A stretch of DNA of 59,754 nucleotides, counting the filler, from Asterionella formosa (lineage: Eukaryota), in assembly GCA_002256025.1 (NCBI GenBank). It is 9 parts of 9 records of this genome, joined end to end, with 100 filler letters (N's around TTAATTAATTAA, not from the genome) between each part and the next. Parts side by side here need not be neighbours in the genome. Positions count along the whole stretch, not along the records: positions 1 to 6,564 come from NKIB01012671.1; 8 more parts are not named here. One strand, written 5' to 3'. A program made the translations under genes and the position numbers. This document shows positions 1 through 59,754 of this stretch, one piece after another (position 1 is the first letter of the stretch; every line of letters starts with the position of its first letter). The notes under the pieces are model-generated. The model searched no databases. It was given only the letters and a program-made list of their open reading frames with translations, and was not told where the DNA came from.

Positions 1-601
1 AAAACTCTTAGGAACGATTACAATCGATCACGGAGACATCGTTGTTATATCTACAGCCTATTTGGTCCCTGACGTGTCCTTACAGGATACAAGAAAGCAT
101 AGAGTGCTTCGGGACGCAATTTCAACAGTCGGGGGAAACTAACCCTATCCTACCATTATCTTCGCTATTTTATTATGCACCATGAAATAGATTTGCATTT
201 TATCTAGATTATCAATACACATACGGTACATGTATATCAGCAAGTGATATAAGATTTGCCTTCAAGCTGTGACGTCATGTTCTCGACTGCGTCGATCAAA
301 ATGGCGCGCCTGTGTTTGCCGGTCATGAATGATCATATGTACCGTAGTGTGTCTGGCTGTTTCGTTCATTTGACGCAACCATTATAAAAATGCGCACATA
401 CATATATATTTTTATATATATAGCAATAAATAAATAACATACATCATGTCATCAACTAATATTTCCTTCTTTATTTTTATTTCGTCCCATTGTGTTCATG
501 GCTTCTTGTTGTCGATGCCATTATTGATTATCCATACTCTTTCGATGCTCCCATGCTAAAATCAAGAACATTGGAGTCAATTATTAGATATATCAGCAAC
601 T

Positions 602-1234
602 ATGAGCGACACGGTTAGCCAAACAACGACACCAACAGCTATTAACAGCGCTCGGTTATCAGTCCCAGCAAAAGGTCGGCTGTCGCGAGAACTTGCTATG
701 CTCCAGAAAGATCCACCACCGGGCATCGCAGCCTTTCTAGAACAAGATGATATGTCGCTATGGAGAGCTGAAATAATTGGACCTGAGCCCTTTGAAAATG
801 CTGTATTTACTGTACGAGTTCAAATCCCACCTCGGTACCCCTTCGAACCGCCCTTGTGTCAATTTGTTGGCAAGATGATTCCATATCATCCCAACATTGA
901 TTCATCTGGTCGTATTTGCTTAGATACACTCAAAATTCAGCCATTCGGTAGCTGGTCCCCAGCAGTGTCACTACCTTCTTTGCTACTGTCTCTCAGGTCA
1001 TTACTGGCTGACCCAAACCCCGACGATGGACTCGTAGCGGAAATATCCAGCCAATATAAGACAAACCCTGATGAATGGAAAGCAGAAGCCAAGAGAAGAA
1101 CCAAAGTCATAAATAAAGAGATGATCAATGTTAGTCACAAAAGACTCACCGAGCAAGAGAGCGTTTCCAGTGACCATGAAAATAACAATCATAATTTCAA
1201 GCGACGAAAGCTATCTCCGGAAGTTGGACTCTGA
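602..1234 (+). CDS. UBE2T: Ubiquitin-conjugating enzyme E2, UBE2T-like
   Basis: UBC motifs RLSRELAML, YPFEPP, HPNID..GRICLDTL (catalytic Cys), LLADPNPDDGL; W-S-P motif typical of the E2T group; C-terminal basic NLS-like KRRKL. Confidence 0.85.
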   Translation: MSDTVSQTTTPTAINSARLSVPAKGRLSRELAMLQKDPPPGIAAFLEQDDMSLWRAEIIGPEPFENAVFTVRVQIPPRYPFEPPLCQFVGKMIPYHPNIDSSGRICLDTLKIQPFGSWSPAVSLPSLLLSLRSLLADPNPDDGLVAEISSQYKTNPDEWKAEAKRRTKVINKEMINVSHKRLTEQESVSSDHENNNHNFKRRKLSPEVGL

Positions 1235-1961
1235 TCACAACCCAAAATCCCAAGTTTCGTATATTCAACTAGCTATTCATTTCGATTTAGTATCATGTTG
1301 TTGCCTGATGTTTATAATTTATACTAAGAACGACAGAATTATGTGTTTCAACTTTATTCCTCTTCAACTCTGACTCGTAGCAGTGACGAAAAGGGAGAAC
1401 AACCCATTTAGTCCAATACTTTCACGCACTTCCGATGATATTAGCAGGTCTCAATACACATGATAGAACATGTTTGGGAAGAGTCAAAAGTGCCATTTTC
1501 TCCAGCAGAGTCAAATATCATACTACAGTCTCTCAATAACCGGTATGCACATGGGTTCCTCCCGAAGACCTTGTCGCTACTCTCAAGGCTCGGTAGGGTC
1601 GTCGGAAATAGTATCCATCTCGGATTTTTTCTCAAGTTATTACTCCGGCGTCTTTCTACAAAGAAATGAAACTAACTCCTTGTAACCATCACAATTTGCA
1701 GCTGAAATAGTCAACTCTGGTTATCTATTAGAGGGTCACTGGCCGTAGCACGTGAGATAATTGTACTGGGTGTCATTTTATGTTACAAATGTCACATGGA
1801 AATCGGCCATACTATTGGTATCGACGTCAGTTTCCGACATGAGCATCGGTTTCCTCCCTGCCAATACGAGAAACTAGTTAAGCTTAGCTCAACAAAAATG
1901 ATGGACTAACCGTCTATGTACACAGCCATAGTGCAATCTTAAAAAAAATTGTTGAAACCAA

Positions 1962-4900
1962 CTATTCCTTGTACATTTGGCCAGCAGTACTGTCAATAAT
2001 CTTGACAGCATTACTCACATCAAGGGTGGATTGGACTAATGTGCTTCGCAAGGTGTCTAATCCAGAGCGTATTGAGCGAGATTTGTCTCTTTGATTTTTC
2101 GACGCCAAATACATGGCCGAGATCAAATCACCATCATCGACGAGTCGCAAGAGTGCTTGTGCGATTTCCATCTTGGACTTTTCGTTTGTCATTTCGTCAA
2201 TGGTGCCTTCGTCACGACTCTCACCTTCTTCTGAGTTGGAGTCGATTTCGTCAGCCAGAACCATTGATGTAAAATCTTGCAACCCCTTCAGCTTTTCAAA
2301 AGCGAGTAATTCCAAATTCAATTGGACCAACGACCAGTCCTTGACATCCGATTCATCTCCAATCACTTCCGATACTGAGATTTTGCATGGTCCACAGCAG
2401 AGGAAATCTCCCTTACCCATCCGAACAAATAGCAGCACCAATACGTCATTGTTTATCCCTCCCTGGAGCTTCGTGGCTAGCTCCGAGGTTCCCCTATTCC
2501 ATTCATGATCTCTCATAAACCAAGTCATGGATTTGCCATTATCAATCCATTCATTCGGATATCCACGAGCACGTCCGTTGCTCGATTTGGTTGGCATATT
2601 GACGAACAAGACAACTCCGTCACGAAATTCTACATAGCCAGCTCGCTGATGAAATTCAAGCATAGCCCCATCTGGGACATTCTTGTTGTCTTTTACTACC
2701 ATTTCCAAGCACTTGTCTTTTGACTTACGGAGTCGAAGGCCAACGATACTGTCAAGATGCGTCTTATTGCCTCCGATACTGATCAATCCGACGGGGACAC
2801 GAAGTATCCCCTGGACGTCTCTATAGGGACCATGACCCTCGTCCGATGGCACAGATGGTAACTCTGGACCATCCATACCAGTCGCCCAGGATTGAGTGAC
2901 TACATATGGGTCACCAACGATTCGTTTCGCTTTCAATTTTCTGATCACCATTGGATCATTGGAGTCCAAAAACATGAATCGCAGCGAAACAACGGATTTT
3001 GAGAATGCACTATCGTCGGCCCATCGTCCAATTTGAAACTTGTGGGGAAACCATGACACATCTGCGAGTTTCATAGCTTTTTCGAACAAATGAGGTGAAA
3101 TCGCGGCATCCAAACTGCTATACTCAAGTTGTGCATTTGTCAGTGGTCGCATGGACCAATCAGATACTTGTTGTTCCTTACTGATCGGCTTTTTTACGAG
3201 GAATTCTGTCAGGCTAGCCAAAGACCCAGCCAGTTGACGCGAATTTCGTATCTTGGCTAGTTGCATGGACTTGCGGGCAAGCAGAGAAACATCTAGGACA
3301 CTATGAAAAACTCGAAAGGACGAAACGTGCGGGTAGCTTCCTGCGAGAAGTCGCAAATCGGCTTTGAGTTGAAAGCCAATCTTGAGCAATTGCTTCGACA
3401 GGAACAGTTTTGTCAAACTATCAGACACTGCAATCTCTAACAGGTTCATTTCTTCCAAAGGTGCAAGAAGCGGCCGCAGCAAATTTTGCAAATCTAAAAG
3501 GAAAACTTTTTGAAGTGGCTGAATACTAATTTGCAATAACAGGACTGGATGCGGTTCCGATGGAGATGCCATAAAGGAGGGTTTCCACTCGCAATCAATA
3601 CCAACCATGGCAACATTCTTTAATCCCGGAACTGAATTTTCATCATCGCCATTGATAGGTTCCAGTGGAAGCGATTGTAGAATTTCTTCCAGACCAGCAG
3701 TAAACTCACTCACAGTCTCGATGCTGTCCACCAAAACGATAGCATCCTCCTTTGGAAAAATATCAGACAATTTGAGAAAGTCTTGAGCTGAGCCAACAGG
3801 CAATGTAGATGGAATCTCTGCGGATATATGCATTCTTCTCAACTCTGTACTACTCGATGCATGTTTGGTACGCTCTAACTTGATGATTGGGATGGGCTGT
3901 GATTTCTCTGGACGAAAGCCAACTTCATCCAATATTGTAAAGTTAATCAGGACAACATCAAAGCTCCGTTTGTTCATCCAATTGCCCAATGAATCTCGAT
4001 TTCCAACATTTGTCATACCTTCTACAATCAATAATTGACCTGGTTTGAACCGTTTCATTGCTGTTGACCCTTCCTCGTCCCCCATGGTTTGGCACATCGT
4101 TTTGCCGGCGATGAGCTGCACTGCCATGTCGTTACCATCTATGGCACTTCGCCAAGGCAAATCGTACTGGTCTAGCATGGAGTTTCCACTTCCGCTGTAA
4201 TTGGGGGGAGCAAAGTCTATGAAGCAGAGTCGCTGTGACATTCGACGGACACCAGAGATCCGTCCAACCAATGTGACTGGAATGGGCTGGAGTGGATTGG
4301 GAAATCCTTGGGAATAACATGCCTGTGCTGTAGTGATAGGAGGTGGCGGATACGGAAAGAATGGCTTATAAAAAGGTTTCCGAGTTTTGAATGATTTCGA
4401 GGATGCTCCTTCGTCGTCGAAAGATATATCCGCAAGATGTACACCTTCCAATGCCAAAAGCATGTCGACTCGTATCCGACACGCCATGTCAGGATGACCG
4501 CCTCCTCCCAGTAGTACAGCTCCATCTTGCATCAAATCTATATCTACAATAGTTCGCAGTACGTTGGGGGAATGTGCAATGGGAGGGACGGATCCAGGTG
4601 GAAACCCACAAAGTGGTTCGACAAGTGCCTCATCTGCCAATGAACACCATGATGCATCCAAAACTTCCTTCAGTTTGGTCATATCCACCTTCTTTTTGGA
4701 ATTCAGAATCACCAAGACGGTTTCATTTTTGTTTTCAACTTGAAAAAGAAGCGAATTTATCTTGGTTACAGCCTCGTATTCCTGCGCTTTCTCGTCCTCT
4801 GAAGGTACGAGTTGAACAGCCTCAAGTCCTTCATATTCAGCCAAGGACATCACGGCAAGTTTGAGCTTTTCAAATGCTCTCCTTCTTTTTTCTGATATTA

Positions 4901-5111
4901 TAGGATCTTCACCAAAGGATAGCGATGAAAGATCCGTCGTTGATTGAAGTATACTCATGCTGTCGTCGTCGAAGGTGGACGATCGGAACAAAATCTGATT
5001 TGTTGTGGAACGATGGTTGAATAATCTTGCTGTGAATCCTTTCGTTCGAGAAATGAGGAATGAAGATATTATTAAAGGTACAATAAGGTACCAACCGACA
5101 AAACAGTTCAT
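1962..5111 (-). CDS. Plastid-targeted multidomain protein: YbaK/ProX-like deacylase + OB-fold + DEDDy 3'-5' exonuclease (MUT-7/EXD3/RNase D-like) + DUF3427-like C-terminal domain
   Basis: Intronless ORF. Probable start is ATG 5111: MNCF..hydrophobic..TKG|FTA, a bipartite presequence. Motifs: YbaK GFPPGSVPPIA and LLGGGG; OB-like VTLVGRISGVRRMSQRLCFIDF...KPGQLLIVEG; ExoI VGIDCEWKP, ExoII KIGFQLKAD, ExoIII SDWSMRPLTNAQLEYSSLDA; C-terminal YPNEW..MTWF..LLFVR..FLCCG. Confidence 0.8.
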   Translation of the reverse strand: MNCFVGWYLIVPLIISSFLISRTKGFTARLFNHRSTTNQILFRSSTFDDDSMSILQSTTDLSSLSFGEDPIISEKRRRAFEKLKLAVMSLAEYEGLEAVQLVPSEDEKAQEYEAVTKINSLLFQVENKNETVLVILNSKKKVDMTKLKEVLDASWCSLADEALVEPLCGFPPGSVPPIAHSPNVLRTIVDIDLMQDGAVLLGGGGHPDMACRIRVDMLLALEGVHLADISFDDEGASSKSFKTRKPFYKPFFPYPPPPITTAQACYSQGFPNPLQPIPVTLVGRISGVRRMSQRLCFIDFAPPNYSGSGNSMLDQYDLPWRSAIDGNDMAVQLIAGKTMCQTMGDEEGSTAMKRFKPGQLLIVEGMTNVGNRDSLGNWMNKRSFDVVLINFTILDEVGFRPEKSQPIPIIKLERTKHASSSTELRRMHISAEIPSTLPVGSAQDFLKLSDIFPKEDAIVLVDSIETVSEFTAGLEEILQSLPLEPINGDDENSVPGLKNVAMVGIDCEWKPSFMASPSEPHPVLLLQISIQPLQKVFLLDLQNLLRPLLAPLEEMNLLEIAVSDSLTKLFLSKQLLKIGFQLKADLRLLAGSYPHVSSFRVFHSVLDVSLLARKSMQLAKIRNSRQLAGSLASLTEFLVKKPISKEQQVSDWSMRPLTNAQLEYSSLDAAISPHLFEKAMKLADVSWFPHKFQIGRWADDSAFSKSVVSLRFMFLDSNDPMVIRKLKAKRIVGDPYVVTQSWATGMDGPELPSVPSDEGHGPYRDVQGILRVPVGLISIGGNKTHLDSIVGLRLRKSKDKCLEMVVKDNKNVPDGAMLEFHQRAGYVEFRDGVVLFVNMPTKSSNGRARGYPNEWIDNGKSMTWFMRDHEWNRGTSELATKLQGGINNDVLVLLFVRMGKGDFLCCGPCKISVSEVIGDESDVKDWSLVQLNLELLAFEKLKGLQDFTSMVLADEIDSNSEEGESRDEGTIDEMTNEKSKMEIAQALLRLVDDGDLISAMYLASKNQRDKSRSIRSGLDTLRSTLVQSTLDVSNAVKIIDSTAGQMYKE

Positions 5112-5738
5112 GGTCTTGGTTTGCACAGGATGAAGTTTGGCAACAGATGGAAACACCTGATGAACAAACAGATTATTTGCCAACGTTTCGTCGCAGCATC
5201 CTTTGACCCTTGTTTGAAGATTACCGGCACCTGGTACCATGGGGTACTATGATTGATATACCGGTAGCTAAAATGCCGGTAAGTAATAAAATCAAAGAAT
5301 GATTGTGCAACAGATTGTACCACGATTTTTGTCCGCGTTGTTATCACTCTCAGCTGTGTGCGCATGTAAAACGTGAATTGTTTCTTCATGCATACCGGCA
5401 TGTTTGATGTACGAAAAAATTTACCGGTGGGTAGACTGACTACCGTATACTACACGGTACGTTGGCACCTGGTGCTGCTTGCTGTATGCATGATACATAC
5501 CGTTACCGGTATTTCTTTGTGAGCGCATCCACCGCGCCTGCCTTATTCTGCCTACCAGTATGTAGACCCGTGATCGAAGATTCCCTAGTTAGTACCAGTC
5601 CCCTTGTACTTGATTGTAAGTACATATGTGCATCACTAGGAATGACACACCGGTTCACTGTAAGAGGCATACCAGTATATACAGGTAAATGAGACTCCCG
5701 GTACCAGGTACCAGGTACCCTCGTACCGGGGTACCAGG

Positions 5739-5935
5739 TGAAGTATCTAACTAGAAGTAGTAGTATTTGTTGAATATATGAGCTTATTTGTTAATCCTTG
5801 TGTGTAACTCGTTCTCCAAGTCGACACCAAAGTATACAATGAGGGTTAGTCGAGTTCTCTCATTATTGAGTTCTTATACATACATGATATAACACTAACC
5901 CTATATACATCTGTATTGATGCGCAAGATCGCTCA
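5739..5935 (-). repeat. Gypsy-family LTR (~197 bp, TG...CA); 3' LTR of a truncated element
   Basis: Homologous to 14109-14307, 55258-55324 and 55529-55723. Preceded on the minus strand by a polypurine tract GTGGGAGAG (5936-5944) and integrase remnants. Confidence 0.85.
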
Positions 5936-6564
5936 CTCTCCCACACCAAGGGAAAACCTTTTACCTTTGAAAAGGTTTGATGTAATGGATATTAATTCAG
6001 TCCGTAGTATGCATAGTTTGTTGAAAAGTAACTGGACCATTGGCATATACTTGAATAAATAGAATAAGGACCTCGTCCATGGTTATCCAAGGTAGTAGGA
6101 TTATCCGATAGGATTAAAACCTCATCAACAACCTTGTAATCGCAAGAACGACGACGGAAAGTATCACGACGTAGTCATTTGTCAATTATCACTTATCGAC
6201 ATTGATATCCCAATATCAATTACATTTCTATAATCAAATCATGTTGTAAAACCCATGTTCCTGGTGAAAATACACAATGTACTATAAATAGTAGCTCGAG
6301 CTGCATATGATGCAGCAAACTGGTATCCACAATATTCTGAACTTGAAATTCCTTGATTGGAGGATGAGCCTTTAACATGACTTGTACATAGGCTTTTAAT
6401 GTGTATGAAAGGAATACCAGTAAATTGACCTCCATTGTCATGTATACAACCTTCTGGATGGAGATATCCGTCCAACCAATCATTTTTTAAATTTCATCGC
6501 AATATATTCTGATGTCTTATTATTGATATGTGAAATTTCTGGTAAATTGGTGACTGTGTTAACT
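5936..6564 (-). pseudogene. Degenerate Ty3/Gypsy integrase C-terminal fragment
   Basis: CIHDNGGQFTG (integrase core) and AASYAARAT..SPG; frameshifts and stops; paralogous to 14311-15030; runs into the scaffold end. Confidence 0.8.
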
Positions 6565-6664
6565 NNNNNNNNNNNNNNNNNNNNNNNNNNNNNNNNNNNN
6601 NNNNNNNNTTAATTAATTAANNNNNNNNNNNNNNNNNNNNNNNNNNNNNNNNNNNNNNNNNNNN
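6565..6664. other. Artificial 100-bp scaffold spacer N44-TTAATTAATTAA-N44 (also 13226-13325, 19886-19985, 26541-26640, 33193-33292, 39839-39938, 46479-46578, 53117-53216)
   Basis: The identical 12-mer with stops in all frames occurs eight times; the intervening segments decrease monotonically in length. Confidence 0.97.
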
Positions 6665-7394
6665 TATGTGCACAATAGCTTGATCCCAACTACAATGAAG
6701 CATGTGGGACAGGAGACTAAACAAACAGCAACAATTTGGAAAAAATTCCGTGGCAGCAGCAACAATGGAATCCTATCAAGGAGATACTCGGTATGGATTA
6801 AAGAGTATATGCTGGATCCATGTTGTTGGATTTGGGTACAAAAACAGGACCGAACAATATTTTGTAGATGATCATAAATGAGAAGGCCACAATTTTGGAG
6901 TATACGGTAGACCAGCACATGGGTGAGAGCAGAAATATCAGGAACAACAAAGAATCTCAGTCGTTGGGTTGCTTTCTAGTAAATGATCCATGGTCAACTA
7001 CCTGGTACTGGTATAATACTTGTAGAATGTACTTTGGGAGCATGGTTGGTGCTCGCTGGTACAGATATATAGTGACGTTGCAGTGTAGCTGCTGCACCTG
7101 AACTGGTACTACTGATACTAGGTACCAGCAGTACACCGTTTAAGAAATTTGTTTGTCCCTGCCTTGGTGTGGTGGAGTGTGGGTTCATCCAATTTGATCG
7201 ATCAAGTAAGAACATTCCACGGAAGAACGACTTCCTAGCTGCGTACTTACATGGTACTAGGTCCTGGTAACAGGGCGATAAACCATTCTAATCGTGGGAC
7301 GTTGTACCAGTTAGTAAATGAAATAGAAACGACTTATTATCTTAGAAGTACACATGGTTGTCTACCATAGTATCCCGCGAGTACAAAGCAAGGA

Positions 7395-7652
7395 ACGGGA
7401 GTATCTATTTCATTCTTGCTGGCTTTTATATCATGTAGTAAATAAGCCGGCGAACGGAGTATCTGCAACCAGGTTACCTGGTACCTTTTGGTTCATTATT
7501 CCTGGCTCGTACTTGTGACGCAGAAACCAGTCAACAAAAGAGCGGAGTATCTGTTACCTTTTCGTGGTCATTCTTGCTGGCTCGTATTTGTAATATACCG
7601 GTAGAGTAAAACAGTCAACAAAAGAGCGGAGTACCGGTATCTGTTACCTTTT
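7395..7652. repeat. Degenerate tandem repeat, ~85-bp unit (CAGTCAACAAAAGAGCGGAGTATCTGTTACCTTTT core)
   Basis: Core recurs at 7528 and 7612, with partial copies at ~7395 and ~7452. Units differ by inserted CCGGTA- and ACCAGG-type motifs. Confidence 0.75.
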
Positions 7653-8696
7653 GCTACCTCCTGGTACATTCCTACCGTGCAGTCAATGTACATAGTAGGT
7701 AGGGACCAGCAGTGTAGGTACCAGTTACCTGGTAATTGCATAGGGAGGAGGGCAGAATTAATAAAGGCTGAGTCATGGTCCTTTTTACGAACAACATTGA
7801 CCCCAAAGAATAGCAATTGGGACGACATTGTAACTTGCTTGACTCCCGGTAATCATCATAACGACGTGCGTTCTCCCATCAAATGAATGGACTACCGGTA
7901 CCCTGGTATCAGGTACCTGGTACCAGCACCGGTACTGGTAGAAAGCGTGAAAAAGCTACAAGAAATGTTGCACATGCATGATGAGTCATTGTTGTGAACA
8001 AGTACCGGTATCGTGCAACAGCACGCGTTTCGCTCAACCCCGGATAGCGATAGGCACGACTACTACCTGGTACCAGGTACCATACCCTGGTACCACCACG
8101 CACCATGATACTGGTACCTGGTTCCTACAATCGAAGCGTCGATGGCAGCCCATCAAAAATTAAAATTGAACAAGAAATGTACTGCGAGTATAGATATGGT
8201 GGCATATACCGCTATTTAAATGATGAGTTATACCTGCAGGAAGGCTTTCGGTAGCCCTCAACCCCCCATTGGCACGACTTGACAATCCGTATCGACGCGT
8301 CGTTCGGCAATTAATTTGTTTGAAGATGAATGAGAACCGGTATTATTAGGTAAGCACGCACGATATAGCCATGAAACGCAGAAAGGGAGTACGGTACCGG
8401 GGATCATGTTTGACTAGCGCGTCATATCCGTTGGATTCAAGCTTCACCAATCAAAACCTACTATTTCGAATGCCAGCGCACGGCATACAGACACGTCGCC
8501 TCCTTGTTGCCTCACACATTTTTTCTTTCACAAGGAGCAACGAACTTCTCGGAGTGATGCAACTCCGAACGCATGATTTTTTCGAGAACTCTTCACAATT
8601 CCTTTACTTCGCGAAAAAAGCAGCTTACCCCTCCAAACGTCATTAGAGTACACAACAATCATCGCCAGATAGAGATCACATAGAAAAAGAAAAGTG

Positions 8697-9734
8697 ATGA
8701 CAAGAATGAAGCTAGTCCATGGAGCCGTTCTTGCCGTTGTCCTTGCAGCCATTATGGCCGAAGATTCCTATGCCTTCACGAATCCTGTCGGCCGTTACAA
8801 GCAGGGGATTCGACCTAGAACGAACTCGAACGGCGATGCCACAAACGTTCCAATATCCTCTGCAATCAATGTGGATACAAGTCTTGCCATGATGGACCAC
8901 ACCTCAGTTGCAAGTGCCTTTACCTTGGTCTCGCCACTCTTGTCTTTCTCGCTGTCCGTTCCTCCCTCTGCTTCACTCGTGACTACAGCTCCAATTTTAT
9001 TTGATCCAGCTGTGGAAGCGGAATTGCTGAACGACATGGCGCACGTTGCTTTGGACCTTACAACCTTCTTCGGGCCTGTTACAATTGCCATTCGACTTAT
9101 GGCCATTGTCGGACGTCTTCTCGTAATTGGAGCGGACTATATTCCTGATCATGCCATGAACTTTGAAGAGGTCATCTTCCAAGCGGCCATGCTTGTCATC
9201 GCTTCAAGTGCTTTAGTCAGGAGCGTTCATCCGACCTTGTTAGCTACTTCGGCGCAAACCACCTTCAGGGACAGCCGCATCTTCTTAAAGACCTTCTCGC
9301 GAGCCGGCATGACTTGGATGCAATACAAGACCATCGCAGCAGTCGCCTTGGAATGGGTCCAAGTGGAAGGAGAATCAGTTATCATGACTGAAGAAACGAA
9401 TGATACAGATCCACACGACTATTTTTATTTCCTCTACGATGGTACTGCTACTATTCACTCAGACGAGCACTTCTTTGAAGTCAACGCACCTTCACTGCTT
9501 GGCGAGACGCGATTTGCTAGCCAGTTGGATGGAGAAGACATCAAGGAAGATCTTCCCAAGATGACAATTAGGGCGGGTCCACAGGGAGCGACGCTTTTAA
9601 GAATTCAGTCTTCGAAGCTTGCTTACCTAATGGGAAACGACGACAAGCTGGCGAAGTCCATTCGTTCCTTCATCATAAAAGGCATGCAAGAAAAGCTCAC
9701 CACTGCAATGAAACGAAAGGGGGCTTCTGCTTGA
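8697..9734 (+). CDS. Membrane protein with Popeye/cyclic-nucleotide-binding-like domain, probable plastid presequence
   Basis: Signal peptide followed by SYA|FTN. Hydrophobic segments at ~aa120-175, then F..AGMTW.QYK, YFYFLYDG, LLGETRF, TLLRI..KLAYLM (CAP/cNMP-fold-like). Start may be 8697 or 8706. Confidence 0.6.
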   Translation: MTRMKLVHGAVLAVVLAAIMAEDSYAFTNPVGRYKQGIRPRTNSNGDATNVPISSAINVDTSLAMMDHTSVASAFTLVSPLLSFSLSVPPSASLVTTAPILFDPAVEAELLNDMAHVALDLTTFFGPVTIAIRLMAIVGRLLVIGADYIPDHAMNFEEVIFQAAMLVIASSALVRSVHPTLLATSAQTTFRDSRIFLKTFSRAGMTWMQYKTIAAVALEWVQVEGESVIMTEETNDTDPHDYFYFLYDGTATIHSDEHFFEVNAPSLLGETRFASQLDGEDIKEDLPKMTIRAGPQGATLLRIQSSKLAYLMGNDDKLAKSIRSFIIKGMQEKLTTAMKRKGASA

Positions 9735-10097
9735 TTCAAGCAACCGTCGTCACCCATTCATTCCAATAACTACATGATATGCCTATCCATGGTAAAATTG
9801 ATTTCTTGCAGGAACCAAAACCGTTACCTACAGCAGAGCAACAAAAAAATCATGCATTATCTTTTTGAATTTCCTTTACATACCAGAAAAAAATCATTGA
9901 CGCCTGTTTGAAACCACGAAAGCAGGAGATGCGACATCGTATTCCTGGAAAAATGCGTCCTTACAAATCTTGATGATTAATACACCATAGATGATAGATA
10001 GAATAGAACAATATAAACAATTTTATTAATATTTACAGCATTTTGAAATCATTGCCTTGATCTTCAATTCTTCTGTTTTAGAATTATTATTTTCATT

Positions 10098-10194
10098 GAA
10101 AGCTGGCCTATCTATCCCAGCAGACAAGGGAGGAATCATTGGGAGTGAATTGTAACTCAAAAGGTGCGCTTAAAAATGTACTACCAGTCCTTCC
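10098..10194 (+). repeat. Interspersed repeat family A, conserved ~97-bp terminus with hairpin
   Basis: Homologous to 13763-13860, 18738-18835 (+) and 43809-43906, 52413-52475 (-). Confidence 0.8.
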
Positions 10195-10518
10195 AGGAAT
10201 TCCATATTTTTCAAATAGTTACAATTTTGACAATACCCCGAATTCTTGATAGAGTCCAAATTGGAAGGAAAATAAAGGATTAGCTATTAATAATATGCAA
10301 TTTTTCAGTCCAAAAGACAAAAACGTGTTGTAAGTTCCCATGTGAAGTGCTCCATGATGTTTTTGTATTTGTTATGCTCTGGTGAATAAATATATTTTGA
10401 AAATGTCAGTCACTCTCCGAGTTGCAGTTAAACCGGGAACGTAGTCGTAAAACTCCCAGTTAAACCCGTATTGGAAGCTAGTAGTTTACTCGTACTCCAC
10501 AGTACAGTGCACAGAGCT

Positions 10519-10614
10519 CCTGCAAGTTGCGGTAATTTTGCTGAAATGAAAGATTTAGCTATCTTTATCCCAGATTAAAATGTAAGTTTAAGCAAAATGA
10601 CCGCAACTTGCTAG
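10519..10614. mobile_element. ~96-bp MITE with ~24-bp TIRs (CCAGCAAGTTGCGGT...ACCGCAACTTGCTGG), TA-targeting
   Basis: Inverted ends are visible. Second copy at 23626-23719; the same TIR followed by TA at 34820-34836. Confidence 0.8.
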
Positions 10615-12042
10615 TACCTGGTACCTCGTACCAGGGTACCGGTACCAGGGTATATGTATGCGGGAAATACCCCATTTTAAATATTTAGAGTACTTAAAAT
10701 AAGGAGTGACAACGAGTACATATACTGTTGCACTATAATACAGTAAATAGAGGACCAAGTCTAGGTAGGTATGTCTATGTATAATATACATATAACCGAA
10801 ATGAAGTGAAAACAATCACTGTGTAGCTACATATTGAAAAATAGTGAAAAAAATAATGTAACTACAGTAGTATGAAATCGTGCATCTCTGTAATAATAAT
10901 CTAAATACATACTAGCTTTTTATGACCACCAGTGTGATGATCAGCAGATATCAATTGATTGGCAATCTAATCTGTGGCACTGTTCTATCTAGAATATATA
11001 CCTCATACATTTTGTCAATTTGCAATGTGGCAGTGAAAAGAATGCAGCTCAAAGTAGGGCAGTCATCATACTAGCCCACACAACGCTTTGCCAAGCAACA
11101 ATACTCATCTATCCTGCACAACCCTTGTAACATTTTTAGCCACCTTACAAACCTAGTTCCAACTTTGCATTCCTACCAAAGAACAAATAGTTTTTGGTGT
11201 AACAGAAAGACTACAATACTGACAGAATTGCTTCCTCCCTCCTACCTCTTTGATGCACATCCTGTATCATTTCTGTTGGTTCATCAACTTGTTAACTGTT
11301 GAAAACTTCTTTCTGGACTCTCCATCATCATTCTGCATACTTGTCACTCCTTCTACCACCAATAATACTGGAGTCAGAAGTCAAAACTCCTCCTGTACTA
11401 AGATGAGAGTCGATTGGCTGATGTCATCCACCTTACTTTCAAACCTAGGCGACATTGCATCTTGATCTGCTGGGAGTACAACCCAAGTATATAGTTCCAA
11501 AAGCAAACTGGCAGCTCTGACTTCCCTCCTTCACCTGTTGTTGGTGTCCCATCACTCACACCTTCCTCTCCTTACCTGCAGGTAAGAAGTAGTCTACCGC
11601 TGCTGCATACCGAGTACCAGTTGGTACCTGGTACCAATGGTACCTGGGTTTAATTCTGTGTACGACCGGTACTGGTACCGTGGTACCTACCAGTAGAGTG
11701 TAATACCGGTAGCTAATATGTACTCGTACAGTGTATATTCCTACGATGATCGTGCGTACAGTTATGGTTTAATTAAACCAAAAAATTAAACCCGCAGTGA
11801 AAGTGGGTTTAATTTTTCAATATCTACATACTGCTACAACACGGTCCGGTCCTTCCACTTGTATTTTCAGATCAATACCGTGCCAGTATAAAATGACCGA
11901 GTAGACACATGATAGCAGAGGCCAACAGGAAAATACAACTTGGGTTTAATTTTACCAATTATGGTAGTGTATGTACATCTAGACTACCGGTACATATACC
12001 TTAACTACATACCGGTATTTCTAGACGCCGGTATTCTAGATA

Positions 12043-12200
12043 CTGGGAGCGCTCTGATAATAAAAAATAATTATATCATGTGTGTATTATAACACAAATT
12101 ATTTTGGGATTTGATACATAATAACGTCGTTGCACTCTGATAATCAAGATATTTTAGATTATTGATCTGACATCAACTGTAAATTTAACTTTAATTTATA
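12043..12200 (+). mobile_element. Terminus of TA-flanked TIR element (CTGGGCGCGCTCTGATA family)
   Basis: TA|CTGGGAGCGCTCTGATAA... matches both ends of the element at 35404-36662. Confidence 0.75.
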
Positions 12201-13023
12201 ACACTTAGTCATAGCGATGCATACTCTTCAGCAAGCAATATGCCTCCTCTTGTTCATTATTTTGAGATATTTCCATCCAAATTCATGCAATTCATCGTTT
12301 TCATTCGATACATTGACATGTCGAAGCAACTGCAAAGGCTTCATTTTGAATAAAATGGGTAATGTAATAAAGCTTAACAATATTTCTGAGCGAAATGGTC
12401 TCACAATTTACTAGTATTCTCTAGAGGATCATTGCAAATGAGAAGCATACAAAGGAAAGAAATACCAAAGATCGAATATCATGACTATGACAACGAAGAA
12501 AAGGAACATCCTGTGAACCAATAATATCGATCTCGATACACAAGCGTTAAGCTTGTCTGATGCTGACTTGCTGCAAGGCGAAGGAGAGATTGCAAAGTCG
12601 CCTACTTCTAACAACATCACAATACTGACCCAGCAGGACACGGAAAATACGTCTTGACAAGCAATAGTATATCGCTTTGTCTACTCAAAAATGGAAGGTA
12701 ACAGTTGACACATGAGCCATCCACTGGATCTGCTAGTTTCATTGAAGAAATTTGTTTAAAAAACTTCAAGAAATGACTGAGTTCACATGCAGCTACTTGA
12801 TACATTCCCGAGATGCCACAGCGTGACATTAATCGCCATTTCAATTTGTAGAAGTGTCATGTGTGGATGCGTCAACATTTTTAGGAGGTGCGAGAGTCTG
12901 GTTGTTGAATTGAATCCCGCCTCTTTTGCCAAATATTATTTTTGTTTTATTGGTCATTTCGTGAGATTCTATGAAGGCATGGCACCTATGTTTGCTAAGC
13001 CAAGAAAGCTTCCATTGGTCAGC

Positions 13024-13117
13024 AAAACCATTATATTTCCATGATGCATCATAGGATTATGATCATCTGATCATAATTTTCGTTATATCATCTAATAATT
13101 TTGATAAATGCCCTCGT
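13024..13117 (+). repeat. ~95-bp palindrome-rich repeat, near-identical to 59382-59477
   Basis: Direct sequence match; contains ATGATGCATCAT and TTATGATCA-tc-TGATCATAA. Confidence 0.8.
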
Positions 13118-13762
13118 AATTTAAATATTAACCCTTTTGACTATGGAAATTTAATTATTATATGTATTGTTTCTTTTAGGTTCCTTTATTTAAATTTCTT
13201 GGTAGGATAATGTACCAGTTAGAGTNNNNNNNNNNNNNNNNNNNNNNNNNNNNNNNNNNNNNNNNNNNNTTAATTAATTAANNNNNNNNNNNNNNNNNNN
13301 NNNNNNNNNNNNNNNNNNNNNNNNNTACCAAAGAAATGGGAAGTCGCCGATGGCGCTTTTTTCGTGTAACTATTACATGAGCAACTCAGAACAATGGTGA
13401 TAAGAACAGATTTGACACTTTCACAGTATGCAACACTCTACACTACAATAATCTGTAGTTCAAAGCAAATTTTGTTTGATTCTATATTTAAATATTATCA
13501 ATTAATAGTCCATGAAAATTTCAAAACGTCTCTTTTGCTTATAATTACTTATCTAGTTGGTCACTACATGCGACTATAACTTGCTGACAACGACTAGAAA
13601 TTACTGATTGGTGAACCATGCAAAAGCAAACCGTCTTCCAGGTGCTGAATACCATCACCATTGCTAGTATTAGGTTACTTGATTTCGATGATCAGAACAC
13701 GACTTGGATTTAATGAATGATAATTTAACATTATAGAAAGTCACTTCAGAGAGTTTGGAATG

Positions 13763-14104
13763 GAAAGCCAGCCTGTCTCGTCCTGTAGGCATGGGACAAG
13801 TCATTGGGAGTGAGTCGAAACTGAATAAGTGCGCATAAAATGTGCGCTACCGGGTCTTCCTTAACGAAATATTGGTGTTACTAAAAATAAATATTTTATG
13901 TTGTGCTTAATACATGTACCAAGTAGCAAAGTGTCGTTCTCATTTTTCATGGAGATGCTCGTTATTTTCTTCATGGTCAAGGCTGCGGTAACAGCATGAT
14001 GCAGGATTCTGTAGTGTTTCAGCCATATATAGAAACAAATCACAACATCTAGGTAAAAAAATTATACTAGCGCCTACAAGGGCTACGGTGCTTACTTCGG
14101 GTAC
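13763..14104 (+). repeat. Repeat family A: terminus of one copy directly followed by the 5' part of the next copy (interrupted by Gypsy)
   Basis: 13861-14104 aligns with 37050-37330 and with the reverse complement of 52945-53116. Confidence 0.7.
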
Positions 14105-14310
14105 ATTGTGAAGTAACTAGCTAGAAGTTGTAGGATTTGTTGAATATATGAGCTTATTAGTTAATCCTTGTGAACAACTCGTTCTCCTAGGATGACAGCC
14201 AAGAATTCAATAGGTGTTAGTCGAGTTCTTTTCTCTTGATAGAGTTCTGATATAGTCTATGTAATCCTAACCCTTTAAGTGTATATGTAGTTGAGCGGGA
14301 TCGCTCACTC

Positions 14311-17300
14311 TCTCACACTTAGGGAAAAACGTTCATCTATGAAAAGGTTTGATGGCTGTGACAAATTTTAATTTGTTTAGTGATATGCATAGTTCGTTAA
14401 AAATTGACTGTGCCATTGGTATGCACTTGAATAATAGTGTAAGGATCGCGCTACAATCATCCAAGGTAGTTGGATTATCCAATAGGATTATAATCTCGTT
14501 GCAAACTTTGTTATCATAAGGCCTTCGATGGAAATTAGCTTGTCGAGGTTTTTCGTCAATTATCACTTGCCGACGGTGATGTATTAATTGTAAATCTGTA
14601 ATAAAAGAAAAATTTAAAATCATGTCACATAGGAAAACCAATGCTCCTGGTGAAATACGCAATGTACTATGAATAGTATCTCGAGTTGCATATGATGCAG
14701 CTGCAAAACATGTATCCACAATATTCTGAGCTTGAAAATCATTAATGGGAGGATGAGCTTTCAACATGCATACTATCCAGTAGAGGTTCACAAATAGCAT
14801 TAGCTTGTGGATTCTTGACTATAGTAGTGACATCTTTAATTCCATTCAACACTAACGGGTGAAGGAAAGAAATACCAGTAAATTCACCTCCATTGTCATG
14901 TATACAAAGTTTGGACGGGTTACCGGGCGGGTTAACCAATCATTTTCGAATTCCAATGCAACTTATTCTGATATATTATTGTTGATACGTGAAATTTTTG
15001 CTAATTTGGTGACGGTGTCAATACAAGTTAGAGTACGAAATTCAATTGCTTGTGCAGCCACTGATATCTTCCATGGACCAATGAAATCCACGGCTAATTC
15101 TGACTATGGTAATAAAAATGCATTCCTAAGGCTGATGTCCACCATAACCAGTACCAGGTAATTGTGTACGGTGACAAGCTTCACATGTGCTTACAGTATG
15201 TTCCACTCGTGCTTTTAATGTGGAGTGAAAAAAATGCGTAGAAACTGTACCGCTTAATCTTGTCATACCCACAGCCATGAGCTGACATCATCTGATGATA
15301 CCAATTAATAATAAGAAAAAACAGTGAAGCAGGGATAGCAATACGCTAAGTGTCCCCTGGATTCTTCACAAAACATATTAAATGTATGTCATGAAAATTG
15401 ATAGAGGGAAAATTTAAAGGATGAATTTGTTGATTGAGAATCAATTTTATATCCAGCAATTGTCTATCATGTATTAAATTATAATCCAATGGATAGTATA
15501 AAACTTTTGCCTAACACCAGATGATTGAGAAAGCAGGTAAGCACGTTCACCATCTAAATCAATTGAGAAAGTGGAAATGGATGTTGAAACTGAAGCTGAA
15601 GATTTCGGCCCAAGATCATCCCCCATCAAAGTCTCAAGCCGCTGGAAGCGAGAAATGGNNNNNNNNNNNNNNNNNNNNNNNNNNNNNNNNNNNNNNNNNN
15701 NNNNNNNNNNNNNNNNNNNNNNNNNNNNNNNNNNNNNNNNNNNNNNNNNNNNNNNNNNNNNNNNNNNNNNNNNNNNNNNNNNNNNNNNNNNNNNNNNNNN
15801 NNNNNNNNNNNNNNNNNNNNNNNNNNNNNNNNNNNNNNNNNNNNNNNNNNNNNNNNNNNNNNNNNNNNNNNNNNNNNNNNNNNNNNNNNNNNNNNNNNNN
15901 NNNNNNNNNNNNNNNNNNNNNNNNNNNNNNNNNNNNNNNNNNNNNNNNNNNNNNNNNNNNNNNNNNNNNNNNNNNNNNNNNNNNNNNNNNNNNNNNNNNN
16001 NNNNNNNNNNNNNNNNNNNNNNNNNNNNNNNNNNNNNNNNNNNNNNNNNNNNNNNNNNNNNNNNNNNNNNNNNNNNNNNNNNNNNNNNNNNNNNNNNNNN
16101 NNNNNNNNNNNNNNNNNNNNNNNNNNNNNNNNNNNNNNNNNNNNNNNNNNNNNNNNNNNNNNNNNNNNNNNNNNNNNNNNNNNNNNNNNNNNNNNNNNNN
16201 NNNNNNNNNNNNNNNNNNNNNNNNNNNNNNNNNNNNNNNNNNNNNNNNNNNNNNNNNNNNNNNNNNNNNNNNNNNNNNNNNNNNNNNNNNNNNNNNNNNN
16301 NNNNNNNNNNNNNNNNNNNNNNNNNNNNNNNNNNNNNNNNNNNNNNCGCAAGGTTTCAGACCAGTAGAAGTTAGCCGATATCCTAACCAATCTGTTTCCT
16401 GGACTACCCATTCACACTTGATCGGATTAACTGTGAAAACATTTGCTTGTAAACGAGTTAAAATAGTATCTAAAGAATGCATGTGATCCTGAAAATTCAT
16501 GGGAAAACAAGAACCCACATCGTCGATATAAATGTCGACGTCATCTTCATCACTAAGAACCTGTTCCATGGTTTCTTGATCAATATCAGACGATTGTTTC
16601 GCCCCCATAGGGAGACGTAAATATTTATATAAATCAAACGTTATAAACCAAACGGAGTGGAAATAGCACATACATTTTGACTCTCCAAATCTAATGCAAA
16701 AATATAGTATTGCATAGACACATCAAATTTTGTGAAAAATGCTTCATAGCCAGCATGGTACTATTTAGTGAGGATTGTTTGTATTCGAGGTAAAGGATAA
16801 ATATTGCAATTGATAACCTTGTTTAATTCACGAAAATCTGACACCCATCTGACATTACCATGCTTTTTGGGAACAATGAATCTAGGAGATGCCCATTTAG
16901 ATGCACCACATTTCTGTAGGACTCAAATATCACATAACCGCTGTTACTCGGTTCTCAAGAATTTTAAATGAATATGAGCGACTGGATACTATTCACGTTG
17001 GTGATGGGGAATAGCGTCTGATAATTATTCCAAATGCACCTGTAATTTGCCGTCAATTAGTGTTTGATATTTAGACAATATAGTGTGGAGAAATGACCGT
17101 TGAACTGCTGTCAAATGAAATTGTTTAGCCATCATTGCATTAATATTCACATGATTATATTTAGCAGCTTGAATTTTCAGCGCATATGATGATTCCACAA
17201 TAGGTGCATCAAAATATAGTAGTACATCACATAATGTTCTCCGTCATCAAAAAATGTGAGAGGATGCATTGGAACAATCATATCAATACAAGAAATGGTA

Positions 17301-17500
17301 ATATTCAACAAATCAGTTGTTAAACCAACTTGACAAAAGAAATCACGTCCTAAAATAGCATCAAATGTGCATACGCCATTGAAAACTTTGCATTATTGGT
17401 GTAAAATACGAGCAGACTGATTAAATTTGGGAAGAATTGATCATAGAAAATAATACTGACGTGAGATGAATAAGTACCAGCTATGGTATATATTAATTGA
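14311..17500 (-). pseudogene. Gypsy pol pseudogene (protease - RT - RNase H - integrase)
   Basis: DAILGRDF (protease, ~17340-17365); YLRLPMG..YIDDV..NPIKCEW..WLGY (RT, 16350-16670); HDNGGEF..KNPQANAICE (integrase). Many frameshifts; internal N gap at 15659-16346. Confidence 0.85.
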
Positions 17501-17515
17501 GAAGTCTTCTTGTTA

Positions 17516-17582
17516 GGGGAGTGGCTTCTTAGTGGTTAGCACACCTCATGAGGTGGCGGGTTAGATTCCTGCAATCTCCACC
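17516..17582 (+). pseudogene. tRNA-Ala-like pseudogene / tRNA-derived SINE head
   Basis: GGGGAGT...AATCTCC-A-CC acceptor stem with G3:U70; A box TGGCTTCTTAGTGG; T arm GCGGG-TTAGATT-CCTGC (B box); AGGTG variable loop; anticodon arm partly deleted. Confidence 0.6.
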
Positions 17583-18250
17583 TGTCGTTCTTGTATGTAG
17601 TCCCTGGGGTTCCAGGGGTGTGGCTGACAAGGAAACAGGTCCTGGTACGTGTCAATTTAAGTTGGTACAAGTGCAATTATTGAATAGCTTTAACGTGCTA
17701 TAAAATATAATTGACATTTATTCTATCACTACTCAAGAGTAGTAGATACTTTGCCTTTTTGTGTTGCATACTGTGAAAGCACATGCAGCAATGCCCATTG
17801 ACAAAATTTTCCATTTATCCGGGTTCATTGTTAAAGCGAAAACTTGTTTTGCTAGTTTCCCCGAGTTTTTTGATGAGACCTGTCAATAACACCATAGAGT
17901 AATTTTTAAGACTAGTAGTACATAGTAATCATCTGTCAACATTGACTGATACCCCTAAAAATCAGTTTACATGAAAAAGCTTCTAGTGACTCTCAAACAA
18001 CCATGCCTGGCGGTAACTTTTAAGATCATTACGGATCTAAAAAAACCTTTAGAGGCAACAGGCCTGCTATTCGGATTCATTGGAGACTTTGTACGAATGC
18101 TACAGTAAATGGCTGAGTTTGCCTATACAAAAATAGGGACACTATAGTGGGACCAGAATTTACTAGCTTCATCGCGTATTTTTCATGAATCATGGTATAC
18201 AACCTAACCCTATAAGTCTATATGTAGTTGAGTGGAATTGCTCACATGGT

Positions 18251-18835
18251 GGTACCCTGAGCATATCGTACATCCCAGTCATAGTAAGTGAGGGGTGCGA
18301 TATGTATGATATTGCAAATATTGCGGTACCCTGTTAGGCTGTTGCATCAGGCGTGATAATGTTTGTGACCATGTATATACATAATGTTACCGGTACTTCT
18401 GTTCATAGTATTAGCCAGGCTATCAGGGGTTACTTCTTGTTGTGTCTGGCTGTTCATGTAGCCATACACTTCATAGGCATCGCTAAGGGTCATTCAGAAA
18501 ATCAATTTTTATTTGAAAGTTCAAGTCGTATTCAGCAAAAAAATTTAAGTCATCGTTAACAACTTCTAAATGTAGAAAGAGATGATTCCTATTTGTATTC
18601 CGAAGCTAGAAGTCAGTTTGCTGAACTGGTTCATCAGTCAGCAAATCCAAGTCATTTTCAGAGACCCATTCTGTAAATCGTCATCAGTCAATCAGAAAAA
18701 TGTTTTCCTAAATTACTTAAGGAATATTATTTCCATCAAAAGCTGGCCTATCTTGTCCAGCAGGCATGGGATGAATCATGGGGAGTGAGTCGAAACTGAA
18801 AAGGTGCGCATAAAGCGTGCGCTACCGGACCTTCG
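18251..18835 (+). repeat. Repeat family A, 3' part
   Basis: Reverse-complement match to 52413-52950 and 43809-44360. Confidence 0.75.
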
Positions 18836-18951
18836 AGGAGTACCAGGTATTGGTACCAGGTACCCTACCTGGTAAGAACCAGACAACCTGGTACCACCAC
18901 CGGCAAATCTGTCACGCACCGTGATCCATTTGTTACAACCATCGGCCCGCC

Positions 18952-19885
18952 ATGAATGTCGTGGCTAGAAGCCTTCGCGTTGGGCTCACGAGAGCAGTGC
19001 CACGCTGGTCCGAAGCCTCTCACACTCACTTCTCATCGAAAGCACCAGTCGACACGGAGGAATGGATTCCACCCGATCGACCGCTGTCGGGGGACAAGGG
19101 ACAGACCCATCTATACCCCAAGAAAGGGAACGAGAAAGAACTGGACTACCTAGAAGAAGAAATATCAATCGCCAAGCTAGAGGAGGCCTTGGCAGTTATT
19201 CAAAGCAAGCCCTTTACTGCATCCGTCGTGCCTGACATGGTGGACTGGCTTGCCAATCGCCGGGCCAAACAGCAAGGCCTAGAAATGATGTTGCCCGACG
19301 AAGCGACTGCGAAGCGACAGGAAGCTACTGATCTACCCGTGCTTCGCGGTACACTTCTGTCATGGCAGGAAATTGAACGATGCATGATCTCTATGGGCGG
19401 CCTGGATATTAACTTGATTCAAGAAGGGAAACAACGACGTATGGGAGGCGCGCGGGGTATGATGTTCATTACCGGGAATACCACTAGTCACATAAGGCTC
19501 ATGGCGGATACTTTGGTACGGCAATTGAAGAAGCGAGAACTGGCCAAGTACAATGTTAACGGAGCAATGTTCGGATCGGAAGGGTCTGAAGACAATGAGG
19601 ACGATTGGAGAATTGTGGATTGCTCAAACTACATTGTACATATACAGTTAGCGGAGACTAGAAAGCGGTTAAATTTGGAAGACTTGTGGAGTGGCAAAGA
19701 CCCACTAACCAGGTTGAATATTCAAGATGAAGATGCTGTGGACCGATACATTTATGAAAATCCTGTGCCACCAGAAATTCATCGTGCAAGAGGACGTAGG
19801 GAATCAATGGATGTTTCAGAGACCATGGCTTATCTTGGAAGGAGTCGCTTCAATCTTCCTCATCGATCCGTCGTAGATAGGCCAG
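18952..19885 (+). CDS. Ribosomal silencing factor RsfS/Iojap (MALSU1-like), probably mitochondrial; 3' end truncated by scaffold end
   Basis: MMFITGNTTSHIRLMAD, EGSE..DDWRIVDCSNYIVHI...RKRLNLEDLW; Arg-rich, acid-poor N-terminus. Confidence 0.8.
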
Positions 19886-19985
19886 NNNNNNNNNNNNNNN
19901 NNNNNNNNNNNNNNNNNNNNNNNNNNNNNTTAATTAATTAANNNNNNNNNNNNNNNNNNNNNNNNNNNNNNNNNNNNNNNNNNNN

Positions 19986-21700
19986 TGTACTACTCTTCTC
20001 CACCCCTTACTTATGTATCCTCTTTTAATTACATAAACTTTCCCATCCCATTTTCATGTTCTATTACCTGCTTTATTCTTCTTTTTGTTCTTTCTGAAGT
20101 GCATGGTACAAAACATATTTGAAACTCCTCAGTTTTTTGAGATAATGTTTGTTTCATATAGTCAATCCACTCAGGAGAGACACATTTGCCTGACTTTGAG
20201 TTCTGGACCTTCTTCGCCATTTCTGTGAGGCCTAGCTACTAGGCCACGGTTGTATCGACTTTTAGGATGATTACAGACCATCATGTGTTTGTCTTTGTCT
20301 CTCTTTCTCTGCATATTGGACACGTTTTAAAACCCTGAAATATCATATTTCGCCTGACTCGTCCCTGATGGGAAGCCAGCCATGTATATTTTTGGCATTC
20401 ATTAGATGTGCTGACTTCTGCTGACTTGAATATGCAGCTGACAACCTTTGTCAGTCTACCAGCAATGCCCTTTCCTTCCCATGTTTAGCATTTAAGTATT
20501 CCTGAAATTGACTCCGTTTTATTCTTTGTCTCATATGTTCTTCCATTGCCGTGTGATTGCGTGTATTATTGATTAGCAGACTTGCTTGCATTGGTGGATA
20601 ATGAACAGAGCATTGGCTTGGTCCACCCCCACCCCGTAGCTAGCTACAAATTTACATCTTTCATGGAAGTTGGATACCATTCTTACTAGTATGTTCTCTC
20701 CTGGCTGTTATAATCATTTCTGCTGAATTCGAGAGATTCTTCTCGCCTTAGAATGGCAATCTTGGCGCGCTTTGATCCAATGTAATTTAAATGTAATAGA
20801 CAATAATGTGTTAATTGTTTCTGTCAGGAGTGACGCGATATCCGCATTTGAATCTTTGCAAGGAGTGCTGTGGCACTATCTGTCCAGATCTGAACTCATG
20901 ATGAAGTATAGTATATTGAGTGATATCTGGTAAATGAATGAATGTGAGAGCTGAGGCGAGGCCAAACAGCTCCGCTCTCCTTGTAGAACTGTTTTGCGAA
21001 TTATCACCATCTACTGGTCCTTCACATGCTGCCGTTGTTTGGGTGGGAACAAAAGAAGTTCCTCTACTGTGCGTTGGTATGCAATGTTCAGCCATGCAAA
21101 CGAACATCTGCTTTAGAGCCATCTGTCGCTACCGAGATATTAAGACCTAACTTCAAATGTCTGCAGAACCTTGTGTCGGAACTTGTGGACATGATTGCAT
21201 CCCTCAAAAGCCTTACTTCGTGTTGGGGAGGTGACCTCGCCCATTTCAGTACAAAAATTTGGTTTTCTAACTCTCAAGTCTTCCGGCTGTGTGTTGAAGT
21301 CCTTTCCTTTGTAGGCAATACTTCCATTCTCATTGAGATCGCATGGGAGGCTGTCCTGGAGCGGCACTTCTCCCTTGTTATTCTTCTCCCTTTGCTGCTA
21401 TCAAATTGTAGAGTCAGAGGACTTGCGGATTGGATAGTAATAATTTCATTGTAGGACCAGTTAAGAAAGTGGAAACTTTTTGCTATGCTTGTTGCGGTCA
21501 TTGGAACCACACTGATGTTTGGTGTTATGCATCAGCCATGTGTTTGTATTTGATATGGGCTGGAATAGAAATATTCCATGATTGCTGACCCCTTTTGTTT
21601 GTTGGATTGAACCCATCTTATATCCCAATCCGGGATTTGAGCATGATGTCAATTAATGGATTTTTAAATAATGGGGGTCTTCTACACATTTCATGTGCTA
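19986..21700 (-). mobile_element. Decayed non-LTR retrotransposon (LINE) fragment with RNase H-like region
   Basis: GPVDG..NSSTRRAELFGLASAL RNase H-type motif at ~20950-21030; fragmented ORFs; boundaries approximate. Confidence 0.5.
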
Positions 21701-22474
21701 TTGTTGATACAGATATTTAATCCAAACATCCATTTCCAAATGAAAAATGTTTGCATTGATTTCTTGATGTAAAATGGAAATTTGTTCCCCCATGCCTTCA
21801 AAACAAGTAATGGTGATTGCCCCAATGGCCATTTTTTTAGCAATAAGAACAGGGTGGTTAATCGATGATAGCGGGCAATCAATTGGGCTGAAATTGGCGA
21901 CGAAAACGAAGAAGTATGACTCTATACTAGGCATGGATGGTAAACAGAATAAATCAGACGACTACATAATCAAACGAACATTTTTCATGGCTGTCATTAT
22001 ATCTAGTCATCAACATTCTATTTTAAAATCACATCCACACATGCAATGAGCTGTTAGAATTGTGGTCGCATTACCAACATGCAACTATCACAAGAAACTG
22101 CAACCCAAAGTTCACCTGCAATTTTGCTGCATACTAGCTAGTATTTCAGAGATTGACGAGACAGCATGGACTTCGGTTGATTGCTGCGATAATAGATCGT
22201 CGCCTCATACAAATGAGCACATCTGTTGCTAGCATTGACAAAGGTGAGCCATGGCAAACTGTAGACCGATCATATGGTTTCGCAATATTGAATGACAAGG
22301 ACAAAGGTCTGTTTTTTTCCAAAATAATTTTATTATGTAATTCAATCCACACAGCACGAGCAACAAAATAAAATAGTTAAAGGTAAAATTAGCTTTCACC
22401 AAGCAATATGACCACTTTGCATATGCTTAGATACAGTCATGGGTCGACTTAGGGGTATGCTCTATATACAGATA

Positions 22475-22626
22475 TGGTAAGGATCTCATTTCTGGAGAGA
22501 AGTGGCAGTTATTTCTCTTAGAATCAGAACTATCCAAAAAATAGTCAAAAAGGGGGGCCATCAAGCTTTAAAAAAAATCTACAAGGGATAACTGCCACTT
22601 CTCTGCAGAAGTTAAATCCTGACATT
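22475..22626. mobile_element. ~150-bp MITE-like inverted repeat
   Basis: TTCTGGAGAGAAGTGGCAGTTAT ... ATAACTGCCACTTCTCTGCAGAA inverted arms. Confidence 0.65.
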
Positions 22627-23267
22627 ATAGGGTACACGGCTATCTATTTCATTCTTCATGAAACCCCGTAGATGTAGAGCAATCCTTCTCCAAAAAGTCG
22701 ACCTGATTGGCTTTTTCAACAGTCGCCAAAATATTGGAATCAGAATTTGTACATGCAAAAACGTTCTCGTATACTTGGAGTCTTGCGTGGGTATGTTTTG
22801 CTGAATAATTCTCAGTCCGAAAAGACTCCAGGGTAAGTTCCCGCGTCCCTACACATATTCTGATTGGTTGAATTGAATTTATTCACCTGCTTCAGATTTG
22901 CTGAAGTATCCCGGTCTTGTAAAATTTCGCCAGCCACACTTGAGCCACACGTATTAGATGTGCTGAAAACTGGTTGGTAAAATCAGTGGTACTGGTACAC
23001 TGCTATCGGTAGTACATCCTGTCCTCCATCATGATGGACCAATATTATGTACTACCTGGTGCTCCGAGTACCGAAATACCGTTACTCTGGGACTCCGGCA
23101 CTGATTTTCATACCGGGTATTTACCTTTGTGCGAGGAGTGATATTGAAACTACACACAGCAACGTAGATTCATTATGAACGTATAAACAAGAGCCATGAG
23201 CATACATTATGGCATGCTCCTAATTTATTTATGTGTTTTGCCGTTGAGCAAAATTATGCCTAAATCC

Positions 23268-24838
23268 GGTTCACAAACTTTCACTTTTAGTGGCTGTGAG
23301 CGAAGGATGCCTGGTGATAACAATTTTGATTGGTAGATGGTCGTGAAATGGATATCCCTCGGGGTCATTAGTCAAGCAAGAAGAACTCATCGTCAATTCT
23401 GCTGAATAATGGGTTCAACCAGCATTCCATCACCAGGCATCACTCAGGACCAATGATCAAGATACATTCAATATCAGAGAATATGGCGTTTCGATATTTT
23501 CTCTGAAATCACAACAAGAATGACTGCGGTAACCACAGCTGACTTTTGGCTGAAGCAAAATGTACTGCGTAATTTAACGTGATTTATTTTTGTTCGTCCG
23601 TGTCGTTACGAAACGCTCCATCTCACCAGCAAGTTGCGGTACTTTTGCTGAAACTAAAGATTTAGTTATCTTTATCCCAGATTAAATGTTAGATTAAGCA
23701 AAATGACCGCAACTTCCAGATTCGCCAGGATCAATCAGCCAAGTACGACAAGATCCTCCTGTCCATTTTTTGTCTATTGAGCAGGCTCTGGTAGCCTACC
23801 CGTAGTAGTAGTGTAGTCTCCCGGTGAACCGTTCTACTTGAGGCATCATCGAAATGGTACCAGTACCAAGCACAGCAACTTGCAAGGAAGTACCTGATGA
23901 AGCGTTCATGTGTGCAAGATTGAGTCATAGCCCTTCTTGTTGTGGTGGACAGTGGTATCTGATGATCTTCAAATGTGCACACTGGCAGGTTGCAAAGCAA
24001 CTCCAAGAACCATTCTGAGCAGGATATAAATGTTGTTTGCATTGCGATACTACTTGGTACTACTCCGATGAAGGTAGTCTTAAAGAAGCTGGTACCGAAA
24101 CTTCACCGTAATATGTCTGCGTTGATACATTGGCAGTCTACCTGGTACCAGGTACAAGGTACCAGGTAATGGTGGACTGCTCCTAGACTTTAGTCTTGCT
24201 GGTAAACAGCCACATATATATAAATGAAATTATTGGTCAGGGGGACATGTTCAAATAAAAAATACCACGGCGGTACCAAGGAGGATATCGTCATTGATGT
24301 CCTAACTAGGCTTCATTGTAGTCATTGTATGTTTAAAAAGCATAGATTAGAATGTCTGTATAGATTCTTTAAAATACAGTTACCTGGTACTGTACTTCTG
24401 ATAATGACTATTTTTCAAATACTAGTCCACCGGTAATCAGGTACTTGTGTTACCGTTTCACAAACATCAAATTTTACCTTAAGTGGCTGTGAGCAATGGA
24501 TGCCCGGCGGGTCAGGTAGAAGGTCGTAAACTGTGTATCAATCGGGGTCATTAGACAACAAATAACTCATTGTCAATTCTGCTGAATACAGGTTCAGCCA
24601 GCAGCAGCTTGCATTCCATCACCATCAGGCATCGCTCAGGACTGATGATCAAGATACCGGTATAACGGTATGTATCAAAGAACATGGCTATTGTTCCGAT
24701 ATTTTCTCCGAAGTCACAGCAACGAATGGCTGCGGCAACCACAGCTGACGATGCTGGCTGAAGCAAAATGTCCGGCGTAAAACAACGTGATTTCCTTTTG
24801 TTCCTCCGTGTCGTTACGATACCGGTATGCACCATCTC
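23268..24838 (+). repeat. Diverged direct duplication (~360-380 bp): 23268-23623 and 24455-24838
   Basis: Shared blocks AGTGGCTGTGAGC, AACTCA.GTCAATTCTGCTGAATA, GATCAAGATAC, CCACAGCTGAC, TCCGTGTCGTTACGA. Confidence 0.8.
23626..23719. mobile_element. Second copy of the ~96-bp CCAGCAAG MITE
   Basis: Aligns with 10519-10614. Confidence 0.8.
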
Positions 24839-24883
24839 TGCACATAATTTTTTGTCCAAAAATAATTGAATCAATTATTAATA

Positions 24884-26242
24884 ATGCATCAAACAAACAT
24901 GGCAATTTCAAAACAAACCGAACGTATTTTGCTGGACGACGACGATGAAGGGTCGATGGAAAGTATCATTAAGATTGCTACTTTTTATGGGGATATCCAA
25001 GACTTGGATTCTGACGAGGAGTCGTTCGTTGATCTCTATGCTGTCATTGAAGGTAGAGCAAGGTCCAAGCCATCCATTTCGTCACTGGATGATATCAAGC
25101 AGCAGGCTCATAGTAAAAGCGCCAGATTTAGCAGCCGTTTGGAAGAGGACAAACGAATTCATCGCACCAGAACTGTGCTTCATTCAGAGCATGATCATCG
25201 ACAAAGTGATCGAACACGACGACATGTTGTAAGGTCCCACAGTCCCCCTCCTGTTGCTGGATCAGGAAGCTCATCAAGACAGCATCAGCCCAGTCGAGAA
25301 ACTCCCCTTGAACAGAGGTATCGCTTTCATCAAGAGAATATGAAAATGAAGCGAGCGCCGTTGTCGTCAATGGATCGAGTGCGTAGTGGATCGGCAGAAT
25401 CGTGTGACAGGAAAAAAACAAGCACAGGACATCGTCAATTGGAAGATAGAAAGGTCCCGGCACAAGTAGTATTGACAACTCAGTCTGATCATTCACGAGG
25501 AAGACGCAAATGTTCACCAACCTCTTCTACTAAACCCCAAGAATTACACCCAGTTAGCGCAGCACAGTTTTTTCATGATCGTCCAGTTCACTTGCTTTCC
25601 ATACCGTCCATACCAAGGGATCTTGGACCCCTGATACCCATCTCGGAAACCAGCTTGAAAACCTCAGACAGCAAGACTGCTACTACAACGCGGCGTCTTT
25701 TGGGTAGACCAGCAGTTCGCATCGAGAAATTGAAGGGAGACGAGGATCCTGGACCTCGACCTCGATGTGACATTATAGTGACCACACAAGGGAGAAATGG
25801 TCTCACTATGCATCAGAGACATGGGGCTACTACTGCTTGTGCTGCGGATAGAAATCACATCATCGGACAAAAGCAAAGTGCTTTGCATCAACCAAGGTCT
25901 AACAGTTCACTGAACAGTGTGGAACCAGATCCATGGGATCACACCAACGACAAAATTATGTGTTCCAACGCTACTGGAAAGAGCAATTCGGATACAAAAA
26001 CGTCATCTTTGCAAGCAAAAAAGCAAACGCGAAAACTTTCGTGGCAAAGTATCACCGCCTTGAAGCCAACAACCATGCTGTCGCGTCGCGTGTCATATGA
26101 TAATGCTTCTGCTTTGTCAGCGACACGCAAATTGTCGTCCTCATCTCCTTGTGAGCTGTCAGCATCTGGTCTCCAGCGCGAGGATGAACAAGAAATGACA
26201 GATAGTAGCAGAAAGAAGTACATGGACATGTTGTTCAGTTAA
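24884..26242 (+). CDS. Hypothetical Ser/Arg/Thr-rich, probably disordered protein
   Basis: ~450-codon uninterrupted ORF; no recognisable domain; start ATG 24884 or 24899. Confidence 0.55.
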   Translation: MHQTNMAISKQTERILLDDDDEGSMESIIKIATFYGDIQDLDSDEESFVDLYAVIEGRARSKPSISSLDDIKQQAHSKSARFSSRLEEDKRIHRTRTVLHSEHDHRQSDRTRRHVVRSHSPPPVAGSGSSSRQHQPSRETPLEQRYRFHQENMKMKRAPLSSMDRVRSGSAESCDRKKTSTGHRQLEDRKVPAQVVLTTQSDHSRGRRKCSPTSSTKPQELHPVSAAQFFHDRPVHLLSIPSIPRDLGPLIPISETSLKTSDSKTATTTRRLLGRPAVRIEKLKGDEDPGPRPRCDIIVTTQGRNGLTMHQRHGATTACAADRNHIIGQKQSALHQPRSNSSLNSVEPDPWDHTNDKIMCSNATGKSNSDTKTSSLQAKKQTRKLSWQSITALKPTTMLSRRVSYDNASALSATRKLSSSSPCELSASGLQREDEQEMTDSSRKKYMDMLFS

Positions 26243-26284
26243 TTCATCATTGAGTAGTGGTATTCGGGGAAATCAATTGAACTA

Positions 26285-26318
26285 GTAACGTAACGTAACG
26301 TAACGTAACGTAACGTAA
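26285..26318 (+). repeat. (GTAAC)n microsatellite
   Basis: Between six and seven perfect pentamer units. Confidence 0.95.
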
Positions 26319-26640
26319 TAGTCCGAATGATGGATATTCCTCGCTCTAGCTTTAAATAATTGTGAGAGCTCTATGCATGGTTTCTTCAGGTAGTGGACTC
26401 AATACTAGTATATGTGTCAGTATTCGACCAATTTACACTTCTGCTTGTCGCTATAGTGATGTACATGGCTGGTGTGTGTTTCTCCAACAATGGCTGACGA
26501 CGAGTATCAACTTATGGTGCTTTTGTCGAACACAATTTGTNNNNNNNNNNNNNNNNNNNNNNNNNNNNNNNNNNNNNNNNNNNNTTAATTAATTAANNNN
26601 NNNNNNNNNNNNNNNNNNNNNNNNNNNNNNNNNNNNNNNN

Positions 26641-27159
26641 CATCACCTCTGCAGTTCGAATTTGCCTTGAACCCCCTAATAGTCGCTTTGTGACGCTATT
26701 ATTAAGAAAAGAAGCGACATTACTGTTCTTCGGAAACAAAGGAGCTGGAGAACCATGGTCAGAAAAGAAGAATAGGTTGTAGTGGATGCTCTTGACTTGA
26801 CAGTTGGCTCTATAGAAGTCCACCACTGTGCCACTTGGAATGGTGATTCTATTGGGATCATAGGACATTGAAGGGTAGCACTTGTTCATGTATGTCATCA
26901 ATGTTCGCGTAGTCAATAGCATGTCGCTTCCAATGTTGAATTTTTGGATCATGTAGTGAATGAGGAGGTTGGCCGGAATCCAGCGCCCACGTAGTGATGA
27001 CTCCGCCATCACCAAAGAAAAATATCGTCCAAACAACTGAAAGGTTGATGTCATCTGTTTTGCGGTTTGGTTTCCGATCAGCGCTATGATCACGGTTCTA
27101 ATACTATATCGCAAAACACAAGGCACTGAAGGGAAGCAAAGGGAACCAACCGAGCGCAA
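26641..27159 (-). CDS. Hypothetical ORF, truncated by scaffold end (possibly TE-derived)
   Basis: Open frame of ~170 codons; no motif recognised. Confidence 0.3.
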
Positions 27160-28466
27160 TCAACATGGTGATGGTTGTAACAACAAGAGATTCATCGCAC
27201 AAAATATTTAGCTATATTTTTAGAAATAATGGTTTGTACCAGGCCTACTAGAGCTACTACCGGAATATGTTCTTCGATCATGCACCCAGCCATACTCTGG
27301 AAGTTCATGTTTACCTCCAGGTTCCTCGTTACCTGGTTACCTGGTTACCTTGTTCTGTTACCAGGGTACCTGGTACCAGGTACCAGTACCATTACAAATG
27401 GTTGTTCACGTGGTCCAGTCCTAGTACCTGGTACCAATACCTACCGGTAGACCTCGCGGTACCTGGTGCCAGGTACGAGGTAACTGGTTTCTAGTATGTA
27501 CCGGTGCCCTGGTACCTGGTACTACATGATGAGAATTGTTTTGTGGTTTATGTATGTATGTACCGGTCTGCGAAATTGCCAACACCCAGCTATGGATAAA
27601 ATAATTGCATTTTCCTGAAAGGAGGAACGAAATTTAAATCAAAAGCCATCAATTCAAACCAGTGCATCGTTTGAAATTTATGATGGCCTTTTTGATTCCG
27701 GTCTCATGTGTATTCTTGCTTATGTATATAATCATGTATGAATACTTTGATTTCTAAAAAGTGACAGTCAAAAATTGAATCGCTCGTCACGCCAACATCT
27801 GCTGTTATATTTAAATACAGTGATGAATGATGTCACTACCTACTCAAATAGTTTGCATATTCTAATGGGACAGCAATGCGTTGCGTAGAAAGAATACCAG
27901 ACATCAAGATCTGCTCAATTTTTGAATGACAACAGACAGTACAATGTACGTACTGGAGTAGCATTGTACCAGGTACCAGCACTGCACAGCGTACAGTACC
28001 AGGTACCAGGTACCAGGTTTAATTTTGATGACATTACCAGTAATGGAGAACACTCCACCTACAATTACAAAGCGTTGTAAAAGGTGAGCTTCATGTCATA
28101 CTATGTCCAACGCCGGTTGTTTGCTTCGCTACTTGATTGTGACAGTTCAGCCAAAGGAGGAAACAAATAAGTGCGAGATGGAAATATCAAACCCGTCACT
28201 TCACGTTCATTTCTACATTTGCCTTTTTTCAAGGCTGAAGCGAATGCACAACTGCGTCACACGTCCCCCTTCTTTGCCAAGCATCCGCGAGTTGCTGCCC
28301 GTATGCTTTGGCCATATAGTGATATCTGACGATGAAGCCTCAATTTAGTCGGTTCTTTGATTAATCCATGTTCTCCTAACGTTTTTTCAATTCCCCATGT
28401 GTTGTAGCAGCGTTGCGAATCGAATTCAACTATCGTTATTCCCACCAATAAGAGTCTATCATCACC

Positions 28467-29548
28467 ATGGGAAAGAAGCCACCCCGCGATCCAGGTAAGT
28501 TTACGTGCAGTGATGAATCGACGCTGGTTTCGGCAGAGGTGGAAACACTGACCCATTTTGTTCCGCCGTTCTCGTCGGCCCCTTGATTCGGCTAGGTGCA
28601 CCCAAGCGCAACATGTCGGCGTATCTTCTCTATCAGAACGCCATGCGAGAACAATTCAAAGCTGTGAACCCCGGGATGTCCTTTGGACAACTCGCCAAGT
28701 ATACTTCAGCCATGTATGCGGAAATGCCACCGGCAGAAAAAGAGGCTTGGGTCGTTCGCGCAGAAATGGACAAAGTACGATACCTAAATGAACTCTCTGG
28801 ATATCTTCCTCCTCCCGGGTATGATGCCAAGGGAGATGCCGTGATCAGTACTGTCCTTACGAAGGTTAGAAAAGGCAAAAATGACAAAGATTCCCTTGCT
28901 CCAAAGCGGAACATGTCTGCGTATTTGTTGTACCAAAACGCCATGCGGAATCAATTCAAGTCAGAAAATCCGGGCATGACCTTTGGTCAACTCGCAAAAT
29001 ACACTTCGCACATGTACAAAAATCTCACACCAGAAGAAAGAGCTTCTTGGGGAGCGCGAGCAGAGCAAGATAAGGCTCGCTACGATGGCGAAATCGCCTC
29101 CTATGTTCCTCCTCCTGGTCACGATGCTCGTGGTCTCGTAATTGAAGACCCCCGTCCTCGCAAACGAACCAAACGGGGATTAAAAGATCCCGATGCTCCC
29201 AAAAGAGCAAGTGGAGCCTACGTATTCTTTACAAATGAAATGCGGGGTCAAATTTTGAGTGAATTTCCTGGAATCAAGTTTGTCGATATGGGCAGAGTCT
29301 TGGGGGAACGCTGGCGATCCTTAACACCCGCTATGAAGAAACGTTTCGAAGATTTGGCAACCGTCGACAAACAGCGATTCCAAGTGGAGCAGCAACAATA
29401 TCAAAGAAGTCAAGGATCGAGAGTTGCCCTAGAATCAGTCAACAATACTGTTCATCATCATGCCTACGGGTACCATGACCCCTATGGTGCTACAGTTGGT
29501 CAATATGTTGTTCCAGTTGATCCGTACACGCATCATCATTTTGGATGA
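28467..29548 (+). CDS. Triple HMG-box protein; exons 28467-28494 and 28596-29548
   Basis: The GT-AG intron 28495-28595 restores MGKKPPRDPG-APKRNMSAY. Three HMG boxes (APKRNMSAY x2, APKRASGAY); His/Tyr-rich tail. Confidence 0.9.
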
Positions 29549-30234
29549 TAAGGCTTAGGAAGCCATTTCGACTTGATTCCATCGTGCGCGGTTGTCAAGT
29601 CTACTTTATTTTTCGTATCGTAAACACGGTTAACTTCAGTGATGAAGTAGAAAACAATGCATATAATTAGCTCAACTGTATATGCCTGTCGAACATCAAT
29701 GATTCGAGCGAAGGGGACTATTTATTGTGAAAGTCATTTGTAATCCAGACTCTAGAAACTTGGATTCCCTCGTTTGGGACATGGATAGTACGAAGTTCAG
29801 CTGTACAGCATTTGGTGTTGCTGGGGTTAATATTCTTTAAATAAGATGCAGCTTTGCAAGTTCTTTCTATCCAATCTCTATAGGTTAAATGGATACCCCA
29901 CTAAGTTGAATTATTCGACCGGAGGAAACAACTTAGTGTTCCTGTATGAATACAGCAAATGATTTCTGCTGATTGAAAGGGAAATCGTGTGCTATCCTTG
30001 CGCGAAACAAGGCCAACTCACTTTTCATCCAAACTTCGACCCCTTCCTTTCACAACTTGACAACGAGGGGAATTAGTGTTCACTCATTTTAGAATGTCCT
30101 AAACTATTACCGGAAGGCAGAATTGTTTTTCTGGTACGTACACAAAGAAAGTCTATACTCAGCACGAGAGAAAGGGCAGGATAGACCTGCCAACCCTGTT
30201 GTAATCAACATTTCATTAATACTAATCTAAAGTG

Positions 30235-32406
30235 TTAGGCCTTCTGTAAAGCCAATTTGGCTTCAAGTTCTGCAATCTTTGCTTCCAGCTCTGCGACGGC
30301 GGGTGTCTTTGGGGCAGCAATCACGATATCAGCAGCAGTTGCAGTTCCGATCTCGTCAGTCACGCAGCCCTCACTAGCAGTCGCCACACTCTGAATGTAC
30401 TTGAATAAGGTTCCCTGGGTGGTGCGAAGCGGAGGTGGGACCCACTCTTTTCGCCTCTTCTCCCATTCATCGTCGGAGATGAGAAGATCAATTGTTCGCT
30501 TTCCAGACGTGGCATCAATGCGGATAGGATCACCATTCTTAACAAGAGCAATGGGTCCTCCAACCTGAGCCTCTGGAGTAATATGTCCGATGCAAAAACC
30601 ATGACTTCCTCCACTGAATCGACCGTCGGTCAACAGGGCAACGACGTCTCCGAGCCCAGCACCCATGATGGCACTGGTTGGAGTAAGCATCTCTGGAAGA
30701 CCGGGTCCTCCCTTTGGCCCCTCATATCGAATGATAACAACATCACCAGCCTTTATTTCTTTGTTCTCCAATCCACGCATCATCAACTGTTCGTTATCGT
30801 ACACTCGAGCTGTTCCCTGTCAAGCAAGGCAAGCACACAGTTAGAAACGTAAACAAATCAAAAAGCATTCTCAATTGCATTGTAAGAACTTACAGTGAAC
30901 GTCTCTCCTTCTTTTCCGGTAATCTTGGCAACGCCCCCTCCTGGGCACAAGTTTCCGTACATGATCTGCAAATGTCCAGTCGTCTTGATAGGATTACTGA
31001 GAGGACGAATAATTTCCTGTCCCGGAGTTAATCCCGGGTGCTTGAGGTCGATTAAATTCTGCTTGTGTGTCTTTCCAGTGACAGTCAACTGATCTCCATC
31101 AAACAGATCATTGTCAATCATGAACTTAATTACTCCAGGTGTTCCTCCAATGTTCTGAACATCTTCCATGACAAAACGACCAGAAGGCTTCAAATCTGCC
31201 AAAAACGGCGTGACGTCTGAAATGCGCTGAAAGTCGTCTAAAGTAATAGCTACACTGGGATCTTGGCAAGATCGCGACATTGCAATCAAGTGAAGAACAG
31301 CGTTGGTTGATCCTCCAGTAACCATTACCATACGAATAGCGTTCTCAAACGCCGCCTTTGTCATGATATCACGCGGCTTAATGTCCTTCTCCAGCAACAC
31401 CTTCATGGCAGCACCAGCTTGAAGACACTCATCAATTTTTTCCTTGGAGTCAGCAGGGGAACTAGAAGAGTATGGAAGGGACATTCCTGTGTTGGTGGAA
31501 TTGTGAGAACATGTGAAGTGCAGCGAAAGGCCTTTCCATACATCACCCCAACGGCTTACCCAGAGCTTCAATGGCAGTAGCCATGGTATTGGCAGTGTAC
31601 ATTCCACCACAAGCTCCTTGTCCAGGACACGAGTGCTGAACAATTTCCTGTCTCTCTTCCTCGCTAATCTTGTCATAGATATACTGTCCGTACGATTGGA
31701 ACGCACTTACAATATCCAATGGATCTCCAGTCGAGGGCTGAATCCCTGCCCGAATGGTTCCTCCATAAACCATAATACCCGGACGATTTAAACGCCCCAT
31801 GGCCATAATACATCCAGGCATGTTTTTGTCGCATCCGGGCAAGGCGATCAAACCATCGTACCACTGTGCGCCCATGACGGTTTCCATCGAGTCGGCAATC
31901 AAGTCACGCGACTGAAGCGAATAGCGCATACCCGAAGTGCCCATGGAGATACCGTCACTCACACCGACAGTGTTGAATCTAAAGGCCACACAGTCCGCAT
32001 CTTTGACTCCTTTCTTGACGCTCTCGGAAAGGTCCAACAAATGCATGTTGCAAGGGTTTCCTTCGTACCAAACAGAACAAACGCCGACCTGAGGCTTTTT
32101 CATGTCTTCTTCATTTAATCCAGTTGCGTAAAGCATCGCTTGAGAAGCTCCCTGTGACTTTGGCTCTGTCAAGACTCTTTAATTTTAATGCGAACGTGTG
32201 AGGATACTGACACGCGCAGCATGATAGGTCGCAGCATCATTCGGCCGGTCTGAATCTTCCTGCAAGACTTACTTCGAATATTTGTTCAAGACAGGTTCAT
32301 CTGCAGCCATAGATACGGCAGACGCATGGCGAGTGAAAGCCTTGGGTGCAAATGCCTCAACCTGAAAGAGGATAACAGCGCTAAGCAATGTGGATCGTAT
32401 GCTCAT
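30235..32406 (-). CDS. ilvD: Dihydroxy-acid dehydratase, plastid-targeted; exons 32406-32273, 32176-31560, 31486-30894, 30816-30235
   Basis: Motifs [43 protein letters not shown]. Three GT-AG introns (96, 73, 77 bp) restore the frame. Presequence [21 protein letters not shown]. Confidence 0.95.
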
Positions 32407-32496
32407 GTTGACGCCAGATTCTAGTTTATGATGTTTTGGATTTACTCAGCAAGATTTTTATCAAACTGGTTCTTTCTGTTGAGGGGAACCTTATCG

Positions 32497-32643
32497 TGAA
32501 TAAAGGTGAACTACAATATTATGACTATTCTATTGCTGTTCCAAGTACATCGTTGTCAGCACTCACGCATGTACCTAATCTGGTGGCTGCGCCGGTATGG
32601 TTCGTACGGCGCATGTATGGAGCATCATATGCAGATATTAACA
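32497..32643 (-). repeat. Copia 3' LTR (~147 bp, TGTT...TTCA)
   Basis: Follows the PPT GGTGAGGGTG (32644-32653) on the minus strand; the distal boundary is inferred from the TATTCA end. Confidence 0.6.
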
Positions 32644-33192
32644 CACCCTCACCAACAGATGCAGGCAGGAGAACAGGAGCGGGGAGGGAGATGCTATCAG
32701 CATCGGAAGCCAAGCACGCATAATAGTTAGGAGGACTAGGGAGGGATGGAGGGCAATGGAGGTAGTGCGGGCGCATCAACATATGATGGGAAGCGGGATG
32801 ATGTTTAGTGAAATAATCAGCACGATTCAAACTACCTTTTTTCCAGTATACAAGAAATTGGCCTTGGCGAACCCGATCGCGTACCCAGTAATAACGCATA
32901 TCCATAGCTTTGGAACGTTTTTGTCGGACAGTATCATTGGCGATGCCACTGGCAGTGCTATTATCGGTGACAATACGGGTAGAAGGTTGGGGATGACCAA
33001 GCTCAGCAAGAATGGTGCGAATAGCATATGCCTCTTTGCCATTGTGGAATAAAGCAGCTAATTCGGCCTCAGCAGCACTTGATACAACCTCCTTAAGAAT
33101 TTGACAGTGGACGTAAATAGCACCGTTAAGAGGAGGGATGGATGTAGTGAGGCTAGGTGGAGACACGGGTTTACAGCTGAGAAAGTGAATGC
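32644..33192 (-). mobile_element. Ty1/Copia (diatom CoDi-like) pol 3' end, RNase H
   Basis: SSAAEAELAALF, TDNSTA, KRSKAMDMRYYWVRDR, NRADYFTKHHP; open frame; truncated by scaffold end. Confidence 0.9.
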
Positions 33193-33292
33193 NNNNNNNN
33201 NNNNNNNNNNNNNNNNNNNNNNNNNNNNNNNNNNNNTTAATTAATTAANNNNNNNNNNNNNNNNNNNNNNNNNNNNNNNNNNNNNNNNNNNN

Positions 33293-34480
33293 ACTCAATA
33301 CTCAGATAGCACAACCCTAACATGGACCACAGAGTAGTGCAAACCGGAAAGGTTAAAGAGGGAGATTCTATAACAACACTGCCACAACCAATACAGGAAG
33401 GCATCTGAATCGCAATTCGGCCATGGAACCGTGCAAGCACTGCTTAGATTCAATGGATTGTCGGTGGCAGCAATTCAAATCCTGCAAGGCACTCTGTGTG
33501 AAAGTGCAGATGAAGAATGTCATCAAGGAGTAAGAGAACTCATTACAGAAATGGCGGTCCCGGAGGGAATACGGGCGTGCCTAACAATTGATACTTTTAT
33601 CACAGAGGGAGATTTCAGCAGAAAGGGAATTCTTGGGTGGAAGGAACAGACCACATCCACTTTCCCAAGTATCCATCAGCCACCTTGGCCATTACAGGGC
33701 AGCGCTAAACAACACACAACTAAGTAAAATAAAGAAAGGAAATCCGACAGAAAGAGGAGGAGATGGAAAAGCAAACAAAGATTAACACAGGAGCGGTGAA
33801 AAACAGCAATTGCATCGATGTCGATTTGGCGTTTTCCACAAACACTCTGCACAGTCAGTAAATTCATGGCAATGCTATCAACACAAAGCAAAAAAGAAGA
33901 AGAACCAGAAAAAGGCAGTGGTAACAAGAGAAGAGAAAATAAAATAAAATAAAATTTTAACACCTTTCACTACATTGAGCGGTATGACAGTGCAAGAAGC
34001 AAGAAGGATGCAAGAATTGGCGATATGCTAAACATTAACAAGAATAAAGAAGACAGAGAAATGAAGAAGTCACTGATGAAGAATTTGCTCCAGAGCTGGA
34101 TGTGCTGCTCAAAGAAATTATTTTGATAACAAAGGCAATGAAGACAAAGACAAAAACAATGATGTGGAAGCCCTGGAATGATCAATTGTTGTTATAGATA
34201 GACACTTCAAATTGAATCACCAGAAGTGGGGCCGAAATGGAAAGCTTCAACCCAGCCAATCCACTCACCAACCCATTCTCCAGCTGACAAAAGCAGTTCA
34301 TTCATAGAGAACTGAACCAAGAACAAAGCTACCACATTTCTTTAAACTACGTGCTTCCACATGAGGAAATGACTACCAACCAATATGGGCCATGGAGCAC
34401 AATGACAGCAACTCTAGATATAAAAAAGTAAGAATGCACTATAAAAATGATTAATAAATATCAGTTCACCAGTGTACATA
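33293..34480 (+). mobile_element. Decayed non-LTR retrotransposon fragment
   Basis: WKEQTTSTFPS...HLGHYRAAL resembles the pre-RT motif of stramenopile LINEs; frameshifted; A-rich. Confidence 0.5.
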
Positions 34481-34867
34481 CGATGATACTAGAAAATATG
34501 TATTTAGGAATGTAGAGACTAGTAGTACCCCCCAGCAATTTACACTGCAATGACTGAATTTGACTGATTTTACTTAAGGGGGGGTCCTGGAAAACAAAGA
34601 TATTTCTCTTCTAATGGACCTAAGTAAATTTCATTGTTGAGAAATGAGTTTCACCCTAAAATAATTCCTGCCAAATCGACTTCCAGCATAATAGTATTCA
34701 AAACAATCATTACACGAATGAAAGATAACCGTTTTCCGAGCTAGCTAGCGTATTTATTTAAGCACTGGATCACCAGGCGTGAATATCTGCGATGTCCTAA
34801 TCGTCATTTCGGTTAATTTACCGCAACTTGCTGGTACTCAGACTGGTTTTGTCTAGTTTAATAAATA

Positions 34868-35224
34868 TTAGGAAACTCCCTGTTCCACGCCGTTTTTACA
34901 ACCCTAGCGATATTTTCTCCGAACTAGGGTTAAGCCGGGGCTGCAACCTTAACATATTAACAAGAGCCATGAGCATACATGTTGCCATACTCCTAACTTA
35001 TATATGTGTTTTGGCGTTCAGCAAAATTATGTTTACATCCAGCAACGTAGAAAAGTATAAACGCTTAAATATCATTTTTTTTAAATGAAACTCTATCAAT
35101 CTGGCCCCGATTCCTATTTAATTCAAACATTCAAATGGACACTCGACTCATGGGAATTCATAGTAGGAAACTCCCTGTTCCACGCAGTTTTTCAACCCTA
35201 GCGTTATTTTCTCCGAATTAGTGT
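34868..35224 (+). repeat. Direct repeat of ~60 bp (34868 and 35164); the segment between matches 23187-23267
   Basis: TAGGAAACTCCCTGTTCCACGC..CAACCCTAGCG.TATTTTCTCCGAA occurs twice. Confidence 0.75.
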
Positions 35225-35403
35225 AGTCATGTATATTTTGGCTCTTGGGTGCCAACCATTTTAATTTTCAAACTCTGATTGCCCTTCGTCATCCAAGTCG
35301 GGAAATATCTGTCTGTTCTGGGATTGAATGACATGAAAAAGCCAAATAATCGCAACTTTCAGCTACTGCAAATCTCTGAGTACCGGTCAAACAATTTGCA
35401 GTA

Positions 35404-36662
35404 GTGGGCGCGCTCTGATATTAAAAAATTATTATGTCATGTGTATTATAACACAAATCGTTGTACCCAGAACCCCAAAATTTTTGTTTGTGTTGACCAA
35501 ATTCGGTAAATATCGTAAGCACCTCGGGGTGCCTAACATTTTACCAAATTTAATCAACACAAACACAATTTTTTACAGTCATAAATAACAGTCTATTATT
35601 ATAGATATAGTAGATATTAGGAATGAATGACTACATAAAATTTCCCATAATATTTCAAGAGTTGCTTGCTCATACCCGAAATGGCTTGCTCTTTCCAAAG
35701 ACGATGTCAATATGCATATGCATCAATTGTCCTAAAGGTATCATCAATCCTCATCTGCTTCCAGTTTTGTTGTGATCATGTCTGCTTGTTCACAATCCAC
35801 CTGCAATACAATCTTAGTGGTCACAACCAATATCAATTCATGTGCAATGTCTACACTGATTGATGACTATTAGGCGAAATGAAGAAACAGAGAACATTAT
35901 ATCATTCTATACATTTGTTTGTTAGCTTTAATGTCACTACATCGTCAACACTGCCATAAACTTAAATACATTTGCTGTCATCAAAAACTGAATTGATTTC
36001 ACTTCTGTCCACATGGGAATTGATACAATCTTGTCTTTGAAAGTCGGGAATAAGTTGGCAGGCTTCCTGCCAATCGCTCTTGCCTTTGCTGAAATTGATT
36101 TTTTATTTCATTGAAAACTTGATTGATTTCACCTCCATCGCTTTGGGGATTGATAAGAACTTGTCGTTGAAAAGCGGGAACAGGTTGGGCTCAGTCCATA
36201 GCATGGGCAAACAAACAATGCAAGTGTGACTGTCTTCATTTTGGAGTGAAAAGTCGCTCTTGGAGAGCAATACCTCGTTGTGAAAGTTCTGTTGGCCTGA
36301 TTTCACGATCAAAGGCTTGTTTCTTGAGAAAAGCTGAAATTTCTGTGTCTCTGTCTCATTTTTTAAGTTCACTCATGGCATCATCCTTGTCATCAGGAGA
36401 TGAGAGGTAAGCCGACGTGCTGGTCAGTGACTGACATTGATGAAATTATGGAACTCATGTGGACAATGAACAAGAGGCCGCATAACACGCAAGAGGATGC
36501 AACGCTATGAAACTATAACTGTTATAAATCAAAGTTAAATTTATATAAAATGTCAGATGACTAATCTAAAACATCTTGATTATCAGAGCTCGACGACGTT
36601 ATTATGTATCAAATCAAATACACACATGATATAATAATTTTTTCATATCAGAGCGCGCCCAG
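35404..36662. mobile_element. Non-autonomous Tc1/mariner-like TIR element with TA target duplication
   Basis: TA|GTGGGCGCGCTCTGATA ... TATCAGAGCGCGCCCAG|TA; ~45-bp imperfect TIRs; no intact ORF. Confidence 0.8.
35477..35572. repeat. ~96-bp near-perfect hairpin
   Basis: AAAATT..TGTTTGTGTTGA..AAATT.GGTAAA..GCACC-tcgg-GGTGC...TCAACACAAACA..AATTTT. Confidence 0.8.
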
Positions 36663-37049
36663 TATGTTGGGGAAACTGGTATCGCGCATTGTACGCTCCT
36701 GTCAGCAAATGGCTTTATAGACCGGTTTTCATGTATATATATATATATATATATTAATCAAGGGGCTGCGGCACATTATGGTATTGCCAGGAGTTTTGAC
36801 ATATGTCATTCACATTTGTCGGATTCCACGACTATACAAACTGCGAATTTGCAATCAATCAAATCTTAGTTGATTCATAACTTAATTCACATTTTGATTT
36901 GAGTTATTGTTTTTGTCTTAGTATTCTTTGTTGCGCAGCTGCTGTGAAAGTGTCGAATCTGCTAGTAACAGTGTTCTTTGAAAAATTTGAGCATCACTAC
37001 ATAAGCTACAAGAAAAAATGTGCCATCAGCGACTTCAATTTTCGTTGTC

Positions 37050-37335
37050 AACATTAGTGTTACTAGAATAATTATTATATGATTGTACTGCCTGTCATTG
37101 CATGCTTGATATATGTACCAAAAGGAAAGCATTGTTCTCAATTTCTGTGGAGAAATTCGCTATTTTCATCATGGTCATTGCTGAGACAACATGGTGAAGA
37201 AGTCTTCAGCCACTCAAGCACTATGAATACTGGCATAATCTAGTTACAGAAACAAAAGAATCACATTATTTCAGCTAAATAGTAATATACCAGCGCCTAC
37301 GTGGGCTACTCCTCGGACCCGGGTACCCTGAGCAT
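37050..37335 (+). repeat. Repeat family A, 5' part (uninterrupted at the GGTACC site)
   Basis: Aligns with 13870-14104 joined to 18251-18265. Confidence 0.65.
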
Positions 37336-38004
37336 GAATCCACACCGCCAGATATATAGTAGCTCTGATTACTACCAAACCTAGCATAGCTACCATCATT
37401 TTATTCTTTTCCATCATCACCACTTTCACAGTTGCGCAATCCATAGTGAAAGGCAAATTGCTGTTGTTCTATTGTTCTATCCTACTTCTTATGTATGTGG
37501 AGAATCGATGGATATAAGAAAAATGGGTCCTTAACATCTACATTTTGCTTTTGATACCTTTTTTAAAAAGTAGTTGCTAATTTTCTTCTTTATATATTTA
37601 GATTTAAATTGTATACATGGGTCTACACTCATTTTAAGCCAAGTATAAATAAAAGGATAAGACTAATATGGACTACTAGTCTAGTACAAAAACATTGCAG
37701 CAATGAATCCAGTGGTAGTCAAGATACATAGTAGTGTTCTGGGTTCCTTTTGGGGAACTGTCGGAAAGAAAAGGCATCATCACCATGGCGGAAAATTAAA
37801 TTTTGATGGAAGTGGGTCATGACAATATAAATAAGAAACCAACACCATCAAGGACACTTCTTACTAATGCAAAGGCGATGAAAGAAACCGAGGAAATAGC
37901 AGCGAAACCGACGAAAAAACAAGAAATTAACGCAAAGTGAGATTGCACCATAAATGTTGGCATTCAAGGCGACGCTTACAAAAGCAAGGTAAATGGCTGA
38001 AAAA

Positions 38005-38316
38005 ATTCTTTCTTTCTCACATGATTCTACTACTTTGAATATCATACTTTGGTTGCTCTAAACATCATGCGAATCTTACTGATATTGAATGTTACAATCA
38101 TTTTGCTCGTTTGATGCTGGTTTTTTCATCACGGACTCAAAATATCTATTTCGTTATTCTGGCTATCATGCTAAAAATCTGCAATTTTAATGCTGAACAA
38201 TTCGATGTGCCCCATTTTTCACCTAAAAAAGAATTACTTAAACAATTACGTAGAGCTTAAAAATACCTGTAAGGCAGTATCCAAATGGCAAAACAATAGC
38301 TGGAGCGGGAATTGCA
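38005..38316 (+). repeat. Repeat family B terminus (...AGCTGGAGCGGGAATTGCC)
   Basis: Homologous to 39939-40240, 53990-54288 and the reverse complement of 38844-39145. Confidence 0.75.
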
Positions 38317-38675
38317 TCATTAATAACCTGATAATACCTTCTTGGCGGCTTATTGCCTTTCTCACGCCTCAGGCGTATCGTGCCTTCAACAATGTTAAAG
38401 GGAAAATGATCAGGGTAGTGCACCTAACCAGAGAACATCGTAATTGTTATAAGACAGTCCTTGAAAGTAATGGATAAAACAGGATAATCTGTAAATTGTT
38501 TCCTATATTAAGTGCAACCAAAAATATTCCCTTCACTTGTGTCGGGCAGACCACCAGCTGAATGGTGGCATGGTGAAAATTTTGCGGTACCAAGAATACA
38601 TTCTGCTTGGCCTGTAGGTTCTCCATATTATGCATCTAGAAATTCTCGAGTAGCTGTGCGTTTTCACTTCATTAA

Positions 38676-38870
38676 GCAATTCCCGCTTCAGCTATTGTCT
38701 TGTCACTCAGGTAATTCTAAGTAAGTCTAATTCCCTTAACAGAGTGAGTGATTTGTTCGGCAATTCCCGCACCAGCTATTGTCTTGTCACTCAGGTAATT
38801 CTAAGTAAGTCTAATTCCCTTAACAGAGTGAGTGATTTGTTTGGCAATTCCCGCTCCAGCTATTGTCTTG
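38676..38870. repeat. 84-bp tandem repeat (x2.3) of the family B terminus
   Basis: GCAATTCCCGC at 38676, 38760 and 38844 with near-identical intervening sequence. Confidence 0.9.
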
Positions 38871-39838
38871 CCATTTGGGTACTTGTTAGTAATTTTTAAG
38901 CTCTAAGCAATTTCTTATGTACTTTTAATTTAGGGGCAATATGGGGCACATCGAATTTTTCGACATGAAAATTGCCAATTTCAGCATGACAGCCAGAATA
39001 ACGGTAATACTCATAGAAATGTTCAAACAAGCGTCAAACACGCAAGAATTTTTAAAACATTGAATATCAAAGAAAATTAAACATGAGGTTTGGAGCAACC
39101 AAAGTATGATATGCAATATAATAAGTAGTGTCAAATGAGAAAAAGAAAATATTGTTTTGGGTTACTAGAAATGAAGTAAAAAATATGAATTTCAGCGGAG
39201 ATGTATGCATTGTAGTACTTACACAAGCAGCATTGACTTTGTTCCATCTCACAATCAAAGAGCGAAATAATAAAGAAAAGAGCAAAAACAGCTGAACCCA
39301 ATTGAGATCAGCAACATTATGTAGTGTAGATGTTCTGGTTGCAGAACCATGCACATACTAACTGTAGCCTGACACAACTTGCAGGCCTTCTGCCCACAGT
39401 CATTCCTCCCACCGGCCAAACAACACCAATCATTCTATTCTATTCTCAGCAAGCATGATCGCCAGGCTGCGCCACTATTGACTCCCTCTAGCTGAATATT
39501 GATGCATAGCTTGAGTTACAACTCTGAGTAGAAAGGTAGGAAAGCATGTTAGTACAAGAAAAGCATTGCTTGGTGCCAATATTGATATCATGGTCAACAA
39601 CTCCCATACAAATCAACAAATAAGATCAACAACAATAAATCTTCAACAAGTAGGCATTGATACAAACATTGGCCCTTATGTAGATAGACACAATCAAGCC
39701 AAAACGACAGTACAGAACAACAAACAACGATGGAAGTGATCAAAACGGACAATGGTAACAATCAAATCGCAAATTCGACAAATGGTAACTTTTTTCCACA
39801 TTCAGTGTTTCACTGTTATACTCACCAAACCGCTCTAC
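38844..39838 (-). repeat. Repeat family B, ~1-kb copy
   Basis: Reverse complement aligns with ~53270-54288. Confidence 0.75.
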
Positions 39839-39938
39839 NNNNNNNNNNNNNNNNNNNNNNNNNNNNNNNNNNNNNNNNNNNNTTAATTAATTAANNNNNN
39901 NNNNNNNNNNNNNNNNNNNNNNNNNNNNNNNNNNNNNN

Positions 39939-40240
39939 TTTCTCATTTGATGCTACTTATTACATCGCATTTCATACTTTGGTTGCTCCAAACATCATGT
40001 TCAATTTTCGTTGATGTTGCATGTTACAATCATTCTCGTGTGTTTTACGCTTGTTGTACCATCTCTATGCATATTACCGTTATTCAGGTTGTCATGCTAA
40101 AATCGGCAATTTTAATGCCGAAAAATTCGAAGTGCCCCATATTGCCCTTAAATAAAAATTACTTAAGAAATTACTTAGAGACTAAAAATTACTTAGAAGT
40201 ACCCGAATGGCAAGACGATAGCTGGAGCGGGAATTGCCGA
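39939..40240 (+). repeat. Repeat family B terminus
   Basis: Nearly identical to 53990-54288; the same ORF-like text appears in the ORF track. Confidence 0.85.
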
Positions 40241-40888
40241 TAGAGGTACCGGTATCTACCAGAGTGCCTAATATCACGAACGGTACCTGGCGTACTCAAT
40301 TTCAGTATACCTGAGACATATGGAAAACGTGCTTGTACATACACATCGGCATGAATTTTTGATACACGTTTCAAAATTTGCACCAAAAGCTATTCTCAAA
40401 GGCGTTATATGTTAGCATCGTTGGGGATGGGCCGGGGTGGCGAAATGCATGTACGCTGGCCTTCCTACCGAGGTAACGTTTAACTGATGTAGTAAAAGCA
40501 GGGAGTTGACGGAAACTCCAAAGTACAAAAGTCACGTACAAAAACGGTGTTTTTATATAAGGCTGAAACTTACGGTGCACGAAATACGAAGATAAATCTT
40601 CGATCTTCGTATTCGGGAAATTTTATGGCCACCTTTACGGTCCCAAAGATTAAATAGTATGTCAATCCATACGTCAAAAGACCGATCTCGAGAATCGATA
40701 TTTATTTCCTACATGAAAATTAATAGTCTTGTCCGCAGGAATATTATAGTAATTTATTAAAGTGAAAATCGTCAACACTCAATGCTCCATCATCATCGTT
40801 GTTGTTGTTGTTTTAAGGTGATTGGCCTCCACATCGGGCTATCTCCTTTCTCCTCTGCGCCCACCACCAGCATCTCTCTATTATCACA

Positions 40889-42205
40889 ATGGCAACTGAA
40901 GGACCAACGGAATACTCAACTGAGGAGGAACATTGTTCCTTTTGCAACAGTATTCGATATTGGATAGGCGGCCCCATTCAAGTGACATGCTTCGAAGTGT
41001 GCAGATTGCCATTATATTTGCTGCTGGTTGTGAACTTCAACACAGGTTTGCATCTAGGGAGAAGAAGAAATTTCGAGATACAGCTGAAGCTTATTTTCGA
41101 ATTCTTGATGAAGACCTCGAGGATGATATGTGTGATACCGCCAAAAAAAATTCAACTTCGATATGCATGGGGGTTCAAGGATAAATCGAGCATGACTGGT
41201 GATACCTTATGGAGAAAGTGGCAAGAGATTAGAAACAAACTTCGCAACAGTATCATTTCTAGTTCAAAAATCGCCCAGGATTCTCACAAACTTCCAAGTG
41301 GACAAGGTTTGAAGGATGTATATTTCAAATTTGTTTGCAATATTTACAAGCAAAGTTTCCAAAAGAAGAATCCAATGTGTCAAATCATGATTGATGGAGT
41401 TGATCTACCGGGTCAATCAACCATCAGACTCGAAATCATGGTTGTTACAAGCCCACCAAATCATTGGGAATACAGGGATCCAATTTTGTGCTATTTGCTT
41501 ACCTTAAGATTTTTCGGAAGAATATGCAATTGGTTCCAGATGTGAAAGACAGTGATGTTGTAAAATATAAGTCGACGAGAGATGCTGCTGGCAGATCGCG
41601 AAGAGAAGAGGAATAAGGAGCATGGAAGGAGCAGCAAACGAAAGCATCATCATGATGAAAATTCATCACCAAGAAAACAGAAAACCCCAACCATGATGGA
41701 TATGTTGATGCTCAATTTTCAAGCAGCACAAACTCAAAAGGGAAAAACTGATGAGATTGTTGCTCATCTTGATCTATATGAAAGATTCAAGCACATACTC
41801 CCTGAAGACAGATATCATGCAGCTGTTTTGAATTGTTTCGATAGTAATCTACCTTCCCTACAAACTTATGATGTTGAGAGTACAAGTGTTTTGACTGACA
41901 AAAGTGTTATCTGTGCAACAAGTGTCTTTGGAAATGAGCTCACTCCAACAAATACTACCCCAATTCCCTCTTTTGTTTGTAATGATGAGCAAGATAAAGA
42001 GCAAGGCCCAGGACTTGTTGGAGGCATTTGCACCGACTTCCAAGTCATGAACAATGAACACCTTTGCATCGATTGCAACAAATATGTATGCTCCATTTGC
42101 TGTGATGGTTTTCGAAATCTACAGACCATTTGGTGTTGTGGTGCTTGCTTTTCTATGCACAGCTCTGACGCTCAGGAACTAATTAGGCAACAAAAATATT
42201 CATGA
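40889..42205 (+). pseudogene. Harbinger accessory ORF (Myb/SANT-like DNA-binding region + C-terminal Cys-rich zinc finger), frameshifted
   Basis: TLWRKWQEIRNKLR helix; CIDCNKYVCSICC...WCCGAC; split over several frames. Confidence 0.5.
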
Positions 42206-42252
42206 ATATAAAATATATTTTACTAAGAATATACATAGTTACATAATATATA

Positions 42253-43339
42253 TTAAGCTATCTTGCTAACTTGCTTCTTGTTACATATTTTACGAAATTC
42301 GTCATAATGATCAACAAGTAGTTGAATTCTATTCCACCATTGACTTTGTTTACCCCCAGCCTCTGTTTCATTCAAGAAGTTGCGGTGTGAAGTAATATGC
42401 AATTCCATGCAGTCACCTTGCACATTATGTTTGTGCAATATGCTGTGTGTCAGAACTTTCACAGTCAAGGTAACCATCGCTTTCTAATAGAATGTTATAG
42501 AGCATACAGCATGATGTGAACGCATTTTCGATATGCTCAGGTCAAGACAAGTTGTTCTAGTTCTTAAGAAATAACCATCAACTTTTCAATATACCAAAAG
42601 TACATTCAATATCTTTTCGAACAGAATTTACCATCATACCCCATGCCCTTTCTTTGCCATGTTCATTTCCGTTTTTAATTGGACAAATCAACACCGACCA
42701 TCGTAGGTACCATCCATCACAAATGAAATAGTAGCCTTTACAAGTAATAGAAGACTCAATAGTGAGCACATTCCACTCTTGCCTGCCAAGAAACGAATTT
42801 CTATCTTGTAGATTGGAAACAGCAGCATCAAACTTGACTATGCATGTGTTTGTCATTTCTTGTTCCTGGGTGTAGGTAGCTGATTGATAAAATCTTTCTT
42901 CTGTGATCAGAAACCACCTCAAAACAACTGAAGGATACCCCTTGGAACCTTAAAATATAATCTTCTGGTATGCAGGACATCGATTCCATCCAATGTGCAC
43001 ACAATCGACTGAGCCTATACAACCTGGAAGCCCAATGGAACTGTAATCATTTAGAATTCGTTGCAGTTGGTCATCATCTTCCTCTTCTTCTCTCAGTATG
43101 TATACATATTCATCCTTCTTTTCTGCAAACTTTGAAGTCCAGTGAATGAAAAATATTTTGTGTACCTCTTTAGAGATGTCAGTTTGAATGTACACATACA
43201 AATGGGAAGCACCGGTTGCTAGAGTGTAGAGAACATCCAGGAGGAGCAACTCAAGGTCATTGCACAGAAGATTGGTGCAATCTTTCCTGTGCGGATCATA
43301 CCAACCATTAGATATTGTCATACTATCATACAGTTTCAA
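42253..43339 (-). pseudogene. PIF/Harbinger (DDE_Tnp_4 / Plant_tran-like) transposase, frameshifted
   Basis: GLPGCIGSVDCVH..W.RCP, HPGTRNDK, YYFICDGWY, VRKDIECTFGILK, CCMLYN. Confidence 0.85.
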
Positions 43340-43808
43340 GAATATGACCGTAAAACGGGGCCTAAAATCGACCTGCTTGTATCACGTTTTCAAAAGGAAA
43401 CGCAAAGAACGCGAAGTTCGCAAAAGTTGGTAAACGACCGCAGAAAAACGTCATACATCGGGTGTTTCTCGTTCTTTTGCTGTCTTACGACAAAAATTTA
43501 ATGAAAAATATAACTATGTAAGAAACAACTACAACAAATTGCTGACGATTTAACGACAATGATCATGCAATCTTCCCCTCGTTTGTCATTGTATACTAGT
43601 CAAATAGATAGAATCAAATAGTCGCTAGCATATACTACACAATTCTAATTGTAGCTGCTACATTTTTTTAGATATAGCAGAAACAGTAAAATCGGAAACC
43701 CACAAGTGGCTCGATGACAAAGATGATATCTCGATGCTGCATTGTTGTCACATTGAAACGCGTCTTATTTGTACATATGCGCCATTCTACAATTCTCCAT
43801 TGCCTACA

Positions 43809-44360
43809 GGAAGGTCCGGTAATGCACGTTTTATGCGCATCCTTTCAGTTTCAACTCACTCCCGATGATTCATTGCATGCCTGCTGGGTGAGATAGGCCA
43901 ACTTTCGATTTCATCTATTCCTTTTAAGTACCGGCAATTTAGGAATAGACCGATGACGATTTGCAAATGCAGTCACTGAATACGACTCCGATTTGCAGAA
44001 GATGACTACTATGACTTGCTGACTGATACATCAATTGAGCAAACCGTCTTCTTGGAATACAAATAGGAATTCCTCTATACATTTTAGAACTCGCTGAATT
44101 TTACTAAAATCTGCTGACTTCGACTAGAATATACTGACTACGAATAGAATCTGCTGACTACAAATAGAATTTGCTGACAACAATCACTATAAATTGCTGA
44201 AATGACCCTTTTGTTTATGAAGTACCGGTATATGCATAACCTTCTACAACATGCAATTCTGATGCCTTGCCAGGACTACATATGAACACATGTCTGTACC
44301 TGGTACCGGTAAATAATGACTATATACATGGTCATAGTCGTTATCACGCCTTGTGATGAC
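43809..44360 (-). repeat. Repeat family A copy with internal ~20-bp minisatellite (44085-44200)
   Basis: Terminus match plus (GACTAGAATTTGCTGACTAC)-like units x5; shorter array at 52665-52710. Confidence 0.75.
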
Positions 44361-45350
44361 ACTGCCAATATTTGTGACATATCGGGACATAATACTACGC
44401 ACCAGTATATATTCAAACTATATTTCATCTTCTAGAGATCGGCATCATCGAATGATCGCTTTAAGTGGTCAGTTTCATCTCCCATTGGGGTGTCATATCG
44501 TCTCCAAACTGGAGAATTGTTCCCGGCACCTGCTGTTGCAGGATGTACTCTTGCTTCACCTGCTGCTGCAACAGATATTGCTGGCTTGTTTTTATTCGAC
44601 TAAATGAAGTATCCAAAATGCCTATAAGTGGATGTAGTTATTTGAACATGTATTAGTATTGACAACTTTTGCAAAAATTTACTTGCTCAACTTCATACCT
44701 TGAAATGCATTGTCAATATCATCTTCGTCAACCTTGCAAAGCTTGAGAAATCGACGCTCACCAATAATGATGCGAAGCATCCAGTGGGCTGGAAAATAGT
44801 TGTGAGCAGTATCAACACAATTCTTTCCAATTTTGTGATCCATAGTCAAGGAACGGATTGCAATATTCACCTTCCCTTCTTTACTGGTAGAATCGCAAGG
44901 AGTGCAAACAAACCCAGATGGGAAAACAAGCAAGACGGTCTTTACCCGATGATTGATATCTGCAAGGATCTTGTTTGCATGAACATTGTGAGCTTGTTCC
45001 ATGCGATCACACCTAGCTAGAATCCTCCTTTCTAAACAGCTCGTCACTGTTGCGTAGAATGAAGCTTGGCACTGATGGCCTCTGAACTAGCAGTGCCTTC
45101 CAATCTCATAATTAAGTCCTGGTTTACCACCCAACTTATGACTAGACCTCTTTGTTGTGTATGGTCAGGGCTCCTCAATTGGATAATGAGTTCCATCAAC
45201 TGACATGACGAAAATGGGAACAGTATCATCGAAATCGTCCCAGCAAGATACAATCTTTTACCAGGTATATAATTAGTGTTTAAGGAAGCAAATATGAGTA
45301 CCAGAGTAAGCAGTGTAGTACGTTTTACAATTGAGTCATCGTCTATATTC

Positions 45351-45494
45351 CTTTCAACTTGAGCACCAAACGCGCGCTTATTTACTTTTGACTTAAGCAC
45401 CGAACAATTATTTACTTTCAACTGAAGCACCAAGTGCTTAGTTACTTTTCAACTTAAGCACCAAACGCTTATTTACTTTCAACTTAAGCAGCAA
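45351..45494. repeat. ~30-bp minisatellite x4-5 (TTATTTACTTTCAACTTAAGCACCAAACGC)
   Basis: Visible tandem units with small variations. Confidence 0.85.
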
Positions 45495-46927
45495 GGCTCA
45501 AGAGCACAAGACAGTCCTCCACGGAAGCGTGCCAGTCCTTGCACGAAACGCTCTCAATATATAGTTAGCTAATAAAATTTAACGCCCCAAATTTATTGCC
45601 GTTAAACGGTTTTAAGCACTTTTTCTGGATGTCCCTGGTACTGCTACCTCCTGTAGCACTACTTTGTCACTGCATCTCCTTTATTTTTAATGGTGTGTCC
45701 TTCTGCTGTGAAAATAGCTCAAGTACCACCTAAAAACTGCTTTCAACCTTTATTTCGCTTCAATCATCATAGATGCTCCAGATTTTCACGAGAGGTGGGG
45801 GATTATGATTGGACAAACGATTCAGCCAGATTCCATCAACAACAGAAGATATGATTGTTTACAATGATACTTTTTTAACAACGCAACTTGCAACTTTCTG
45901 GTGTATTTACACCCTCTACACTAGTACTGGCCCTACGACCCTCCCTACGTGCTGCTGCTGAATTTTCCGCCCTCACCATGGTGTCTTCGGACAAGGCAGC
46001 ATGCGCTGCTGCCCCTCCGAGCAACACTCCTAAGGATAACATTAACCGCTTCGCTCCTGTCGAAACTCCACAAAAGAAAGCGCCCAAATACACAAATAAG
46101 AAGTCAAAGCTTGATATCTGGACATGAATGCCTCCTATATTAGGCGCCTACTTCAAGCACCATCATCCCGCCTCTTTTGCTCCCTCATCCTCTCTCACTC
46201 ATTGCACTCATCCCTCTCTCTCTCGTTACCATGCGAAACAAGAAGCAGAAGTGCTCCTTCCAGCTGAAATCACCCACTCCCCTCATCACAGTGTCATCTT
46301 ACTTTATCTTTTCCACCCCTATATCTTTGCTGATCCGACCTCGACTTACTCTGTTAAAGTATTACCTTTTGTATAGATCTATATCGTTAGACAAAGAAGA
46401 CTATAGATAGAGACGTTCGTTTCTCTTTCCGTTTCTATATTCTTATTGTGAGTTTACTAATCTAGTTTAGGTTGTTCTNNNNNNNNNNNNNNNNNNNNNN
46501 NNNNNNNNNNNNNNNNNNNNNNTTAATTAATTAANNNNNNNNNNNNNNNNNNNNNNNNNNNNNNNNNNNNNNNNNNNNATAGACTTGCACCAATATTATA
46601 GCAGAATGGACTAATATTCAATTGGCATATGAGTTCAAAAATGATTCGCCAAGCTAGTATGGTTCCAATATAAACTGGTATACTGTAGCCAATTTGCGAG
46701 CTGCTGCACCATAAACTGAAAAATGGCTGCACATCATGTTCGCAGATAGGAGGAGGGATATAATGGTGTATACAAAGATCAGCGAGAAGGGCGTGTTGTT
46801 CCAATGTGACATTTGTTATGATCTTTGACGGGATGCTTACAAGACACTATAGCTACGAGGGGGAGGAGGTCCCAATGTTCGTAAACACACACACACTAGT
46901 TTGCGCAGCCAACATGACGGAACGAGA

Positions 46928-47776
46928 CTATCCTTCCATTAAATCCTCTATTTGCTGTTGTGTTGTTGCAGTATGAAGTGGTCGATTGGGATGTCGTTCA
47001 CAATGATGTTGAATGGCTTGTTCTGTTGCATTCATATATGATTCTCTCCCTGTCCCATTCCACCACCATTGTTGCATTGTTTCCATCACTACATCCACAT
47101 TTAGGGGCTCATGGTTGTCAATATTAAAGTTCTCCAATTGCAATCGTGCTGGCACAATTCCAAGACATTCAGCTCGTTGCAAACTCCGATTCAATTGAAC
47201 CCTCCTGTCAATAAGCATCCCCACAACAACAATTGATGGAGCAGGTTTGTTCGGGTCCAACGACGTTTCCGCATCGGGAGATAGGTATACTGCTCCATGA
47301 TGAGTAGTACCAGTAGCAAACTGTTCCATGGACTGTAGCGAAAATTCCATATTTTCTGGTAACTGTCCTTTCCAAAGTTCCTCCATCCGAGTCTTGATGG
47401 CCTTTTGATCAGCCTCATTACATCCAAGTAATTTGACGACTGCCACATCATGTTGTTGATGTTGTCTTTGCCATTTAAGAAAATTAACAATTTGTTTTGC
47501 AACAGCCAAGATTTTTTCTTTCCGAGGTCTTGGTTCTGATGGAAATCCATAGCCAGCATCACAAGCAATAATAGCTGGAATAGTAGCAGTAACATTCACC
47601 GCATCAGCGTCCTCGTTCTTATTGACGACGATGGAAAGGTTGGAAATGGCCAATGTTGTTTCAACTAGAAGCTGTAACTGTTCTTCATGTTGCTTGTCGT
47701 CATTCTCAGTCTTCGTCGCAGTAGTAGTAGTAGCAGTATTGTTGTGTTTGTTATCAGTCTCACCAGGCATAGACAT
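46928..47776 (-). CDS. Trm10-family SPOUT tRNA (m1G9/m1A9) methyltransferase-like protein
   Basis: AVYLSPDA..LD, VVVGMLIDR, SLQRAECLGI.PARL.L, PLNVDVV; low-complexity N-terminus. Confidence 0.75.
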   Translation of the reverse strand: MSMPGETDNKHNNTATTTTATKTENDDKQHEEQLQLLVETTLAISNLSIVVNKNEDADAVNVTATIPAIIACDAGYGFPSEPRPRKEKILAVAKQIVNFLKWQRQHQQHDVAVVKLLGCNEADQKAIKTRMEELWKGQLPENMEFSLQSMEQFATGTTHHGAVYLSPDAETSLDPNKPAPSIVVVGMLIDRRVQLNRSLQRAECLGIVPARLQLENFNIDNHEPLNVDVVMETMQQWWWNGTGRESYMNATEQAIQHHCERHPNRPLHTATTQQQIEDLMEG

Positions 47777-48372
47777 TATAATTGTGTTGTTGTTCGTTGA
47801 GAAGAACGAGAAAGCCGCTTTTACTACTGTTACTGGCAGAGTTTCAATTAATTACCCTTTGGATTGTTGGTTCTCCCAATGCCTTAGCTTGGTGCTGCTT
47901 GACGAAAATGAGAAACAGAAGGGATCGATTGATCCGCTATACTAGCATCGGTGGCGACTGATGATGAGTTGCCGATCACAGCCATGCCCATTGTTTAGTA
48001 TACGACAGCTGAAGCAGTATACCGGTATTTAGACAGACTTTAAAAGTAGTAATTATTATAAAATTTATATTTAGTTGATGCCAGTAGAGCGACTTGAAAT
48101 GTCCGATAATTGAGAAATTTACTATGGGTATCGTTTCCTGGTGGTCTATGTATTACATATACCGGTACACAGTATTACCAGGTACATGGTACCATAGCTG
48201 TAGCTACTTGAATGGCCTTCCTATTTGCGTAAGATATGAATTTACCGTATGATTGAATCAGTGCATGCACAGTAAATACCACCGGCATGTAAATAAAAGA
48301 ATACCATATTGAATTTAATCGACGGTTAGCACGACTCATCAGCAGGTACCGGTACTGGTACCTGCCTTGATC

Positions 48373-48582
48373 GGCCGAGTCGAACCTTGCTCGCTCAACA
48401 GCAACTGGTGGAGGATTCCCAACGCGATCTTGTTTTTGTGAATACCAGTAAGCAAGCAGGAGGAGAAAGCAAGGGGCTGAGTCGACCCTTGCTCGCTCAA
48501 CAGCAAATGGAGAAGGATTCCCAACGCGATCTTGTTTTTGTGAATACCATCTAGTATTCAAGCAGGAGGAGAAAGCAAGGGG
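48373..48582 (+). repeat. Tandem duplication, ~102-bp unit
   Basis: GAGTCGA.CCTTGCTCGCTCAACAGCAA...GGATTCCCAACGCGATCTTGTTTTTGTGAATACCA occurs twice. Confidence 0.9.
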
Positions 48583-48945
48583 ATAAAAATTCCCAAGATA
48601 ACATCCCACAGTACATGTAGTAAGTATGAATATAAATTTAAATAGCTCATATTGGAGGTATCAATAAACGTACAGCGGATTATTCGTGTACTATTTTGCA
48701 GCTGTTGCAGCACATCAGTCGTCCTTTCTTTGCTTTTCTTGTTTCACATTACGTACGGATCTGATCGTAGTAACATTCCGGTACTGGTAGTATTTATCAT
48801 CATCGCAATACGTGTATGTATATTTTTTTTTCGTTTTATTAGACTACCGGTATTTCACACAAAACACACCATTATTCCTCTCGATCATCTGCCATTGTCG
48901 CATTCAGATACTACGCATACACACTCACACACAACACACAAACGA

Positions 48946-50106
48946 ATGCTCATCATTCCGTTGAAAGTCCCATTCAAGACAGATCTGAAAGCTCCACTCG
49001 TCGCCTGGCTTGATGCTCCTCCCGACTACGAATTGTTCGCCAATCCCATGGCCTTTACATGCCTCAAACCCAGTTTCACAAGTGCCCACTGCTACAAGGA
49101 CGTGACACGACTTGCATCACTCCGTAATTGCTTGGCCGACGCCATTATGAAACCCATGTCTCATCGTCATGCCCTCGATGACATGGCCTTGTCCGATTTA
49201 CATGAATACCACGCGGCCCTGCGCATATTTCAGAGTCACGCCTTTCCGACGTTTGATGAAGACTCGCCATTGCAATTAACATGGAAGGCAGCTGTAGGGC
49301 CACAGCAAGAATCACATGGCTCACTCATTTGGGATAGCGTATGTACCTTGTGGAACATTGCGGCACTAGAGTCGTTCCTTGGGTCGCAGTGTGGGACTGA
49401 CAAGAAGGAGGAGCGCAAACAAGCGGTCAAACACTATCAGAATGCAGCATCGACGATGCATCATCTCAGGGAGGCGATGAAGGGACAATGCTTTGAGACT
49501 GTTGACATGAGTGGAGCATTATTGGAATTTTGGGAACGGGCCATGTTGGGATGTGCACAAATGGCAGCATATGAAATGGTACTCAAGGGAGAGGACCCCC
49601 CGAAGCATGCGTTGCTTAGCTATCTTGCCATGGGCGCGGTACCTGTCTTTAACGAAGCACTTGTACTGTCCAAGGACCCACTGTTGGTAAGTAACCTTCC
49701 AAAACCTATTTTAGAGTGGGGGGCCAGGTGCAAGTATTGGAGTATGATTCTGACAGCCAAGGCGGAATACCACCAAGCGGTCGCGGCACGACAAGCGAGT
49801 GATTGGGGGACAGAAATTATGAGATTGGATCAAGCCTTGAAGTCACTCCTATCATGCAAGGAATTTGCTGATTCTGTAGAAGAGTTAAGTGACGTGATGC
49901 GAGAAGTCAATGCATTGATTGCGTTAGTCAAAGATCGCAAGGCTCAAGCAGACAAGGACAACCGAGACTTTATGTACGGTGACGCTCAAATTGGGGGGAC
50001 ACTACCTCCGATTCGACAACAGTTGCTTGCCAAAGCAGATTTGCCCATGCCAGAAACCATGACTATTCCAAAGGTTCCCTTGTTTACTGGTGTACCGGCA
50101 TCCTAA
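48946..50106 (+). CDS. BRO1-domain protein (BROX/ALIX N-terminal-like, ESCRT-III adaptor)
   Basis: MLIIPLK, LTWKAA, SLIWDSVCTLWNIAAL, AVKHYQNAA, AEYHQA, WGTEI.RL, ADKDNRDFMY. True start is probably ATG 48946. Confidence 0.8.
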   Translation: MLIIPLKVPFKTDLKAPLVAWLDAPPDYELFANPMAFTCLKPSFTSAHCYKDVTRLASLRNCLADAIMKPMSHRHALDDMALSDLHEYHAALRIFQSHAFPTFDEDSPLQLTWKAAVGPQQESHGSLIWDSVCTLWNIAALESFLGSQCGTDKKEERKQAVKHYQNAASTMHHLREAMKGQCFETVDMSGALLEFWERAMLGCAQMAAYEMVLKGEDPPKHALLSYLAMGAVPVFNEALVLSKDPLLVSNLPKPILEWGARCKYWSMILTAKAEYHQAVAARQASDWGTEIMRLDQALKSLLSCKEFADSVEELSDVMREVNALIALVKDRKAQADKDNRDFMYGDAQIGGTLPPIRQQLLAKADLPMPETMTIPKVPLFTGVPAS

Positions 50107-50309
50107 AATGTTTCATTTTAAATTTAGACTCTATCTTAGTATTGCGAAACGTATTTGCAACGCCTGTCCCTTGAAATACCGGTAGTCTAAATAGTAAATA
50201 ATATCAGTTAGTGTTCACTCTTGGATAATATTCCTAGCATGTTTTAGTAGGATACAATATAATCATAAATGGTTATATCTACTTTTGAGTGTTCGACGCC
50301 GCCTGGTTG

Positions 50310-51427
50310 TTAAAAGCACTGTTGCTTTGGCAATAATTTCATGGCTCCATGTTTCTTTACAACAGGAGGCATGTTATCTTCTTCACTTATTACAGACCGT
50401 AACGGCAATAAGTCCTTACTCTTTTCCATCATCTCCATTAAGGTTTGTCGCACCAACGGCGCGTCCAAGTGCTTCATCATGGTATGCAATCTCTTTTTTG
50501 CATTTTGCAAATGCGTCTTGAAGAAGCAACGAATCCTATCTCTCAATTTCTTGTCTGTAAACTGCGAACAAAATGTCAGGCCTTGTTCACAAGCCACGAG
50601 ACGAGTCTTTTCGACCAACCCATTGTTAAAGGCTTGCTGGTGTTTGGACTGCCGTTGATGAGTGGACCATTCATAATAGAGAGGCATGTGATCGTACAAG
50701 AGGCCTTCAAGGATTGGGTAGTCCTTCCAAAAAAATCCCAATTGAATCAGTGGTGATGGAGGCTTTGCATTGTCGCCATCACTGCCGTGATGGAGGGCAC
50801 GAGGGCGTTCCAAGGCCATGGCCAATACCAAGCGTTTGCATACGTCAGGCTCTTGTAGCTCAATTTCGAAACTAACGTGATGATGTACTACTGCTGTTGT
50901 TGTTGTTGTTGTTGTTTTCGCAGAGGTGGAAGCATTGATAGTACTTGTCTGAGGAAGAGACGTTTTGTTGGTACGTTCCTTCATGATCTTGTCTCTGGAA
51001 GGAACTACTTGTGGCTGTTGATCTCGAAAAATCGCCTCTTGCTGATCCACAGCGTGAGCTGTGATAAATGTGTGCAAGGATGATGGAGCGTGTAAGTCCA
51101 CTTTGGACAACCAATCATTCTGGCGAAACCCAAAGGCAACAGATACGTACCTGCTCCAATAATAGTTGCAAATGACATGGAAATTGGACTTTTGGCAGCC
51201 AAGAACGGCCCCGCGTAGTGCTGATGATGTGTGTCAAGAGCATCATTTGGGTAGGAGTATCTCATGGCCCGTTGCTGCTGCATGGAAGAAGGAGTTCTCA
51301 TCAATTCATTGGATGATGTTGCTGGAAGCAGGAGTTCTTGTTCGTCCGCTCGACTCATCGTCATGTGGCTGGATTCTTCATTGTTCATTGATGGGCCATG
51401 ATGGCGGGAAGAGGAAACACAAGCCAT
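50310..51427 (-). CDS. Hypothetical protein with conserved basic helical domain (putative DNA-binding); exons 51427-51151 and 51058-50310
   Basis: A 92-bp GTACGT...CACAG intron joins two ORFs in frame; motif FFWKDYP.LE..L...Q.FNN.LV...LRDRIRCFFKTH.QNAKKRL. Confidence 0.65.
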
Positions 51428-52412
51428 TCTTTCCTCCTTCTATTTGCTATTGTATTGTGCTGTATTGCACCTCGGAGTGAGATGCAGTGGATTTTATAGA
51501 CTGTGATGCAATTTTCAAGGTGACTTCTATTAGTAGAAAGAATGTGGAACATCGATATGATTTTCCTTGGAGGGAAGGGAACAAAAATATAAACGATGAC
51601 TTTTGGGGATTTTTTTTAAAAGTGGCTCGGCAGCAGGTTTGAACCACGGATGCGACGTATAAAGTTGTCATCACATAGAGAGGTACCAGTAGCATAGTAC
51701 CGGTACCGATGTAGGAAGCGATACTTAGTATAGAAGTGCCTATGTATAATTCTTGCTCACTGTTCCTGGTACCCTGGCACCTGCTACCAGGTAGTACTAT
51801 TATGGTAGAACATCCAATCTGTTGGAAGGATACCAACGGTCACAATGTGTAGCCTGCCGACCTTTGTCTTAATATTAATGTATGTACATATAAATGTCTT
51901 TAATTAAAAACGAACGACCCGATTGATAACAGTGTGACATAACGAACAGGCTGAGGACGTCAAACGTAATGGGATGGGTCTGCTACATAAATCAAACGTA
52001 TGGCCGTATTGTCGGCAGGAGTCGGACAAAATGCATCCCCTATTTAGTTACAGGGTATTGTACTTACTACCAAGTAATAGGAGCTTTGATGTGTACTGGT
52101 GGTACAGTGGATTACTTTTTTCTGGTTTGAACAACACCACCAGTCAGACCACCATGAAACGACAAAAAGTTACATACTAGTGCTATCATGTTTGTGACCA
52201 TATCGTATCGTAAGGATACCAGCTTACGGTAGTTGGTAACTGGTGCCAGTAAAAAACTGCCATGACCCATTGAGTTAGTAGGTGTTTGTTTGACTCCTCC
52301 GAGTAAAGGTAGTTTCTACAGAATTGCAGATCCGTTACTTTGTTCGTCGATAGTGTCAGCACAGCATCAATCAATCAAGCTATTGTGCTAAAATTCTCAT
52401 TGATCGATTTCA

Positions 52413-53116
52413 TCAGTTTCGACTCACTCCCAATGCTTTGTCCCATGCCTGCCAGACGAGATAGGCCAGCTTTTGATGGAAAGAATATACTTCATGTAAT
52501 TTAGAAAAAACATTACCCTAGACTAATTGAGCGACCGATGATGATTTGCAGAATGAGTCTCTGAACATGACTTCGATTTGCTGACTGATGGAACAATTCA
52601 GCAAACCGTCTTCTAGCTTTGGAATACAAATAGGAATCACCTTTTTCTACATTTAAACCTGCTGGCTGACTATGACTAGAATTTGCTAACAATGACTAGA
52701 ACTTCTTGCAAATGACCCTTATGCTATGAAGTATACATGAAAAGACATAACCATTCCCCCTGATAGCCTTGCCAATACTATGAATATACATAATGCTATA
52801 ATTATATACTTGGTTACAGACAGTAATAATTACGCCTGATCCAACAGCCTACCGGGGTACTGCTGTTTTTGAAATCATAGCTATCATGCAAAGTAGTATC
52901 ACATATCACTTACTATGCATGGCTGGGATATATGATATGCTCAGGGTACCTGAAGTAGCCCTTGTAGATGCTAGTACATAATCATTTAGCCTCGATGTTG
53001 CGATTTGTTTCTATTTATAAAACACTACATTGTAGTTGTTTAGAACTGCTGGAGAATATGGGTGCATGAGCCATGATATCGTCTCAGACTTGACCATGAC
53101 GAAAATAATGGATATC
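52413..53116 (-). repeat. Repeat family A, uninterrupted copy
   Basis: Reverse complement aligns with 13955-14104 joined to 18251-18800. Confidence 0.75.
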
Positions 53117-53216
53117 NNNNNNNNNNNNNNNNNNNNNNNNNNNNNNNNNNNNNNNNNNNNTTAATTAATTAANNNNNNNNNNNNNNNNNNNNNNNNNNNN
53201 NNNNNNNNNNNNNNNN

Positions 53217-54288
53217 TCGGGCTTGCAATAGGCAACGTTCGTCTTTCTTTTATCCCATCGTCTGCTGCTTGTTATGCTAGTTGAAGCGGATCGGTGAGTA
53301 CAACAGTGAAATACTGAATGTGGATTGTAGATCGTATTTATCGACTTTCCGATTTGATTGCTTCCGTGGTTTGTTTTGATCGCTTCCATCGTTGTTTGTC
53401 GTTACGCACTGTCGTTTTGTTTCGATTGTACATATCTACATGAGAACCAATGCATTTATCAATGACCACTCATTGAAGATGTGGTATTGTGCCGTTGTTG
53501 ATCGTATTTGTTGATTTGTATAGTCGTTGACAATGATGTCAATATTGCCGCCAAACAATGCTTTTCTTGTACTAACGCGCTTTGCTACATTTCTACTACG
53601 AGTTCGTATCAGAAGCTACATGACGAATACTCAGCTAGAGAGAGTCAATAGTTCTGGAGCAGCGTGGCGATCAAGCTTGCTCAGAATGGAATGATCAGGG
53701 TTGCTTGTTTGGTGGGCAGCGGAGAGGAATGACTGTGGCGGAAATACTGCTACTGGTGTCAGGCTGCTACAGCGATGCGCATTGTTGCAGAAACCAGACC
53801 ATTTACGCTACATGACGATGTAGGTCAAGATTGGGTTCAGCTTTTCCCTTCTTATTTTGGTCTTCGATTGTGTGGTGATGGAAAGTGAATGTTGCCTGGT
53901 GTGTAAGTACTACAATGATTCACAATGCATACGTCTCCATTGGAACTCTTATTTTTTATTTCATTTCTAACCCTAAACAATTTTTTCTATTTCTCATTTG
54001 ATGCTACTTATTACATCGCATTTCATACTTTGGTTGCTCCAAACATCATGTTCAATTTTCATTGATGTTGCATGTTACAATCATTCTCGTGTGTTTTACG
54101 CTTGTTGTACCATCTCCATGCATATTACCGTTATTTTGGTTGTCATGCTAAAATCGGCAATTTTATTGCCGAAAAATTCGATGTGCCCCATATTGCCCTT
54201 AAATAAAAATTACTTAAGAAATTACTTAGAGACTAAAAATTACTTAGAAGTACCCGAATGGCAAGACGATAGCTAGAGCGGGAATTGC
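53217..54288 (+). repeat. Repeat family B, ~1-kb copy
   Basis: Matches 38844-39838 (reverse) and 39939-40240; truncates the Gypsy gag. Confidence 0.75.
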
Positions 54289-55218
54289 CCCAAGTATGTG
54301 CACCTTCAGGATGTACCGGAAAAGGACTACAATAATCATGGTACGTACGACTGGTTTGTAGAGCTTGATGACGAACAGTCGCCTGACGATCCCATGCGCG
54401 TCCAGCTGCATTGACAATAGCACGCGCTCTTCCACGACCACTTGGAGTAAAATTTTCCTTGTAGAATTGACGACTGACACGCTCGTTTTCTTGACGCATC
54501 ACACAATTGCCTTCAGCAACACGAAGACGATTTTGTGTGATTGTTTGAAAACTGTTCTTGGGAAGATTTGCTTGTTTCAGTCCTTAAACGATTGTTGACT
54601 CTCGAAGTAACCGATAACCGAGCAAATTGATTGGTCTGAAGTCTTCGCATGATTTAATTCAAACTCTTGTTGCCATTCATCGGGCATAGAACAGATAATG
54701 ATAATCCGCATATCTTCTTTTGACAATCCAACTTGATCTTCTGGATGAGGCATTAGTTGAAGTAGTCTGTTCAAAGTTTTAATACGAGCCTTGAAATCCA
54801 ATACCAACATAGAAAAGGGTTTAGATAAAAAACGTAGCATCCATTGTCGGTGACATTGAAAACTCTCGTTTGGTAAACAATCGTCTAACCACAAAACCAT
54901 CGCTTCATCGAAACTATCGTAAGATTGATCTTCTGGGTGTACTTCCACATTCAACCAATCCGATAAGGCAATGTCGGTCAAACATCTTTTAAAGTAGGAA
55001 AAGGTATCTGCAGGGCTAAAGGCACATGTGTTAGCCATTTCACGAAATTGACTCACTCCAATTAACAATGCTTCCACCGAGCTTCCATCGATCATATCTT
55101 GATCAAACGATTCAAACCTTCCACCGGTTAAAGCAACTCTGTATCTTTTAGTCTTGATAGTCAATAAATTGTAGTCTTTGATCAAAGGAATCACAGGAAC
55201 CCTTGAATACATCGCCAT
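54289..55218 (-). pseudogene. Gypsy gag (capsid + CPxH-x4-H-xW knuckle), disrupted and truncated
   Basis: Directly downstream of the LTR end at 55258; KPFSMLV.DF.ARI.TLN..L..MP, MPDEWQQEF, FPVHPEGAHTWG. Confidence 0.7.
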
Positions 55219-55257
55219 GTTTGTTGTCTTCTAATTCGACTCTTTTTGAATTCAAAG

Positions 55258-55324
55258 TGAGGTATCTAACTAGAAGTAGTAGTATTTATTGAATATATGA
55301 GCTTATTAATTAATCCTTATGTAC
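55258..55324 (-). repeat. Partial Gypsy 5' LTR
   Basis: Near-identical to 55529-55595; interrupted at a TA by unrelated sequence carrying GGTGCAA repeats. Confidence 0.8.
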
Positions 55325-55528
55325 GGATTTTATAAATGGATAGTCTGATGGTGCAATTTTGGTTTCTCTAAGTAATAGTGGTGCAATCGGTGGTGCAATT
55401 GTGGTGCAAATGCCAATGGGCAGTTGAATTTACGTATAGTTTCCTCTTTTTCAACCCTGTTTGGGAAAAGTCCCGGTATTCCATTTCTAATCATTCTACC
55501 CTCTACCTGTAGTTACATTGGTACCAGG

Positions 55529-55723
55529 TGAAGTATCTAACTAGAAGTAGTAGTATTTATTGAATATATGAGCTTATTAATTAATCCTTATGTACAACTC
55601 ATTTCCTGAACTGACATCAAAGTATAGAATGGGTGTTAGTCGAGTTCTCTTATTATTGAATTCCGATATATTTGATATATTCCTAACCCTATGTACATCT
55701 GTATCAATGTGCAGGATTGCTCA
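55529..55723 (-). repeat. Gypsy solo LTR with perfect 5-bp TSD CCAGG
   Basis: GGTA-CCAGG|TGAAG...GCTCA|CCAGG-TACC. Confidence 0.9.
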
Positions 55724-55859
55724 CCAGGTACCAGGTACCAATTGTACCTGATACCATCAGGGTACATATCGGTACCTTGATGTAACTTCACGTGCCGGTA
55801 TGCGGATGACAACAAATATACCGGTAGTTTCAGATCCCCTACTACCTGGTATGTACTGG

Positions 55860-58800
55860 CCTTGATATACCCCTACTCTCCATCCGCGTTCACCAACGCC
55901 ATGGATCTGGGTGCACCTTCATTGCTGACTCCTCTGGCTGCTACCTCCATTTTCCTACTTTTGCCCTTCCGGTTGATGACTCCTCTGATTGTCTCCTTCC
56001 TTTTCCCCTGCCCCATTAGCTAGCCTCCTCTTTTTCCTTTGATGATACCTTGTCCCCATCGGTTCTAGTCCTTTCCGATCCCCCTCCATTGCTCGGTTTG
56101 CACTCAAACGTGCAGCCATTCACCACCACACCTGGCCTGTCCATCGGGTTGTTCCTCCTTCACACCCCGCCTCGGACCCCTCCCTTCTCCGGCTCCCCTC
56201 CTCTGAATCATCCAAGATTATCCTGCCCCTGGATCCTTCTGCTGTCCCTGCCCCTGCAATTATGGCTTGTGAACGCCCTGAGTCTTTTGGTGCCCAGGTT
56301 CGCCGTTTTTCCTCCCATGATCTCCACAAATATTTTGGCAACCCAAATTTCGTAATTTTTCCATCGTTACCATGATAGTGGCCGATGGCATTCGCCTGTC
56401 GGAACATTTCGAGCCTCCCATCTTGGTTGGCGATGTTTGTCAACATGAAGCGTGGTCCCTCTGGCTTGCCCCTCCCTCGCCCTTCCTCCATCCTCCAGCG
56501 TGTTGGTGTTGATATTGGCTATGGTGAGGATGGCATCAGCCCTGGTGGTTACCGCTACTGCCTTCTCCTGGTTGACCACCAATTCAGTCGCAAGACCTGG
56601 TGTTATGGCCTTAAGGACCTCACTAGCTCCTCTATCTCTGATGCATTCTGGCGATTTTTTGTTGATACAGGCAGTTTTCCCCGTGTCTTCCAATGTGCCT
56701 TTGATCAAAAGGTTCTTGGGGGGCCCACCAATAAGCTGCTCCTGTCGAAGGGTATCCGTGTCAATGCTGCTCCCCCTTACCGTCAATCTCAGAATGGTTT
56801 GGTTGAATCCCACTGGTGTGTTGCCACCTCCATGGCTCGCTCAATCCTTGCTGAGGCCAGTCTCCCCAAACGCTTCTGGTTCTGGGCTGTCCGTGAGGCT
56901 ACCCTTCGGATTAATATGGTCCCCGGCCTCCTTGGGTCTTCCAAGACCTACACCACTCCATTCGAACTCTTCTATGGGATGAAACCGGACCTTCATACCC
57001 TCTTCCCCTTTGGCTGCATTGGTTACTATAGGCGTCCTCGCGATGGCCTTCGGGGTGCACGCACTGCTCACTTTGAGAGTCAAAGCTTCACAGGCATTGC
57101 ACTTGGTCGCGCTGACACCGCCAATGGCATGCTGTTTTGGAATCCAACCTTGTCCTGCTTCTGTGTGTCTGCTGATTACACTCTTGATTCCACTCGTGCT
57201 ATTGCAGACCCTTTTCCTACTATTGTGTATGATGGTGGACTCCACCTGCGCCTGTACACCAATCCTACCACCTCTGCATCCGAAGCCTACCCCCTCCTGG
57301 TAGTGTTGTCTCTGTCCGCCTCAATTCGGCTGGTGATGTCTCTGAGGGTATTGTCAATTCTGTTCCCATCTCCCTACATGATTTTTATCTCATTGACCTC
57401 CTTGAGGGGGCATCTCTTTCTGCCGCATTTGGCGACCTTATCTTCCCTGATGAGTCTCTTAATCCTGACTTTTCCCACCTTCCTCGTGATGATTCCAGTG
57501 GGGATCCCCTTGCCCCCCTCCTCCCTCCTTGGATGGTTGTTGGTACCAAACTGATCCTTGCCCTTGATGGTACCTTTTTCCACGGTTCCTTGGATCTTGA
57601 TGATGACCTTGACTGGCTCTTTGTCCGCCGCAATTCTTCTGGCCAAATCATCCACCAGACTAGCTTAGTTGATCTCCCTTACACCTGGCGTCAACGCATC
57701 CATGAAGAGACCCTGTTCACTGGCTGGAACTGTGTTCCCCCCTCCGGACCCCCTGTTGTGCTTCTTGGGAATGGTCAACATGTGTCTGCCTCCTCCCTCC
57801 TTCATAAATGTCCCTCTTCCCTTGACCTCGCCCTCCTCCCCACTTCCCCTGATCGTCTCATATGGCTGGCCTCTTATCAGGAGGAATACGACTCTTTAGT
57901 CGCTCAGGATGCCTTTCATTTAATTGATGCCTCTCCGTTATCACTCCTTGGGTGCGCCGTCATTCCCTCCAAGACTGTTCTTCTCACCATCAAATGTGAT
58001 GAACTTGGTCACCCAGCCCGTGCCAAATCTCGCATGTGGTCCTCGGAAACTTGGAAACCACCTACTGGTCCAAGTCTGACACTTATGCCCCTGTTTTAGG
58101 CCAACTCTCCCTCCACCTCCTGGTCTCCCCCCTTGCCGTTGAGAGCCGCCGCCTTTTGAAACAGGGCGACTGCAAGAACGCCTTTTGCCATCCTGTTCTA
58201 CCCCCAGACGAGATGGTTGTCATTTACCCGCCTAATGGTTGCCCCATTTCCAAGCCTGGTACCTACTGGCGCCTCCATAAAACTCTCTATGGTGTCCGTT
58301 GGAGACTGGTTCACCTGTTTTCGGGACGTTCTCCTGTCCCTGGGCTTATCCCAGTGCCCTCATGAACCCTGCATTTTCTTTGGTTCTCCTATGCCTAGTT
58401 CCCCTTCCCTTTATGTGCGCATGCATATATGTGGACGACTTCGCCTACTTCGCTCTCTGTTAGTGATGAGGTTGAGCAGTGGTTTGAGGCCGCTGTAGCG
58501 GCTCGTCTCCGCATTGACTTCATGGGTCCCATCTCATGGTTTCTTGGTATCTACTTTGCCTGGCACCCCAACGCCTCCACTGGTCACCTCAGTGTTCATT
58601 TATCCCAGGAGGCTTCCCTTCGCAATCTCCTTGACCTGTTTGATATGGTGGATTGTCGCCATGCCCCTACCCCTTATCGCTCTGGCCTGGTCTATGACCG
58701 AATTGTATCTGATGGTGCTGAACTTTCTCCCAAAGCTCGCGCGTTCATTATTACACAATACCAGTCACTCATTGGGGCTCTCAATTGGCTGGCTGTCAGC

Positions 58801-59375
58801 ACACGTCCTGATGTCTCTGTGGCCTTCACTCTCCCAGCACAACTCCTATGCCACCCCCGCTCACCTTTTAGGTACCAAGTATGTGTTACGATACCTGGCT
58901 GGCTCTGCCGATCATGGCATTGTCTTTACCTCGCAATTTGCTTCCTCATACCTCTCCACCACCTTTGGTTGGCCCAAGGACACTCCCACTCTCACCACTT
59001 ACACCGATGCCAACTGGGGCTTCCAATATGCTTCCAAACACAACCCCAGCGACATCATCTCTCTTGCCAAGTGTTGCTCCCTGAATGTCATTCGTGAACC
59101 TTGTGTGAGCCGCAGTACCTGCGAATCTGAAATCAAATCTGCAGATGAGGCAGGGCACCAAGGTTACCCAATTCATCCGCCATATCCTTAGTGACCTCCA
59201 CATGCCTGATTTCACTCTCCCCACCCATCTTTGGAATGACAACCAAGGTGCTGTGGACTGGTCCCACAACTATGCTAACAAAAAGATGCGGCATACTAAT
59301 ATCCGCAACATGGCTGTGCGTGACGCTCACCATTTTTCCGAAATCTTTGTCACCGACCTCCCAGGGGATCGTCTG
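55860..59375 (+). mobile_element. Degenerate Ty1/Copia pol (integrase - RT - RNase H)
   Basis: VDIGYG..YRYCLLLVD, RQSQNGLVESHW (integrase); QGDCKNAF, LHKTLYG, YVDD (RT); YTDANWG, STCESEI, WNDNQGAV (RNase H); many frameshifts; no LTRs seen. Confidence 0.9.
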
Positions 59376-59381
59376 CAAATA

Positions 59382-59477
59382 AAAACCATCATATTTCCAT
59401 GATGCATCATAGGATTATGATCATCTGATCATAATTTCTCGTTATATCATCTAATAATTTTGATAAATGCCCTCGTC
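59382..59477 (+). repeat. Copy of the 13024-13117 repeat, truncating the Copia RNase H
   Basis: Direct sequence match. Confidence 0.8.
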
Positions 59478-59754
59478 AAATTAAGGTTTTCATTAGCTAT
59501 ACTAGCTAGTATTGATTGGTGCGAGAAAGCAATGGTAGGATGGCTGCCAACCTGGCAGGGGCAAACACCGAGAATCCTACTACTAATTTTTCTCCCCAAT
59601 GATCCCAGTCCCTTCTTGAATGTCAAATGCTACAGAAAATGGAGAACAGCCGCCATGATCTGTTGATTGTTGCTTTATGGTGCCACTGACCAAAACCTCC
59701 AGAAATCTCAATGAGTTGCTTGTTTCTTGACTTTAATGCAAAAGGGATCGAAAC

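Follow-up and report, generated by a model that had tools for sequence, protein, structure and literature searches.

Trans-editing proteins of the INS superfamily, such as YbaK, ProXp-ala and ProX (PDB 1wdv, 2cx5, 1dbu), are known as free-standing single-domain proteins or as a part of ProRS. In the accessible parts of the published accounts, aminoacyl-tRNA acceptor ends are the sole ligands reported for this superfamily, and a lysine whose conservation is described as strict or nearly universal positions A76 and is required for deacylation; its mutation to alanine dramatically impaired deacylation in all INS members tested. Anticodons are bound by the N-terminal OB-fold domains of class IIb aminoacyl-tRNA synthetases (LysRS, AsnRS and AspRS), and R136, F144 and Q155 of human LysRS hold U35/U36 according to the available excerpt of its description. 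The SRA-like readers of modification-dependent restriction enzymes are joined in bacteria to PLD, HNH or PD-(D/E)XK endonucleases or to helicases, and the portion of the SauUSI literature at hand describes DUF3427 as that enzyme's target recognition domain (TRD) for 5mC and 5hmC.

Here, a gene in the genome assembly of Asterionella formosa, probably a diatom one, was found to encode relatives of all these domains, together with a DEDDy exonuclease and a presequence, in one conserved and expressed protein whose putative targets are an acceptor end, an anticodon, a 3' terminus and a modified base. A full-text literature search for this architecture turned up no paper that describes it, in agreement with an earlier sequence-only reading of the locus that knew of no characterised protein of this kind. 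We propose tentatively, at a probability of about 0.45, that the protein is a nucleus-encoded, plastid-imported putative 3'-to-5' exonuclease on tRNA, which would perform 3'-end trimming, turnover or surveillance in one polypeptide and whose YbaK-like domain would dock the acceptor end without canonical editing. Plastid tRNA quality control and turnover are almost unexplored in complex-plastid algae, and, if the substrate is tRNA, the protein would be a testable candidate for organellar tRNA surveillance, with possibly the first SRA-like domain reading RNA.

Gene model, transcript and presequence

Within the window (the whole 59,754-nucleotide stretch of A. formosa DNA that was analysed, filler included), the coding sequence occupies positions 1962..5111 of the minus strand and encodes 1049 amino acids plus a stop codon, with its ATG opening directly on a signal peptide. 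It is part of a single intron-less open reading frame on that strand (1962..5240; 1092 amino acids counted from the first ATG), which stays open upstream of the ATG at 5111 up to an in-frame ATG at 5238-5240. The -3 position is A for the ATG at 5111 and C for that at 5240, and the RNA-library contig has its 5' end 14 nt away from the latter. Aligned homologs whose N-termini carry a hydrophobic stretch started on that stretch, without a leader. The gene is expressed as one mRNA: a single intron-less polyA RNA-Seq contig of 3,536 nt (1719..5254, minus strand; 3' UTR of ~243 nt), from a type of data in which contigs do not show strand and the library can contain DNA, covered all modules. This contig was colinear with the gene, with 0 other letters, 0 gaps and a word depth of 114, and it ended at both gene ends without entering the neighbours. 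The sequence-only reading had taken the locus as one gene, and no split into two genes was seen.

The N-terminal sequence, MNCFVGWYLIVPLIISSFLISRTKG|FTARLFNHRSTTNQ, forms a bipartite presequence (4971..5111, minus strand; residues 1-47), in which a hydrophobic signal peptide ends in SRTKG|F and the G|F junction (residues 25/26) is followed by a Ser/Thr/Arg-rich stretch without acidic residues until DDD. A signal peptide, Phe at +1 and a hydroxylated/basic stretch, which are features of complex-plastid presequences, were all present, and the protein is probably plastid-targeted, as predicted from this presequence. By a home-made motif rule, not a trained predictor such as ASAFind, HECTAR or SignalP, a hydrophobic start was counted in 36 of the 51 same-type homologs whose N-terminus was complete, and 24 of these 36 had a small residue and then Phe within 18 residues, compared with 19% of random internal 18-mers. 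The plastid-type pattern read earlier from TKG|FT was thus found here and recurs in homologs.

Modules of the protein and their closest relatives

All four modules lay where the sequence-only reading had placed them, two of them by Pfam and the OB and DUF3427-like ones by predicted fold. Among the four Pfam families concerned, tRNA_edit and DNA_pol_A_exo1 were matched, and tRNA_anti-codon and DUF3427 were not.

The YbaK/INS-like domain (4413..4886, minus strand; residues 76-233) was delimited with Pfam and NCBIfam, a ProX alignment and a domain HMM, and it belongs to the same sequence family (PF04073, tRNA_edit) as the free-standing trans-editing proteins. The Pfam match covered residues 116-219 with an E-value of 1.1e-15 (58.2 bits; cut-off 25.5) at ~4455-4766, inside the span of 4780-4430 given for it before, and the model also matched 29 of the 30 aligned homologs. 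The domain shares with its known relatives a Gly-rich strand and a GXXXP-type loop, G173-S-V-P-P177, which stood opposite GGVPP of 1wdv and 2cx5. In contrast to them, it has an asparagine, Asn119 (codon 4755-4757), in place of the catalytic or positioning lysine, with iNSLlF aligned opposite vKSLvF of the ProX structures 2cx5 and 1wdv, and it is fused to three more nucleic-acid modules and a presequence. A census of this position in 82 same-type relatives gave N in 69, K in 10, and D, E and a gap in one each. One subclade was variable here, with Q, E, R, D, T or Y. In the alignment, Asn119 was at least 90% conserved and G169, P176 and G203-G205 were invariant, and several members had K, Q, L or M for the Gly of the GXXXP loop. 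Because the lysine is Asn119, the domain is best regarded as an INS member by descent rather than a canonical active deacylase, and the deacylation step proposed earlier is doubtful for this gene. The asparagine and the variable loop Gly together suggest that the sole module pointing only to tRNA may have changed its job, a point against a tRNA substrate. The conserved Lys-to-Asn change amounts to a natural experiment on a YbaK fold that is no longer a canonical deacylase.

An OB fold, predicted to bind nucleic acid and of the class IIb synthetase anticodon-binding or PolC type, was assigned to 3924..4364 (minus strand; residues 250-396) from its predicted structure. The AlphaFold model of residues 240-445 (pLDDT 85.8) had strands spanning residues 278-394, or 3930-4280 in the window, and both the fold and the position of ~4285-3925 suggested earlier were upheld. 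Foldseek returned 58 PDB matches at E≤1e-3 with a probability of 1.00, headed by LysRS and AsnRS anticodon-binding domains; among the matches listed, all were LysRS except one AsnRS and one PolC. The five-stranded fold superposed on synthetase N-domains in both Foldseek and VIA-align, the latter giving the PolC OB domain at Z 9.3, the N-domain of a non-discriminating AspRS at Z 8.4 and AsnRS and LysRS at Z 7.3-7.7, with RPA, MCM and telomere OB folds close behind. Since PolC was level with the synthetase N-domains and these other folds were near, the OB fold alone is not specific to tRNA, which counts against a tRNA substrate. So does the result that Pfam tRNA_anti-codon (PF01336), the profile expected from the earlier assignment, matched none of 30 family members even at E≤5; phmmer against the PDB gave chance-level rows only, and the OB call is one of predicted fold.

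The tRNA link was tentatively strengthened by a candidate Arg-x7-Phe...Gln trio of the kind that class IIb synthetases use on U35. The residues R289, F297 and Q332 were invariant in 30/30 aligned homologs, and in 94 stored relatives in which the SRA module was likewise present, R was kept in 86, F in 89 and Q in 90. They appear to stand in strands equivalent to those of the synthetases, and the Arg-Phe spacing of eight residues is the same as in R136/F144 of human LysRS. The Arg and Phe equivalence derives from strand position and from a weak hhalign match (probability 1.3%, E 0.04, 26 columns, on strands 1-2), which was the only one between the whole-protein profile and the N-domains of E. 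coli AspRS, AsnRS and LysRS and which set R289 on AspRS R28 and F297 on F35; that of Gln332 derives solely from strand 3 placement. Unlike the class IIb domains, the OB fold here carries a ~25-residue loop with an invariant W320 inserted between strands 2 and 3, goes unmatched by PF01336 and is not followed by a synthetase catalytic domain.

The DEDDy 3'-5' exonuclease (3048..3623, minus strand; residues 497-688) was matched by Pfam DNA_pol_A_exo1 (PF01612) at residues 497-678 with an E-value of 1.8e-14 (54.3 bits; cut-off 23.6). All five catalytic residues, namely D506 and E508 of GIDCEW, D585, and Y664 and D668 of Y-x3-D, were present and invariant in 30/30 aligned homologs, which bears out its earlier description as intact. 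The closest solved sequence relative was Nibbler, or 'mut-7 homolog' (E 9e-7 with a single sequence, 1.6e-14 with a profile), an RNA 3'-trimming enzyme, and this counts for a tRNA substrate; RNase D, Rrp6, NrnC and the WRN DNA exonuclease were also listed, the last counting against it. Aligned to Nibbler 7jw2, the Asp of motif II and both the Tyr and the Asp of motif III stood opposite the same residues, and D-C-E of motif I stood opposite A-S-E, with the Glu aligned and the Asp position being Ala in the crystal sequence. The DEDDy motifs are intact and aligned with those of the MUT-7/Nibbler/WRN/RNase D group (PDB 7jw2, 7jw6, 2fbt, 1yt3), the best solved sequence relatives. Unlike in that group, the exonuclease is joined here to YbaK, OB and SRA-like modules; Pfam at E≤1 found no Mut7-C, and it found neither an HRDC nor a helicase partner domain in the protein. 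In MUT-7 orthologs the exonuclease domain is followed by a Mut7-C domain, and identity with a MUT-7 ortholog was rejected because this domain was missing at that threshold. Seminavis homologs are named 'Exonuclease mut-7' in public records, a name that reflects the exonuclease domain only.

Between the exonuclease and the SRA-like module lies a small conserved beta-rich subdomain (2784..3014, minus strand; residues 700-776), whose strands fall on model residues 24-31, 52-59 and 86-89 and are predicted at high pLDDT; almost no structural matches span it. The SRA-like/DUF3427-like module itself (2238..2783, minus strand; residues 777-958, model residues 93-274) contains the motifs YPNEW, LTWF.R..EW and LFVR...F.CCG.C, and K798, R823, G825, N853, W864, W871, F895, R897, C906 and G907 were invariant in the alignment. 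From the model of residues 685-960 (pLDDT 89.1), it is predicted to have the SRA-like fold of modified-base readers. Among 48,161 chains, the best match was SauUSI residues 803-953 (Z 9.8, rmsd 2.7 over 117 residues), and all 15 chains with Z≥5 were SRA-type readers, 12dl_BA not being named as such in the output, followed by an unrelated fold at Z 4.6. Foldseek gave the SUVH5 SRA domain a probability of 0.99-1.00 at a best E-value of only 2.5e-3. Language-model neighbours, a lead that involves no alignment, were DUF3427 clusters at 0.95 with 204/256 shared features, and 16/30 matches fell in the DUF3427-only set.

In 30 family members, neither Pfam DUF3427 (PF11907) nor SRA produced a match at E≤5, and the DUF3427 call draws on predicted fold and language-model features. 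The sequence-only reading had thus been right about a DUF3427-like fold at ~2640-2290, whereas it had missed the meaning of the module as a putative modified-base reader. In comparison with the bacterial readers, which include its best structural match and nearest language-model clusters, this module is eukaryotic and joined to an exonuclease, and, unlike SauUSI DUF3427, its candidate ligand may be RNA. The substrate-named structural relatives among those listed all read modified bases in double-stranded DNA, not RNA, which argues against a tRNA substrate and opens a DNA-directed explanation.

YbaK and the exonuclease were fused in every lineage sampled, including the diatoms Seminavis and Fragilaria, the green alga Tetraselmis and Euglena, all of which are plastid-bearing, and this favours a tRNA substrate. 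The family comprised at least three architectural variants across diatoms, Tetraselmis and a euglenid. The Tetraselmis and Euglena forms were without the SRA module and kept both the Lys and the OB trio; given this and the fusion in all lineages, the older core of the family looks tRNA-directed. Ankyrin-type paralogs (YbaK-ankyrin-exonuclease-SRA-like; e.g. Fragilaria crotonensis KAI2513555.1) have the YbaK, exonuclease and SRA-like modules in common with this protein. In contrast, they carry ankyrin repeats in place of the OB fold, and the beta-rich subdomain, present in the OB-type family, was unmatched in them by the domain HMM. The catalytic Lys was kept in 19 of 22 such paralogs (gaps in the other 3), which indicates that the ancestral YbaK module was probably an active tRNA-end enzyme.

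Candidate substrates and mechanism

The proposed action on tRNA is also favoured by the clear Pfam match of the YbaK domain, the acceptor-end ligands reported for the INS superfamily, the synthetase domains that head the Foldseek matches, the one contig over all modules and the recurrence of the presequence pattern in homologs and paralogs. Under this proposal, the OB domain would grip the anticodon loop via its class IIb-type Arg/Phe/Gln trio, with U35 tRNAs favoured, and the YbaK-like domain would dock the acceptor CCA end, aminoacylated or not. Because the clade has Asn instead of the catalytic Lys, the latter domain is probably no canonical editing enzyme; it would rather sense or hold the 3' end, or act as a deacylase of weak or altered activity. 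The intact DEDDy domain would take off 3' nucleotides, and the SRA/DUF3427-like domain may test a base that is flipped out and probably modified, and so license or veto the trimming. From the recognise, deacylate and trim scheme put forward earlier, the domains, the single transcript and the tRNA link are retained, and canonical deacylation is not; the DNA-reader relatives had escaped that scheme. A more specific version, which we hold to be unlikely, is that diatom plastids have recruited a putative SRA/DUF3427-type base-flipping reader for tRNA, where it would recognise a modified base or a missing modification and gate the fused 3' exonuclease, with the OB trio selecting U35 tRNAs and the Lys-less YbaK sensing CCA charging. 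If true, a single polypeptide would carry out tRNA surveillance by checking modification state, and it would contain the first SRA-like reader directed at RNA, a kind so far known only from DNA.

It is also possible, at rather low odds, that the protein acts in the plastid as an exonuclease on DNA and takes its guidance from base modification. The SRA/DUF3427-like domain would then locate cytosines, whether modified or unmodified, in DNA of the plastid or of foreign origin, the OB fold would hold single-stranded DNA, the DEDDy domain would resect 3' ends and the Lys-less YbaK would persist as a relic with a regulatory or structural part. Such an enzyme could serve the upkeep of the plastid genome, copy control, the selective breakdown of plastid DNA, or defence. 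The 5mC/5hmC recognition described for SauUSI DUF3427 in the accessible literature, the PolC OB domain as top VIA-align match, the WRN exonuclease among the sequence relatives and the lost YbaK lysine all fit this explanation. Among the 15 best structural matches to the C-terminal module, the 14 named in the output work on modified DNA (SauUSI at Z 9.8, SUVH5 at 8.5, AbaSI, ScoMcrA, TagI, AspBHI, PvuRts1I, MspJI, LpnPI and others), and the nearest language-model clusters were bacterial DUF3427, AspBHI_N and SRA_ScoMcrA. However, the YbaK-exonuclease fusion extends to the SRA-less forms, the invariant residues show a YbaK-like domain that is strongly conserved and not decaying, and we know of no report of modified cytosines in diatom plastid DNA. 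The Arg/Phe/Gln trio, an anticodon-binding signature of class IIb synthetases in the excerpts available, argues against a DNA substrate as well. If the substrate is DNA, the protein would represent a eukaryotic relative, targeted to an organelle, of the modification-dependent nucleases of bacteria.

A Nibbler/MUT-7- or RNase D-like plastid exonuclease that trims or degrades the 3' ends of RNA other than tRNA (rRNA, mRNA 3' ends or small RNAs), with the other modules as general RNA-binding accessories, appears improbable. It would suit the closest solved exonucleases and the public name of the diatom homologs, and YTHDF2 stood at rank 48 of the Foldseek list for the C-terminal module, PUA-like folds related to SRA being known to include RNA readers such as YTH. 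However, it leaves the fused, conserved YbaK/INS and OB domains with their class IIb-type trio unexplained, and Pfam found no Mut7-C or HRDC domain.

Improbable, too, is the literal earlier scheme, in which a bona fide trans-editing deacylase hydrolyses mischarged aminoacyl-tRNA in the plastid and the protein that contains it goes on to trim or degrade that tRNA: the domain set and order, the GXXXP-type loop, the existence of Lys-bearing paralogs and basal members, and the mechanistic sense that a deacylase would make ahead of a 3' exonuclease, because an aminoacyl group blocks the 3' end, speak for it, but the lysine whose near universality and dramatically impaired Ala mutants are recorded in the accessible INS literature is replaced here and in most same-type proteins, and varies in one subclade.

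The C-terminal tail (1983..2159, minus strand; residues 985-1043), outside both structure models, was present in a subset of the family only. Among the ankyrin-type paralogs, a hydrophobic start was found in 7 of the 19 with a complete N-terminus, and in 5 of these 7 a small residue followed by Phe came soon after.

Gene, transcript and presequence

The gene occupies the minus strand at 1962..5240 as a single open reading frame of 1092 uninterrupted codons, and translation from the ATG at 5111, the start picked in the sequence-only reading, yields a protein of 1049 residues (P0001, to which residue numbers refer). Run X1 (polyA RNA-Seq) contained one 3,536-nt contig (word depth 114) that was colinear with 1719-5254 with 0 mismatches and 0 gaps and ended at both edges of the gene; pieces of the gene were also present in three other runs. 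As this contig spans the whole gene and covers every module, it argues for one intron-less mRNA and for the single gene originally proposed, as opposed to two separate genes, with the caveat that contigs from RNA libraries do not show strand and that such libraries can carry contaminating DNA. In RNA run X2, a single contig of low depth skipped 659 nt between 3802 and 4462; it extended over only 26 letters to one side of the gap, whose ends are non-canonical (AT..GC), and it is probably an assembly artefact and no intron. The freshwater metatranscriptome X7 contained a variant of the gene over 1754-5232, which was 95-99% identical with dozens of single-base differences, diverged from the window sequence upstream of 5232, and probably represents a close relative or strain.

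Translation likely starts at ATG 5111, which is favored by the homologous N-termini and by the contexts of the ATG codons. ATG 5111 carries A at -3; the in-frame ATG at 5238-5240 carries C at -3, a weak context, and lies 14 nt from the 5' end of the X1 contig. In the 5' leader (5197-5240, minus strand), a reading frame of 9 codons that precedes 5111 starts at the out-of-frame ATG 5199. In the alignment, homologs with a hydrophobic N-terminal stretch begin with that stretch and have no leader. Initiation at 5240 would place the signal peptide 43 residues into the protein, a pattern absent from the homologs, and this start is considered less likely.

The N-terminus of P0001, MNCFVGWYLIVPLIISSFLISRTKG|FTARLFNHRSTTNQILFRSSTF followed by DDD, consists of a putative hydrophobic signal peptide, a Phe and a hydroxylated basic stretch, in that order. 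This combination characterizes stromal proteins of diatom-type complex plastids. Its distribution was assessed by a rule of our own in homologs of the same architecture with a Met start and at least 45 residues ahead of the YbaK domain, where a hydrophobic start was an 11-residue window with a Kyte-Doolittle mean of at least 2.0 and the Phe motif had to fall within the next 18 residues. The hydrophobic window was found in 36 of 51 qualifying homologs, a set in which near-duplicates are present, and a small residue followed by Phe occurred within 18 residues in 24 of those 36, compared with 19% of 1,860 random internal 18-mers. The group of the relative P0003 has Leu where the others have Phe. 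Among paralogs with ankyrin repeats in place of the OB domain (ankyrin type), 7 of 19 had a hydrophobic start, five of them with the small residue-Phe motif.

The convergent neighbor at 602-1234 (plus strand) is a 210-aa ORF with a ubiquitin-conjugating enzyme domain (UQ_con, E 2e-36), which fits a nuclear eukaryotic context. A 346-aa ORF with a GTG start at 8694-9734 (plus strand) had no Pfam match at E<=1e-3 and may be a piece of a spliced gene or spurious. Two intervals were composition outliers, namely 12001-18000 (GC 0.30-0.34) and 56001-58000 (GC 0.525, AT skew -0.32, GC skew -0.23). No tandem repeats were found in 54-59.7 kb, and Rfam gave 0 matches over the whole window.

Family architectures, YbaK-like domain and exonuclease

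A search of 1.84 billion representatives returned 1,337 proteins at E<=1e-3, of which 120 reached E<=1e-30. Three architectures emerged when domain HMMs derived from an alignment of 30 sequences were applied to all stored proteins. The type of P0001 is YbaK-OB-exonuclease-beta-SRA, with or without a tail, and includes named Seminavis robusta proteins (OB type). The second is YbaK-ankyrin-exonuclease-SRA, as in Fragilaria crotonensis KAI2513555.1, and the third is YbaK-(ankyrin)-OB-exonuclease without SRA, found in Tetraselmis striata and Euglena gracilis; many other entries scored as lacking SRA are fragments. Pfam ankyrin was detected in 16 of the 26 remote relatives scanned. Across 185,579 prokaryotic genomes, one per species, a scan seeded by two short patterns found no YbaK-exonuclease fusion; its 16 loci all lay within the C-terminal exonuclease part (query residues 553-688).

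Residues 116-219 matched Pfam tRNA_edit at 58.2 bits (cut-off 25.5), the NCBIfam YbaK_EbsC and ProRS models matched weakly, and the solved relatives were of ProX type (1wdv and 2cx5). According to PMC10164551 and PMC11286415, the INS superfamily relies on a Lys that is highly conserved and on a GXXXP loop, and Lys-to-Ala replacement dramatically impaired deacylation in every member tested. The 2cx5 segment 'vKSLvF' faces 'iNSLlF' of P0001, which places Asn119 at the position of the INS Lys. When all stored relatives were aligned to the domain HMM, this position in the 82 YbaK-OB-exonuclease-SRA proteins, a set in which the window's copies and some near-duplicate sequences are counted, held Asn in 69, Lys in 10, and Asp, Glu and a gap in one each. 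Lys was present in 19 of 22 ankyrin-type paralogs (gaps in the other 3), and the 35 SRA-less forms were mixed (Lys 11, Asn 10). Ankyrin-type paralogs that kept the catalytic Lys included P0128, P0137 and P0159/P0200, and some of these proteins had a Phe after a putative N-terminal signal peptide.

For description only, a midpoint-rooted FastTree phylogeny was built from the exonuclease domain of 112 entries, after removal of near-duplicates and of sequences lacking a YbaK state. The most basal OB-type branches were among the Lys-bearing forms, Lys and Asn alternated within the OB type, and one subclade carried Q, E, R, D, T or Y at the position. An OB-type subclade stopping just past the beta subdomain, without SRA (P0086, P0087, P0091, P0096, P0098, P0099, P0103-P0105 and P0111), showed K, Q, E, R, D, T and Y there, and some of its members may be truncated predictions. 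In the 30-homolog alignment G169, P176 and G203-G205 were invariant, and Asn119 and Ser120 were at least 90% conserved. The GXXXP-type loop of P0001 is G173-S-V-P-P177, and its Gly is variable across the family. We read this pattern as a YbaK-descended domain that would still be working, with the canonical Lys dispensable.

The exonuclease domain (residues 497-678) matched Pfam DNA_pol_A_exo1 at 54.3 bits (cut-off 23.6). D506 and E508 (GIDCEW), D585, and Y664 and D668 (EYSSLD) were invariant, and the DEDDy exonuclease is almost certainly active. Aligned with Nibbler ('mut-7 homolog', 7jw2), P0001 has matching residues at the Asp of motif II and at the Tyr and Asp of motif III; at motif I the crystal sequence has A-S-E opposite D-C-E of P0001. 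Further profile matches included WRN, diDNase, EXD2, NrnC, RNase D and Rrp6, which do not indicate whether RNA or DNA is the substrate. Searched as a whole protein in the Atlas, P0001 had a weak match (0.75) to an exonuclease cluster. PADLOC reported a weak BrxHI match at exonuclease motif III only and nothing for the C-terminal part.

OB fold and SRA/DUF3427-like domain

The OB and C-terminal modules had no Pfam match at E<=1 in P0001 or at E<=5 in 30 homologs, and no NCBIfam match; among PDB sequences, phmmer and profile queries picked up exonuclease and YbaK/ProX chains only. Both modules are assigned from their predicted structures and, in the case of the C-terminal module, from language-model features as well. 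Residues 240-445, folded with 38 homologs (pLDDT 85.8), contained five strands across residues 278-394. Foldseek matched this model to 58 PDB chains at E<=1e-3, the best being human LysRS 4dpg_B (1.1e-4, probability 1.00); the matches listed were all LysRS except one AsnRS (2xgt) and one PolC (3f2b). In a VIA-align comparison with 48,161 chains, 129 reached Z>=5, led by the PolC OB domain (Z 9.3, rmsd 2.5, 93 residues) and by a non-discriminating AspRS (N-terminal anticodon-binding domain, Z 8.4); AsnRS, AspRS and LysRS came next at Z 7-8, among MCM, RPA and telomere OB folds. The model thus identifies residues 278-394 with certainty as an OB fold, and an anticodon-binding role is not decided by fold alone. 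A phmmer search with the OB segment alone gave chance-level entries only, such as gonadotropin and PlsX.

R289, F297 and Q332 were invariant across the 30 homologs and widely retained in the 94 stored relatives with an SRA module (R 86, F 89, Q 90); the Tetraselmis and Euglena forms likewise had the trio. Class IIb enzymes share an Arg/Phe/Gln trio. In the available description of human LysRS, F144 stacks on U35/U36 and is stabilized by R136, Q155 and E195; the Arg-Phe spacing is 8 residues in both proteins. When the whole-protein profile was compared by hhalign with the N-domains of E. coli AspRS, AsnRS and LysRS, the one match was weak (probability 1.3%, E 0.04, 26 columns) and covered strands 1-2 exactly, pairing R289 with AspRS R28 and F297 with F35. 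Q332 lies in the middle of strand 3 ('AVQLI'), comparable to 'IVQVF' of AspRS.

The C-terminal segment (residues 685-960) was folded with 47 relatives (pLDDT 89.1, pTM 0.85). Residues ~700-776 of the model form a small beta-rich unit spanned by almost no structural match. Residues 777-958 aligned best by VIA-align with SauUSI 803-953 (Z 9.8, rmsd 2.7, 117 aligned), followed by 14 further SRA-type domains from SUVH5 (Z 8.5) down to LpnPI (6.1), among them SUVH6, KRYPTONITE, AbaSI, ScoMcrA, an unnamed 12dl chain, TagI, AspBHI, NP95, SUVH9, PvuRts1I and MspJI; the first unrelated fold below them was PilZ (Z 4.6). Foldseek returned nothing at E<=1e-3 (best 2.5e-3), with a top list of the same SRA family at probabilities up to 1.00. 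The predicted SRA-like assignment rests on VIA-align and on the consistency of the match list. A language-model search placed bacterial DUF3427 clusters first for residues 93-272 of the segment (0.95, 204/256 features); DUF3427 alone accounted for 16 of 30 matches, and the other sets carried AspBHI_N, SRA_ScoMcrA or SRA families, some together with DUF3427. With the DUF3427 domain of SauUSI as the best structural match, the 'DUF3427-like' label given from sequence proved right by fold. As described in PMC6765204, SauUSI, a restriction enzyme directed at 5mC and 5hmC DNA, recognizes its targets through DUF3427, and DUF3427 fusions bind 5mC or 5hmC DNA. The module is accordingly a putative modified-base reader, and the named substrates of the listed relatives are all DNA.

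Candidate substrates and novelty of the fusion

The YbaK descent, with the domain always fused to the exonuclease and the Lys kept in paralogs, points to tRNA, as does the OB domain with its synthetase-like trio. The SRA/DUF3427 module points to modified DNA, and the exonuclease is neutral between the two. We tentatively favor a tRNA-directed 3' exonuclease (probability about 0.45), because the older SRA-less forms already join YbaK, OB and exonuclease. Under this reading, the YbaK-like module in the clade of P0001 would dock or sense the acceptor end with no canonical editing, and the SRA-like module would be a later addition inspecting a flipped base. A modification-guided plastid DNA exonuclease would account directly for the SRA/DUF3427 module, but the YbaK descent and the OB trio speak for tRNA and make it unlikely. 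An enzyme trimming non-tRNA RNA is less probable again, and the deacylate-then-trim scheme of the sequence-only reading, which Asn119 speaks against, is marginally less probable still; the rest of the probability goes to none of these four readings.

Each domain of P0001 comes from a known family; what is new is how the domains are combined, that YbaK lacks its Lys, and that a eukaryote would deploy a DUF3427-like reader in an organelle. The sequence-only reading named no characterized protein of this kind, and in the openly searchable full-text literature no description of the YbaK-OB-exonuclease-SRA architecture was found, nor did searchable full text yield anything for YbaK with exonuclease and ankyrin, INS superfamily with exonuclease, or PF04073 with PF01612. 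Public records of family members carry the automatic labels 'Exonuclease mut-7', '3'-5' exonuclease' and 'prolyl-tRNA editing enzyme YbaK/EbsC'.
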